Origin: an uncultured Planctomycetota bacterium
GTDB lineage: Bacteria; Planctomycetota; Planctomycetia; Isosphaerales; Isosphaeraceae
Length of the DNA stretch: 64,000 nt
Assembly: GCA_963845755.1 (NCBI GenBank)
Contig: CAWJTV010000019.1
Location: 320,001-384,000, forward strand
Reading direction: 5' to 3'
Positions 1 to 64,000 of this stretch are shown here, piece after piece. The notes beneath the pieces were generated by a model. The model was given only the letters and a program-made list of their open reading frames with translations. It made no database searches and was not told where the DNA came from. Numbering within the stretch: the stretch's first letter is position 1; each line of letters starts with the position of its first letter. A program made the position numbers and the translations under genes.

Positions 1-402
1 ACAGCCTCTCTCGCAAGATCGGCTCGTTCTCACTCGCCTCCATAACCGGCGGCCCTCGGCCCCCGGAACGGCCCCGACCTCAACGCCTCGTCGTCATTTG
101 GCCTGTTCTTGCGCCTCAGCCGTAGGGCTGCCACTGACACGAGACCGATAGTCCCGAGGATCAAGCTCGATGGCTCGGGGACGGATGATATGACGGATGC
201 CACAACGAATTGGTCGCCGGAGTCTGAGAATGGTGCACCCGAGTAAACTGTTGAGGTTCCGATTGGCGTAGGTGGGTGAATGGTCGATAGCCCTGCGAGA
301 GTCTCGGGCGAGTCAGAGCTTTGAAACCCGAACTGCGCCGAGTCTCCCGGTGCCATGAGAGATCCAGCCGGCGCGATGAACTGGATGGAATAACCATCGC
401 CC

Positions 403-1510
403 TATAGTGGACCCCAAAAGGTGGACCACTCAGGCCACCTGCATTTGTTAAGGCTTTTCCCCCTTCAGCCCTCCGTTTAACCCGGCCCGATGGACCTCGC
501 CTGGGGTCCGGTAATCGAGTGATTGATGGGGACGCTCCTCATCGTAGAACCAGAAGTAGGACCTCAAGCCCGACTCTAGCTCTGGAACTCGTTCATACTC
601 TTTGATGTATATGTCTTCGTATTTTACACTCCTCCACAGCCGCTCCACGAACACGTTGTCCAACGCCCGCCCCCGACCGTCCCGGCTCACCGCGATCCCG
701 GCCTCCTCCAGGCGGCTGGTGTACTCCTGCGCCGTGAACTGGGACCCCTGGTCGGTGTTGAAGATCTCCGGCCGGCCCAGCGACAACGCCTCGTCGAGGG
801 CCTCCAGGCAGAATCGCCCCTCCAGTGTATTCGACAGCCGCCACGAGAGCACATACCGGCTGAACCAGTCGATCACCGCCGTCAGGTACATGAAACCATG
901 ACGCATCGGAATATATGTGATGTCTGAACTCCAGACCTCGTTGACGTGGGTCAGCACCCGATCGCGGAGCAAGTACGGGTAGACCCGCGCGTCCGATGCG
1001 ATGGTGGTGGTCCGCGGCCTGGGGAAGAGCGCCTCCAGGCCCATCAAAGCCATGAGTCGCTGGACCCGCTTGCGATTGACCGTCTCCCCAGAACGCTCCA
1101 AAATCGCCGTCATCCGCCGGCTGCCGTAGAACGGGGTTTTGAGGAACTGCTCGTCGATCAGCCGCATCACGCGCAGGTTCTCCTCCGACTCGACAGCCGG
1201 TGGGAGATAGTAGCTCGATCGGTTGAGACCCAGCAGTTCGCATTGTCTACGGATGCTCAGATGACTATCGGATGGATCGATCAGGGGCCGCTTGAGGTCA
1301 GCCGCCGCGGGCAGCTTTTTTTTTCAACCACTCGACCTCCATCTTGAGCCGGCCGATCTGCTCGTACAGCTCGGCTTGGATCGCCTGGCTCTCGTCGTGG
1401 TCGCGGCGGCGTCCGTCCTGGAAGAGGGATTCGATCCCGTCCAGGAGTTGCTTCTTCCACTGGCTGATCTGGACCGAGTGGACGTGAAAGGTCGTGGACA
1501 GCTCGGCCAC
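403..1510 (-). mobile_element. IS3-family insertion sequence with its left end deleted
   Basis: Contains an orfA remnant (VAELSTTFHVHSVQISQWKKQLL...WLKKKAA), an A9 run at 1316-1324, and an orfB integrase core. A putative right terminal repeat TATAGTGGACCCCAAAAGGTGGACC starts at 403; no matching left end is present. Confidence 0.88.
448..1317 (-). CDS. IS3 transposase OrfB (HTH_21 + rve DDE domain)
   Basis: Motifs FYGSRRM, WSSDITYI, FNTDQGSQFT, DNVFVERLWRSVKYE and RPHQSLDYRTP. The frame stays open upstream (LPAAADLKRPLIDPSDSHLSIRRQCELLGL) to the A9 run. Confidence 0.92.
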   Translation of the reverse strand, partial: KLPAAADLKRPLIDPSDSHLSIRRQCELLGLNRSSYYLPPAVESEENLRVMRLIDEQFLKTPFYGSRRMTAILERSGETVNRKRVQRLMALMGLEALFPRPRTTTIASDARVYPYLLRDRVLTHVNEVWSSDITYIPMRHGFMYLTAVIDWFSRYVLSWRLSNTLEGRFCLEALDEALSLGRPEIFNTDQGSQFTAQEYTSRLEEAGIAVSRDGRGRALDNVFVERLWRSVKYEDIYIKEYERVPELESGLRSYFWFYDEERPHQSLDYRTPGEVHRAGLNGGLKGEKP

Positions 1511-2876
1511 CGGAGGTGGGCCGTCTGTGAGATTCATCGCCCAACCGGCGGGCGCAGAGAAGTTGGTCGGTAGGCTGGGAAGATAACCCTGACCGGGAAT
1601 CCACGAGTACCAAAAAGTACCGATAGTTGTCGTACCCGTGTCCGTCAGCGTGATCGTGTAGTCCCAGTTGGCGCCGTCGGGGGTCGCGGTCATCACCCCG
1701 CTAGCGGAAAGTCCGGCAGACGCGGGTGCCGTGAGCATACCGAGAGCCGCCAGAACTGTTCCCAAGGCGATGATTCTCTTCATGATGCCTCCTGATTCTC
1801 GTCAATGTCGGGGGAATGGAAGCCGCACTTCACCTTCTACGGCTTTGCCTGATCGTTCGCGCCGAATCAACTTAGGGTGACGTGACCCGGCAGGGCGCGG
1901 GCCGATCCTGACCCGCGCCCATTCCTCCGTTGGTTTGTTTGCGGGCAGTGCTGTCACTTGTTAAGAGTGCCGCGCCACGTTAGACGAGTTACGGTTTTTG
2001 AGAAATTCTTTGGTCAATCTTGCGAACTATCGGCGACGGTGCCGATACGAGCAGGCCATTGTTCGACTCTTGCGAGCATCCTCATTCGCGCAATCGGGTT
2101 CGCCGGCTCCTCGGGCACCTGCCAGGTCTCGCCTATATTGATTGGAAGTCTCTGTCACCCAACTATGCCTTTTCTATATAAAATCATAAATACATATAAT
2201 AGTTTATTAGACACTTAGCGTGCTCAGGATTCAGGGTCCCAGAATCATTTCCTCCACATGAAATCTTGAATCTCGAATCCCGATTTGGTTGCGGCCAGGG
2301 ACTGCGTGAGGTTCGTCCGAACCTCGTCTCGAATCGCACATTTCATCGCCGGGCTCGGTTCTGACATGGTCTGCCTCTTCGGGTCGATTCTGTCCGTTCC
2401 CGAGCCGTCCTCGATGGTCCTGAGTTTGTTTGCCGCAGGGTTACAGGCCGCGCGGTGACGATGGAAGCACCGCGGATTGCCATGCACTGCGGATTAACCA
2501 GACTCACTCTTTTCCCATCGTTGGCGGCCGCGCCTGCACGACGGCGTGCGTCGATCGTCGCTTGCCGAATTTTTTTCGGGCACGACGAAGATTTCTGTAA
2601 CCGCTCGGGATCGAGCCGTCTCTCTAAGGATTAGGTTGTAATACCCCTACAACTGGTTTCCAACTTTCAGAATTCAACCAATCTCGTCCGACGGAGACGA
2701 TTGAGACGGAATCTCGGAGATCCCGAAGGTTGAATGTCGAGGGCTGATCGGGCAATTCCACCCGCGGCGCAATCCCTGCGAAGGGGGCGGCGAGGCGGCC
2801 CTGTTGTCGATTTGCGGACAGATCACGGTCGCGCCGGGCGTTCAAGAGCGGCCGGCGTCGAAGGAGGACTACGCGC

Positions 2877-4052
2877 ATGCAACCGACTGTACGTCAACTC
2901 ACATCGATCGCGTTCACTCTTCTGATCGTCGCGAGCACGTCTCGGGCTCAAAACAGCTATACCCAGACGAACCTGGTCGCGGACAGTTCGAGTGCGGTAA
3001 CGGCAGAGGTGTACGATCCGAACTTGATCAACCCCTGGGGAGTCTCTTTCAGCAGCACCAGCCCGCTTTGGGTCTCCAACCAGGGAACCGGAACGTCAAC
3101 ACTCTATAACTTTTCCGGCAAGACCCCCACGATTGTGTCGCTCGTCGTGCCGATCCCGAACGCGGGTGGCGCCGCTCCAAGTGACGCAAATGGTCCGACG
3201 GGCCAGGTGAGCACCAGCGCGCCGGGGATCACGACGCTCTCGACGGACTTCAATTTCAGCAGTGGTGGCACCACCGGCAAAGCCGCCTTCATCTTCGACA
3301 ACTTGGACGGCACGATCTCGGCGTGGAAGGGGGGGGCGGCGCAGATCGTTGCGTCGGTCAACGGCGCCTCGTTCACTGGACTCGCGATCGGGAACACGTC
3401 CGGCGGTGCTGCCCAGATTTACGCCGCCGACCAGAACAGCAACAACGTCTACATCTACAACAGTAGCTGGTCACAGGTGGGATCGCTCAAGGACCCCAAC
3501 CTCCCTGCTAACTCCCCCTACACGGCGTTCAACGTCCAGAACATCGGGGGCACCCTCTACGTCACCTACGCGAACCCGAACAATCCCCTGGGCGGCATCG
3601 TGGATGAATTCAACACGGACGGCACTTTTCTCAAGCGGCTGATCGACGACTCGACCGTCGGTGCTAACACGCATCTGGACACACCTTGGGGAGTCGCCAT
3701 TGCGCCGACGAATTGGGGCTCGTTTGGCGGCGATCTGCTCGTGGGCAACAACGACGGCGATGGCACCATCAACGCCTATAACTCGAGCGGAGTTTGGCAA
3801 GGCCAAATCATGCTCACCAACGGTCAGCCCTTCAGCGAGAGCGAGCTCTGGGCCATCTACTTTGGTACCGGTGGAGGCTCCGGCAACCCCAACACCCTCT
3901 ATTTCGTCGCCGGGCTTCCCGGCGCGACGGACGGCCTCATCGGGGGGCTCTCCATCCCCGAGCCGAGTTCGGCGGTGTTGGGGCTCATCGCAATGGGGAT
4001 CGTGGCAGCGGGGTGGCGATGGAGGAATCGCCGGCACCTTCCAACCACCTGA
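2877..4052 (+). CDS. TIGR03118-family PEP-CTERM protein
   Basis: Signal peptide; YTQTNLVAD..DPNLINPWGVSFS..PLWVSNQGTGTSTLY; FNVQNIGGTLYVTYA; PWGVAIAP; C-terminal IPEPSSAVLGLIAMGIVAAGWRWRNRR; GGAGGA RBS. Confidence 0.9.
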   Translation: MQPTVRQLTSIAFTLLIVASTSRAQNSYTQTNLVADSSSAVTAEVYDPNLINPWGVSFSSTSPLWVSNQGTGTSTLYNFSGKTPTIVSLVVPIPNAGGAAPSDANGPTGQVSTSAPGITTLSTDFNFSSGGTTGKAAFIFDNLDGTISAWKGGAAQIVASVNGASFTGLAIGNTSGGAAQIYAADQNSNNVYIYNSSWSQVGSLKDPNLPANSPYTAFNVQNIGGTLYVTYANPNNPLGGIVDEFNTDGTFLKRLIDDSTVGANTHLDTPWGVAIAPTNWGSFGGDLLVGNNDGDGTINAYNSSGVWQGQIMLTNGQPFSESELWAIYFGTGGGSGNPNTLYFVAGLPGATDGLIGGLSIPEPSSAVLGLIAMGIVAAGWRWRNRRHLPTT

Positions 4053-4730
4053 TTGATACGGGCGCCGGCGGTCTTGGTTCCCTGATCCCAGCGAACCTTC
4101 CATCCTCAACGAGCGGATCAGAGCCCTTACAGCAGGACGGGGACGGGCACTCGGCCGCATCGCTTCCGGTCGAACGACAACCGAGGCGAGAGGCCGGGGG
4201 TCGGTCCCCGTTTTCCTCGACGCGTCCCGCGAGCCGCACGATCGATAGATAGACCACGCCCCCGGGAAGATGGCTCATTCCCTGCGCCGAGGCGGACAAT
4301 GATGGTCCATCGGCAGCACCGGTGCCGTCACGGCCGACACATCACATCGCTAGAACGGTTATCGCTTGCCGGGCATACGGCCAAGGCAAACGAGGACTGG
4401 CTCTCGGCCATGAACGGGAACCATCGGATTCGGGCCGGGCGCCAGTCGGTCGGGTGCTTGGCACCTTTTTCCGGTCGCTCACCCCAAGTTTGATGCGATC
4501 GAAGGGTCTGTTTCGAGAGTGATCGTTGGCAGGGAAGCCCTTGCCGGGTCGGCGGCATTGCGATTCCACCATGTCTTACGCCTTCGTATCGACCTTCTCC
4601 CCGAGACGGGCTCTTGAAACCGACTCCAAGCAAAATGGCTCGCGTGCTTTCCAAGATCCGGGGGAAGGTTGTAACCGTGGGGCTGGGCGGAGGCACGATT
4701 AATGCAGAGGGAAATTCAGGAGCCGCCAAC

Positions 4731-5756
4731 ATGGCCAGTATCGTCGCGAATAGGCTGATCCGTCACGAGATGGCGTGGAACGCAGCGGAGTTGTCCGACG
4801 AGGACCTGCTGAATCAATACTTGAACGGGATGGAGGCGGACTCCCAGCAAGCGTTCCGGGAGTTGGTGGTGCGCCACGGGCCGATGGTGCTGGGAATCTG
4901 CCGACATGTGCTCAACCAGACCCAGGACGCCGAGGACGCGTTCCAGGCGACATTCCTTGTGCTGGCGCGGAAGGGGGCTACTATCCGGGATCACCGCGTT
5001 CTCTCGGGTTGGCTACACGAGGTCGCCTATCGCCTCGCCGCCAAGCTGCGCACCAGAACGGAACGCCGTCGCGCCCTCGAAAGGCAGGGCATGGCTATGC
5101 TACCTTCAGCGATCGAGCCAGACGATCAGGGCGAGCGAGCGGCCTGGAACGAGCTGCGGCCGGTCTTGCATGAAGAGGTCAACCGGCTGCCGGAGAAGTA
5201 CCGGATCCCGGTGATCCTGAGCTACCTCGAAGGCAAGACCAACGAGGAAGTTGCCGAGCTGTTGCACTGGCCGGTGGGGACGGTCAAGGGGCGGTTGTCG
5301 CGGGCGCGCGATCTGCTCCGGTCGCGGTTGACCAAGCGCGGACTGGCCTTGTCGGCGGCCTTCCTGATGACGTCCCTGTCACGCGGTCGGGTCTTTGCCG
5401 AGGTCGTCCCGTCCGACCTGATCCAGAGAACGGTGCGCATGGCCCTCTCACCCGGTTCACTTTCGGCCCTGCCGGATCCATCACCAACGTCGCCGCCGGA
5501 CGAGGATTTTCCGGGTGCTGATCCTCTAGCGAGCCTCGAGTCGACAAACACCCTCGTCCGCAGTTCGGCCATCGCCTCCCGGATCGCGCTCATCGTGTCG
5601 CTGTTCCTCCTCTTTTCCTTCGCGTTGGCGATCGGAATCACCCTGGCCGTGATGAGCACGGGGGGGAGTTTCTCGGACGTACGCTCGCTGCTGGGGAGTT
5701 TCTTCGACGTCCGCGCGCTCCTCCCCTGGCGAAACGGCCCCCCTCATTGCCTGTGA
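4731..5756 (+). CDS. ECF RNA polymerase sigma factor with a C-terminal extension containing a transmembrane helix
   Basis: Sigma2 region (AFRELVVRHGPMVLGICRHVL..DAEDAFQATFLVLARK) and sigma4 region (LPEKYRIPVILSYLEGKTNEEVAELLHWPVGTVKGRLSRAR). Hydrophobic C-terminal segment. AGGAG lies upstream of the ATG at 4731. Confidence 0.9.
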   Translation: MASIVANRLIRHEMAWNAAELSDEDLLNQYLNGMEADSQQAFRELVVRHGPMVLGICRHVLNQTQDAEDAFQATFLVLARKGATIRDHRVLSGWLHEVAYRLAAKLRTRTERRRALERQGMAMLPSAIEPDDQGERAAWNELRPVLHEEVNRLPEKYRIPVILSYLEGKTNEEVAELLHWPVGTVKGRLSRARDLLRSRLTKRGLALSAAFLMTSLSRGRVFAEVVPSDLIQRTVRMALSPGSLSALPDPSPTSPPDEDFPGADPLASLESTNTLVRSSAIASRIALIVSLFLLFSFALAIGITLAVMSTGGSFSDVRSLLGSFFDVRALLPWRNGPPHCL

Positions 5757-6174
5757 CGGCCCGTTCGGGCACACCGCGGCCAGTCCGACGCCCAGAAGCC
5801 GTTTCTTGCCGTCCCCCAGGATCGGCCGAACTGAACTTGGGTCGGCTGAGTTCAACCTCCACGATCGCGAGCGGCAGCGAGCGGGCGGACCTCGTTCGGT
5901 GCGCTAGTTCTGGCGGCGTCGCCGGCCGGACCCCTGCCAGCCGGTGAACTGAACAAGTCGACAGGATTGGCGGGGTTGCCGCCTGAAGGGCGACGGCCCC
6001 GCGTCACGAGGGCTCGTGATCCTGCGAATCGATCTGCTGGGGAGCGGTCCGCGCCCATTTTCCGGGCTGAATAGGATGACCGGCTGGAACGTCTAGCTTC
6101 AACGGCCGGAAAGGGCATCGTCCCGATCGAGGCCCGGCCGATCTCACCGCGATCCCAGCCCGAGAGGACAGACG

Positions 6175-9100
6175 ATGTGTCCGCGCACTCACACCCGGCC
6201 CCGCTGCGCACCGTGCCAACGATGGGGTATCGTTCTCACTCTCGCGATCTTTGGTGCGTGGGAGCCGGCCGGCCTCGCTCGGCCGGATGATCTGGTCGCC
6301 CCACGCGAGGCGTTGGCTCCGATCGCGCCGACTCTGCCCGAGGCGATACTGGCCGCGATTCAGGAATCGCGGGCCGCCGCCGTTGAGGGCCTCGATCGCC
6401 TGATCCAGGACGATAAGCGGAGTGCGGATGATCGGGCGTTCTTCGCCTGGATCAAAGGGATCGCCCTGCGCCGGGGCCGCCGGCTCGACGAGGCGGCGGC
6501 CACCCTCGGCGCGGCACTCGCGGCTTTCCCGAGCTCGGCCTGGATGGGGAAGTTGCGCGCCGAGCTGGCCGCGGTGGAGCTGGCACGCAAGCGGCCCGCC
6601 GAGGCCGAACGGCTGGCCCGCGCCGAGGTCGAGGCGCTCCTGAGCCGCGGCCGGAAGGACGGGCTCGCTGCCGTCGTCGAAGGGTTCGCCCGCCGGCTCC
6701 TGGAGCCCGGCGACCCCCTCGTCAAGCCCGATCCCGAAGGCGCCTATACCCTGCTGACCCTGGCGCGCGCGCTCGCCAAGGGAGACGAGGCGCGGGCCCG
6801 GATCCTCTTGCAGATGATCCGGGCGAGCCGGTTGGCACAGAACCTCTCGCGCGAGGCCACCGACTTGCAGACGTACCTGACCGACTATCCACGCGGGGCC
6901 GCCCGCGCACGCGTGAGCTTCGAGGTGGGAGTCAACCTGCACGCTCAGTCGAAGTGGGCCGAGGCTCGGGCGCGCTGGTCGGCCCTCATTCGTGATCTTG
7001 AGGGCAAGCCGGACGCGGCCGCGCGGGACCTGCGGGCCCGATCTCGTTATCAGATCGGATTATCTTATCTCGTGAGTCCCAACGCCAATGACATCACGGC
7101 GTCGAACCGGATCGGCCTCGGGATCGCCGGACTGCGGCGGTTCCTCGAGTCCGATCCCGAGCATGCGCTTGCCGTGGAGGCTGCCTACCGGATCGCCGAG
7201 GCCGAGCAGGCCCTCGGGCGCAGTCAGCAGGCCCTCGACGCCTACCAGGCGTTCCTCAAGGGGGACGGCTACCGGGTCGAGACGGCCGAGGGCCGGCGTC
7301 GGCAGGTCGAGCTGGCCGCCATCGCCACGTTCCAGATCGGCGGCATCCTCCAGGGCCAGGGGAAGTTGGTCGAGGCGATCGCGACCTGGAAGGATTATCT
7401 TGCCCGATTCCCCGGTGGCATTCAGTTCGCCGAGGTCCAGCGCGCAATCCTGGACACGCAGCTACAGATCGCCGACGACCACGACGCGCACGGGCGATTT
7501 GCCGAGGCTCGCGCGGTGCGGTTGGCGTTCGTCGCTCAGAACCCACTCGATACCCGCGTCCCGCTGGCCTTGTTTCGAAACGGCCGAAGCTTGCTGGCGG
7601 AGGGACTGCCGGATCGAGCTATCGCCGCCTGGGACGAGTTGATCGGCCGGTTTCCCGGCACCGACCACGCGGCCCTGGCCCAATGGAGAATCGCCCGGGT
7701 CTTCGAGGAGAAGAAGGCCGATCCGGGCCGGGCGATCGAACGGCTCAGGCGAGTGGACCAGGACCCCTGGCAGACGAAGGCGCGCGAGCGAATCGCGATC
7801 CTGGAAGCCAAGACGCTGGAGGTCGTGACGCCCCGCCCCTTCCGATCGGGCGAAGTCCCCATGCTCCGGGTGACGACCCGGAACATCGCGTCGCTGACCG
7901 TCTCGGCCTACAAGCTCGACCCCGAGGACTATTTCCGCAAAAAGCACGCGCTCGAAGGAGTCGAGGCTCTGGACATCGATCTGGTGGCTCCCGAACACAC
8001 CTGGAGCGAGCCGGTCGCCGGTTATGCGAAGTACGTGCCGGTCGAGCGGACCATGGCACTGAAGCCGATCACTGCGCCGGGGGCCTGGGTCGTCAAGGTC
8101 AGCGATGAGTCGGCACTCCAGGCGGTGACGCTGGTCCTCGTCTCGGATCTGGAGGCGATCGTCAAGTCCTCGCGCGACCAGGTGCTGGTCTTCGTCCAGG
8201 ACATGGTAACGGGCCGGGGCCGAGCCGGGGCTCGGGTGCTGGCCGCCGATGAGCGTGAGATCCTCCTCGACGGCAAGACGGGCGGGGACGGCGTCTTGCT
8301 GGCGAGCTGGCCCAAACCGAGGGAGGCCCGCTCGAGTCTCGACTGCCTGGTCATCGACGGCCCGCACGTCGCGGCGACAGGGCTCGCCGTTCCGGGGACG
8401 GTCGCACAGGGCCTGAGTCCCCGCGCGTTCCTCTACACGGACCGGCCGGCGTATCGGCCCGGTCAGCGGGTTGCGCTTCGCGGGATTATCCGCGAGGTCG
8501 AGGCCGGCCGGTTCGCGGCGCGCCCGGGTGCGTCTTATCGCCTGGAGGTGATCGACAGCCGGGGGCGGCGGATCGCCGCGCGCGACGTGACGCTGTCGCC
8601 CTTCGGTACGTTCCACGTCGAATTCCCGATCGACTCTGCCGCGCCGGTCGGCAGGTACGGCGTCCGGGTCTACCAGCCGAACCGGAGCGACTTCGCCTCG
8701 ACATTCGAGGTCCAGGCGTACCGGCTGGCCAAGGCCACGCTGATTGTGAAATTCCCACGGCCGGTGTTCCTGCGTGGAGAGCGGGTCGAAGGAGAAGTCG
8801 TGGCCGAGAACGCGGATGGCTCGCCGCTGGCCGGTCGCCCGGTCGATGTCGAGTCTTCCCGATGGCCGGACCCTCCGCAGCTCGACCGACGCCGCCGGGC
8901 GATTCCCGTTCACCCTGAACACCGAGGGCTTCGCCGAGGAGCAGGCCCTGCGGGTCGTCGCCCGGTTGCCCGAGGATGGCATCGAGGCCGCGGCCGTCGC
9001 CGCGCTGGCCGTCCACGCCTTTGGGATCCAGGCGAAAACCACGCGGGACGTCTACTTGAGCGGCGAGCCGTTTCCGCTCCAGGTCGTCACGCTCGACGCC

Positions 9101-12100
9101 ATGGGTGACCCGACGGGCCAGGAGCTCACGGTCTCCGTGGTCAAGCGCGTGGCGATGCGCCCCGCCACGAGTCCCGATGATGGTGAGGCTCCCGGCGCGC
9201 CGGCAACCGTCACCGAGCGCGAGGTCTCTCAGACAACCGTCCGGACCGATCCCGCCACAGGCCAGGGGAACGTCACTCTCAAGGTCGAGGACCCGGAAGG
9301 CGGGCCTTTCCTGGTTCGCGTCACAGGGACCGACCGGTTCGGCAACCCGGTGATCGCCGAGCGAACCGTGAGGATCTCGGGCACAAAGGATCCGGACCGC
9401 CTCCGCCTGCTGGCGGACCGGCTGAGGTTCCGGGTTGGCGAGACGGCCAAGGTCAATCTGCACAGCCGCGGCCCTGCCGGCACGGCGCTCGTGACCTGGG
9501 AGGCCGACCGGATCCTCAAGTACCGGCTACAATCGATCCATGAAGGGGATAACCCGCTCGAATGGGAGGTCGACGGCGACGAGTTCCCGAACACCACCTT
9601 GACGGCGTCCCGTATGGAGGGTGCCGCCTTCCACCAATCGCAACTCGACCTGACGCTGGAGCGCGACCTGAAAGTGACCCTCACCCCGACGCACCCCGCG
9701 GTCGGGCCCGGCGCGGAGGTCGAGATCGACGTCACGATGCACGACCAGCTCGGACATCCAGTCGCGGCCGAGCTCTCCCTGGCGATGGTGGATCGTGCTC
9801 TGCTGCACCAGTTCGCCGATCATCTGCCTTCATTGGCCTCGGTCTTCCACGCCCAGACCCGCACCGGGGCTTTTGCAACCGAGGCGACCAACACGTTCCG
9901 TTATGCGCCGGTGGCGGTGCCTCTGGTGGCGCTCACGACGGCGAGGTACAGCGTCAGGCCGCGCTCGATGCCCAGGACGATCGTGTCTTGCGGCAAGGGG
10001 CCATCGCCCGCCGGCCCAGGGTCGTCACGCCCGATCCCCTGGGGGCGATCCGATCCGACCAGATCGCGATCAAGGGCGGAAAGGACCCCCGTAGCCAGGC
10101 GATCCTCGACATCCTCGCCGAACCGATCTCCATGCCGTTCGCTAACGAAACGCCACTCGATGATGTATTGAAATACATCAAACAGGAGACCACTACGGCC
10201 AGCCATCCCGGCCTGCCGATCTACGTCGATCCGCTGGGCCTCCAGGAGGCCGAGCGAAGCCTGAATTCCACGGTCTCCCTCGATCTGCCGGCCGTCCCAC
10301 TGCGGACGGGCTTGCGCCTGACGCTCAAGCAGCTCGGCCTGGGTTACAAGATCGAGGAGGGCGTGCTGATCATTACCTCGGAGGATTCGTTGGACCAGGA
10401 GCGCGAGGAGGCCGAGTACGAACGACGCATGGAGATGGCCCGTGCCGGAGTTCCCGTTCCGGGCATGGCCGGTATGGGCGCGGGTATGGGCGGAATGGGC
10501 GGCGGCATGATGGGTGGAATGGGCGGTAGCGGCCGGGGTAGCTGAGGCGCCCGAGCGCCGGGATGCCGGGCAAGGAGGGGGTGACGGTACAGCCGACCGA
10601 GAAGGCGGCTCAGGCGCCGCAAGCCGTCGATCGCAGCAAGGAGGAGAAAGCCCAGGTCGAGCGCGAGCGACCGACGGCGCCCAAGGCAGCAGCACCGGCC
10701 TCACCTCGCACGGAGTTCATCGAGACCGCCTACTGGAACCCGTCCGTAGTGACCGATTCGAATGGCAGGGCGCGGGTGCGGTTCCGCGCTCCGACGGCGC
10801 TGGCGGAGTACCGCCTGACGGCGCGGGGGTGACGGGCTCCGACACGCTGGTCGGCCAGTCGATCGCCGAGCTCTCGGTACGGAAGGCATTCTACGTGGAG
10901 CTGAAGGCGCCGACTCGTGCTGACCGAGGGGGACGAGCCTCGAATGCTGGCGCGGCTCCATCACCGGGGAGTCGGGGGCTCGGCGCGGGTCGTCCTCAAG
11001 GCCGGGTCCGGCGGACGCGAGGAGGTCTTTCCCCAATACGGTCGAGCTGAAGGCCGGCGGTTTGACCGAGGTCCTGTTCGAATCGTTCCGCGTGCCCGAG
11101 GCCGGCCTCGTCCGGCTGACCGTCTCGGCGAACGCCGGCGCGGGGCCGGGCGCGGTGGCCGATGAGGTCGCTGCCGAGGTGCCGGTCCGGCCCTGGGGCG
11201 TGCCGGTGTATGCAACGGCCTCGGGCCGGTCGAGCGACGACGCGACCGTGTTCGTCAGCCTCCCGCCCGGCCGGCGCTACGGAAAACCCCGAGATGCGGA
11301 TCGTCCTCTCGCCTCGGCCGGACCGGATGCTCGTCGAGCTGGCTCTGGGCGGGCCGGACGATGCATTCGGCCGCCGGTTCGGCGTGGGATGCGCCGGCAT
11401 CGGCGACCACGCTCGATCGTGCCTCGGAACTGCTCGGCGCTGACTGCGGCGTTGAGCGATCTTCGCGCATCGACGGCACGCGAGTCGGACAATGCCGGCC
11501 AGTTGACCCGGCGCATCTCGGAGCTGGTGACCGAACTGGTCAGTCTCCAGAACGAGAATGGGAGCTGGTCCTGGGTCGCCCGGAACGAGGGACTGGTGGC
11601 GAACCTCGTATCCGAGGCGATCCCCTGGTGACGGCCCGCGTCGTCTGGGCTCTCACGGCGGCCGAGTCGCTGGGCCTCGGGGCCGATCCCGCGGTGATGG
11701 ACCTGGCGGCGCGGTCTCTCGAGCAGGCGATGGCCCGGCTGGATGCCGGCGACTACGTCGCCCGGGCCGGCGTGCTCCATGCCCTGAGCCTGCGGAACCA
11801 GGCCCGGTTCGAGTCGGTCAACGCCCTCTACCGCGACCGGGGGAGTTTGTCCGAGACCGGCGCTGGCCTACCTGGCGATGACCCTGGCGCGGCTCGGACA
11901 CTCCGCGCCGGCCGAAGAGGTGCTGAACATCCTGGCCCAGCGGGCGAAGACCGAGCCGGCCGGCGCGGGGCAGCCGATGCGCCGATACTGGTCGGACACC
12001 ACGGCGGATGTCCCGGCACGGCAGCACGGTCGAGACCACGGCACTGGTCGCGCTGGCCTTCAGCCGGATTCGGCCCGCCTCGCCGAATCTGGCCGCGGCC

Positions 12101-14716
12101 CGCGCCTGGCTGCTGGCCCACCGCGTCGGCAACGGCTGGGTTCCGGCGGAGGCCAAGGGTCCGGCCCTCCTCGCGCTGGCCGCAACGTCGGGGCGAGAGC
12201 GGCCCGCCGAGGACCGTTACCGGCTGGTCGTGAGCGTGAACAACACCGAGGTCTATCGGATCGAGGTCGAGGGTGCTCCACCGAGCCAGGAAATCCTCGG
12301 TCCCTCACAAGCTCTTGAAGGCCGGGGCAGAGAATCGCGTGGCGTTCGACATCGAGGGCCGGGGCACATTCGGCTATGCGGTGATGCTCGCCGGCGTGAC
12401 CCGCGATTTCGGACCGGATCAGAATGTCCAGAACCGCGCGGCGACGATCCACCGCCGGGTTTATCTGGCGCTCCTGCCCGAGCTGGATGGCCGGCCGCTG
12501 CCCACCGGCTTCAGCGTGGCGATCAATCCGAATCGGTTCGAGAACCGGGCGACCCAGGTCGTCCAGGGGGGCCAGGTCCGCGTCGAGATCGAGGCCGCGC
12601 GCACCCCGAGAGTCGAACAGCCCGACTGGCAGGCCGGCTTTCTGGTGCTGCACGAGCCATCTGCCCGCCGGAGACCCGCCTGGTGGAGGGATCGGTCCAG
12701 TCGCAGGCGCGAAGCTACACGATGACGGACGGGACCCTGACCTTCTACTTCCCGGCCGGGCAGCCGATCGGCGTGATCCACTACGACCTGCGCGGCGATT
12801 TGCCCGGGCGATACCGCGTGTTGCCGCCATCGATCCGCAGCGCCGACGATCCCGGCCGCGGCCACCTTGGCGACGCGGCGACGCTTCAGGTCCTCGCTCC
12901 GGGTGCGACGAGCACCGATCCTTACAAGCCGACGCCGAACGAGCTCTACCACCGCGGCAAGATTCATTTCGACGCCGGCCGGCTCGCCGAGGCCGCCGCG
13001 CCGCTGGAGACCTTGTTCGAAGGCTACACGCTCCGCGACGACATCTTGAAGGACACCGCGCGGATGCTGCTGTTCGTGCACCTGAGCCAGCACGACGCCC
13101 GCAAGATCGTCCGGGACTACGAGATCGTCCGGGAGAAGATGCCCGAGCTATACATCGTCTTCGACACGCTGCTGGCCATCGGCCGCGCGTACGCCGAGAT
13201 CGGCGAATCCGAGCGTGCCTACCTGGGATGGACTGCGCTGGCCGATGCGAGCTACCTGGAAGATGCCCGCATCGGCGAGCTACTCCGCCAGCGCGGACAG
13301 GCACTCGAAGGCATGGCCTTCCTGCTGCAACTCTGGCGCGAGTCGCCCGGCGGCGCCACGGTCGACAGCGACTTCTTCGGCCTGGCGCAACGACTGGCCG
13401 CAATGGCCGGCCGGCTGTCGAGTGACCTGGTGTTTCGCACCGCGCTCGAGGCTAGCGGGGCCACGCGCTCCAGGTTGCTCCACCAGGCCAGTCGATTGAC
13501 CCAGCTCTTCCTGGCCGAGTCGCCGGACAACCCGCTGGCCGACGAGGCTGGCCTGGCGCTGGTGGGGAATGCCTTCGAGCTCGGCGATCACGCCGGGATG
13601 ATCCGCATCGCGGAGCAGTTCGAGAGGCTTCATCCCCAGAGCGCACTCCGCGACAGCTTCCGCTACAGTGCGGCCCTCGGCCAGTTCTATCTGGGCCAGC
13701 TCGACCGCGCGATCGCGCTGGCGCGGGGGATCGCCGAACCGGACGAAGCGCTCCCCGAGAACACGTCGTCCGAGGCCGCGGCGATCACCGCGCAGGCCGT
13801 CGCGCTCCTGGGCCGGATCCACGAGGCCCGGCTCGAGCCGGTCGAAGCCCTGGCGTATTACCGTCGGATCGCCAATCGCGTCTCCGACGCGGCCGACGCG
13901 GTCGAGGCCCTCACGTCCCGGTCCTTGAGCGTGCCCGAGATCTCGGTGGTCCGACCCGACGTTCTGAAGAACGCAGCAGCGCCCGACGGAGGCCGCCGGC
14001 TCGCCGTACCCCTGACGGTGACATGCCGCAATCTGGCCGAAGTGGACGTGCGCGTCTATCCGGTTGACGTGATGCGACTCTTCTCCGGTCGCGACAACCT
14101 GGGCGCGATCGCAACGGTCGAGCTCGCGGGTATCCGGCCGCTCTATCAGGCGAAGGTGGCCGTGGGTGACGGCAACGGCGTCGACCTGGAGGCAAAGCCC
14201 CGTGGGATCGAGCTGCCGCTTCCGGGCGACGGTGCCTACCTGGTCATGCTGCGAGGCGAGGACCTTTTCGCCTCGGGGCTCGTCGTGGTCACGCCCCTGG
14301 AGATCGAGCGGAATTCCTCTCCCGAGACCGGTCGGCTGCGGGTCACCGTGCGCGATGCGCGGACCCGGCGCGGGGTTGCGGGAGCTCATGTCAAAGTGAT
14401 CGGCGCGCGAAGCCCGATCATACAGACCGGCGAGACCGACCTGCGCGGCGTCTTCGTCGCCCCGGATGTTGAAGGACGCATCACGGTCGTCGTCCGACGG
14501 GGAGCGACCGAATCCGCGGTCGATCGGTCGCCCGCCCAGACCAATGCGAAGGCGAAATCCCCTCGAGCCCAACGGCGCGCGATCGAGTCCTCCGAGGATG
14601 ATCTCGGGGACCTCAACCGCCGCAATCGCCGGCGCCACTCCGAGCGCCTCAATGAGCGCGGAATGGGGGGCATGATGGGTGGTATGGGCGGCATGATGGG
14701 TGGCGGGTTTCAGTGA
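6175..14716 (+). CDS. Giant TPR-containing alpha-2-macroglobulin-like (MG2/A2M, YfaS-like) protein; reading frame broken by about 14 indels
   Basis: Signal peptide and TPR-like helices. MG2 motif LYTDRPAYRPGQRVALRGIIR; AELSLAMVDRAL; ETAYWNPSVVTDSNGRARVRFRAP; LVSLQNENGSWSW; VETTALVALA; LPGRYRVLPP; C-terminal TPRs and GETDLRGVFVA. The segments lie in alternating frames. Confidence 0.8.
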
Positions 14717-14748
14717 GGGCTCGACCTCAGGGTTCCCGTTCGTCCGCT

Positions 14749-15630
14749 CTACAACTCATCGAGATGTCGCGGCCAATCGTCCTTCAGCAGCCGCGAGAGC
14801 GAGCGGTCGGCGAGGATGCGCCCGCCGGTCTGACAGCGCGGGCAGTAGTTGGTCTCGTTGTCCGCGTATCGGATCCGCTGAATGAGTGTCTGACAGACCG
14901 GGCACGGTTCGCCGAACCGGCCGTGCGCGGCCATCCCCGGCCGGAACGCCGTGACCTTCTCCGGAAAACGCTCGCCGCTCTCCGCTCGGAGCGATGCGAT
15001 CCATTCGTTGAGCACCTCCCGTATGGCGGTGAAGAGTCGCTTGACCTCGTCCTGCGTGATCTTCTGCGAGAGCGCCAGCGGCGAGAGCCGGGCGCGATGG
15101 AGGATCTCGTCGGAGTAGGCGTTGCCGATGCCGCTGAACAGGCGAGGATCGGTGAGCGCCCGCTTGAGCGTGTGATTCCGCCGCCGGAGGACGGCTTCGA
15201 ACTGATCGAGCGTTGCCGGAAGCACTTCGAGGCCGCCCGGGTCCTGCGAGGTCAGGGCGCCTCCGCCGCGAAGCACGTGGAGAGCCGCGCGGCGCTTCGA
15301 TCCGGCTTCGGTCAAGAGCAAGGTCCCGTTCGGGAAATCGAAGGCGGCCAGGGCGGCTTTTCCCGAGAGCTTCGCGCCGCGCGGTTTCCAGTGGAGTCGT
15401 CCGGCGATCATCAAGTGCAGCACGAGCCACAGTTCGTCGTCGAGGCCGATGGCAATGCGTTTCCCGATCCGACGAAGCTCTCGGACTGTCTTGCCGATGA
15501 CCGACTCCAGCGCCGGATCGAATGTCCTGAGCAGGAACGGAGCCTGGATTCGAACCGCGTCGAGCCGCTCGCCGATGATGCGCCGCTCGAGGGCTTCGAC
15601 GTAAATCGTGATGTCCGGCAGCTCAGGCAT
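14749..15630 (-). CDS. Fpg/Nei family DNA glycosylase (formamidopyrimidine-DNA glycosylase-like)
   Basis: N-terminal [16 protein letters not shown]2TH motif [13 protein letters not shown], and C-terminal zinc finger CPVC...CPRCQ. Confidence 0.93.
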
Positions 15631-15858
15631 GGAGCTCGGCGCCCCCGTTTTCTCGAAGAGAAGTCGCGGCCGGCCGGTCGCGGCTCTCAACCTTACCCGA
15701 GATGATCGGTCTTGACCAGATTCACCGCGAAAGTCCGCCGGTCTACCCCAACCGAACAAGCGGGATTAGAATAACACCATCGGTTGAAGCGCGGCCGCCG
15801 TGAAGGCGTGGGGCTCGGCCGGAAGGCGAGGCAACTCGATGGGACGATGGGGTTTTGC

Positions 15859-17268
15859 ATGGACCTGACGATCATCGACCGGGTGTTGGGGAGCAACATT
15901 CCCTACATCACCTACGCGGTGCCGATCTTCTTCCTGTTGATCGGCATCGAGCTCGTGGTGGCGCTCTGGGAGCGCAAGAACTACTACCGGCTGCACGACG
16001 CGATCAATGACCTGAGCTGCGGCAGTACCGAGCAGATCATCGGCCTTTTCCTCAAGGGTGTGCTCTTTCTGGGCTATCAAGGAACGTATAGCTACGCGAC
16101 CCGCGCCGGGATCAACCTGATCGACGTCCACAGTTACTCGCTCGCGGGCAAGTGGCTGGCGGCGATCGTGCTGTTCCTCGGGGTCGATTGCGCCTATTAC
16201 TGGTTCCACCGCATCGCCCACGAATACAACGCGCCCTGGGCCGGGCACGTGGTGCACCACTCGAGTGAGGATTACAACCTCGCCGTGGCGCTGCGGCAGG
16301 GCTCGTTCCAGGGGCTCTTCTCCTGGGTCTTCTACCTGCCGCTGGCGCTGCTGGGTTTTCCACCGGCGTGGTTCGCCGCGATCATGAGCTTCAACCTGCT
16401 CTACCAGTTCTGGATCCACACTCGCGCGATCGGCAGGCTCGGGCCGCTGGAATGGGTGTTCAACACGCCGTCGCATCATCGCGTGCATCACGCGCGCAAC
16501 CCCAAGTATCTGGATAAGAACTACGCGGGCACGCTGATCGTCTGGGACAAGATGTTCGGTACGTTCCAGGCCGAGGAGGAAGAGCCGGTCTACGGCCTGA
16601 CCAAGCCGTTGAACAGTTGGAACCCGCTGTGGGCCAACCTTCACGTCTGGCGCGACCTGTTCCGCGACGCCTGGCTGGCGCCGCGATGGATCGACAAAAT
16701 CCGGATCTGGTTCATGCCGCAGGGCTGGCGGCCGGAAGGATTGCCCTCCAACCCGATTGCCCCCGAGCTGACCCATCAGACCGTCATCCGCTACGACACG
16801 AAGTTGCCCCTGGCGTTGAACGTCTACGCCCTGATCCATTTCGTGGCGATCGTGCCAATGATCGTCGGCCTGATGGCGGAAGGCCGGTCGCTCCCGCGCG
16901 GGGAGTTGGCTGGGGGCGCCTTGCTGGTGTTGTGGGGCTTGCTCAATCTCGGCGGCATCTTCGACCATCGCCGATGGGCACTCCCTTCGGAGCTATCGCG
17001 GCTCCCGCTGACCGCTGCGACGCTGGTGGCCAGGCTGCCCGACGGCTCCTGGCGCGGGCCCGCGCAACTCGGCCTCGCGCTCGCGGTCCTGGCGTCGTGG
17101 CTCTGCCTATTCCTCTATCGCCGCGAGTTTGATGGCGCCCCGCAATGGCCCAGCCGGGTGATCGGGCGATCGGATGCCTGGGCGGACGGAACGGAGACTC
17201 CGCCGATGGTCGCATCAGGCGCGGTGGCCTCAGCCGTTGGAGACGGCAGTCAGAAAATGCCGTGGTGA
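15859..17268 (+). CDS. Sterol desaturase / fatty acid hydroxylase family protein (alkylglycerol monooxygenase-like)
   Basis: Histidine boxes WFHRIAH, HVVHHSS, FWIH and HHRVHH; DKNYAG; several TM helices. Confidence 0.88.
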   Translation: MDLTIIDRVLGSNIPYITYAVPIFFLLIGIELVVALWERKNYYRLHDAINDLSCGSTEQIIGLFLKGVLFLGYQGTYSYATRAGINLIDVHSYSLAGKWLAAIVLFLGVDCAYYWFHRIAHEYNAPWAGHVVHHSSEDYNLAVALRQGSFQGLFSWVFYLPLALLGFPPAWFAAIMSFNLLYQFWIHTRAIGRLGPLEWVFNTPSHHRVHHARNPKYLDKNYAGTLIVWDKMFGTFQAEEEEPVYGLTKPLNSWNPLWANLHVWRDLFRDAWLAPRWIDKIRIWFMPQGWRPEGLPSNPIAPELTHQTVIRYDTKLPLALNVYALIHFVAIVPMIVGLMAEGRSLPRGELAGGALLVLWGLLNLGGIFDHRRWALPSELSRLPLTAATLVARLPDGSWRGPAQLGLALAVLASWLCLFLYRREFDGAPQWPSRVIGRSDAWADGTETPPMVASGAVASAVGDGSQKMPW

Positions 17269-17498
17269 GCGAGGAGATCGTTGCCGAGATCGAATGCTTT
17301 CCCGACCCGGGATTTCGGGATCGGTCATGGTTGTCATCCGATTCTTGACGAAAAGACGCCCCGAGATCCGGCCCCCCCCGCTACTTTGGAAGTCGAAGCC
17401 CATCAGCTATTATTATAGACTCCTCCCAGGGTGAAGGGTGACTCTATCCGCAGAAAGGGCTCGCTTCGCCTTCCAAAACCGACGAATCTGAGGTACCT

Positions 17499-18503
17499 GT
17501 GGCCATGGTCGTCCTGCCGGTCATTCTCGCGGCTCTGGGAATCCTGCCTGCCGAAGCGGCCTCAGCGGCCGACGTCGCGTTGACGTCCACGAAGGGGCAC
17601 CTGGACGAGTCCAGCGAGTCCCGCTCCTTCATCTTGATGTATCGGGCCGTCGTGAAGGACATCCCTGAGGGTGCGAAAACACTCGACCTTTGGTTGCCGT
17701 TGCCTCAGACTGACCGTAACCAGACGATCCACAGCCTCACCATCGACGCGCCGGGGCCGCTGACCATCGGCCTGGAACCCCGGTTTGGCAACCAGGTTCT
17801 TTCGTTGCGAGTTCAGAGCCCCCGAGCGCCGATCTCCGTGATCCTGACCATCGATGCGACCCGGAGAGAGAACTCCGGGACCGTCGAGTCCCTCAGCGAC
17901 ACGGAGCGCGACCGTTACCTGCAACCGGAGCCCCTGGTCCCTCTGGACGGCCCCATCCGGGAGCTTGCCGTCCAGGCCACGAAGCGATCGAAGACCGATG
18001 CCGAGAAGGCTCGGGCGATTTACGATCAGGTTACGGGGATGATGCGATACGACAAGAGCGGGACCGGTTGGGGCCGGGGTGACGCGCTGTTCGCCTGCGA
18101 TGCGAAGCGGGGCAACTGCACCGACTTCCACGCCTTGATCATCGGCATGGCACGGTCCGCCGGAATCCCGGCCCGCTTCGCCATCGGACTGCCGCTACCC
18201 GAGACTCGTGGGGCGGGCGAGATACCCGGTTACCATTGCTGGGCTGAGTTGTACGTCAGCGGCCGGGGCTGGGTCCCGGTGGATGCCAGCGAAGCGGTGA
18301 AGCATCCTGCCAAGGCGGCCTACTTCTTTGGCCATCACGATGAGAACCGGCTGGAGCTCAGCCGGGGCCGGCATCTGATCCTCTCCCCGGCCCAACACGG
18401 GCCGCCCGTGAACTTCTTCGTCGATCCTTATGCCGAGATCGATGGCAAGCGGCATCAGGTCATCGATCGCACGCTCACGTTCAAGGATCGTCCAGCCGGG
18501 TGA
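17499..18503 (+). CDS. Secreted transglutaminase-like protein
   Basis: Signal peptide; catalytic triad motifs GNCTDFH, YHCWAE and WVPVD. Confidence 0.88.
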   Translation: MAMVVLPVILAALGILPAEAASAADVALTSTKGHLDESSESRSFILMYRAVVKDIPEGAKTLDLWLPLPQTDRNQTIHSLTIDAPGPLTIGLEPRFGNQVLSLRVQSPRAPISVILTIDATRRENSGTVESLSDTERDRYLQPEPLVPLDGPIRELAVQATKRSKTDAEKARAIYDQVTGMMRYDKSGTGWGRGDALFACDAKRGNCTDFHALIIGMARSAGIPARFAIGLPLPETRGAGEIPGYHCWAELYVSGRGWVPVDASEAVKHPAKAAYFFGHHDENRLELSRGRHLILSPAQHGPPVNFFVDPYAEIDGKRHQVIDRTLTFKDRPAG

Positions 18504-18507
18504 CCCG

Positions 18508-18909
18508 TTAGCGATTGACCGATGACTCGCTGACGGCGCCTTCGACGCTGGTGGTGGCGGCCGGCGTTTCGTCGGATTGGGATTTCTGCCAGGGCCATCG
18601 CCGCCCGTCGATGGGCTCGCTGATCACGACGCGCGGGTCGTTGCGAGAGTTGACGACGCTGGACGAAGAGGTTCCGACGTCGCTCGTTGTGGCCGATCCC
18701 TCCATCACGCGGGCCGGCGGATCGCAGATGGTCGCGGACTGCATGCCCGCGGGCGCCGGGGTGACTGTCGCGCACGGTGGGGCGCCATAGCCGTAATAGA
18801 AGCAATAAGGCGGTTGCTGACAGCCCCAGCCGGCGAATGCCAGCGCGCAGACCGGGATGAGTCTCCAGACTGGCCGCCGGCGCAGCGGTACGAACGAGGT
18901 TTGTCGCAT
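18508..18909 (-). CDS. Hypothetical lipoprotein
   Basis: Basic N-region, then a hydrophobic stretch and lipobox-like AGWG-C (MRQTSF...ALAFAGWGCQQ). GGGAGA RBS upstream. Confidence 0.55.
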   Translation of the reverse strand: MRQTSFVPLRRRPVWRLIPVCALAFAGWGCQQPPYCFYYGYGAPPCATVTPAPAGMQSATICDPPARVMEGSATTSDVGTSSSSVVNSRNDPRVVISEPIDGRRWPWQKSQSDETPAATTSVEGAVSESSVNR

Positions 18910-19140
18910 GGCGAATCTCCCGAGGGACGGGGCGGCCCGGCCCGTGATCGTGCTTGGGATCGTCCGAAACCAATCCGAGATGAAGACGCGGCGAAGGGAC
19001 CCTGGCCCGACCATCACTCCCCTGTCGAATTCCAGGTGGCCGGACTTTAATCAAAATCGAAAAACCGGCCAACCGCAAAATCTCTCAGTAGGCAGAAGGC
19101 GGTAGGACGTAGGCCGCTTCATGGATCCGTATTCAACTGC

Positions 19141-20229
19141 CTACTGGAAGAGCATTCCTTGCCGCGGACCCGATTCCGGGTGGCGGAAGGCTGCGGCTGA
19201 GACCGGCCATCGGTGCTGATTGAGCCCGGCGCGGCGGCTGGCCGTCTGGAACAATCGCGCCAGCAATTCGGCCTGATGGCCCTCGCCGCTCATCCGGACC
19301 CCGAACCGGGCGTCGTTGAGCCGGCCGGCTCGTGCGGCGCGAATGCGGCCGAGCACCTTGTCTTTCCGGTCGGGTAAGTGCGTTTCTAGCCAGTCCTGGA
19401 ACAGACCGGCCACGGCCATCGGGAGGCGGACGAGTGTATAACCCGCGGACCGGGCGCCGGCCTGCGCGGCGGCCTTCAAGATTGCCGGCATCTCGTGCTC
19501 GGTCAGGCCGGGGATCACCGGCGCCACCATCACGCCGGCTGGGATGCCGGCATCCGCCAGCGCAGCGATCGCCTCCAGACGCCCGGATGGCCGCGACGTC
19601 CGCGGCTCCAGCCGGCCGATCAGATCCGAGTCCAGCGACGTGATCGAGACGAACACACCGGCTGCGCCGTGGCGGGCAAGTTCACCCAGCAGGTCGATGT
19701 CGCGGGTCACCAGCCGGTTCTTCGTGATGATGGTGACCGGCTGGCGGAACTCGGCCAGGACCGCCAGACACCGCCGGGTGAGCTGGAGTTTCCGCTCCAA
19801 CGGCTGATACGGGTCGGTCACCCCGCTCAGGCCCAGGACGCGCGGTTGCCATCTCGGTGATGAAAGCTGCTTCCTCAACAGTTCGGGCGCGTCCTCTTTC
19901 ACGAGGATCTTCGTCTCGAAATCCAGGCCGGCCGAATAGCCGAGCCACTCATGTGTAGGTCGCGCATAACAGTAAATGCAGCCGTGTTCGCATCCCCGAT
20001 ACGGATTGATGCTCACCTCGAAGCCCACATCCGGGCTATCGTTGTGGGCGATGATGGTGCGCGAGCGGTCGGGCAGGTATTCCGTCCGAGGCCGGCCCAG
20101 GGCCGCGAGATACTCCTCGTCCTCCTCGACCTGGTCGAGCTCGAGTTCGTGATGGGTCGTCTCGAAGCGGTTGGCCGGGTTGTGCCCAGCCCCGCGCCCT
20201 TTCGGTAACGGTGCATTCGACCCGATCAT
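19141..20229 (-). CDS. PA0069/Rv2578c-family radical SAM protein (SplB-like)
   Basis: KGRGA..NPANRF, SINPYRGCEHGCIYCYARPTH (CxxxCxxC) and TDPYQPLE. Confidence 0.92.
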   Translation of the reverse strand: MIGSNAPLPKGRGAGHNPANRFETTHHELELDQVEEDEEYLAALGRPRTEYLPDRSRTIIAHNDSPDVGFEVSINPYRGCEHGCIYCYARPTHEWLGYSAGLDFETKILVKEDAPELLRKQLSSPRWQPRVLGLSGVTDPYQPLERKLQLTRRCLAVLAEFRQPVTIITKNRLVTRDIDLLGELARHGAAGVFVSITSLDSDLIGRLEPRTSRPSGRLEAIAALADAGIPAGVMVAPVIPGLTEHEMPAILKAAAQAGARSAGYTLVRLPMAVAGLFQDWLETHLPDRKDKVLGRIRAARAGRLNDARFGVRMSGEGHQAELLARLFQTASRRAGLNQHRWPVSAAAFRHPESGPRQGMLFQ

Positions 20230-20294
20230 GGTTGATTCATCCCCTGGCAACAATCCGCTTTAGCGTCGGTTCGCCTTGACCCATCAGGAGATAC

Positions 20295-20308
20295 TATACA
20301 TCTGAACA
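20295..20308. promoter_or_regulatory. Candidate LexA (SOS) box overlapping a TATAGT -10 element upstream of the radical SAM gene
   Basis: TATAC-atct-GAACA resembles the TGTTC-N4-GAACA LexA motif described in Verrucomicrobia. Confidence 0.45.
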
Positions 20309-20428
20309 AAGAGAAAGACCAGAGGGTTCTTTCGAGGGTGGCCTCGAGCGCCGAGAGTGTCGCGGTGGGCCAGCGCCTCGATGAATCGAGGCACGACCCA
20401 CCCGACGCCTCCCATGGGCCATTGCGAA

Positions 20429-22615
20429 CTAACGCTTCACCGTCGTCTTGTCGTCGTTCCGGGCCGTGTCCTGGGCTTTCTCTTCCTGGAACTGGCCCTC
20501 GACGATCGCGGCGAAATCGGCGAGCGTGCCGAAATCCTGGGTCTTGACGGTGATGGCGTTGTCGGAGTGCTCGACGCGGACGCCGGCCAGGAGCCCCTTA
20601 TACATTCGGACGGCGAGCACGTCCTTGGGCATCTTGGGTTGATCCCTTTCGAGCGCCTGACGACCCATCGCGATCAGCGATTCGAGCGATCGACTGACCG
20701 CTGCGCTGGCGTCGCGGTTACGGCAGGCTGCGTCGGCGTGCAGGACGATGTCATCGGCGTCGTCGACACTCAGAATCCACGAGTCAATTCCTTTGAAGAG
20801 CGACAGGGTTATGGCATCATCAGGGCGGCCCAGGTCGTAGTGCTTCGCGAACAAGTCGCCCTCGTTCTTGACGGCGATGGCGAATAGGCCACGGTTAGCG
20901 CGATCCCACGACGGGTTGCTGAGGAAGGCTGGCCGCTCGGGGATCTCGCCTCTGGCGACCTTGCGGATGACGGCTTCCTCATCCAGGACGATCGTCCGGT
21001 CGTCGGGAAGAAATACGCAAGGGTTGCGCCCGAACAACGCCATAATCGCCCCTTTGACCTTGTAATAAGACCGGCGCCCTGTGCGAACCTCTTCGCATTC
21101 GCATCTCCACTGGCGGAGGAACGCCAGCCAGTCAAAAGGTGCGACCATTCGAACCGTCGGACAACTGAACATGATGCTGTGGAGTGTCTTGTCCCCCGTG
21201 CCGTTCTTACCGAAGGTGACACTGGTGGTCACCCACTCGATATCCTGACCGCGGAGCTTCACGAAACCCGGACGAGACATGTCGATCTTGAGGTGGTTCG
21301 CCACCGCGGGGGAATCGAAGAACTCCCCCTCCCATTCCTTACCGATCAGCGGGATGACCCGTTCCAATCCCCTGTGGCGGGAGGCCGCGGCGGGTCGCAC
21401 GATGGCCACGCCGTCCGTACCCTCGCGGAGATAGAAGCGTGGAAGAGACTCTGCCTTGTCACGAGGCTCGGTCGCTCCAGCCTCAGCGCTGGCCACGGAA
21501 GGTGGACCGTCCTCGGCGCCCCGGGCCGGGCCGCGGAGGGTTGCCAGGCCGATGGTCAGTCCGACCAGGCTGAAGGCCGTCAGCCATCGCCGCGCACTCG
21601 ACCAATTCCGGTCGAAGGTCTTCGATTGCGATTGATCCCGTAACATCGCGATCCTCCTGATCAGGGTCCCGCGCGCCGGGAGGAACGCCCTCGCCGGCCA
21701 GCATGGGGACCGTCCATCCTGTCTCAAGGCCAGGCTCGACAGCGCCACGAGGTAGCGCCGCGGGCCTCCGGCGAACCGAGCGCCCAGTGCATCGGCCGCC
21801 TGCTCTTGCTGGAGCTGGAGCCGGCCTGCCATCCATCGGACCAGGGGATGATAATAGTTTAGCACGATGGCGAGCCGGGCGATGAGGCCCGCCGCGTAGT
21901 CGCCACGGACGATGTGGGCCAGCTCGTGCGCGAGCACCGCGCGGCGCTCGGCAAGGCTCCACGACCGCCAGTCGTCCGGAAGAAGCAACACCGGCCGCAG
22001 GGACCCCGCCGTGGCCGGCGGCGTCAGGTCGGGGACCTCGCGGAGTCGGACCGTCCGGCGACATCCCATCGCCAGTCGCAGCTCGTCGAGTAGGCGGATC
22101 GTCGCGGGGTCGTCAACCGGCCGCCCACGACGGCAGCAGATGAGAACGGCCCAGAGCCCGATTAACAGGCGAAATGACCCGGCGCCGATCCCGGCCACCG
22201 CGAGCGACGCCAGGATGGTCCCCCAAGGGCGGAACCTCGTCGCCGGCTCGGCGGCACCGCGTTCGATCCGGTCCCAGGCCAACCGCAGCCAGTCAGGAGA
22301 CAGGCGCCGTCCGACTGCCGCAAGTGCTCCGTTTCCATGACCGGTCGGGCCGGATGAGACCCTCGTAGGGGGAGCGTTGCCGATCGTCACCCCGGGCGGC
22401 GTGATCGATTCGACCCGCCGCTTCCCATTGAACCTTATCCCCGGCCCGAAGGCCGCCACGTTCAAGGCCACGACCAGTCCGAGGCTCAAAGCGGCAACCC
22501 ACGCACCCCGAGCCGGACCGCGGCGCGACGCCAACGTGTGCAGCGCCAGTACCGGCAACAGCAAGAGGGTGACTTGCACGGCGAGCCAGGCCAGCGTCAG
22601 TCCGAGGTCGTTCAT
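20429..22615 (-). CDS. BlaR1/M56 family metallopeptidase with an unrecognised C-terminal domain
   Basis: N-terminal TM helices; AVLAHELAHIVRGD; YYHPLVRW; EQAADA; LIRRIAML. Overlaps the blaI-like stop codon (ATGA). Confidence 0.9.
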   Translation of the reverse strand: MNDLGLTLAWLAVQVTLLLLPVLALHTLASRRGPARGAWVAALSLGLVVALNVAAFGPGIRFNGKRRVESITPPGVTIGNAPPTRVSSGPTGHGNGALAAVGRRLSPDWLRLAWDRIERGAAEPATRFRPWGTILASLAVAGIGAGSFRLLIGLWAVLICCRRGRPVDDPATIRLLDELRLAMGCRRTVRLREVPDLTPPATAGSLRPVLLLPDDWRSWSLAERRAVLAHELAHIVRGDYAAGLIARLAIVLNYYHPLVRWMAGRLQLQQEQAADALGARFAGGPRRYLVALSSLALRQDGRSPCWPARAFLPARGTLIRRIAMLRDQSQSKTFDRNWSSARRWLTAFSLVGLTIGLATLRGPARGAEDGPPSVASAEAGATEPRDKAESLPRFYLREGTDGVAIVRPAAASRHRGLERVIPLIGKEWEGEFFDSPAVANHLKIDMSRPGFVKLRGQDIEWVTTSVTFGKNGTGDKTLHSIMFSCPTVRMVAPFDWLAFLRQWRCECEEVRTGRRSYYKVKGAIMALFGRNPCVFLPDDRTIVLDEEAVIRKVARGEIPERPAFLSNPSWDRANRGLFAIAVKNEGDLFAKHYDLGRPDDAITLSLFKGIDSWILSVDDADDIVLHADAACRNRDASAAVSRSLESLIAMGRQALERDQPKMPKDVLAVRMYKGLLAGVRVEHSDNAITVKTQDFGTLADFAAIVEGQFQEEKAQDTARNDDKTTVKR

Positions 22616-22995
22616 CGGCCTTCCTCCTTCAGGATCTGTTCGAGGACGGCCCGCTCCTCCAGAGTCAGCTTGCGCTGATCGACGAGCCGGCAGAGCAATT
22701 GCGCCCGCGACCCCCGGAAGACGCGCTGGACCAGGTCGCCTAGCAGCCGCCCCGAAACGTCCTCGTACGACCGGACCGCCCGATAAACGAACGGGCGCTC
22801 ATCATTGAGCTGAGTCAAGAACCCCTTCTCGTGCAGCCCGCGCACCAGGTTGGCGATCGTGGTATACGTCCGATCCAGGCCGGTCTCCGCGAGCCGATCG
22901 CGCACCTCGGCAGCCGTTGCCTCGCCGCGCGACCAGAAGACGTGCATCACCTCCAGTTCCCGCTCCGTCAAGTCCTTCGACGGCGGCCGTCCCAT
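22612..22995 (-). CDS. BlaI/MecI/CopY family repressor
   Basis: LTERELEVMHVFWSRGEATAAEV...YTTIANLVRGLHEKGFL...FRGS. Confidence 0.93.
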   Translation of the reverse strand: MGRPPSKDLTERELEVMHVFWSRGEATAAEVRDRLAETGLDRTYTTIANLVRGLHEKGFLTQLNDERPFVYRAVRSYEDVSGRLLGDLVQRVFRGSRAQLLCRLVDQRKLTLEERAVLEQILKEEGR

Positions 22996-23029
22996 GGCTG
23001 GCCCTCCTCTGGCCTCGTGGTTTGGTTTT

Positions 23030-23074
23030 CCAAATTTGGTTCGGCAAATCTAGCGAGATGGGGAATGGTGTCAA
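23030..23074 (-). promoter_or_regulatory. Sigma70-type promoter (TTGACA-N16-TAGATT) with a downstream palindrome CCAAATTTGG, the likely BlaI operator
   Basis: On the minus strand, -35 is at 23074-23069 and -10 at 23052-23047. The perfect 10-bp palindrome is at 23030-23039, upstream of the blaI-like gene. Confidence 0.6.
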
Positions 23075-23107
23075 GGCGGGAATCTCGGCGGGTTTCACCC
23101 ACCCTAC

Positions 23108-25231
<2,124 letters not shown>

Positions 25232-25376
25232 TGGGATCTCCTGAGGCGGACTTCGGCCGCAACCGGTCTGGTAGTGTGCTCTGTACTACTAACTTCGAGA
25301 ATCCTGTGCGCCGTGCACGATTACATAACGTCTCGAGGTACAAGAGGTTGGGTCGGCAGAAGACATCGACGCATTC

Positions 25377-25407
25377 TTCTCTGTGCCCTCTGTGACTTTG
25401 TAGTGAG
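25377..25407 (-). repeat. Orphan copy of the 31-bp CACAGAG repeat family that flanks the GxxExxY gene
   Basis: TTCTCTGTGCCCTCTGTGACTTTGTAGTGAG compared with TTCTCTGTGTTCTCTGTGACTCTGTGGTGAA at 32016-32046. Confidence 0.75.
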
Positions 25408-25418
25408 TCTCTTTTGAT

Positions 25419-25508
25419 TAGACTTTATCGGGAATAAGGTCTTTCGCCATTTTTCGCCGGTTTTTTCAGGGGTTTTGGGGCACGAAACCTTATTCCCGAT
25501 AAAGTCTA
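25419..25508. mobile_element. 90-bp MITE-like element with perfect 22-bp inverted ends
   Basis: TAGACTTTATCGGGAATAAGGT (25419-25440) and ACCTTATTCCCGATAAAGTCTA (25487-25508). The outermost TA on each side could be a target duplication. Confidence 0.65.
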
Positions 25509-25531
25509 TTGGTTGGTTGCGGCTCGGCCGC

Positions 25532-25588
25532 GCTGTGAGCACGGTGTTCGGCAGAGCAACGGGGATTCGTGCTCACAGAGCACCCTAC
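25532..25588. repeat. Degenerate GTAG-type REP-like palindrome
   Basis: CTGTGAGCAC ... GTGCTCACAG stem ending in CACCCTAC (reverse complement GTAGGGTG), just downstream of the oxidoreductase stop codon. Confidence 0.5.
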
Positions 25589-25607
25589 AGAGACCTTACA
25601 AAATGCT

Positions 25608-26970
25608 CTAAACGTGGAGCGACCAGGGCTTGCGATACTCGTAGTGCAGGAGCTGGTTGGCTTCGTCGCAGTGGATGAATCGTTCGGCCTGGGGGTCCCA
25701 GTCGAGCCGTTTGCGGGTGGCCAGGGCGATATTCGCCAGGTGGGCGAAGGTGGTCGAGCGGTGGCCCTCCTCGACGTCGGCGATGGGCCGCTTGCGGCCC
25801 TTGACGTTGTCGAGGAAGTCGCGGGCGGCCTGCTGGTCGAGATCGCCATCAGTCGCCTTGACGACCAGGCCCTTCCGCCGGGGCTTGGGGTCCTGGAACG
25901 CGCCGCCGCGCTCGGGGACGATTTCGTAACCCCGGATGGTCGCATACGCGGTCCCGAGCGTGCCGCGGAGCTCGACCTCGGCGCCGCGGCCGAGCACCGG
26001 CTGGCCATTGGCCTCGTAGATGCTGAAGACGCTGAGCATGCCCGAAGCATGCTCGAAGATCGCCTCGCTGGTATCGGGAATCGTGCGGTCGTCATCGACG
26101 GCGAACCGCCCGCCGTGCGCCGAGACGCTCGCCGGGGCCAGCTCCCCGGTCAGCCATCGGATCAGGTCGAAGTAATGGACGCCCCAGTTCGCCATTTGCG
26201 ACGAGTAGAGGTCCCACCACCGGAACTTGTAGGGCATGATCGTCGCCTGAAACGGGCGCGACGGCCTCGGGCCGAGCCAGAGGTCCCAGTCCAGATCGGC
26301 CGGCGGTGCGGATGCGGGGGCGTGACCGATCCCGGCGGGAGTCATGTTATTGCTGAACGCGGCGCGGGCTACGGTCACCTTGCCGAGTGCCCCGGAGCGG
26401 ACCGTTTCGGCGAGCTGGGCGTACATCCGTGACGAACGCCGATGCGTGCCGACCTGGACGATCCGGTCGTACTTTCGCGCCGCGTTGACCATCGCCCGGC
26501 CCTCGACGACCGTCATCGACATCGGCTTCTCGACGTAGACGTCCTTCCCCGCCTGGCAGGCGGCGATCATCTGGATGGCGTGCCAGTGGTCGGGCGTGGC
26601 GATCACCACGGCTTCGACATCCTTGTTGTCGAGCACCGCGCGGAAATCCTTCACGCGGGCGACGTCCCCCTCGATCTTCGGCATCTGGGCCCGGCGCCCG
26701 CCCAGGCCGTCGAACCGCGGGTCGACGCCGCTCGTAAGCCCCGTGAAGGTACGGCTCGTAGACGTCGCACAGCGCGACGACCTGGGCGTCGGGATGGGCC
26801 AGGAAGCCCTTCAGGAGCTGGCAACCGCGATTGCCGACGCCGATGAAGCCCAGCCGGATCCGTTCGTTGGCCCCGAGCACGCGGCCCGGCGCCAGGCTCA
26901 CCGCGGAGGCCGCAGTCGCCGCCGCCAGGGTGGTCTTCGAAAACGTCCGACGGTCGATTTTCTGTGACAT
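25608..26970 (-). CDS. Gfo/Idh/MocA oxidoreductase with a Tat signal; frameshift near 26740
   Basis: IDRRTFSK Tat motif; RIRLGFIGVGNRG; IATPDHWH; KDVYVEKP; DWDLWLGP; NWGVHYFD. Confidence 0.9.
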
Positions 26971-27131
26971 GCTCGGAGTCTCCAACGGGTTGTGGTCCGC
27001 GGCACCTAAAGCCCTTCACGCCCATGAGACATCGCGATCGTCGCGAAGTCAATGACGCGGCGGGCCGGCGCTGGTGCGGCCGACACTTCGTCCGTTGTAG
27101 AATGATCGAAGAGGATTCAGGAGACCAAGCG

Positions 27132-27693
27132 ATGTTAAAGCACATCACCTTGAAGCTGATTGCGACTCTCCTGGCAATCGTCGTCACGTCGCCGGCGGTG
27201 GCCTTCGGTCCTGGGGAAGCGGCTGGCGGTCGCCGGCCGGCTCCAACGATCAAGGCGTTCCCCAAGGGCACCGATTTCGTCGTCCTCGTCTGGTATCGCC
27301 GCGACGATCCGCTGGGGACCTTCGAGCATCAGTTCTACGACGTGCGCAAGGGAGAGTACACCTCGGGGGTTGACGACTGGCTCACGGCTCATGCGTACGA
27401 AATACGCCGACTATCTCGTCGTGGTGCGGCCGGTTCGACCTGAGCCGCGAGCGCGGCGAGACCGAGAAGCTCAAGGTGGGATCGGTCATCCATCGCGAGC
27501 TGATGATCGCCGCCGCCCGGTCCGGCGTGGTCGTCGGGGCACCGATCACCATCAGCCCAGGGCCGTACGCCGGTCAAGCTCCGTCGTCGAGCGTCAATCG
27601 AATGCCCACTGTCGGCGGGGGTGACCGGAGTTACCTCAACGCCCCGGTCCCTCGTTCCCGGTTCCCATGCCGTATCCGCGGCCTCATCCGTGA
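27132..27693 (+). CDS. Secreted hypothetical protein (frameshifted)
   Basis: Signal peptide MLKHITLKLIATLLAIVVTS; coding-like segments in three frames (VWYRRDDPLGTF..., TEKLKVGSVIHREL..., MPYPRPHP-stop). Confidence 0.5.
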
Positions 27694-27745
27694 TGGACTG
27701 CCCCGACTGCTGGTGACGGCGTATTGTCGTTCGAGACACGAGGAA

Positions 27746-29206
27746 ATGTCGGACATGCGAACCTGGATCATCGGCAGCGCCGCAGATTGCGACCTCGTCG
27801 TCACGCGACCGACGGTATCGGGGCGTCATTGCCGCCTGTCCGAGACACCTGGCGGCTTCCTCATCGAGGATCTGGGGTCGTCGAATGGGACGTACGTCAA
27901 TGGCGTGTGGATCGGGGCGTCGACACGCATCGCGCCCACTGACACCGTCACGCTGGGCCTGTCGATCCTCATGCCCTGGCCCGTGGTCGCCGGTGCGCCG
28001 GGAGTGACGATCATCGGGATCGGCCGGGCTGAGGACAACAAGATCGTCGTCGATGACCCGAGGGTCTCCGGCCATCATGCCCGGCTGCTCGTCGTCCCGG
28101 GATCGAAGGCGATGGTCGAGGATCTCGGCTCGTCCAACGGGACATTCGTGAATTCCGTCGATCGGCGGGTCATCCAGGCTGTCCCGATCACGGAATCCGA
28201 CACACTCTACCTGGGATCGCTGGCGATCCCGGTCGCTCAGCTCCTGCCCGCGCGACCCAAGACCGAGACGGCAGTCCCTCTGCCGATCGCGCCCATCGCA
28301 CCGATCGCGCCCATCGCACCGATCGCGCGACCGATCCCGACGCCGGAACCGCGTCCACTTCCCGTTCCACTCCCGCTTCCGGTTTCCGCACCGGCACCCG
28401 CGGCTTCGACGACCGCACCGGGATCTGCTCGTCGATGGGCGATCTATCTGCTGGTCCCTGCGCCGGTCCTGGCGATCCTGGTCGTCCTGATCTTCGGACG
28501 ACAGACCGTTGCGGGGAGCGCGGGGGCGAATGAGGCACTCGGTCGCACAGGGCATCGCCGCGACGACCTTCGCCCTGGGAGTGGCCGCGATCGGACTGGC
28601 GCTTCCCTGGCAGTTTGGGCCGCGGTCGTCGGTCGGCCGACCCGCGGGGGCGCGGGCACCATCGGGGCCAGGCTCCTCGCTTTCCCAGCGGTGCGGATCG
28701 TGACGCTCGTCGTCCTGTGCGTCCTCCAGTGCGCGGTGCTGCTGACGATCGTTCATTGGGGGAGCGGCTTGAAGGGCGATTGGCTGGCGATGTTCGGCGT
28801 GCTGATGCTGGGGGCGGGAGTGGGGTTGTCGCTCGGGTTAGCCGTATTCGCCCTGAGCCGAAGCGCCGTCGCCACCGCCGGGGTCTTGGTCCTGAGCCTT
28901 CTGTCGATGATCGCGCTGGGCGGATGGGTCCGGCCGCTGCCCGCGATGAGCCCGAACGTCCGGACGGCGGCGGCAGCCATGCCTTCGCGCTGGGCGTTCG
29001 AAGGTCTCCTCTTGCTCGAAGCCGACCGACGTTTGTCGCCCGAGGGCACCGAGCCCAACCCGAACCGCGACCTCAGCGAGGACGTCTTCCCGGCCGGGTC
29101 CGAGCGAATGGGCGTGACCGCCGACGCGATGGCCCTGGGATTCATGCTGATCGGCTTGACGGCCACGGCAGCGTTCATTTCGTCGAGCTGGAAGCCTTCG
29201 CAATAA
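27746..29206 (+). CDS. Double-FHA-domain protein with an ABC-2 permease-like membrane domain
   Basis: FHA1 (IIGSAADCD..VSGRHC..EDLGSSNGTYVNG) and FHA2 (IGRAEDN..VSGHHA..EDLGSSNGTFVN), a Pro-rich linker, TM helices and MPSRWAFEGLL. A local compensating frameshift lies at about 28540-28600. Confidence 0.8.
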   Translation: MSDMRTWIIGSAADCDLVVTRPTVSGRHCRLSETPGGFLIEDLGSSNGTYVNGVWIGASTRIAPTDTVTLGLSILMPWPVVAGAPGVTIIGIGRAEDNKIVVDDPRVSGHHARLLVVPGSKAMVEDLGSSNGTFVNSVDRRVIQAVPITESDTLYLGSLAIPVAQLLPARPKTETAVPLPIAPIAPIAPIAPIARPIPTPEPRPLPVPLPLPVSAPAPAASTTAPGSARRWAIYLLVPAPVLAILVVLIFGRQTVAGSAGANEALGRTGHRRDDLRPGSGRDRTGASLAVWAAVVGRPTRGGAGTIGARLLAFPAVRIVTLVVLCVLQCAVLLTIVHWGSGLKGDWLAMFGVLMLGAGVGLSLGLAVFALSRSAVATAGVLVLSLLSMIALGGWVRPLPAMSPNVRTAAAAMPSRWAFEGLLLLEADRRLSPEGTEPNPNRDLSEDVFPAGSERMGVTADAMALGFMLIGLTATAAFISSSWKPSQ

Positions 29207-30306
29207 GTTCTTTCAACTCCTTCAAGCGCTTCCGGGCGGCTGTGTGGGCGCGGAGATGGTTGTTGACCAGGGAGGACTTGGCCTTGGGGTCCGGCTGTAC
29301 CCGGCCATTGGGAAAACCGTGGGACGCCGCGTACTGCTCCAGTTTGCGGAGGAACATCAGCGACTTGTACGGGCTGCGGCCGGACTGGCTCATCCGCTGA
29401 TAAGTCCAGACATCGGCCTCGTACTCGAGTGGATCGGGGTAACCGAAGGGGATGATGATCATGTAGAGCTTTTGGAGGGTTCCCATGTTGATATTCATCA
29501 CTCCTGGATCTTGAAGACACCGGATCGCGTGCCCAAGCTCGACGTGGGCGATCTCGTGGCCGATGACGAATTCCAGGACATAATCCTCGTCCTCGCCGAT
29601 CAGGTTGAAGAGCCCCCGACTGACGTAAACGAATCGCCCCGGATGGGAGAAGGCGTTCACGGCATCGGAATCCAGGACCGTGAATGTGTACTCCGGATCC
29701 TTGCGAGCGAGGGTCTTGAGGAAGGGTTCGGCAGCCGCTTCCATGCGAGCTTGCCAGGAGCCGGACTTCTCGGGCGGGTTGAGAAGCAGGATGCAGCTGG
29801 TGCAGTTCGCGGCCGATCTGGAGTTCGTCCTGAGTCGTGAGATTCGCGAGGTCCCAGGACTTCGCGAGTTCGGGCTGATCCCAGAATGGGTCGAGTTTCC
29901 GTGCCGGTTTTTCCGGAGCGGCGACCTTGGCGGCTGTCGCTTCCGGCGCGGGAGCCGTGGTTGGGATGGGCGCGGATGTCAGCGGAGGCTTGGTTTCGAC
30001 GACGACGGTGATGGGCGTGGTGGGCGGCGATGCTTCCTTGGCGGATCCTGGCAGCGGAGGCGTCTCCGGGGATTTCACCGCCACTTCGGTCTTTGGGGAA
30101 GCGGGCGCGGGGGGCGTCATGGCCGGGACGCCTTTCGCCTCCTCTTCGGGAGGAACCGGCGCGGGCGGTGCTGTCTCGGCCGCCGCGAGCCTTTCCCGGC
30201 GCAGGTGCAACGATTCCCGATACGACTCGCCCTGAAGGCCGATGAGCCAGATCGAGCCGGCCACGTAGAGACATCCCACGATCGCGGCGACGACGTAGCG
30301 GATCAT
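29175..30306 (-). CDS. M48 family metalloprotease with an N-terminal TM anchor and Pro-rich linker; frameshift near 29793
   Basis: VNAFSHPG, FVIGHEIAH (HExxH), EYEAD. Confidence 0.85.
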
Positions 30307-30324
30307 GTCACTGTGCCTCTCGCC

Positions 30325-31296
30325 TCATTTATCGGGTGCCTCTACGGCCCCCTTGAGCTTGTCGCGCTGCTGGACGAGCGATGCATGAAGATCGGGGTAG
30401 AGTTGCCTCTCCTCCGGGCTATCGGCAGGAGCGAACGTAAGATTATATTTGTGCATGAAGACCCGCAGATCATTCACGGTCGTGCCGGAATACCGGTCGA
30501 TCTCTCCCAGGGTCCGCTCCACTTTCTGGTGTTTCAGAATGTCCACGGAGTTCTTCAGCTCATTCAATTGTTTCTTCGCGTCGAGATAGATGGTGTCGCG
30601 GCCCGGCACGGATTGGTCGTTCAGCTTGCGGTCGAGGTCGTCCACGGCCTTGTCGAGGGTCCTGAGGGTCGGCTCCTGCAACTTCCCCTCAATCGCCGCT
30701 TCGAGGACATTGTCCAGGGCGCGTTCATACGCCTGGCGATCGAGGTCAAACCGCGTCCCGCGGAAGGCCATGGGCCACTTCTGCTTGCTCCGGAGCGTGA
30801 GCCGGCTCATCGAGAAGATGGCTTTCTTCTCGGCGAGCTTGAAGGGGATGCGCCGCACGACGTCGACCGGAAGCGGGACCTCGGCATAGCGGAAGGAGGA
30901 GTCGGAAATCTTGGGGTTCATGAGGTCATTCAAGACGACATTCAGGGCATTGCCGCTCAAGACATCGAGCTTCTCCGGGCTCTCGAGGTAGCGCTGGTGG
31001 GCCTTGTCGTATTCTTCCTTCTCCTTCGCTCGGTCCGCCGCGCGGTGCGCGGCGAGCTCCCGGCTACCGTTCTTGACACACGCATCGACGTATTCATTCC
31101 ACCGGATGGCCGTGTCGGTATTGATGGAGTTGGCCTGGGCCGTGTGGAGGTTGAACTGTCCCATCCCCGCGGCTTCGATCCCCACCCCGCGGAGGTAATC
31201 GCCCGCGACCGTCGAGCCGGCCCCGATGTTTTGTGCCCGGGCCGGCGTTCCCAGCAGGATCGGAATCAGCAGGACTCCCAGGATTCTTCGCGCCAT
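30325..31296 (-). CDS. Secreted hypothetical alpha-helical protein
   Basis: Signal peptide (MARRILGVLLIPILLGTPARA), GAGGGAG RBS, 323-aa open frame. Confidence 0.75.
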   Translation of the reverse strand: MARRILGVLLIPILLGTPARAQNIGAGSTVAGDYLRGVGIEAAGMGQFNLHTAQANSINTDTAIRWNEYVDACVKNGSRELAAHRAADRAKEKEEYDKAHQRYLESPEKLDVLSGNALNVVLNDLMNPKISDSSFRYAEVPLPVDVVRRIPFKLAEKKAIFSMSRLTLRSKQKWPMAFRGTRFDLDRQAYERALDNVLEAAIEGKLQEPTLRTLDKAVDDLDRKLNDQSVPGRDTIYLDAKKQLNELKNSVDILKHQKVERTLGEIDRYSGTTVNDLRVFMHKYNLTFAPADSPEERQLYPDLHASLVQQRDKLKGAVEAPDK

Positions 31297-31329
31297 GTTC
31301 GACTCCCTCGGTTTGATCGATCCGGATAG

Positions 31330-32046
31330 TTCACCACAGAGTCACAGAGAGCACAGAGAAGACAGGAACAACCAGAACTCGATCCCGGATTCCTCACCAC
31401 AGAATCACAGACAGTATAGAAGATAATGAAACATGATAATCTATAAATTATACCGAATTGCGATCATAACGTCTTTCCGCCTTTTCGTATTCTCTGTGTA
31501 ATCTGTGACTCTGTGGTGAACCAATCCGATCCAAGCCTCTCTCGGTTCGCCCCATCGGAAAACCGGGCTAGAGCTTCCTGCGTTTGATCCCTTCCTTGAG
31601 CAATCGCACATTGAAGTTGATCAGGAGCCCCTTCGAGATCTTCGCGAGTTTCATGTAGGTGAGCAACTGGGCTTCATGGATCGGCGACGAGTTCATGGAC
31701 CGCCTTGACCTCGACGATCAGCAGGCCGGGGAGGAGGATGTCGATGCGGAGGTCGTCGTCCAGGGCACGGCCTTTGTAAATGATCGGAAGCGGGTCCTGT
31801 CGTCGGAACTCGATCCCGCGCTGTTCGAGCTCATAACAAAGACACGTCTCATAGACCGATTCCAGCAATCCCGGCCCCAGGATGCGGTGGACCTCGATCG
31901 CCGCGCCGATGATCGATTCGGTAAGAATGTCGCGTTCATTGATCGGATCAGGTGTCATCGAACCTTGTTTCTCCGGATGACTCTAGTTCTCCCAAAAACC
32001 TGTCGTTCTCGGTATTTCTCTGTGTTCTCTGTGACTCTGTGGTGAA
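31330..32046. repeat. Four copies of a ~31-bp repeat (TTCACCACAGAGTCACAGAGAGCACAGAGAA) around the GxxExxY gene
   Basis: Plus-strand copies at 31330-31360 and 31393-31421; minus-strand copies at 31490-31520 and 32016-32046. The first and last copies are inverted repeats with 1 mismatch. Confidence 0.9.
31568..31958 (-). CDS. GxxExxY protein (PD-(D/E)XK nuclease-like); frameshift near 31685
   Basis: [38 protein letters not shown]. After the frameshift it reads [26 protein letters not shown]. Confidence 0.9.
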
Positions 32047-32065
32047 AACTCTTCTCCATCTTCCC

Positions 32066-33039
32066 TCACGTCACTTTGATTTGGAAGCGTTGCTCGCCGA
32101 TCTGGAACTGGACGGTGGCCTCGACGGTGATCTGCGTCATCCGCAGCCAAAGGCCGTTGGGGGTCTTGTTGTGCTCGGCGTGCCAGCCTCCCTTGGGTTT
32201 CCGATAAACACGGACGTGCCTCGGCTCGCAGAACGGGTCATCCGGCCGGCAGATCGGGCAGTCGGGTCGGAGCCGATCCAGTATTCGGGCTTGACCAGGA
32301 GGATCCGATTGCCGATCTCCGAGCCGATCAGCTCGGTCAGGGCCGGGGGGCGGAACGGGCTGGGCCCGTCATCCCAGCCGTGAGTTTCGCCCCGGCCCGG
32401 CAAGTCAGCCGAATAATCGGCCGTCGCGGCAGTTTCGACCTGGGGCGCATCGAACCGGTACCGGCCGTTGCCGACCAGGACCTCGGCCTTGTCGGCCAGC
32501 ACGGTCTTGCTGACGCGGACGAACATCCCGTGCGTGCTCTGAAGATCGGTGACGACCCATCGGTGAATGCCGCCGACGTTCTGATAGGTGATCTCGACGT
32601 GCCTGGCCGACATGCGATTGTCGAGTCGAATGCGGAGGTCCCCCTCGGTCCGGCCGATAACGAACCGCGGCTCGCGGATCCGGATGATCTCGCCATCGAT
32701 CCGCCCGTCGTCGAAGACGGTCAAGAGCGCGATCGGCGGCCGGGCAGTCGGCCGGAACGGGCTGGCCGACCGCGCGGCCGGCTGCGGTTGTTGGCCGCTT
32801 GCCGGCGCCGGCGGCGGGGCCGAGGGCACGGCCACCGGAATCGGTGGCTGACCCTTCAGGCCGGAGAGCAGCGCCTGGCGGACGTCTTCCTCCGTCTCGA
32901 TCAAGGTGCCGGAGCGCTCGACGGGCTGTTGAGCCTGGCCGGCCGGGGGCCGCAGGAGCGGGTCCGGACGCGACTCGACCAAGGTGCCGGATCGTTCCGC
33001 ATTCGGGTTCGGTTGACTCGGTCTGAGTGGTTGAGACAT
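32066..33039 (-). CDS. FHA-domain protein with a second FHA-like domain; frameshift near 32262
   Basis: FVIGRTEGD...MSARHVEI...DLQSTHGMF. The C-terminal part reads YWIGSDP..CEPRHVRV..NKTPNGLWLR..QIGEQRF. Confidence 0.82.
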
Positions 33040-33104
33040 CAATTCGTCTCCTTGCTGCGACCAGAGACTGGGAATCAGTACGGGTGCCGGACGTCGCGGC
33101 GCAT

Positions 33105-33462
33105 TCAGGTCGTGGGCAGCACGTCATACCAGTCGTGGACGCCCGGTTGGAGTATTCGTTCAGCAAGGGTCTCGAGCTGATCGATGTCCTGGGTTGCCTC
33201 GATCGCGGCGCGGGTCGTGGCATCGGGCGCGCCGAACCGCCTGGCCCCCTGACGAAGCAGGATTCGCCGCGCCTCGTTGAGACGGCCCTCCAGCCGGCCT
33301 TGCTCAAATATCCACTGATACATCTTCGAACCCACTAAGCTCGAACCCATGTTCACCGCCCTTCCAGCACGGCAGACGAGCCGTCACTTCGTCCGCAAGT
33401 CGCAGACCCATGAGCCGGTACGTCGCGGTCCCGAGCCTGGCCGCTCGCGGCGGCGGCTTCGT
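33105..33462 (-). CDS. Rpn-like C-terminal cassette 3 (degenerate 5' part; intact 81-aa DUF4351-like ORF at 33105-33350)
   Basis: KPPPRAARLGTATYRLMGLR... followed by MGSSLVGSKMYQWIFEQGRLEGRLNEARRILLRQGARRFGAPD...HDWYDVL. Confidence 0.75.
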
Positions 33463-33465
33463 GGC

Positions 33466-33831
33466 TCACAGAGTGCCCAGGAGGCCATTCCAGTCGTGGA
33501 GACTCAGGTCGACGATCCGGTCGCTCAGCCGCTCCAGGCGATCGAGATCGCCGATCGCCTCGATGGCGGCCCGGGTTGTCTCGTCGGGAAGCCCGACGCG
33601 AATCCCTCCCAGTCGGAGGAGGAGCCGCTGCGCCTCGCGGACGCGGCCTTCATTGCGCCACTCGATGAGTCCCTCCCCCCGGCCTTCCTACAAGATGAGC
33701 TGATACATCGCCGATTCACGCATGTTGTACACTCCGTCCACTAACTGTTTGGCAAACATCGGCTGATAACGCAGCGCCATCAGAAAGAGCGTGGCGATCC
33801 AGAGCTTCTCCGCCCGCGGCACCGGCTTCAT
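33466..33831 (-). pseudogene. Rpn-like C-terminal cassette 2 (in-frame TAG at 33688-33690)
   Basis: MKPVPRAEKLWIATLFLMALRYQPMFAKQLVDGVYNMRESAMYQLIL*EGRGEG...EAQRLLLRLG..HDWNGLLGTL, colinear with the C-terminus of the upstream gene. Confidence 0.8.
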
Positions 33832-33834
33832 GGT

Positions 33835-34694
33835 TCACAGAATGCCCAGGAGGCCATTCCAGTCGTGGATGCTAGTATCCAGCACCCGTTTGGTCAGTTG
33901 CTCCAGTCGTTCGACATCGCGGATGGCCTCGATGGTGCCCCGAGTCGCTTCGTCCGGCTCTCTGAAGCGGGCCTCACCCAGGATCAAGAGCATCCGCTGC
34001 GCCTCGCCGACACGACCCTCGTTGCGGCCCTCGCTCAGGGTGGCCTGATAGGTAGTGGATTCCCGCATATTCTGCACTCCTTCCAACAACTTCCAGGCGA
34101 ACGCTTGCTCGTAACGCAACCCCATCAGCCAGTAAGCCGCGGTCCAGAACTTACCTGCCCGCGGCGGCGGCTCAGCGTTGATCCGCTCGGCCATCCGCCG
34201 CACCAACTCGGGCAGCGACTCCTCCACGACGTTGGTCAGCGGGGCCAGGGGCACCAGGTTGACCCCGCCGGCCAGGTACGCCTCGGGGTCCTCCTGCCAG
34301 AGCCGCACCACGCGGTAATTATACCGATTCGTCTGCCAGCCGTCGGGGAGCTGCCGCTCATAAGTCCCGGTCAGGCCGGGCGAGTTGGCCTCCTTGCACA
34401 GGAGCACCAGGACGGTGAGCACCGGCAGGTTGTGGCGATAATCGAGGGCGACTTGACGGTACCAGAGCGTCCGGGCCAGGCCGGTGTCATGGTAGGAGTG
34501 GGGCTCGATATTGATCAGGTAGGGCTCGGGGCCATCGACGGCAGCACCTTGTCGGCGGAGGCGGTCAGGGTGGTGATGTCCGAGTCGATGACGGTGACCG
34601 GCCCGAGGGGGCCGATGGCGAACCGTTCCAGCCAGGCGTCGGGGCCCTCCCAGACCAGTTCCTTGGCCGAGACGTCGAGGCGGTTGAAATCCAT
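33835..34694 (-). CDS. Rpn/YhgA-like (PD-(D/E)XK, DUF4351-tailed) protein; frameshift near 34540
   Basis: DVSAKELVW..AWL; DSDITTLTASADKVL; PYLINIE; RHNLPVLTVLVLL; YRVVRLWQED; LVPLAPL; MRESTTYQ..EGRNEGRVGEAQR. Confidence 0.75.
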
Positions 34695-34820
34695 GAGGAC
34701 GCTCCGTATCTCGTCGGGCCCAGACCCAACGGGCCACCGGCTCGGCACAAACCCTCTCGCGACGCGATCCATTGAGCGCCCGAACGATCCGACTCGCCAC
34801 GCTCACTTCACTTCTCGGTA

Positions 34821-35222
34821 TCAGGACCTGCTCGACTGACGAACAACCGCAGGTCGCTTCGCCGCGCGCGCCGTTGCTATCGGACCAGACATCCCCGCTA
34901 CCTCGAACAGGCCCGATGGGTCATGACGAAACACCTGGATCAGCCTCAAGGCCGCCTGCGACGGCTTCCGATGGCCCTGTTCCCAGCTCTGAACCGTCTT
35001 GGGCGACACGTTGAGCAGTCGAGCGAAGACGGCCTGGGACATGCCGCTCGCGAGTCGGATCTTCACCAGTTCCTCGGCGCCGATCTCCGGCGGCCGGTCG
35101 GGCAATTCGAGGGTCGTGGTTTTCAGGATGATCTCGCCTTTCGCGTGGCGGATCGCTTCTTCCAGGCCCTTGCGGATCTGATCCGCGACCGGGAGCCGTT
35201 TCCGCTGGTCCTTCATATTCAT
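34821..35222 (-). CDS. higA: HigA-like XRE/HTH antitoxin
   Basis: IRLASGMSQAVFARLLNVSPKTVQSWEQGHRKPS; lies directly downstream of the RelE-like toxin. Confidence 0.85.
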   Translation of the reverse strand: MNMKDQRKRLPVADQIRKGLEEAIRHAKGEIILKTTTLELPDRPPEIGAEELVKIRLASGMSQAVFARLLNVSPKTVQSWEQGHRKPSQAALRLIQVFRHDPSGLFEVAGMSGPIATARAAKRPAVVRQSSRS

Positions 35223-35576
35223 TCACACCTTTCTCGCTCGGCGAGTCCGATCTTTGAGTATCTGGACGAGCTGACGGTAGAGTTTCTTGTCGTCCGCCGA
35301 GAGATCGTCCTTCTGATCCTTCCCGTAAACTGTGATGAGATGGATCTGGTCCACCTCCTCGAGGTGCAAGTAGATCACCCTGACCCCGCCCCGTTTTCCC
35401 TGACTCCGTCTCGGGTCGGCGACCCGCATCTTCCGGAGACCCCCGCAACCTTGCACAACCGCGCCCGCATCGGGATCATTCAGCAACTCTCGCTGCAAGT
35501 CGGAAAGCGTTTCGTCGGACAAGTGCACCTTGACCCATTCGGTGAACTCTCTCGTTTCGACGAACGTCTTATTCAT
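35223..35576 (-). CDS. higB: HigB/RelE-family toxin
   Basis: FVETREF..LQRELLNDPDAGAVVQGCGGLRKMR..GKRGGVRVIY..YGKDQKDDLS. Confidence 0.88.
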   Translation of the reverse strand: MNKTFVETREFTEWVKVHLSDETLSDLQRELLNDPDAGAVVQGCGGLRKMRVADPRRSQGKRGGVRVIYLHLEEVDQIHLITVYGKDQKDDLSADDKKLYRQLVQILKDRTRRARKV

Positions 35577-35905
35577 TCTATCCTACATTGTGGGACAGAG
35601 ACGGCTCGATGCATCCCCTTCAGAAGGAGCAGTGACACCGACGAGCCTTCGCGACAGTGACGCTTGCCAGACATCCTCCTCGATCTCGAGGAGAGTGCTG
35701 GACCTCTCGACGGGCGGATTCGTTGAACCTTGTAGGGAGAGCTGAGCCATTAGAAACGCCCTCACCAAGAATGCGATGATACGTTCGGAACCTAATGTCG
35801 GGCCATCCTAAAAAACGCTTGATCCACACCACGGATCGATACGATGACCTGCGGCCGGGCGTTCGTTGTCAGCCATTGCGGAGCCTTTAGACGGTGAAGG
35901 TCCAT

Positions 35906-38197
35906 CTACTCGGGTAACACTTCGATCGTGATCTCTTGAAACTGAAGGACCGAGTCACCCCAGACAACGAAGGCGATTCCCCCTGAGCCGTACCACCCGG
36001 AGGCGTCCATGTACTCAGCGACCTTCTTGCCGTTCACCGAAGTGGAAATCCGATTCCTGATGGCTGTGATATCCAGTGTGTTCCATACATCGGCAGCGAC
36101 AGGAACCGATTCGGCCCGCTTCTCCCAGGCAATGCCGTGCCAGTAGGGATGATTACTCATTTTCGTGATACTCCCAACAGGTGTCTGCTCCCTGTCGATG
36201 GTCGGCCACAATCCACGACGGACCAAATAGCCGTTTCTGTTATCGCCCACGGGAGAGCGGCGAATCTCAATGTTCCCGCCTCCTCTTTCTTGGTGATCGT
36301 CCTCACGGAATTTGATGCGGAGATGAAAGTTCGCGAAGTCTTGCCGTTGAGCGACGAGGACGGCCGCTTTCCCATTCCCTTTGCCCTCCAGTACACCACC
36401 TACCATCCTCCATTCACCGCCGTTGTCGTATGCTATATCCCAGCCATCCAAATCCTTACCGTTGAACAGCGATACAAAGCGCCCCTGATCGCCTTTCTCA
36501 GGGGCCCGCGCGACGGGAGGCTCGATTCGGACGTTCGTCCCCTTGTTGCCTCCCTCTCGGACGGTCATATCATTTCCGGATTCCTCAGTTCTACCCTGCT
36601 TCACTTTCAACCCTTGTCCGCCGGGAAGCGGTGTGATCTCCGTGGGAGCCCCGCCTCCCGGCGGCTGGACCTTGACCGTTCCGTTGTCAACGATGACTTC
36701 TGACTGATCCGGGGCGTTCTTCAGGACGATGTCTCCATCCTTCGTCTTGATTCTGATGACGACTGCCCATGCGACGAAGAACGCCGTGATCAGGATTCCC
36801 GCGGCCACCGCCGGCCACATCCACGAGGACGATCGTCGACCCGCTCCGTCCACCGATGGATTGGTCTTGGCTGACGCAGATTCCGTCTGCCGCAGATCGA
36901 TCAAGCTGTCCCACATTGGTGCTTCGTGCGGCGTCCCCGTTGTCTTCTTGGATGTGGTCAAGGTCGCAGGTGGCAAGTTCTCCGCAGGCTCAGCCGGCAT
37001 CGATTCCGCCCTCGCTGCAACCGATTGTCCTGGTTGAGAGACCTCCGGCTTCGATCCCACGGCCCCAAGGGTCCCCGCTTTGAAGAACGGCTTGAGCGCC
37101 TGCGCCACCCCTTTGGGCTCCTGGAACCGCCGCTCAGGCTCCTTCGCCATCATCTTACTCACTACGGCCGCCAGCTCCGCAGGCACTTCCGGCCGCGCCA
37201 GGTTCAGTGGTGTCGCCTCCATCGAGTGGTGCGCCTGGAAAAGTTCGTAGAGGCTGTCGGCATGGAATGGTGGGCCGCCGGTCAGGAGGTAGTAGAAGGT
37301 GCAGCCCAGGCTGTAGATGTCCGCCCGGATATCGGCCTTGCGGGCATTGCTGATCTGTTCGGGTGCGATGTAGTCGGGCGTGCCCAGCATCTGTCCATCG
37401 TTTGTCAGGCTCCGATCCGTCGAGCCCTCGCTCCGGATCTTGGCCAGGCCGAAGTCGAGCACCTTGATCAGGGCGCGCTTGCCATCGCGAGTGAGCATCA
37501 AGTTGCTGGGCTTGATGTCGCGGTGGACCATGCTGTGCTCGTGTGCGTGCTGCAAGCCCAGCGCCGCCTGACCGATGAACGCGCAGGCGTTGGCCACGGG
37601 CAATGGCCCCTTGGCCTGGACCATCCGCGCCAGGTCGAGGCCCTCGACGTACTCCATCGCCAGCACGAGGCTCTCGCCCATGCGAATAGCTGCGTAGGCG
37701 GTGACCACGTGGGGATGGTGCAGCTTGGCGGCGTTGCGGATCTCGGCGAGGAAGCGGTCCAGGACGCCGCGACGATTGATCAGGTGGCTGCTGACGACCT
37801 TGAGGACCTCCTTCCGCCCCATGATCTTGTTCTCGGCCAGGTAGACGACGCCCATGCCGCCGCGGCCCAGTTCGCGGAGGACTTCGTAATCGGGGTGGTC
37901 GGCCAGGCCGGGTGGCAGCGTGCAGGCCGCGGGTGGGACCAACGAACGCGGCCCGGCGTCGAGCATCGAGAGTCCCGCCATCGAGGAGACGACCGGCGCG
38001 GGCGAATCGGGCCGGCCCTGGGCGCCGCGGAGGCGACCAAGGAAGCTATCCGAGGAGAGTTCGGCAACGCGGCGACGGCAGTCCGGGCACGACTCCAGAT
38101 GCTGGTTGACCGATTCGGCCGAGGCATCATCGAGCTTGCCCATCCCGTAGGAGGAGAGCGTCTGGTCGGTCGGGTGCAGGGCTTGCGGGGCGTTCAT
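35906..38197 (-). CDS. Ser/Thr protein kinase 1: zf-HC2 N-terminus, kinase domain, TM helix, C-terminal DUF1080-like domain
   Basis: HLESCPDC; LGRGGMGVVY; HRDIKPSN; DFGLAK; GTPDYIAPEQ; TM helix; FVSLFNGKDLDGW...WNTLDI..VNGK. Confidence 0.92.
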   Translation of the reverse strand: MNAPQALHPTDQTLSSYGMGKLDDASAESVNQHLESCPDCRRRVAELSSDSFLGRLRGAQGRPDSPAPVVSSMAGLSMLDAGPRSLVPPAACTLPPGLADHPDYEVLRELGRGGMGVVYLAENKIMGRKEVLKVVSSHLINRRGVLDRFLAEIRNAAKLHHPHVVTAYAAIRMGESLVLAMEYVEGLDLARMVQAKGPLPVANACAFIGQAALGLQHAHEHSMVHRDIKPSNLMLTRDGKRALIKVLDFGLAKIRSEGSTDRSLTNDGQMLGTPDYIAPEQISNARKADIRADIYSLGCTFYYLLTGGPPFHADSLYELFQAHHSMEATPLNLARPEVPAELAAVVSKMMAKEPERRFQEPKGVAQALKPFFKAGTLGAVGSKPEVSQPGQSVAARAESMPAEPAENLPPATLTTSKKTTGTPHEAPMWDSLIDLRQTESASAKTNPSVDGAGRRSSSWMWPAVAAGILITAFFVAWAVVIRIKTKDGDIVLKNAPDQSEVIVDNGTVKVQPPGGGAPTEITPLPGGQGLKVKQGRTEESGNDMTVREGGNKGTNVRIEPPVARAPEKGDQGRFVSLFNGKDLDGWDIAYDNGGEWRMVGGVLEGKGNGKAAVLVAQRQDFANFHLRIKFREDDHQERGGGNIEIRRSPVGDNRNGYLVRRGLWPTIDREQTPVGSITKMSNHPYWHGIAWEKRAESVPVAADVWNTLDITAIRNRISTSVNGKKVAEYMDASGWYGSGGIAFVVWGDSVLQFQEITIEVLPE

Positions 38198-38403
38198 GGG
38201 ATCGGTCTCCGACTTCGAGTCCGGATCGCGTTCGACGGGTCGATCACTCACACAAGAGAGAAAGGCGGTTAAGACGTGGGACCTGCCGCGAAAATGCGAA
38301 AAACTTTCGAACGATCGCCAGATTCTCGCCGTATCCTCTTGAAGCGGCTCGACTTCACCCTGATCTCGTTGTTTCGGGTTGGCCCCGATTCCGGAGCCGA
38401 TGG

Positions 38404-38718
38404 CTACCACAATCCGATCCGGCGCCGCACCGCGTCTTCGACGATGGTTAGTTGATCCGGCGGGAGGCTCCCCAGTTTGCGGACCAGTTTGGCGTGCGGG
38501 ACCGTGAGCATGTTCTGCGCATCGAAAACCCCGGCCGTAAGGAACCGGGACCGGACGGCGACCTCGAAATTCGACTCGCGGGCGCTGGTCGTGTGAGCCA
38601 CCAGCGTGACCAGCGCATCCTGGGGCCCGGCCGGAACGCTCAAGACCACGCAGGGACGGACTTTTCCGGCCATCCCCAGATCGACGATCCAGACCTCGCC
38701 GCGGTTAGGAGTAGGCAC
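38404..38718 (-). CDS. mazF: MazF/PemK-family toxin
   Basis: PNRGEVWIVDLG..KVRPCVVLS..LVAHTT..KLVRKLGSL. Confidence 0.88.
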   Translation of the reverse strand: MPTPNRGEVWIVDLGMAGKVRPCVVLSVPAGPQDALVTLVAHTTSARESNFEVAVRSRFLTAGVFDAQNMLTVPHAKLVRKLGSLPPDQLTIVEDAVRRRIGLW

Positions 38719-38899
38719 TTGCCGCTTCCTCCGCGTCGAGCGTGCAGAACAAGGCGTCCGCCGCTTCGAGCAGCACGTTCTCCGGCAATTCGTCTTCGGA
38801 TGGCCTCAGTCGGCGCAAGATCTCCACGGCCGCTTCCTGACGATCCGCGTCGGAGAGGCTGTCGAAGGTGTCGAGTAACGACTGAACGGCGGTTGTCAT
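38705..38899 (-). CDS. Small acidic protein, putative antitoxin of the MazF-like toxin
   Basis: 64 aa, acidic, overlaps the toxin start. Confidence 0.7.
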   Translation of the reverse strand: MTTAVQSLLDTFDSLSDADRQEAAVEILRRLRPSEDELPENVLLEAADALFCTLDAEEAASAYS

Positions 38900-39012
38900 G
38901 GGCTAAGACCCTCGATGAGGACAACGATGATTCGACTCCCTCGGTTTTACCCAGAACGACGGCGTGGCGAAACGATCCCCTCGAAATACCAGTCCCCCGG
39001 CCCGTCTCCTCC

Positions 39013-41331
39013 CTATTCCTGGACGTTCATCGCGTAAATGAAGAGAGTTCCCGACTTCACGAACAATCCGATCGCCCCCGTGTAATCACTGGCCGGAGGA
39101 GTCTTGCAGGCCAATTCCCACTTCTCCTGCTTGATGGCGACTCGCGCGATGTTCTCGCGGTGGATTTCGAACCGGATCAGGAACGACTTCTCGGGAGCGA
39201 AATGCTCCGGTTTCGTGTCGGACTCGGGAGGTTGGAAGTCGAGCGAGGGGTGCCCGACCTGGATCTTGCCCCCCTCATCCTTCACGCGTACCGTGATCGC
39301 CCGCCAACCGTTTGGACCGCGATGAGCCCGGAGCGCCAGGAATGCTTCCGTTCCCTGGGTCGCGGTCAGGGTGAGCGTGAGCGTGCGCGCGCTTGTAACT
39401 CTCGCGCTTCGTGAGCAGCAGGTTCCCGTTCGGCCCCGCCGAGAGGACCAGCGCCTTTTCGTTGATCTCGATGAAATCGGGGTCGCCGAACTGCCACGCC
39501 TTGAGTTTGTCCGCCGTCAGGGTCGGCCAGATGCCCCCGCGGGGTTGGCCACCGTCGGGATTGGCCAGCCGCTCGACCCCGGCGTGGACGCGCAACTGCC
39601 GGATGTCCAGCGCTGGCTTCACGACGGTTTTCTCGAGGTCGAGCAGACCATTCCCTACGGAAGCCTTCATGATGTTGAGGGAGGGCTTGGAAGTGTTGAG
39701 TTCTGGTACGGCCGCGGAAGTCGTGGCTTTCGGGACGTCCGCGATCGGTACGACGCCTGCCTCACCGAGCCGACTTTCCTGAGCGATCCGCGCCGGGGGC
39801 ACGTACCGACCGGAGTGAGCGTCATCGCTCGGTTTCTTGGCACCGCCTCGATCCTCAACTTCCGATCGCGTTGCGCCGACAAGCTCCGGTGGATCGTTAT
39901 TGCGGCTTTGCCGCCCCGGGGCGAAGCCGAGCGTCCAGGTCATGGCGAGGCCGAGCAGCAACGCACCACCCGTAATGCACGGCCACAGCCAGGGCAAGCC
40001 TTTCGCCCCTCGCTGGATCATCGCGGACTGCTCCCCGGAGAGGCCCTCCTTCCGCCCGAGGTCGATCATGTCCAGGGCCTGTCCGGGATGCGCGGGCTTC
40101 GCCTGCTTCTCAACCGCCGGCGCGGCGGTTGTCGCTACCTTCGGAGGAAGTGCGGCCGCTGGACTCGCGACGGCTCGCTCGGCCGGGGACGCTTCGTCCT
40201 TCGTCTCCCCCGGCTTGAAGAACGACTTGATCGCCTGAGCCACCTCGCCGGGAGTCTGGAACCGACTCGCCGGCTCCTTGGCCATCATCTTGGCCACCAG
40301 GGCCGCCAGCTCCACCGGCACCTCCGGCCGCGCGAGGTTCAACGGCGTCGCGGTCATCGAGTGATGCGCCGTGAGATCTCGGAGAGGCTGATGCCCGAGA
40401 ACGGCGGGCGCGCCGGTCAGGAGGCAATACAAGGTGCAACCCAGGCTGTAGATGTCGGCGCGGATATCGGCCCCCTGAGCGTTGAGGCTCTGTTCGGGTG
40501 CCAGATAATCGGGAGTGCCCAGCATCTGCCCCTCGCGCGTCAGTCCACCCTCGCTCAGTGCCTCCTGCGTCGCCTTGGCCAGGCCGAAATCGAGGATCTT
40601 GATGACCGACCCAGTTCCCTGGCGAACGAGTATGAGGTTGCGGGGCTTGATATCCCGATGGACCATCCCGCGCTCGTGGGCGTGCTGGAGTCCCAGGGCT
40701 GCCTGGTAGACGAAGTTGCAGGCGTGGGCGACCGGGAGCGGCCCCTGGGTCGCGACCAGCCTGGCCAGGTCGAGGCCCTCGACGTACTCCATGACCAGCA
40801 CGATCCGGTCGCCCGCCCGCATCGCCGTGTAGGCGGTGACGAGGTTGGGGTGGTGGAGCTGGGCGGCGTTCTGGATCTCGCGGAGGAACCGGTCCGAAAC
40901 GCTACGACGATCCATCAGGTCCCGTCTGACGACCTTGAGCACCTCCTTGCGCCCCATGAGCGTGTTCTGTGCCAGGTAGACGACGCCCATCCCGTCACGG
41001 CCCAGCTCGCTGAGGACCTGGTAGCTGGGATGATCGGCCAGGCCCGGCGGGAGCGAATCGGCCGGCGGTTCGGCCGTATTGGTGGGGCCACCTGCCATGG
41101 ACGAGATCCCCGAGCACGACGAGTCGAGCGAAGGCGGCGAATCGGGCCGATTCGGGGCGTTACGAACCCGGACAGCAGAACGGTCTGAGGAGAGTTCGGC
41201 GACCCGTCGGCGACAATCCGAGCACACCTTCAGATGACTCCGGACCGACTCGGCCGAGCGCCGTCGAGGTTGCCCAGGCCGTGGGCGTGCAGCGTCTGGT
41301 CGGTCGGGTGCAGGGGTGGCGGTGCGTCCAT
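39013..41331 (-). CDS. Ser/Thr protein kinase 2 (several frameshifts; glycine loop reads GRDGMG)
   Basis: Starts MDAPPPLHPTDQTL, homologous to kinases 1 and 3. HLKVCSDC; HRDIKPRN; DFGLAK; GTPDYLAPEQ; TM helix; divergent C-terminal domain. Confidence 0.85.
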
Positions 41332-41386
41332 CGATCGGGCTTCCACTCCGGTTCAAACGGTCACTCGCCTGGCCAGTCGACGGCCG

Positions 41387-43910
41387 TCAGTCGGGCTTTG
41401 TCGTCTTGCTCGAAGGCATGGACAGAGAACTGCTCTTTGGGCTCTGTTTCAGCTTTGGCTTATTTGCACGACGATAGGCGTCGGGGTTAAGCGACAACAT
41501 CCTCTGCTTGTCCTTGATCTGCGAGAAGGCTTTCTTGCAAAACTCGGATGGTCCGATGAATAGAGGGGCTTTCCTCTGCTCCTTCAGGGCTTTGATCGCA
41601 TTCGTGACCTCCGTGTCCTTCTTCAGTTCCTCGTACTCCTGTGAGACTTTGTCGAAAATCGGTTTCAGCTTGTTGCTCTCCTCATAGAACTCCGCCCTCC
41701 TCGTCAGGAAGATCTCGCTGAGCCTGTCAATCCTGGCCTGACCTGGCCGACGCTTCACGGCGATTGCGAATTCCCGATTGGTGTTTCTCAGATTCGCGTC
41801 CGCAGCTTGTCGCTCCTGCTGCAGAGCCTGGCGGGCCGGCGCAGTCGCGGGATTACTCGGCAGGTTCCTGAGCTGCAAGTCCAGGTCATTGATGTAGGAT
41901 TGTAGGTTGATCCGTAGATCGTCGAGGCCCTGGACAAAGTTCTCGATCTGCACGGCCTGGGTCAGATCACTCCAGGCCCCTTCCGTCGCCTTCCAGTAGG
42001 GGACGAGCCTATCGTATCCGTCCCGGACCTGGTATTCCGTCGCGATGACGTAGAAGCGCCCTTCTTGCTTCAGGCCGTGTTTGGCAAGCAGGATGGCCTC
42101 GGGGGAGGAATCTTCGGACGATGGCTTGTCCTCGAGTTTTGCCTTCGAATCGAGAGTTTGGATCGGAGTAGGAACGGGTTTGGAGTCCGCGGGCTGCTCC
42201 TTCGCGGTCAGATTCGTACCGTTCTGAAGGCCCTCGTCGACGCGGCGCGTGTTCTCCGAATCGAAGCTCGCGACGACTTTCCGATCATGGCTCGCTGGTT
42301 TCGCCTTAGGTGACTCTGGGTCCGAGGGAATCGGATCCCACCGGTCCTTATCTCCGGCGCGGGGCGTCTCGGGCGGCCGTTCTCGCAGTGCCCGGATGGC
42401 CGGTCTTCCGAGTCGAGGTGGCCAGGGATGGAAGCGAATCGCTCTCGCCCTGATTCGTCTTCGAGTCGATGCTCAACTTCCAACCCACGGCGATCCCGAT
42501 GACCAGTAGGGCAGCGGCGGCCAGGGGCCACAACCAGGCCGGAACGCCTCGGCGTTCGCGCAGGGCGCGGACTTCCGCCGACAGGTCGGCTTGCGGATTG
42601 ATCTCGACGAGCGTGTCCCAGGCGGAATCGGGCGGCGTTGACGGTTTCGCCACCACCACTGCGGGGTCCAGTGATACGACCCTCGTCGTCGGCGCCGGAG
42701 CCTGATCCGCCCCACGCGATTGCGGGACGGGTGGCGGCGCATCGCCCCGGGAGAGCTCCGGCTTCGATGGCTGAGACGCCGCGGTCTCTTTCTTGAGGAA
42801 TGGGATCAGCGCCTGCGCCAGTCCCTTGGGTGTCTGGAACCGACGCTCCGGCTCCTTGGCCAGCATCGTGGCCACGAGGACCGCCAGCTCCATCGGCACG
42901 TCAGGACGCACGAGGTTCAATAGCGGCGCGTCCATCGAGTGGTGTGCCTGGTAAATCTCGTAGAGCGTCGTGGCCTGGAACGGTGGGCGACCCGTGAGCA
43001 ATTCGTAGAACGTACAGCCCAGGCTGTAGATGTCGGCGCGGATATCGGCCTGCCGGGCGTCGTTGATCTGCTCCGGGGCGATGTACTCGGGCGTACCCAG
43101 CCACTGGCCCGCGGCCGTGAGCGAACCGTCCGCGGTCCGTTCGCGTTTCACCTTGGCCAGGCCGAAGTCGAGGATCTTGACCACCGCGCGATTCCCGAAG
43201 CGGACGAGCATGAGGTTGCTGGGCTTGATATCGCGGTGGACCATGCCCAGCTCATGGGCGTACTGGAGCCCGAGCGCCGCCTGGTGGATGAAATAGCATG
43301 CGTGGACCACCGACAGCGGCCCCTTGGTCTTGACCGTCCTGGCCAGGTCGAGGCCCTCGACATACTCCATGGCCAGCACGAGGTTTTCGTCGAATCGGAG
43401 TGCCGAGTAGGCCGTGACGATGTTGGGGTGGTGTAGACGGGCGGCGTTGCGGATCTCGGCGAGGAAGCGGTCCATGACGCCAGGGCGGTTGATGAGGTGG
43501 CTGCTGACGACCTTCAACACCTCCTGGCGACCCATCAGCTTGTTCTGAGCGAGATAAACGACTCCCATGCCGCCGCGGCCCAGTTCTCGAAGGATTTCAT
43601 AGTCGGGGTGATTGAGCAGGCCCGGAGGTAACGTGTTGGCCGATTCCGGAATCGGTGAGCAGGCCCCGCCCGCGTTCGTCGCCGGGCCGTTGGTCGCCGA
43701 GTTGACCGGAGTGGGCGAGCCGGAGTTTTCCTGGGCGTCGCGAGGCCGACTCAGGAAGCTATCGGATGAGAGCTCGGCGACCCGGTGCCGGCAATCCGGG
43801 CATGTCTCCAGGTGTTTGTTGACAGCATCGGCCAGGAGGTCTTCGAGCTTGCCCAGGCCGTAAGCGTACAGCGTCGGGCCGGTCGGATGGTTCGCTTGCG
43901 TTGCGTTCAT
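41387..43910 (-). CDS. Ser/Thr protein kinase 3 with a helical/coiled-coil C-terminal domain; frameshift near 42400
   Basis: HLETCPDC; LGRGGMGVVY; HRDIKPSN; GTPEYIAPEQ; TM helix. The frame of ORF 41387-41953 stays open up to about 42420 and overlaps the end of the kinase ORF. Confidence 0.85.
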
Positions 43911-44447
43911 GAGATCGGTCTCCAACCTCGAGTCCGGATCGTGATTGATGGATCGATGACTCACACAAGATAGGAAGGCGGTCAAAACGCGGGACCTGCC
44001 GCGAAAACAGAAATTCTTTTCGAAGGATGTTCCTGATCGTCTGGTGACAGGCCAAGCCATCTGCCATAAGTGTTTTCCAAGGCGGTTGATCAGCCGGCTA
44101 TGGAATTCGTGGTCCCTCGGCCGACGGCTCGGGTATTCGGAACCGCGAACCTGACCCCCCGGTCAAGCCTGAGTTGACCCACGGCTCGTTCACAGGCACT
44201 CCCACACCGTACTACTGCCACGCGAGAAGCACGCATGGGTCGATGATTCGCTGCGAGCGGTTCTCTTCTCGGCGGCGGATCTCCCCGGTAAGATTACGAA
44301 GCACCTATACACGACACTGCGGAATGGACTTTCTCTGGACGTGGACTTCAGTCACACTCGCATCCGTACGGTGCGAGGACTGTTCTTGCCAGGTCGTCTC
44401 GCCAAGCGAGACGCCGGAAGCGCGGGACGTGCCGCGAAAACGCGCGA

Positions 44448-45030
44448 TTATTCGAGGAGGTCGCCGGCTTCTTGCCGTAACCGCTTGAGGATCCTGGACT
44501 TGGCCTGAAGGACGGCGTTCTCGGTGAGCCCCAGTTCCTCGGCCACGCGCGCGGCTGGGAGGCCTTCCAGGGTGAAGCGGCGGAATGCTTCCCAGGTGGT
44601 CGGCTGGAAGTCATCGTGGACGATCGCGATCAGCCGCTCGAACACGTGCCGGTCGTGGTCCTGATCCCACTCGCGGGCCAGTTCGCTGTTCGGCGCTTCC
44701 AGACGGTCCAGGAATCCGTCGGCCGGGTCCAGTCCGACGGCCGGCAATCGTCGCCGGCGCCTGCCGATGACTGCGGGTCTTGTTCACCGTGACCTGCCGG
44801 AGCCAGGCGCGGAAGGAGCCCTCGCGCCGACGCTCGAACCGGGGAAGCTCGCGGACCACGACGAGGAAGACCTCCTGGGCCAGGTCTTCGGCCTCGTCGC
44901 CGAGGCCCGGCACCCGCAACAGCCAGCGCCGGATCAGCGGCAGGTAGATCTCCTGGAGCCGTCGCCAGTCCGAACCATCCGGCCCGGCTGCTTTGAGCCG
45001 ATCCAGCAGACTGACGGACGTCAGAGTCAC
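44448..45030 (-). CDS. ECF sigma factor of the kinase-associated planctomycete type; frameshift near 44760
   Basis: TSVSLLDRL..WRRLQEIYLPLIRRW..AEDLAQEVF..REGSFRAWLRQVT; then DFQPTTWEAF..VAEELGLTENAVLQAKSRILKRLR. Confidence 0.88.
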
Positions 45031-45692
45031 CGGCGATGTCCTGATTGAAATTTGTGAGATCGCGATTTGAACGGGCATTATAGGCCGATGCACGGAGAAA
45101 TGCATCATGCGAGTCGGACGAATCCCAGGTCGTGAGAGCACTTCAATGGACGAGATCAAGCATGCATTATCAAATAATAGATTGAATATTGACATTTTTA
45201 TCGAACTTATACGGATTCATCGAGATCCTGGCTGTTCCACCTGTTCCTCCACCTGTTTTCAGGTCCGCGGTCCCCGCGGGCGCCGCATCGCGTCCACTCC
45301 GCGGTGTACGCCTTGGGCGGTGGGGCTCGAATAGAAAACCCGGACCGAATGAGGCTCAACCACCCTCGTTTTGCCGTTCGGGCACCATCTCCCCGCCGGG
45401 GAGGGGAGGACGAGCCTCCTCCCAAGCCGAAGGACTTCGTCGAGCCGACCCGTGATCGTCCGGCGCGATCCTCCCGGAGCGTGGATCTCCGAATCTCCGA
45501 TCGAATTCAGGAAACGCTCTTGACCGTATTCCAGGGAACGGCTAAGTTCCGCCCGCCGTCGGCTCATCTCGGCTCGGCGGCCGTCCGTCTCACAGGGACG
45601 TGGGTGGGCGAGGTTGTCGCGAACGACGCGGCTGGGTTCTCGAGTCGCGTCCGGGGGTTCTCCCCGACCGCTGCGCAAGGAGGCAGGTTCAC

Positions 45693-47786
45693 ATGCGGCG
45701 AACGATACCCACGCCGCCCCTGGGCTCTCGGAGCCCTGGTCGCGATCGCGGTGCTGGCGCTGATACTCCACCCGCTCGGTGCCGCGCCCACCAAGAAGAA
45801 GAAGAAATCGATCCCGCCCAAGGTCCAGGAGACCGTCGGCGACATTGCCTTCGTGGTCAGCGTCGGCGAGATGAAGGTCGAGGGCGTGGGCCTGGTCACC
45901 GGCCTGGATAATTCCGGGGTCGATGCGCCGCCGTCGTCGTACCGCAAGGAGCTGCTCGACGAGATGACCAAGGTCGGAATCGAGAAGCCCGAGCGGATCC
46001 TGGCCAACCCTCAGGTCTCCATGGTGATCGTGCGGATGACCATCCCCATGGGGGTCGATCCTACCGACAGGCTCGACGTCCAGGTGGAAGTCCCGCCGGC
46101 CTGCGGGACCAAGAGCCTGGCCGGCGGCTACCTGCTGACCAGCCGGCTCTTCGGCGTGGCCAGGGGACGGGGCGGCGAGGTGTTGAAGGACCACGAGATG
46201 GGCCTGGCGCAGGGACCGATCATGATCGGCAACCCCGGCAAGCCCAACGATCCCAAGGTCGGCCGCGTGCTGGGCGGGGGCCGGGTCAAGAAGGACTATC
46301 CTTATACCCTCGTCATCAAGGAGAACCGCGAGAGCTATCATACCTCCAAGCTGCTCGAGACCGTCGTCAACACCCGCTTCCATCAGACCGAAGACGGGCA
46401 TCAGAAAGGCGTGGCGACCGGGAAAACCGCCAGCTACCTGGTCCTGAGAGTGCCCGCGCTGTACCACCAGAACCAGCCGCGTTATTTCCGCGTCGTGCAG
46501 CTCTTGCCGATGGTCGATGGGCCCGAACTGCGGGTGCGCCGGCTGGCGATCTGGAGCAAGGAACTGCTGGATCCCAAGATGGCGGGCGTGGCGGCCTTGA
46601 AACTCGAGGGACTCGGCAAGTCGTCGGTCAACGCGCTCAAGGAGGGCCTGAAGAGCCCCAATGACCAGGTCCGGTTCTTCTCCGCCGAGGCGCTGGCCTA
46701 TCTCGGCGACACCGCCGGTGTCGACGTGCTGGGCGAGACCGTCCTCCGCCAGCCGAAATTCCGGGTGTATGGGCTGGCGGCCCTGGCCTCGTTGGATCAG
46801 GCCGCATCGCACATGAAACTGCGCAAGCTGATGGATGAGGCCGACATCGAGGTTCGTTACGGGGCCTTCAACGCGCTGCGGACGCTCGACCCGCGTGACC
46901 CGTTCCTGGGCCAGGTCCGCGTGCTCAAGGAGGCGAAGCCGGACGACGAGGCGGAAGAGCCGGCCGATTCGATGGCACTGGAGATCGCCCACGCGGCCCG
47001 GCGCCGCGCCGTGCCTCGGACCCCTTCGCACTGTACGTCGTCGACTCCGAGGGTCCCCCCCTGGTCCACGTGTCGCGGAGCCGTCGGGCCGAGGTCGTCA
47101 TCTTCGGCCGGCAGCAGAAGCTGCTGACTCCGATCGTCCTGGGCAGCGAGAGTGGCGCGTTCCAGCTCAACGCCGCCGACAACGACGATAAGGTGGAGCT
47201 GAGCAAGATCGTCGCCAACCCGTACGGCGTGTCCGACTCCAAGGTGGCCGCCTCGCTGGAACTGGCCGAAGTGATCCGTCAGGCCGCCAACCTCGGTGCG
47301 GCTTATCCCGAGATCGTCAGCATCCTGGAGAACGCCAACCGCCAGAAGAACCTGCCTGGCCTTCTGGTCGTTGATGCCGTACCCGCCCCGAGCACCGTCT
47401 ACCTCGAAGCCATCATGGGCCGGGACACCACGGCGAAACGCGACGATACCGTCAGCCGGACCTCCGAGGAGACGACCCGAGCGCGGTGGCGGATCTTGGG
47501 GCTGTTCCGTCGCAACGCCGACACCAATCCCGCCTCACCCTCGTCGCAAGGTCCCGCTAGTCAGCCCGATTCGCCCAACCCGTCGAGTTCCAAGCCAACT
47601 GCCTCCTCCGCAACGGTCGCCAAGACCGATCCGAAAGCGTCGGAGAACGCTAAGAAAAGCAGTGTGCCGACGACCCCAGCCACCGCCAAGTCCGATGACG
47701 CGGTGCAGAAGACTGCGGCCGATGCACCTCAGCCGCCGCCCCGGCGCCGGCTCCTCGATTTCTTCCGGCGCGGTGATGATGAGTGA
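45693..47786 (+). CDS. FlgI (P-ring)-like protein with HEAT repeats; frameshifts near 45720 and 47018; start uncertain
   Basis: VEGVGLVTGLDNSG, LDVQV..KSLAGGYL, GRVLGGG; HEAT-like VRFFSAEALAYLGD and VRYGAFNAL. Confidence 0.75.
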
Positions 47787-48576
47787 ATTCTCGCCGCCGC
47801 CGGCCCGATTGGACGGCGGAACGGCGAATTCATCCATAGCAACGAGACGGACTTGAGTGCCAATAGCTCCCGGAACACCGGAGTCCGGCGGACCCAGGGT
47901 CCCCTTGCCACGTATCAATGACAGAGGTCTCGGCTAACGATTGTTCCTGCACCCAGTCACGCTCCAACAGCCGAGAAGCCGGACTCTTGGACCGCCTCGC
48001 GAAAAATGTCTAATTTCGCGGTCAACGACGTAAGTCATGCCAGCCGTAGAGACTTCACAAGCCCAATACCCCCCAGGATCGGCCTGCATGGTTGGGCTAC
48101 CCCTGGCCCATCCTAAAGTCGCACGCTGTGCGGTTCGAATATTAGTCTTGACGGTCAGGTTCGCTACGTCAAGGAGGCAAGCGACACCTCCTTGGAGTAG
48201 TTCCCAACCCAGCCGTACCCCGCACGCACCAGAGCGGGGGCTCTCTAGACTTGATCGCAGTGGGGGTCGGGTTCCCCAACCCGGCAGTCCACACACGGGG
48301 CAGGGGCATGGGACATCCGTCCTGCGATTCACGGTCCGCTTGGGCCAGGGATGGCGGGATCGAGGTCGCGGGCCGCGCCCCGGGACGATCAAGGACGGGG
48401 GCGGGGTCGGAGCGAATGGCACGATGGCCTCTCTCGCGGCGACTCGCGCCTGTCCCAGGATGGCGCCGCGGCCTCACCGCCGAGTCGGGTTTGTGACCGC
48501 ACCGACAAGGTACCTTCCGGAGGGAGGAGGAAACCTCCGTGGCCTCGCACCGAACTGGGCGAGTGGAGTCCTCGAG

Positions 48577-49152
48577 ATGAAAAAGGTCTTTACAACCGGA
48601 CAGGTGGCGAAGATCTGCAAAGTCGCGCCTCGGACGGTGAGCAAGTGGTTCGACTCGGGCCGCTTGCGTGGTTATCGAATCCCCGGCTCGCAGGATCGTC
48701 GCATCCCGCGGGAGCACCTCCTGCGGTTCCTCAAGGAGCATGGAATGCCCTTGGGCGACCTCGAAGCCGAGGTTTATCATAAGGTCCTGGTAGTCGGCGC
48801 CGACGGGCCGCTCCAGGCCATCCTGCGCGAGCACCTTCGCGAGACCGACGATTTCCGTATCGAGACGGCCGCGTCGGGCTTCGAGGCGGGTATTCGCGCC
48901 GAGAGTTTCCACCCGGATTGCATCATCATCGATATGGCCCTGGGACGAATCGAAGCCGGTCAGATCGCTCAGAATCTTCGCAAGAGCCCGGACCATCAGG
49001 GTACGATCCTGCTGGCCCTGACCAGCGATGAGCCGGGTGACGAGACCTTCGCCCTCGGGTTCAACGACGGGTTCAAGAAGCCGTTCGACGGGGCGCTCCT
49101 GGCCGAACGCGTCCGCCGCTTGATCTCGCAGAAGAAGGCCGAGGAACCCTGA
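48577..49152 (+). CDS. Response regulator with an N-terminal excisionase-type HTH_17 domain
   Basis: MKKVFTTGQVAKICKVAPRTVSKWFDSGRLRGYRIPGSQDRRIPR followed by a REC domain (PDCIIID, KKPFD). Confidence 0.92.
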   Translation: MKKVFTTGQVAKICKVAPRTVSKWFDSGRLRGYRIPGSQDRRIPREHLLRFLKEHGMPLGDLEAEVYHKVLVVGADGPLQAILREHLRETDDFRIETAASGFEAGIRAESFHPDCIIIDMALGRIEAGQIAQNLRKSPDHQGTILLALTSDEPGDETFALGFNDGFKKPFDGALLAERVRRLISQKKAEEP

Positions 49153-49443
49153 GGATTCCCCGAGCCGGACCGCTCGGGAAGGGATGACCTGCCGCGCCGA
49201 ATTCGAATCGAATCGAATCGATCGGAGCCGAGTCGCTCGGCCGCAGGCGCGGATGCGGCTGTTCCCTCCCGGGAGGACTACCCGGCCAGGACCTTCACGG
49301 CCACTCGCACAGCGTATCGGAATCGCTCCCGAGACCGAACCCCGAGACCGGCGAGCCCGAGTGCGCCGCTCCCCTCCACCGGACCAAATCCGGATGGGGA
49401 CGGCCCTCGGGCTCGATCGTTTTTTGGGGCAGGTTGTCGGACC

Positions 49444-49482
49444 GAGATTCAGGATTCAGGATTCGAGATTCAGGATTCAGGA
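49444..49482 (+). repeat. Heptamer tandem repeat (RRGATTC)x5+
   Basis: GAGATTC AGGATTC AGGATTC GAGATTC AGGATTC AGGA. Confidence 0.85.
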
Positions 49483-49652
49483 ATGATTTAGGCATCTGAG
49501 GTGCCCGTCTGCGAATGGTTTTCACCTACCGCCCGCCGCCTACCGCCGGTTGCAGCCGAGGGCCGCGTTAGGGACACTAGAGGTGGGGTCGGCGGCCGCG
49601 GGTTCGCGAGTTCGCCGCGGGCCATCGCGTGGATTGCGGGAGCGATGCCAGG

Positions 49653-52600
49653 ATGTCGGGTCGGCGGGGTCGGCTGATCGTCTGGGTGATGTTGGGTCTG
49701 GCCATGGTAATTCTGGCCTCGTCGTTGGGGGCCGGCGCCGGCTGGCTGCGCGCGGTCGCGGAGGCTGGAACTGGCCGAGGCGCCAAGGAGCTGGCGGAGG
49801 GGCTGTTGGGCCTGGCACACCAGCGGCTGTCTCGGCTGGCGGAACGCTTCGGCGAAGACGGTGAGGTGCTCGTGCTCCTGGGCGAGTGCGAGCTGGAGCG
49901 GAGCCGAAAAGCTAGCGATCCGGAGCCGCAGCGCCTGGCCCGTGGGGCGGCGATGGCCGCCTGGGCCCGGGTCCCCTGGTCCAGCCCGTTTTACCCGCGC
50001 GCGCGTTGCTCCGCGCCACTCACTTGACCAACACCGGCCGGTACGCACCGGCCGAGGAGGCGCTCGTCAGTGCCCTGGCCATCGGACGGCTGAACGCGGG
50101 CGATCGGTATGAGCTGGAGCGTGCCTTGAGCCGGTTGTACCGGTTCCAGGGTCGGGTGGACGACGTCCGTCGCGTCCTCCGCGCCTCGTGGTGCCGATCG
50201 CCGGATCCCGCGGGCGTGCTCAAGGAGCTCTGGTTGCTCGACCGTTCACCCGTGCCCGTCGAGGCCATGCAGCGCTTCCTCGAACACGCCGACGACCAGG
50301 ACGATCGGGTGTGGCTGGGCCGGGCGAATCACGCCATCCTCACCGGCCGGTTCTCCGACGCGGCCGGCTGGCTCGAGCCGGCGTTGCAGCATCGGCCCGA
50401 GGACCCGGCGGTCTGGCGAGCCAAGCTCGCGCTGGCACGGGCGACCGACGACGTTGCCGGCCTCCGTTCGGCCGCCGCACATTTGCCCGCCGCCGACTTC
50501 GAGCCTGGCGTCATCCACGCACTCCGCGCCTGGCTGTCCGTCTCCCTGGGCCGGCAGGATCTCGAGCGCCACGAGCTGATCGAGCTGATCCAGGTCGCGC
50601 CGGGTGAGGCCTGGGCCATCGAGCGGTTGGCCGTCCTGACCTTCGAGGCAGGGCAGGTGCGCGAGTTTGAACAGTTCCGTCGTCGCAAGGCGGAGGTCGA
50701 CCGAGCCCAGGACCGAGTCCGAAGGATCCTCCTCGACGCCGACCTCTCGGCCCGCGCCGAGGAGCTGGCCCCGCTCTGCCGTGCGCTGGGCCGCGAGTTC
50801 GAGGCCCAAAGCTGGTCCCTCGTGCATGAGGCCCGGGGCCTCGCGCCCGCACGGCCGCCGGGCACCGGGACCAGCTCGGCCCCGGCGATGCCCCACGCGC
50901 TGCTCGACCGGGCGATCGCCCTCTCCGCGCCCTATGAGTCCGCCAGGCCGCGGGAATCCCGGGCCGGCACGCCGCCGCTCTCGGACCGGATGGCCGATCT
51001 CCGCGCGCGGGACGTGGCACCTCGCGAGCGGTCGGGGACCCCGCGGGATCTCCACGCCACTCGCCCCGCGCCCCGCTTCGTCGACGACGCCGAGGCAACC
51101 GGCCTCCGCTTCGCCTTTGACAACGGGCAGACGGTGCGGCACCTCCTCCCCGAGACCATGTCGGGGGGCGTGGCCTTGCTCGACTTCGATAGCGACGGCT
51201 GGCTCGATGTGTACTGCGTTCAGGGCGGATCGCTTTCGGCCGGGGCCGGCAAAGAACCGGCGGGAACGGGCACCCCCGCGCCAGGCGACCGGCTCTTCCG
51301 CAACCGAGGCAACGGCCGCTTCGACGACGTCACCGAATCCTCCCGGATCGCGGCGATTGCCTGGGGACGCGGTTACGGGCTGGGCGTGTCGGTCGGCGAC
51401 TACGACAACGACGGCGACCCCGATCTATTCGTGACCCGTCTGGCGAGCTATGCGTTGTATCGCAACCGCGGCAATGGGACCTTCGAGGACGCGACCATAG
51501 CGGCGGGACTGGCCGGACGCCGTGACAACCCGACTTCCGCGGCATTCGCCGACCTGGACAACGACGGCGACCTGGACCTATATGTCTGCCATTACATGTT
51601 GTGGGACCCCGAGAATCCGCGCACCTGCTTGAACGACGTCGGCGAATACTTCTATTGCGATCCCAGCAAGGTCGAGCCGGCGCCGGACCATCTCTTCCGC
51701 AACGACGTCGGCCGGTTCGTAGACGTGACTGAGGCCGCCGGCCTGGCTGACATCCAGGGCCGCGGCCTGGGTGTCGTCGCCGCCGATCTCGACGACGATC
51801 ATCTCATCGACCTCTACATCGCCAACGATGGCACAGCCAACTACCTGTATCGCAACAAGGGGGGCTTTCGATTCGAGGACGTGGCGCTCGAGGCCGGCGT
51901 GGCCGGCAGCGCCTCGGGCGGCTACCAGGCCGGCATGGGCGTGGCCTGCGGCGATCTCGACGGCGACGGCCGCCTCGACCTGCTGGTGACCAACTTCTAC
52001 GGCGAAGGGACCACGCTCTACCGGAATCTGGGCCAGGGGCTCTTCGCCGATCGCAGCAGTGCGTCGGGCCTCGGGCTGGCCTCGCGCTACCTGCTCGGCT
52101 TCGGCATCGGGCTGGCCGACGTCGGCAATGTCGGACGGCCCGACGTGCTGATCACCAACGGACACGTCAACGATCGACGGCCGTTCTTCCCTTATGCCAT
52201 GCCGTGCCGGTTGTATCAGAACCGGCCGGATGGTCGGCTGGTTGACATCTCGCGGGAGGCCGGTGATCCGTGGCAAGCGGCGCGCGTCGGCCGCGGCCTG
52301 GCCGTGGGCGACCTCGACAATGACGGCCGGCCCGACGCCCTGATCCTCGCTCAGAACGAGCCCCTGGCCTATTTCCACAACCAGAGCGAGCACGTCGGGC
52401 GATTCGTGGTTTTCCGGCTCGAGGGCACGGCCTCCAACCGTGACGGCGTCGGCGCCCGGCTGACCATCCAGTCCGGCGGCCGCCGCCAGGTGGCGCACCG
52501 CGTCGGCGGGAGCAGTTATCAATCGGCCAACGACCCTCGAATTCATTTCGGACTGGGCGAGAGCGACCGGGTCGATGCCGTCGAGGTGCGATGGCCCTCC

Positions 52601-52708
52601 GGCAAGGTGGATCGCCACGAGAACTTGCCCGCGGGCACGGGCTACCTGCTCCGTGAGGGCGATCCGAAGCCTCGACCCTTGCCCGGCGTTCGAGCGCTTC
52701 AGAGATGA
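49653..52708 (+). CDS. TPR + FG-GAP repeat + ASPIC/UnbV (CRTAC1-family) protein; frameshift near 50008
   Basis: ETMSGGVALLDFDSDGWLDVY; repeated GDYDNDGDPDL and DLDNDGDLDLY; SNRDGVGAR; SYQSANDPRIHFGLG; VRWPSG. Confidence 0.9.
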
Positions 52709-52996
52709 GTTGCAATCGCCACAACGCGAGTCCGTCGCGTGGGCAACCCGAGCGTGAGGCGCTCGAGAGCCGTCCACCTGAGAACAGGTGGAATAACAGG
52801 TGAGAGGCGATCCGGACAGAGGCGGGATATCTCCGCAAGTCATTGTGATTCATGGAGTTGCGCCAAGAGCGTGCGGAATTGCGCAAGCCGTTAGCCTACA
52901 GGAGTTTCGGGCCGTCTCCCACCCGGCTTTTTCCGGATCTCCTCTGAAACGACCGGGCGCCTGATCGATTCGAGTTGATGATACATACAGAATTTT

Positions 52997-53540
52997 TCAA
53001 GATTCGCTCGCCGATGTACCCGGTTTCTTCCCAGGCGATCGTGTGACACCTTTCCCATACACCTGAACTGGCGCCGCCTTCCAGATCAAGAATGGCTCTG
53101 ATCTCGCGATCGGTTTCGAACCGTGTCCGTGCGGGGCCTTGGGCTTCTGTCTCTTCGAGGGCTTGGGCTTGGGGTGTGGCTTGGGCCTGGGCTTCTGGTG
53201 TTTGGTCTTATGCCCGCCCTTGGTTCCGTCGGGCGTGGAGCGAGAGACGACGAGCTGGAGGATCTCGTATGTGCCGCCGACCCCCGGCCCATGCTCACCG
53301 GGGGCCTCCGTGATCCAGAGGTTGCCGTCGGACCCGGCCGTGATTCCGAGGGTGGTCAGTTGCGTGTCCTTGCGGTCGTTCACATGGAGCTGGGTCGTGA
53401 ACTTGCTGAACGTACCCGATCGAGTGACGCGTTCGACGTAGGCCGGTATGAACGCCGTCCTCTGCGTGGCGGTGAACTTGGCCAGCGCCTCATACAGATC
53501 CAGCAAATCGTCTCCGAGAGGGGACGCGACCAGGTCGTCG
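52997..53540 (-). pseudogene. Probable mosaic gene remnant (ECF sigma-like fragment plus Vgb-like beta-propeller fragment)
   Basis: DDLLDLYEALAKF abuts VERVTRSGTFSKF..GITAGSDGNLWITE and a Lys/Pro/His-rich tail. No full-length domain is present. Confidence 0.4.
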
Positions 53541-53595
53541 TCGCGCAGCTCGCGGCGGGCACGTCCCTGGCCGATGCCTGCCCAACCGATCCCGC

Positions 53596-54960
53596 TCAAA
53601 CCGCGTCGCTCTTCGACGTGAACAGGAAATCGCGGGCCCGGATCGCGGGGACGATCATCGAGGAGAACTCGTTGCCGCCGGCGCGGACGGCGCGGCTCGT
53701 CGCCTCGAGGTTCTTCAAGAGGTTCACCGGGCTGTCGTTGAACCGGAAGTTATTCACTGGGTGGACGACCTTACCCTTCTCGACCAGCCAGACTCCGTCA
53801 CGGGTGAGCCCGGTGACGGTGGCGTTGAGGGGGTTGACCATCCGGATGTACCAGAACCGGCTGACGAGCAGGGCGCGCTCGGTGTCGGCGATGAGGGCGT
53901 CGAGCGTCTTGTCGGAGCCCTCGAGGATCAGGCCGCCGGAGAACGGAACGGGCTCGACCCCGGTCTTCTTGGCCCAGTAACGGTGAACGGGAAGAGTGCG
54001 GACGACGCCGTTTTCGATCCAGGTGGCCCGACGGGCGGGGAGGCCGGGGGGATCGCCGAACCTGCCGGCGTACCGGCCGGCGAAGCCGGCCCATGGGGTG
54101 CCGGGGCTGCGGCGGTCGAACGGGTCGGAGAGCAGGGTCACGCCGTCGGCGAAGACCTTCTCGCCGAGGCGGCTGCCGCCACCGGGCTTCGAGAGGAAGC
54201 TCCGCCCCTCGTCAACCGAGCGGGCGTTCATCGAGAACACCAGCCACATCAGCAGATCGGCGACAGCCTCCGGCTCGAGAATCACGGGGTATCGGCCGGG
54301 CGGCAGGTCGCGCGGGTGCGCCGAGGTCTCAGCCTTGGCCGCGGCGCGTTCGGCCAGCACGGCCGCGTCGACGTCCGCCACCCGCGGCGAGGCGAAGCCC
54401 GCGTAGCCCGAGCCGGTGCCATCGGCCGTGCGCATCGTGGTCGTATAGGCGGCGAAGGTCGAGCGGTGGAAGCCGAAGTTCCCCTTCTTGTTGGCGATCG
54501 CGGCACAGGTCGCCGAGGTCTCGAAGAATCCGGCGCCGTTGAGCCCGCGGGCGCGGGCGCGGTCCAGCGCCGGCCGGACTCCGTCGCGGCGGCGGGCCGG
54601 TCCGGCCGTGGCCGTGGCCTCGTCGTAGGCTGGGATCGCGCGATAGTCCTGCCGCCCCAGGCCCTCGACCTGCTCCGGATCGGGCCGCGCCGCGGCCATC
54701 AGGGCCTCGCTCCGCACTACCGCCTCGCGGAGCAGCGAGTCGTCGAGTTCGCCGGTGGTCGACGAGCCGCTCCGACCCCCCTCGCGGCTGGTGATCTGCA
54801 CTTCGACGGTCCGCGCCGTTCCGGAGGTCGTGACCTCGTTAGCGGCGAACCTCGTGTGCCCCTCCTCCGCCAGCCGGAGCGAGACCTCGCACTCGGGGGC
54901 CTTCGAAAACGACAGGATGCGGTCGGTCAACGCCCGCGCCTTCTCATTGGTCCAGGTCAT
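53596..54960 (-). CDS. TldE/PmbA-like protein
   Basis: TRFAANEVT; LPPGRYPVILEPEAVADLL; WIENGVV; TGLTRDGVWLVEKGK..PVNNFRFNDSP; no HExxH motif. Confidence 0.88.
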   Translation of the reverse strand: MTWTNEKARALTDRILSFSKAPECEVSLRLAEEGHTRFAANEVTTSGTARTVEVQITSREGGRSGSSTTGELDDSLLREAVVRSEALMAAARPDPEQVEGLGRQDYRAIPAYDEATATAGPARRRDGVRPALDRARARGLNGAGFFETSATCAAIANKKGNFGFHRSTFAAYTTTMRTADGTGSGYAGFASPRVADVDAAVLAERAAAKAETSAHPRDLPPGRYPVILEPEAVADLLMWLVFSMNARSVDEGRSFLSKPGGGSRLGEKVFADGVTLLSDPFDRRSPGTPWAGFAGRYAGRFGDPPGLPARRATWIENGVVRTLPVHRYWAKKTGVEPVPFSGGLILEGSDKTLDALIADTERALLVSRFWYIRMVNPLNATVTGLTRDGVWLVEKGKVVHPVNNFRFNDSPVNLLKNLEATSRAVRAGGNEFSSMIVPAIRARDFLFTSKSDAV

Positions 54961-54961
54961 C

Positions 54962-56555
54962 TCAGGCTGTCCTCAGTATGTTGATCTGTCGGAACCGCGC
55001 CGGTGCACACCCGTGGCTCATCGCGTTGATCTGGGGAGGCTGGCCCTTGCCGTCGCGGTCGAGCCCCACGTTCTCCCACAGCGTCTGGCCGCCGATGCCG
55101 TCGCACGACGCCCAGAAGTCCGGCGTGCGGCTCTGATAGGCCACGTCGGCGATCATCCCCCGCACCTTGCCCCCCTTGATCTCCCAGAACGCGTCGCCAC
55201 CGAACTGGAAGTTGTACCGCTGCTGGTCGATCGACCACGAGCCCCGGCCATCGATCAGGATGCCGTCCTCGACGCCCGAGACCAGGTCGTCGAGCGTCAC
55301 GGGCTTCTCCGATGGCTCGAGCCAGACGTTCGGCATCCGCTGGAAGGGCACCGAGGCGTACGAGTCGGCGTAGCAGCAGCCCATCGACTCGGCCTGGCCG
55401 ATCAGGTGCGCCTGGTCGCGAATCGTCTGGTACCCCACGAAGATCCCGGCCTTGATGATCGGGAACTGGCGGGTCTTCACGCCGTCATCGTCGTATCCGC
55501 AAGTCGAGAGGCTCTCGGGCCGGGTGCGGTCGCCGTTGAAGTTGACGATGTCGGACCCGACGCGGAACTTGCCGAGCTTGTCCGTCGTCAGGAATGATGT
55601 GCCGGCGTAGTTGGCCTCGTAGCCGAGCGCCCGGTCGAGCTCGGTGGAGTGGCCGATCGACTCGTGGATTGTTAGCGAGAGGTGGGTCGGCAGCAGGACG
55701 AGGTCCTTGACGCCGGGCGAGACCGAAGGCGCCTTCAAGTGCGCGACGGCCTCCTCGCCGATCCTGCGGCGCGGCCGATCATGTCGGCCCGCTCGACCAC
55801 CTCGTAGCCGGCGCAGACCGAGTGGGCGCGTAGTATCGCGACTTGATCTTACGGCCGGCCTCGACGGCGTTCGCGGTGATGTACGGCGAGATCTGGTAGA
55901 TGTGCTGCTCGATGACGCTCCCCTCGGTCGAGGCGAAGAAGCGGTCCTCGAGGCGGGCATCGATCCACCCCATGACCGAGAAGACGCCGGCAACCGACCG
56001 CGCATTCTCGGCGGCGGCGCGGAGCAGCTCGAGCTTCTGCTCGATCGGGACGGAGAAGGGGTCGGTGACGACCTTCGTCCGGTAGGTGTCGCGATAGGAT
56101 GGCGTGGCGGCCAGCTCGATCGGCCGGCGGCGCAGCGGGGCATTGGCGCGAGCGATCTCGACGGCCTCGGCCGCCGCGCGGGCGATGGCGTCGCGCGTGA
56201 CCTCGTAGGACGCCGAGAAGCCCCAGGCGCCGTCGGCCAGCACGCGGAGGCCGAAGCCGAACGAGCCGTCGTCCGAGACGGTCGGGACCTCGACCGGCTT
56301 GCCCGTGGCGCGGTCGGCCTGGACCCGGAGGCGGACCGACTGTTCGCGGTAGCGATTGATGCGGATGTCGGCATAGGACGCGCCGGCGGCCCTGGCCCGC
56401 TCCATGGCGAACGCCGTCAACTCGGCCAGCCGGTCGGGGTCGAACGCCGCGGCCAGGGCGCCGGCCCTCGCCGACTCCCAGCCGCCGGCGCCCAGCGCCG
56501 TCCAGGCCGCCGCACCCGCACCGCAACGGCCCAAGAACGCCCGTCGAGACTCCAT
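54962..56555 (-). CDS. tldD: TldD-family metalloprotease with a Tat signal; frameshifts at about 55775-55825
   Basis: SRRAFLG Tat motif; GASYADIRI; FGLRVLADGAWGFSA; TIHESIGHSTELDRALG; YDDDGV; QRMPNV; SHGCAP. Confidence 0.88.
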
Positions 56556-56703
56556 CACGGTCACCTCCTTCGCGCAGAAGAAAGTCGGTCAGGCTTTCCA
56601 GCTTGGCGGGATCTGATCCAGGATCATGCCCGTCACCGGCTCTTGTCCGAATCAGGCCCACCTGCGCTCGAGCCGAGTTGGACAATCACCCGATGTCGTC
56701 CCG

Positions 56704-59700
56704 TCAAATCCCGGAGCTTGCGATCGCGGACTTGGTCAATTTGGGCGCACTCATGGTGCTGGCCAGGTAGTCAGGATCGCCACTGTACACGATCGTCAGC
56801 GGCTTTTTCAACATCTGGTTGGATTTGAATGTCAACGTGGCCTCGCCGTCACTCAACTCCGCGGTCCCGAGCGTCTTCACCGTGACCTTCTTTCCGTGCT
56901 TCTTGACGAACTCGAAGGTGACCTGCCCCGTAGGCACCATCCCGCCGGGGACCACCGGCTCGATCTCTGCCGTCAGGACAAACCTCTTGAGCGTCTTCTT
57001 CCCCTTGAGGACCACGGGTGGCACCAGGACGATCCCGGTGGCCGCCTGGCTGACCGACTCGGCCGCCGTGCTCGACTTCACATCGAGGAAGTCGGTGCTG
57101 CCGTTGTAGGTCGCCGTGATCGCGTGCGAGCCCAGGCTCAAGGTGGAGATCGTCACCGCAGCCTGGCCGGAGCCGTCCAGCGGGACGGTGGCCAGCGGAG
57201 TGGCGCCGTCGGCGAAGGTGACCGTCCCGACCGGCGCGCCGCCGGCGGAGTTCACCGTCGCGACGAAGGTGACGGCCTGTCCGTAGACGGGTGAGCTGAT
57301 CGGAGACGTCAGCAGGATCGTCGCAGCGGCCGGCGCGATCACGAAGGCGGCGGACTCCGAGTGGGCCGCGGCGTAATCGGCGCTGCCCGGGAAGCGGGCC
57401 ACGACGGTGTAGGTCGCGGCGGCGGAAGGCGCCGCCGAGCCAAGGTCCGTGCCCGAAGTGCCGGTTCCGGCGTAATACGTCAGGGTCGGCATGACGCCTT
57501 CCAGGCTCCGGGCCGCCGGGCCATTGACACCCGTCACGCTGGCCGTTGCCGCGATCGGCGAGCCGGCGTAGGTCCCGCCCGGGTCGCTGACGGTCACTGC
57601 GGGCGTGGCCGGGGTGATGCCCAGGGAACTGCTGGTGAAGTGGATCGTGTAGTTGCTGTCGGCCGTGAGAGTTCCCTGGCCGATCGCGTAGGGACTGTCC
57701 GAGACCGTCTCGCCGGCCGCCCGCGCCAGCGAGCCGGTGAGGACCGTCGCGGCGGTATCCGAGAACTGGAAGCCGCTGGAAGTATAGCCCAACGTCGGGT
57801 CCGGCGAGCCGAAGACCTTGGTCTCGGGACCGGCCACGATCGTTAGCGTCGCTGGGGTGATGGTCAGGGTGTTGCCGGTGAAGGTCATCGTGTAGTTGCT
57901 GGCCGCGAGCGTCCCCTGGGTGATCGCGTAGGGGCCGCCGGATACCGTCTCGCCGGCCGCCCGTGCCAGGTGGCCCGTCAGCGCCGATGCGGCGGTGTCG
58001 TCGATTGTCACCCCATCGACCGTCGTGTTGATGAGGCCGGACACGGTGTCGGTCAGGCTGGGGTCGGCCGCGCCGTAGACCTCGGTCTGGGAATCAGCCG
58101 TGACCGTCAAGGGCGCCGGGGTGACGGCCAGCCTGCTGCCCGTGAAGGCGATCGTGTAGTTGCTGTTCGCCGCGAGCGTGCCCTGGGCGATCGCGTAATC
58201 GCCCACCTGCTCTCCGGCCAGCGTGCCCGACTGGGCCCGGGCGAGCGCACCGGTCAACACAGTCGCAGCGGTATCGTCGATCGCCACTCCGTCCACCGAG
58301 GTATCAATCAAGCCGGTTGCTGAGTCGGTCAATCTCGGGTCCTCAGTGCCGTAGACCTTGGTCTGGGGATTGGCGGTGACCGTCAAGGTCGCGGGGTTGA
58401 TCGTCAGCGTGCTGCCGGTGAACGCGATCGTGTAATTGCTGTCGGCGGCGAGCGTGTCCTGGGTGATCGCGTAATCGCCGACCTCCTCTCCGGCCAGAGT
58501 GCCCGATTCGGCGCGGGCCAGGTTGCCGGTCAGGACCGAAGCAGCGGTGTCGGAGAACGCGAAGCCGCTGGCGGTGTAGGCCAGCGCCGGGTCGGCGGTA
58601 CCGTAGACTTTGGTCTCGGGGTTCGCCGTGATGGTGAGCGTCGCCGGAGTGATCGTCAGGCTGCTGGACATGGTGGCGGAGGCGAAGGTCCCGTCGCTGG
58701 TATAGGCATAATTGACCGTGTCGGGCGAGCCGGTGACGGTGAGGCCGTCGGCATTGAAGGTGGTGGAGAAGGCGCCGTCGGATCCGATGGTGGCCGACTG
58801 CTCGACGCCGTCGAGGGTCACGGCGATGGTCTCGCCCACCGGGGCTTGTGAGCCGTCGGCCAGCGTACCGGAAATGGTCACGCTGGAGGTGCCGTAGGTG
58901 ATGCTCGGGTCGCTGATTCCCGAGAAGGTCAGCGCGATGAGTGGGGATCCCTGGGTCTGGAAGGCACCGATGTCCGGATTGGGGGAGTCGAGCGGAAGGC
59001 CGCGCTGATCGGTGGTGATCGGCGTGGTGGTGCCCGGGTAGTCGGCGATCACACCCGCGCCGATGGCCGGGCTGCCGGGGAGCAGAGCGAGGGTCTGGGT
59101 CGGCCCGCCATTGTTGCCCAGCGGGGCCAGGCCGAGCTCCGTGAGGCTGGTCAAGACGATGTTGCCGTCGACCCCATTGGTCAGCCCCCCCGAGCCGCCG
59201 GTGCCGATCAGGTTGTCGCTGCCCGAGACGTTGGTACCAGCGATGTCGCTGGCGCCGACGGAACTGGTGTTGCCGGCGACGATGGTGTTGGTCAGGGTGG
59301 CCGGGCCGGCCGGGATGTTCCCGTAGCCGTAGTTGGCCAGACCGCCGCCGCCCCCGGGAGCGGCGGCGTTGCCGCTGACGGTGCAGTCGGTCAGGTTGGC
59401 CGTCGCGATATAATTGAACACGCCGCCGCCGAAGCCGCCGGCGTTGCCGCTGACGGTGCAGTCGGTCAGGTTGGCCGTCGCGTAACGGTTTGCAAGGCCG
59501 CCGCCGTAGCCGGCGTTGTTGCCGCTGAGGGTGCAGCCGGTGAGCGTCGCCATGCCGCCGTTTAATAGACCGCCGCCAGAGCCAGCGGTATTGCCGCTGA
59601 GGGCGCAGTCGGTCAGGTTGGCCGTGCCGCCATTCAGCACGCCGCCGCCGTCGTAGCCGGAGTTGCCGCTGAGGGCGCAGTCCGTCAGGGTCAGGTTGGC

Positions 59701-62679
59701 ATAGCCGGAATTCGACACGCCGCCGCCGCTGCCGATGGCGGAGTTGCCGCTGACGGTGCAGCCGGTCAGGGTCAGATTGGCCGTGCCGGAATTGAACACG
59801 CCGCCGCCGAAGCCGCTGAGGCCGTTGTTGTAGCCGTTGTAGGAGGGGGCGGAGTTGTCGCTGAGGGTGCAGCCGGTGAGCGTCGCCGTGCCGTAGTTCG
59901 CCAGACCGCCGCCACCGCCTTCATCGCGGCCGCCGCCGCTGGAGTTGCCGCTGAGGGTGCAGTCGGTCAGGGTCAGGTTGGCCGTGCCGGAATTGAACAC
60001 GCCGCCGCCGACGCCGCCGAAGCTGTGGAAGTAAAGGTAAGAGGCGGGGGAGGAGTTGCCGCTGAGGGTGCAGCCGGTGAGCGTCGCCGTGCCGTAGTTC
60101 GCCAGACCGCCGCCATCTCCGCCATCCCGGCCGCCCAGACCGCCGAAATATCCGCCAGCCAGGCCGCCGCCGCTGGAGTTGCCGCTGACGGTGCAGTCGG
60201 TCAGGGTGAGGTTGGCCGTGCCGGCATTGAACACGCCGCCGCCGAAGCCGCCGCTGCTCTTGGGGTAACTGTAGGAGGCGGAGGCGGAGTTGCCGCTGAG
60301 GGTGCAGCCTGTGAGCGTCGCCGTGCCGTAGTTCGCCAGGCCGCCGCCATTGTCGCCGGGGGAGACTGTGCCACCGGAGATGGTCAGGCCGGAGAGCGAG
60401 GCGGTCACACCACTGTCAACCTCAAAGACGCGACCCAACTCGCCGCCGCTGATGGTTACGCCCACGGCCGGCCCGGTGATCGTCTGCGTCCCCCCGGTGT
60501 CTGACAGCTCGAGCGGACCGCTGTTCAGTGTGATCGTCTGGGGCGTGCTGAAGACGGTCGGATCGAAGACGATCGTGTTCGCCTGGTTATCGGCGTTGGC
60601 CTGGTTGATGCAGTACCGCAAGTCGCCCGCGTCGTTGGATCCGATCCCCGCCGGGGAATCCCCCACGCTGTTGACGGTGAAGATGGTCATCGGCGAGGTG
60701 ACCGTCAGCGTGCTGGTGGTACTGGCGGAGGCGAAAGTCCCGTCGGTGGTATACGCGTACGTGATTGTGTAGGGCGAATCAGCCACGGTGAGGCCGCTGG
60801 TGTCGAAGGTCGTGGAGAAGCCACCGCCGGCGCCGATGGTGGCCGACTGCTCGACGCCGCCCAACGTCACGGCGACGGTCTCGCCCACCGGGGCCTGCGA
60901 GCCGTTGGCCAGCGTGCCGGAGATGGTCACGCTGGGGGTGCCGTAGGTGATGCTCTGGTCGCTAATCCCCGAGAAGGTCAGCGCAATGAGCGAGGACCCC
61001 TGGGTCTGGTAGGCGCCGATGTCGGGATTAGGCGTGTCGAGCGGGTAGCCGCGCTGGTCCGTGGTGATCGGAGTGGTGGTTCCCGGGTAGTCGGCGATCA
61101 CCCCCGCGCCGATGGCCGCGCTGCCGGGGAGCAGGGCCATGGTCTGCGTCGGCCCGCCGTTGTTGCCCAGTGGGGCCAGACCCAGGTTGGTGAGACTGGT
61201 CAGGACGATGTTGCCATTGACCCCATTGACCAGCCCCCCCGAGCCGCCGGTGCCGATCAGGTTGTCGCTGCCCGAGATGTCGCTACCGGCGATGTCGCTG
61301 GCGCCGGAGGGATCGGTGTTGCCGGCGACGATGGTGTCGGTCAGGTTGACCGTGCCGGCCGGGAAATAGTTCTCGAGGACGTAGTTGGCCAGACCGCCGC
61401 CGCGGCCGCTGGAGTCGTTGTCGCTGACGGTGCAGTCAGTGAGGTTGGCCTTGCCGGTAAGAATGTACACGCCGCCGCCATTGGTGGCGGAGTTGCCGCT
61501 GACGGTGCAGTCGGTCAGGTTGGCCGTGGCGAAATTGAACACGCCGCCGCCATCGCCGGCGGAGTTGCCGCTGATGGTGCAGCCGGTCATGGTCAGGTTG
61601 GCCGAGGAGACGATTATCAGGTCGAAATTGCTGCCGTTGAACACGCCGCCGCCGTCGTTGGCGGAGTTGCCGCTGAGGGTGCAGTCGTTGAGGTTGGCCG
61701 TGCCGCCGTTGGACACGCCGCCAAAGTCGTTGCCGCTGAGGGTGCAGTCGGTCAGGTTGGCCGTGCCGCCGTTGGACACGCCGCTGTCCTCGTTGCCGCT
61801 GATGGCGCAGTCGGTCAGGTTGGCCGTGCCGCCGTTGAACACGCCGCTGCCGTCGTTGCCGCTGAGGGTGCAGTCGGTCAGGTTGGCCGTGCCGGAATTG
61901 TCCACGCCGCCGAAGCTGGCAGTGTTGCCGCTGACAACGCAGTTATTCAGGTTGGCCGTGCCGTAGTTGGACACGCCGCCAGCGTAGTTGCCGGTGAAGG
62001 TGCAGTCGTTCAGGTTGGCCGTGCCGGAGTTCTGCACGCCGCCGCCCGAGCCGGCGGAGTTGCCGCTGACCGTGCAGCCGGTCATGGTCAGGTTGGCCGA
62101 GGAGGCGTTTAACACGCCGCCGCCGGTGGCGATGTTGTAGTCGCCGTAATTGCCGACTAGGCCGTAGTAGGCGGAGTTGCCGCTGACGGTGCAGTTGGTG
62201 AGCGTCACCGTGCCGTTGTTCTCCAGACCACCGCCATTGCCGGACGAGGTCGAGCCGCCGGAGATGGTCAGGCCGGAGAGCGAGGCGGTCACACCACTGT
62301 CGATCTCAAAGACGCGGCTCGTCCCGCCACCGCTGATGGTCACCCCCGCGGCCGGCCCGGTGATCGTCTGCGTCCCGCCGGTGTCTGACAGCTCGAGCTG
62401 GCCGCCGTTCAGCGTGATCGTCTGGGGCGTGCCGAACACGATCGAATCGAAGACGATCGTGTTCGCCTGGTCATCGGCGTTGGCCTGGTTGATGCAGTAC
62501 CGCAGGTCGCCCTCATCGCCGGAACCGATCCCCCCATCGCCCACGCTGTTGACGGTGAACGTGGACAGCACGACGCGGCCCTCGAGGACCTCCAGGACCG
62601 GGCGGAGGCCGAGGCGGTGATGGTGAACCGCGTGTGAGGCGAATGCGAACCGCTGAAGAAGTCTGCGACGGCTGGCCAT
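56704..62679 (-). CDS. ~1990-aa secreted adhesin-like protein: two beta-helix/choice-of-anchor-Q modules, MBG repeats, Ig-like (Big_3) domains
   Basis: GAGGAGGAG RBS; planctomycete export motif LRPVLEVLEGRVVLS; (ANLTDCTLSGN)n repeats; LAPLGNNGGPTQTMALLPGS..DQRG..DIGA twice; PATLTITANPETKVYG repeats; YGQAVTF..GSHAITATYNG. Confidence 0.9.
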   Translation of the reverse strand: MASRRRLLQRFAFASHAVHHHRLGLRPVLEVLEGRVVLSTFTVNSVGDGGIGSGDEGDLRYCINQANADDQANTIVFDSIVFGTPQTITLNGGQLELSDTGGTQTITGPAAGVTISGGGTSRVFEIDSGVTASLSGLTISGGSTSSGNGGGLENNGTVTLTNCTVSGNSAYYGLVGNYGDYNIATGGGVLNASSANLTMTGCTVSGNSAGSGGGVQNSGTANLNDCTFTGNYAGGVSNYGTANLNNCVVSGNTASFGGVDNSGTANLTDCTLSGNDGSGVFNGGTANLTDCAISGNEDSGVSNGGTANLTDCTLSGNDFGGVSNGGTANLNDCTLSGNSANDGGGVFNGSNFDLIIVSSANLTMTGCTISGNSAGDGGGVFNFATANLTDCTVSGNSATNGGGVYILTGKANLTDCTVSDNDSSGRGGGLANYVLENYFPAGTVNLTDTIVAGNTDPSGASDIAGSDISGSDNLIGTGGSGGLVNGVNGNIVLTSLTNLGLAPLGNNGGPTQTMALLPGSAAIGAGVIADYPGTTTPITTDQRGYPLDTPNPDIGAYQTQGSSLIALTFSGISDQSITYGTPSVTISGTLANGSQAPVGETVAVTLGGVEQSATIGAGGGFSTTFDTSGLTVADSPYTITYAYTTDGTFASASTTSTLTVTSPMTIFTVNSVGDSPAGIGSNDAGDLRYCINQANADNQANTIVFDPTVFSTPQTITLNSGPLELSDTGGTQTITGPAVGVTISGGELGRVFEVDSGVTASLSGLTISGGTVSPGDNGGGLANYGTATLTGCTLSGNSASASYSYPKSSGGFGGGVFNAGTANLTLTDCTVSGNSSGGGLAGGYFGGLGGRDGGDGGGLANYGTATLTGCTLSGNSSPASYLYFHSFGGVGGGVFNSGTANLTLTDCTLSGNSSGGGRDEGGGGGLANYGTATLTGCTLSDNSAPSYNGYNNGLSGFGGGVFNSGTANLTLTGCTVSGNSAIGSGGGVSNSGYANLTLTDCALSGNSGYDGGGVLNGGTANLTDCALSGNTAGSGGGLLNGGMATLTGCTLSGNNAGYGGGLANRYATANLTDCTVSGNAGGFGGGVFNYIATANLTDCTVSGNAAAPGGGGGLANYGYGNIPAGPATLTNTIVAGNTSSVGASDIAGTNVSGSDNLIGTGGSGGLTNGVDGNIVLTSLTELGLAPLGNNGGPTQTLALLPGSPAIGAGVIADYPGTTTPITTDQRGLPLDSPNPDIGAFQTQGSPLIALTFSGISDPSITYGTSSVTISGTLADGSQAPVGETIAVTLDGVEQSATIGSDGAFSTTFNADGLTVTGSPDTVNYAYTSDGTFASATMSSSLTITPATLTITANPETKVYGTADPALAYTASGFAFSDTAASVLTGNLARAESGTLAGEEVGDYAITQDTLAADSNYTIAFTGSTLTINPATLTVTANPQTKVYGTEDPRLTDSATGLIDTSVDGVAIDDTAATVLTGALARAQSGTLAGEQVGDYAIAQGTLAANSNYTIAFTGSRLAVTPAPLTVTADSQTEVYGAADPSLTDTVSGLINTTVDGVTIDDTAASALTGHLARAAGETVSGGPYAITQGTLAASNYTMTFTGNTLTITPATLTIVAGPETKVFGSPDPTLGYTSSGFQFSDTAATVLTGSLARAAGETVSDSPYAIGQGTLTADSNYTIHFTSSSLGITPATPAVTVSDPGGTYAGSPIAATASVTGVNGPAARSLEGVMPTLTYYAGTGTSGTDLGSAAPSAAATYTVVARFPGSADYAAAHSESAAFVIAPAAATILLTSPISSPVYGQAVTFVATVNSAGGAPVGTVTFADGATPLATVPLDGSGQAAVTISTLSLGSHAITATYNGSTDFLDVKSSTAAESVSQAATGIVLVPPVVLKGKKTLKRFVLTAEIEPVVPGGMVPTGQVTFEFVKKHGKKVTVKTLGTAELSDGEATLTFKSNQMLKKPLTIVYSGDPDYLASTMSAPKLTKSAIASSGI

Positions 62680-62917
62680 GAATGTCTCCTCCTCGAGTGG
62701 GATGCCCTGCGATTCGGTGTGATGTAATGTGATGCGATGCGATGCGATTGCCGGGACGCGGGCGCGCACTCCCGACGTCCCCGGCCCCGACAAGGGGCCG
62801 CGATCGGCCTGAGACGATGGCCGGCCATGCCCGTTACAGCTCCATGCGCCGTTGAGAACAGAATCCCCCGGAGGGATTTGACACTCCTCGCCGAACATCA
62901 CTGCGGAGGGTCGCATA

Positions 62918-63028
62918 CTCGTTCCCACGGTCCCCGTGAGAATGCCGTCTTCCACGCTCAGCGTGGTCGGCGGCGGCCCTCGGACGCAGGAGCGTCCCAG
63001 ACGGCATTCCCAAGAGCGTGGGAACGAG
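62918..63028. repeat. REP-like long palindrome
   Basis: Outer arms CTCGTTCCCACG / CGTGGGAACGAG with an inner GAATGCCGTCT / AGACGGCATTC pair. Confidence 0.7.
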
Positions 63029-63167
63029 GTTACTGATCGCTGCGCAAAGAAAGTTACTCTCGGCGAACGCTTCGCCCTACGCTTTCCAGGGAAAATCCGG
63101 CCTAGCTCAAATCTCGCCATCCGGAAACCGAGCATGTGATGGGGAGACGCGATCGCGACGGACCTTT

Positions 63168-63330
63168 GCCCCGAAGGGGCCAAACAGATCAGCCCGGGGC
63201 ATCGCCCCGGGACCGCGTCGGCTACCCCAACGAAAGCCCTGAAAGGGCGACACAACACGAGGCGGGACGGGTTCCGTGTCCCGCCCTTTCAGGGCTCCTT
63301 TGAAGGAGGGGCCTCGGTTCCCGGGGCGTT
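63168..63330. repeat. REP/BIME-like palindrome cluster, truncated by an IS
   Basis: GCCCCGAAGGGGC; CCCGGGGCATCGCCCCGGG; AGCCCTGAAAGGGCG with its inverse CGCCCTTTCAGGGCT. The last unit, CCCGGGGCGTT, breaks at the IS end. Confidence 0.7.
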
Positions 63331-64000
63331 CAACTTATTCCATTTGGAACGTAAGTCCTTGTCGATTCACGATCCGCACAGCATTGATCAGCAGTTTGGC
63401 CCAGACCCAACGCCACACCCGCCACGACCGGCGCACCCAGGCCGGCAGCGGACCCAGGCCGCCACCGAAGGAGGTCGCCTGGCCGAAGGATCGCTCGATC
63501 GCGCCGCGCATCGCGTAGAGGCTCTTCCCGAAATCTCCCTGCAACAGCTCGATGCAGCGGAGGCGGTACGGGCTTTGGCGGCGGTGTCCCAGTCCGGCCT
63601 TGGGGTCCTCGCCGGGGCTACCAACTGGTAGCCCGCGGCGCCCGCCGCGTCGAAGACCGGGTTGGCGTCGTACTCGCCATCGCCCAGCACGTAGCCACCG
63701 CCGCCGCAGTCGGCCAATTCCGGCAGCAACTGCTCGGCGGCCTTGGTCTCGGCGACATTCAGCGGTGTGATCGAACACACCTCGGGCATCGGACGGTTGC
63801 TCCAGACGGCGTGCAATTTGTAGCCCTTGGCGATCTTGCCGGCGCCGTGGCCATTGCGGGCATCCGGATCGTGACTGGCACCACCAACCGGCAAGGGCTT
63901 ACCGTCGAGGATCTGTACCAACCGCGGGGGGACTACATCGCGGAGCCGCGTCGCCAAAGTCCGCATGAGGACGCCCACGGCCAAGCTCCGGAGTCGTCGG
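63331..64000 (-). mobile_element. IS with a DDE_Tnp_1-type transposase (IS982/IS5-like), 3' part only; frameshift near 63612
   Basis: LDGKPLPVG..DPDAR..GYKLHA..LGDGEYD..RGAIERSF; stop at 63335; continues past the window end. Confidence 0.8.

Follow-up and report, generated by a model that had tools for sequence, protein, structure and literature searches.

Rpn systems are recently recognised and very widespread defence genes, and their tails are hypervariable. In Zhong et al. (2023, PMC10400941), rpn is defined as COG5464 and stand-alone RpnS genes are annotated as DUF4351. An RpnS is shown there to act on an RpnL only when tail and repeat number match, and the four-residue repeats sit 8-20 residues after the RpnS start. 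The same paper describes extra tail genes (RpnSs) downstream of E. coli rpn genes, as in rpnE-ypaA and, in some strains, rpnC-rpnCSs; there is one extra copy, which clusters with its own upstream tail, and RpnSs is already reported to have been lost through deletions, or through fusions that join the N-terminal domain to the copy downstream. RpnL may promote such recombination events, according to a suggestion in that paper. E. coli RpnA needs D11, D63, E82 and Q84, as stated in Kingston et al. (2017, PMC5350276), and the structure of the RpnA-S dimer has been solved (PDB 7TH0).

The locus described here lies in a 64,000-nt stretch of DNA (hereafter the window) from an uncultured bacterium of the Isosphaeraceae. 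The host is a soil planctomycete, and tails that are single copy in E. coli are multiplied and shuffled among its relatives. On balance, the locus is probably an Rpn-type toxin/intragenic-antitoxin defence gene with former or alternative tails downstream.

Locus anatomy and family assignment

The Rpn-like gene runs on the minus strand from an ATG at 34694 to a stop at 33835-33837 and is 860 nt long as assembled, intact homologues being 286-290 aa (Table 1). Directly 3' of it are two units of ~365 nt, each of which repeats just the final ~112 codons of the gene. The initial annotation had described this arrangement, and the coordinates and letters of the gene and its two tail units were as written; letter comparison was also exact for the 59-bp stop/restart junction with 6 mismatches, for the three ATG contexts (34068, 33723 and 33350) and for the in-frame TAG of cassette 2. 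Its description of the units as repeats of the last ~115 codons needs one correction: there are indeed two units, but cassette 3 does not preserve all 115 codons intact, since its 5' third (33357-33465) and its DUF4351 part are read in different frames.

Table 1. Features of the Rpn-like locus, in window coordinates.
Feature	Position	Strand	Basis or remark
Rpn-like gene, RpnL-type (N-terminal PD-(D/E)xK nuclease domain and tail)	33835..34694	minus	homologues, profile matches, model/fold
Nuclease domain	34174..34694	minus	profile, conserved residues, fold
1-nt frameshift site (KVL/RVDG)	~34538..34543	minus	alignment with L028, L029 and C11; short-read contigs
Tail cassette 1 (the gene's own expressed tail), type A	33835..34177	minus	
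Internal ATG (34068-34066) with GGAAGGAG at 34084-34077	34066..34084	minus	letters, Met conservation, codon bias
Stop/restart junction, cassettes 1/2	33811..33869	minus	
Tail cassette 2, type B	33466..33834	minus	in-frame TAG, two additional four-residue repeats
Stop/restart junction, cassettes 2/3	33442..33500	minus	53/59 identical to the cassette 1/2 junction
Tail cassette 3, type C	33105..33465	minus	5' helix part out of frame

In gapped alignments, units 1 and 2 are 70% identical (242/345), units 2 and 3 61% (211/345), and units 1 and 3 58% (199/345). A repeat search recovered a 269-nt pair (72%, spacing 369) and a 58-nt family with three copies (71-78%, spacings 369 and 345), while Tandem Repeats Finder did not report the array, the copies being too diverged. 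The junction pair is the best 59-nt window in its register, and the final 30-nt window of cassettes 1 and 2 is 97% identical; with P(>=53/59 at p=0.72) = 8e-4 per window and ~211 overlapping windows, the likeness of the junctions is just moderately above chance.

The window protein has 559 homologues, the best of which is 85% identical. Many bear the JGI name 'predicted transposase YdaD', which we take to derive from COG5464, and one carries the NCBI name 'Rpn family recombination-promoting nuclease'; PF14261 is found on many of them. HMM searches of the kind proposed in the initial annotation gave a negative result for the window protein, which matched no Pfam family (PF04754, Transposase_31, included) at E<=0.1 and no NCBIfam family, and two intact paralogues had no Pfam match at E<=1. 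TIGR01784 reached 4 of 28 homologues (best E 0.024), and neither PF04754 nor TIGR01784 reaches the family at curated cut-offs; E. coli RpnA itself matches PF04754 at 1.6e-91. Comparison of the family profile with the single E. coli RpnA sequence by hhalign gave a probability of 0.7%, at a sensitivity that is low because the profile is shallow (Neff 2.4), and a PDB sequence search with the family profile returned chance matches to PD-1 only. Matches of homologues to NCBIfam FliH models were disregarded, as they are caused by EGRxEG repeats.

The model of a homologue that is 85% identical to the window protein (P0001, pLDDT 88.3) has a restriction-endonuclease-like fold, with residues 5-135 aligning by VIA-align to NucS (2vld_B; Z 8.7, rmsd 3.0, 102 aligned). 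Further matches of the nuclease domain were VC1899, AF1548, Can2, R.BspD6I, McrC and Card1 (Z 5.9-6.9), and many other restriction-endonuclease-like chains match residues ~5-135 at Z 5-6.9; Foldseek with the whole model gave no match at E<=0.001. The residues D7, D48 and E64-x-H/Q66 (P0001 numbering) are conserved, with D48 invariant, D7 and E64 present in at least 90% of homologues, and H or Q at position 66. The motif order matches the four residues needed by RpnA, a correspondence of order and spacing without significant alignment. Together with the gene architecture, the homologue names and the tail features given below (DUF4351 matches and four-residue length steps), the fold and motif order favour the label 'Rpn-like' used in the initial annotation, whereas the curated models do not. 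Judged by these features, the window gene has the layout that Zhong et al. 2023 describe for RpnL/RpnS, even if the curated Rpn HMMs fall short of it.

As assembled, the gene has a frameshift near 34541-34543, which falls between D48 and E64. Soil metagenome contigs were used for comparison (the best run contained 0.15 of sampled words), and an additional C at this site, which restores VLRVDG, was present in 4/4 short-read contigs (3/3 of those covering it in run X4, and one in run X1). These contigs come from two runs and two studies, and two of the four are near-identical to the window. The frameshift is probably a consensus error in the assembly or a rare variant, and the gene intact; however, the gap is also present in the sister-species locus L028, so a real, shared lesion is conceivable. 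The nuclease domain is under purifying selection (dN/dS 0.21-0.28), and the closest paralogue, C11, has two frameshifts. For annotation the lesson from this Rpn-like locus is that long-read assemblies may falsely break a toxin gene.

The predicted internal start and the downstream cassettes

Cassette 1 consists of a linker helix, a four-residue repeat helix and a DUF4351-like bundle. DUF4351 matches 28 of 54 tails at E<=0.01; cassette 1 itself has no match at that threshold, and cassette 3, at 22 bits, stays under the cut-off of 25. The tail was modelled with a pLDDT of 91.8 and helices at residues 5-35, 40-48, 52-61 and 70-74. Foldseek found no match to this model at E<=0.001, and a wide VIA-align comparison returned generic helical bundles only, the best being DdrC (Z 5.9); the RpnA-S structure 7TH0 was absent from the matches listed, which does not mean that the folds differ. 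In 103 of 109 homologues the length from the internal Met to the core is 15+4k residues (15, 19, 23, 27, 31, 35 or 39), and EGRx/EGLx repeats are visible in the homologue alignment, cassette 2 having two more of the four-residue repeats than cassettes 1 and 3.

Translation from the internal ATG is predicted to give an RpnS-like product of 77 aa (34068-33838). The internal Met is invariant in 28/28 homologues, 44/45 of the Gly codons that precede it are GGR (against 422/943 elsewhere in the same ORFs, p=3.6e-14), and the Glu codon upstream is GAA in 25/32 (against 389/1073 elsewhere, p=2.6e-6). The internal start postulated in the initial annotation is thus supported indirectly, by an invariant Met and the purine-rich codons that precede it. 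A promoter scan detected no sigma-70-like promoter, planctomycete promoters being outside its coverage, and terminator-like sites at the locus are no more numerous than in shuffled sequence.

As assembled, the TAG of cassette 2 (33688-33690) lies 11 codons past its internal ATG, so under the standard code no tail protein would be made, and on this evidence cassette 2 in the window is a dead relic. It is the orthologue of the expressed tail at both sister-species loci (L028 and L029), with 81-85% aa identity to their primary tails as against 65% to its own primary. Cassette 3 has what cassette 2 lacks, a separate tail-only frame downstream of rpn, of 81 aa from the ATG at 33350 or 83 aa from a GTG at 33356, with the stop at 33105-33107. 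This cassette is 79% identical to cassette 3 of L029, compared with 46% to its own primary tail, and L028 and L029 share both the cassette and its frame break. Three loci from two genomes retain it together with its ATG and purine-rich leader, its ATG-proximal frame in L029 being broken by 1 nt, and a metagenome contig (X2 record 8) is identical to it over 33191-33427. Given an 81-aa frame with its own ATG and leader, cassette 3 is a candidate stand-alone RpnSs-like gene.

In a complex model, the 77-aa and 81-aa products pair with a score of 0.77 (best of three controls, 0.01) through a predicted tail-tail interface on their long first helices. At least 92% of contacts agree between runs, and the partner pLDDT is at least 84. 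Of 157 solved complexes 116 attain the mark used, as do 2 of 215 mismatched pairs; these counts are only rough here because our own alignments were used. Since the RpnA-S dimer was already solved, the pass may reflect likeness only. The same model, with the same proviso, bears on a suggestion of the initial annotation, that the extra tails confer immunity to other Rpn paralogues. In a wider form of this reading they would neutralise either paralogous or incoming Rpn toxins, in the manner of orphan immunity genes in polymorphic toxin systems. The model pairs a cassette-3 product with a cassette-1 tail, the genome holds ~10 paralogous loci, and the matching of tail and repeat number that RpnS is described as needing (PMC10400941) would suit such a role. 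Yet the nearest paralogue tail, that of C11, reaches just 48% identity to cassette 2 and 56% to cassette 3, so that no close in-genome target was found; and as Rpn toxins act inside the cell that produces them, gene transfer is the only obvious way in which a foreign one could arrive. We regard this explanation as very improbable.

Tail mosaicism and apparent selection among relatives

The survey of tail arrays proposed in the initial annotation was carried out on 57 Isosphaeraceae-type loci, picked by nuclease-domain patterns alone, and similar arrays were found in 16 of them, from ~10 genomes, with at least one extra tail each and two extra tails in four loci. Counting the extra tails that lie downstream of a primary tail in the same locus gave 28, and for just three of these (five with near-ties) was the top match their own primary tail; for the remaining 25 the nearest tail lies elsewhere, in most cases as the primary tail of another locus. 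Extra tails are 40-65% identical to their own primary tail, and several extend upstream of the Met to take in the linker helix. For annotation, this means that short DUF4351 ORFs or 'gene fragments' regularly follow genes of this type.

In the sister-species loci L028 and L029, the nuclease is joined directly to a cassette-2-type tail, which is followed by cassette 3. Cassette 1 may have been inserted in the window lineage or deleted in the sister species, one event either way. Among the closest homologues, nuclease identity to the window is 85-91% while tail identity is 55-80%, and over all 109 homologues the two are uncorrelated (r = -0.05). When helix and core were typed separately, all four combinations occurred (AA 14, AB 5, BA 5, BB 8). 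Arrays of up to two extra tails in Isosphaeraceae-type loci are, to our knowledge, new, as are the pooled dN/dS given below, the place of the cassette-2 type as expressed tail in the sister species, the resemblance of extra tails to the expressed tails of other loci and the recombination of tail halves among homologues that these sequence comparisons indicate. The pool of tails swapped by recombination that the initial annotation envisaged is accordingly seen at the level of the family, in the mosaics, the discordant identities and the sister loci, but not as a process under way at this locus.

In another reading the units are a silent store. In silent-cassette systems of the pilE/pilS type, a single population generates recombinants of the expressed copy with silent ones. 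Here, the units would be donors or partners for frequent homologous recombination (deletion/fusion, or gene conversion at the conserved junctions), and by tail switching a population could shift its RpnL/RpnS specificity, for example to evade a phage-encoded inhibitor. The conserved junction and the closely similar ends of cassettes 1 and 2 would fit this, as would the sister-species nuclease fused to the cassette-2 type, the four helix-core combinations, the 25 extra tails that are nearest to a tail elsewhere and the suggestion about RpnL in PMC10400941. A metagenome contig (X1 record 1) also joins a cassette-1-type helix to a cassette-2-type core, though it may be the allele of a relative. 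Against frequent switching, the cassettes are just 58-70% identical, which leaves homologous recombination little to act on beyond the junction; the would-be donors carry lesions (the TAG and the frame break); no recombinase gene or specific site was found near the locus; and the exchanges seen separate species or genera, and so may be rare and spread over long times. Such a store is, in our estimation, quite improbable. Joints within metagenome contigs were considered as evidence of switching and rejected, as their sides are 20-50 nt long, the likeness is below 95% and the source is soil metagenomes.

A further view is that the units are duplication debris, inert leftovers of unequal crossing-over or tail replacement that are neither expressed nor selected, in a locus that is decaying as a whole. 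As assembled, each of the three units has a lesion (frameshift, TAG and frame break), and the closest paralogue, C11, is likewise frameshifted. Neutrality is not rejected for cassette 3 alone (dN/dS 0.47-0.94; best pair p=0.078), one orthologous pair of extra tails elsewhere has a dN/dS of 0.98, and of 41 downstream tail pieces (24 loci) only 18 can be read without interruption to the domain end from a Met close to where the alignment begins. The pooled dN/dS of extra tails, on the other hand, is 0.51 (five extra-extra pairs, p=4.6e-5 against neutrality), a value near the 0.47 of primary tails, although it is lowered by the bias of profile-found extra tails to well-kept ones. The pooled value goes against the neutral decay that the initial annotation named among its refuting conditions; cassette 3 by itself is compatible with it. 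Also against debris are the recurrence of arrays in 16 of the 57 loci, the persistence of cassette 3 with its ATG and leader in three loci of two genomes, the contradiction of the frameshift by all four short-read contigs, and purifying selection on the nuclease domain. As a class the extra tails look selected, and we consider the debris explanation unlikely.

In the reading that we prefer, that of a toxin/intragenic-antitoxin gene with former or alternative tails, the full-length RpnL-like protein would be a PD-(D/E)xK nuclease with a helical tail, presumably toxic. The conserved internal Met and purine-rich, Shine-Dalgarno-like stretch would direct synthesis of a 77-aa, tail-only RpnS-like protein, and this, as a putative antitoxin, would use its long first helix to bind the long form's tail and so restrain that protein; a role in defence would follow the Rpn precedent. 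The downstream units would have been left over when recombination close to AEPxPRA, the conserved tail boundary, exchanged the 3' end. The tail represented by cassette 2 would be the one to which the sister-species nuclease remains fused, and in the window a relic with a TAG. Cassette 3 would be older, common to all three loci of the genus, with the frame of its 5' helix lost and the 81-aa frame kept, and could function at present as a stand-alone RpnSs-like gene, in the way that ypaA lies downstream of E. coli rpnE.

A bolder proposal, which we hold only tentatively and think on the whole unlikely, is that the Rpn genes of this lineage keep a heritable archive of displaced tails. At each replacement of the specificity-determining tail, through recombination with a different locus or genome, the former tail would be retained downstream by selection, both as a stand-alone antitoxin and as material for the next exchange. 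If true, the specificity of an intracellular toxin-antitoxin pair would evolve by cassette turnover, as Rhs/CDI toxin tips do. The planctomycete loci form a natural series, in which tail replacement, displacement and re-fusion are legible from neighbouring genomes; with the apparent selection on the class, they allow a test of whether the stored tails work as antitoxins and of whether cassette exchange alters specificity in addition to repeat expansion.

Relation to known systems

A lead rather than a relationship is given by cyanobacterial proteins with DUF2887 and DUF4351 ('transposase YdaD family'), which are language-model feature neighbours (score 0.97, 291 aa), a comparison that carries no alignment or E-value; PF11103 and PF14261 each occur on 92% of the members of this neighbour group.

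At cdiA/rhs loci, displaced promoter-less 3' gene ends (orphan toxin tips) lie behind the expressed full-length gene with a conserved junction in common, a pattern usually explained by displacement of an old tip by a new one. The planctomycete array resembles these in being a series of displaced 3' ends that share a junction with the expressed gene. In cdiA/rhs, however, the tips are toxic, paired with immunity genes and act between cells, whereas the variable part here would be the regulatory or antitoxin tail of an intracellular nuclease.

The closest described counterpart is E. coli RpnL/RpnS, a genes-within-genes toxin-antitoxin and phage-defence system (rpnA-E and RpnP2; PMC10400941 and PMC5350276). 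In both, a PD-(D/E)xK nuclease of ~290 aa with the order D...D...E-x-Q/H ends in a helical tail, which has a conserved internal Met preceded by a purine-rich leader, tail length varies in four-residue steps soon after that Met, tails are far more variable than nuclease domains, and there are many paralogues per genome. The planctomycete family differs in lying below the PF04754/TIGR01784 cut-offs, with a negative hhalign comparison to RpnA, and its toxicity, internal initiation and role in defence are predicted by analogy. As in rpnE-ypaA, the full gene is immediately followed by a copy of the tail alone, and the window and its sister species show the same relation as the deletion and fusion events described for E. 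coli RpnSs. Unlike those single copies, which cluster with their own upstream tail, the planctomycete extras number up to two and are mostly not nearest to their own primary tail.

Layout of the locus and its flanks

The Rpn-like gene is followed by two units that repeat only its last ~112 codons. A repeat search returned a 269-nt pair (72% identity, spacing 369) and a 58-nt family of three copies (71–78%, spacings 369 and 345), while gapped alignment between the three units, the gene's own tail being unit 1, gave identities of 70% (242/345), 58% (199/345) and 61% (211/345), with a 24-nt insertion in unit 2 that corresponds to two added four-residue repeats. These results bear out the tail-only units behind the gene that were described in the initial annotation, along with their 59-nt stop/restart junction with 6 mismatches. 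The junction is the most conserved 59-nt window of the register. Given 72% identity across the block, 53 or more matches would arise by chance with a probability of 8e-4 per window, which over ~211 overlapping windows places its conservation only moderately above background. The three annotated ATG contexts and the TAG of unit 2 are exact, letter by letter. The annotated layout stands, and what it understated is the state of the reading frames. The assembled length of the gene means that the ORF carries a frameshift; in unit 3 the 5' third and the DUF4351 part are in different frames; and in unit 2 the in-frame TAG (33688-33690) lies 11 codons past the ATG, so that a tail protein from this unit is impossible.

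Features of the Rpn-like locus and its surroundings
Feature	Coordinates	Strand	Remarks
Ser/Thr protein kinase genes, three in a row	35906-38410, 39275-41356, 42348-44060	-	
RelE-family toxin gene	35223-35576	-	PF06296, E 2.8e-8; upstream of the Rpn-like gene
Xre-type HTH gene	34821-35222	-	Xre/HTH_3, E 1.4e-9; abuts the RelE-family gene, directly upstream of the Rpn-like gene
Rpn-like ORF	ATG 34694, stop 33835-33837	-	860 nt as assembled
Unit 2, tail-only repeat	33466-33834	-	directly 3' of the ORF
Unit 3, tail-only repeat	33105-33465	-	directly 3' of unit 2
FHA-domain gene	32137-33042		downstream of the array
PDDEXK_3 gene (PF13366)	31568-31958	-	split-looking

The RelE-family and Xre/HTH_3 genes form a second toxin-antitoxin pair beside the Rpn-like gene. 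A same-genus genome carries two syntenic loci, L028 and L029, with ~82% DNA identity including the flanking genes, and the RelE/Xre stretch is present in L028 and, in part, in L029. The wider neighborhood includes Ser/Thr kinase and metabolic genes, with no evident defence island. Of the three kinases, two have a zf-HC2 (anti-sigma-like) motif at the N-terminus and one has a 3-keto-disaccharide hydrolase domain at the C-terminus. The PDDEXK_3 gene comprises a 94-aa ORF matching profile positions 3-82 of 117 and, in another frame, a 42-aa ORF resembling the C-terminus, and represents either another assembly frameshift or a pseudogene.

The missing base of the Rpn-like gene maps to ~34541-34543, between the codons for D48 and E64. 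An extra plus-strand C at 34538-34540 is found in all four covering contigs assembled from short-read metagenomes (three of three from run X4 and one from X1), two of which match the window almost completely (one letter differs in 113, two in 138). Adding this base restores KVLRVDG, the reading shared by all homologues. Nuclease-domain dN/dS is 0.21–0.28 among the window, L028 and L029, and neutrality is rejected for the window and L028 (p=0.0015). Given the four contigs and the low dN/dS, the gene is probably intact in nature, the gap being a consensus error or a rare variant. L029 and the closest paralogue are intact at this place; L028, in the region aligned to 34540-34620, has the same 1-nt gap and a compensating extra base ~70 nt upstream, so that 24 residues around the catalytic D48 are garbled in its called protein, P0008. 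The cause may be a pair of assembly errors or a double frameshift in which one change compensates the other. The closest paralogue, on contig C11 of the same genome (304302-305202, minus strand), is 79% identical in the nuclease part, with two frame changes and no extra tails, and only ~4 of the ~10 paralogous loci of this genome look intact as assembled.

Family identity and the predicted internal start

The window protein has no Pfam or NCBIfam match, two intact paralogues in the same genome likewise have no Pfam match, and only unit 3 touches DUF4351 (22 bits, under the cut-off of 25). A large protein search gave 559 homologues, mostly of 282–298 aa and with up to 85% identity, many of which carry PF14261; their source names include 'predicted transposase YdaD' and, once, 'Rpn family recombination-promoting nuclease/putative transposase'. 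DUF4351 was detected on 28 of 54 tails, TIGR01784 reaches only 4 of 28 aligned homologues (best E 0.024), and hhalign against E. coli RpnA was negative, two results that count against membership of the Rpn family. NCBIfam FliH models match seven of the same 28 sequences (P0056, P0095, P0104 and others; best E 4.8e-10) and Pfam Yae1_N nine of the 54 tails, in both cases because of the EGRxEG repeat helix, and such matches could mislead automatic annotation.

An AlphaFold model was made of P0001, an intact homologue 85% identical to the window protein, from a 112-row alignment (pLDDT 88.3). Residues ~5-135 superpose on restriction-endonuclease-like nucleases, led by NucS (2vld_B, Z 8.7, rmsd 3.0 over 102 residues) and followed by VC1899, AF1548, Can2, R.BspD6I, McrC and Card1 (Z 5.9–6.9); Foldseek alone returned nothing at E<=0.001 and weak rows of the same nuclease kind. 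Residues D7, D48 and E64-x-H/Q66 are conserved among homologues, paralleling the order of the essential residues D11, D63, E82 and Q84 reported for RpnA (PMC5350276). The tail model, made from the window's own predicted 77-aa product (pLDDT 91.8), has a long helix followed by short helices, which fits RpnA-S as described in PMC10400941, a bundle of three helices of which the first is long; searches with this model did not retrieve the RpnA-S structure 7TH0. The stretch from the internal Met to the domain core measures 15+4k residues in 103 of 109 homologues, the same four-residue repeat variation that Zhong et al. (2023, PMC10400941) describe as a hallmark of Rpn tails. We therefore place the gene on a distant branch of the Rpn kind that HMMs do not see. 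It is Rpn-like by every structural and evolutionary sign tested, and in formal terms a putative family member.

The internal Met is invariant in the 28-sequence alignment. Among 45 primary tails (those fused to a nuclease), the two codons 5' of it are purine-rich beyond the need of the protein: Gly is encoded by GGR in 44 of 45, compared with 422 of the 943 Gly codons elsewhere in these ORFs (p=3.6e-14), and Glu by GAA in 25 of 32, compared with 389 of 1073 (p=2.6e-6), both p-values being overstated because the sequences are related. This pattern is what a selected Shine-Dalgarno-like GAAGGRG 8–13 nt before the internal ATG would be expected to give.

Tail arrays and mosaicism among relatives

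In both L028 and L029 the nuclease domain runs straight into a unit 2-type tail, followed by unit 3, and the window has an additional 369 nt (unit 1) between nuclease and unit 2. Accordingly, either unit 2 was displaced by a new tail in the window's lineage, or unit 1 was deleted in the sister species and the nuclease re-fused to unit 2. The three loci all retain unit 3, with its leader and ATG and also the 5' part whose frame is broken, and an independent contig is identical to it over 33191-33427. Inside unit 3, between the parts aligned to 33257 and 33256, L028 has ~300 nt more, a further partial, frameshifted tail copy, by which its array has grown by one unit.

Tail matches occur in 63 of the 121 genomes of the taxonomic family. 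When 109 full-length homologues are compared with the window, tail identity is uncorrelated with nuclease identity (r = -0.05), the closest homologues having 85–91% in the nuclease and 55–80% in the tail. Every pairing of the linker-helix and DUF4351-core types of units 1 (A) and 2 (B) is represented (AA 14, AB 5, BA 5, BB 8), and the unit 3 core type is found at >=60% identity in only one of the 109. Tails have been exchanged between genomes.

In an unbiased sample of 57 loci, chosen by two nuclease-domain peptide patterns (three cut too near the gene to judge), 16 loci from ~10 genomes have at least one extra downstream tail, and four of these have two. A set of 28 extra tails with a primary tail in the same locus, which includes loci picked for their array look, was compared for affinity: the own primary tail is the nearest relative of only three (five with near-ties), most lying closest to the primary tail of another locus or to the same-position extra tail of a related genome. 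One rival reading treats the extra units as a regular switching store of tail donors; another treats them as pure debris. Of 41 downstream tail pieces (24 loci), 18 retain a frame that stays open from a Met close to where the alignment begins through to the domain end. Five extra-extra pairs pooled give a dN/dS of 0.51 (p=4.6e-5 against 1; pooled primary tails 0.47), an optimistic value since protein-profile detection favours well-kept copies; individual pairs range from 0.35 to 0.98, and unit 3 of the window against L029 gives 0.47, not significant (p=0.078). A third reading, immunity to other Rpn paralogues, had been put forward in the initial annotation and is weakened, since the best paralogue tail in the window's genome is only 56% identical to unit 3 and 48% to unit 2.

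A rearranged copy was seen in one relative: at L086 (2501-3392) a complete tail (profile 1-113) interrupts a nuclease domain, with the domain's first 95 positions on one side and its last 70 on the other. Whole Rpn-like genes also stand in tandem, two or three in a row, at L044, L035 and G001:C1 6175374-6177478, as reported for E. coli rpn arrays, with a 43-residue tail stub between two full genes at L044.

Proposed mechanism and known Rpn systems

On the most likely reading, the long protein would be a nuclease toxin, and the conserved internal start would yield a 77-aa tail protein that may pair with the long form's tail through helix 1. Modelled as a complex from custom alignments, the predicted 77-aa and 81-aa products scored 0.77 against 0.01 for the best of three controls, a mark that 116 of 157 solved complexes attained, as did 2 of 215 mismatched pairs; contact agreement between runs was >=92% and partner pLDDT >=84. 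Since a like dimer has been solved and close cousins also pass such tests, the score speaks for likeness rather than specificity. Tails would be swapped by recombination near conserved boundaries, and displaced tails would remain downstream; unit 2 of the window is dead, and unit 3 may still be a stand-alone tail gene of the RpnSs kind.

Intragenic RpnS antitoxins and stand-alone DUF4351 genes have already been described (Zhong et al. 2023, PMC10400941; commentary in PMC10400984). The same study reports a second tail copy 3' of rpnE (ypaA) and of rpnC in E. coli, lost through deletion or when the N-terminal domain fuses with it, and suggests recombination as the source of extra copies. Full-text searches on DUF4351, RpnS/RpnL, rpnE/ypaA and Rpn with an intragenic antitoxin gave no other account of such arrays. 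New here are the Isosphaeraceae-type planctomycete lineage, the array frequency, the presence of two extra tails in some arrays and the mosaicism in four combinations, as well as the affinity of the extra tails, which is mostly to foreign tails, whereas in E. coli RpnCSs and RpnESs each group with the tail upstream of them (PMC10400941).
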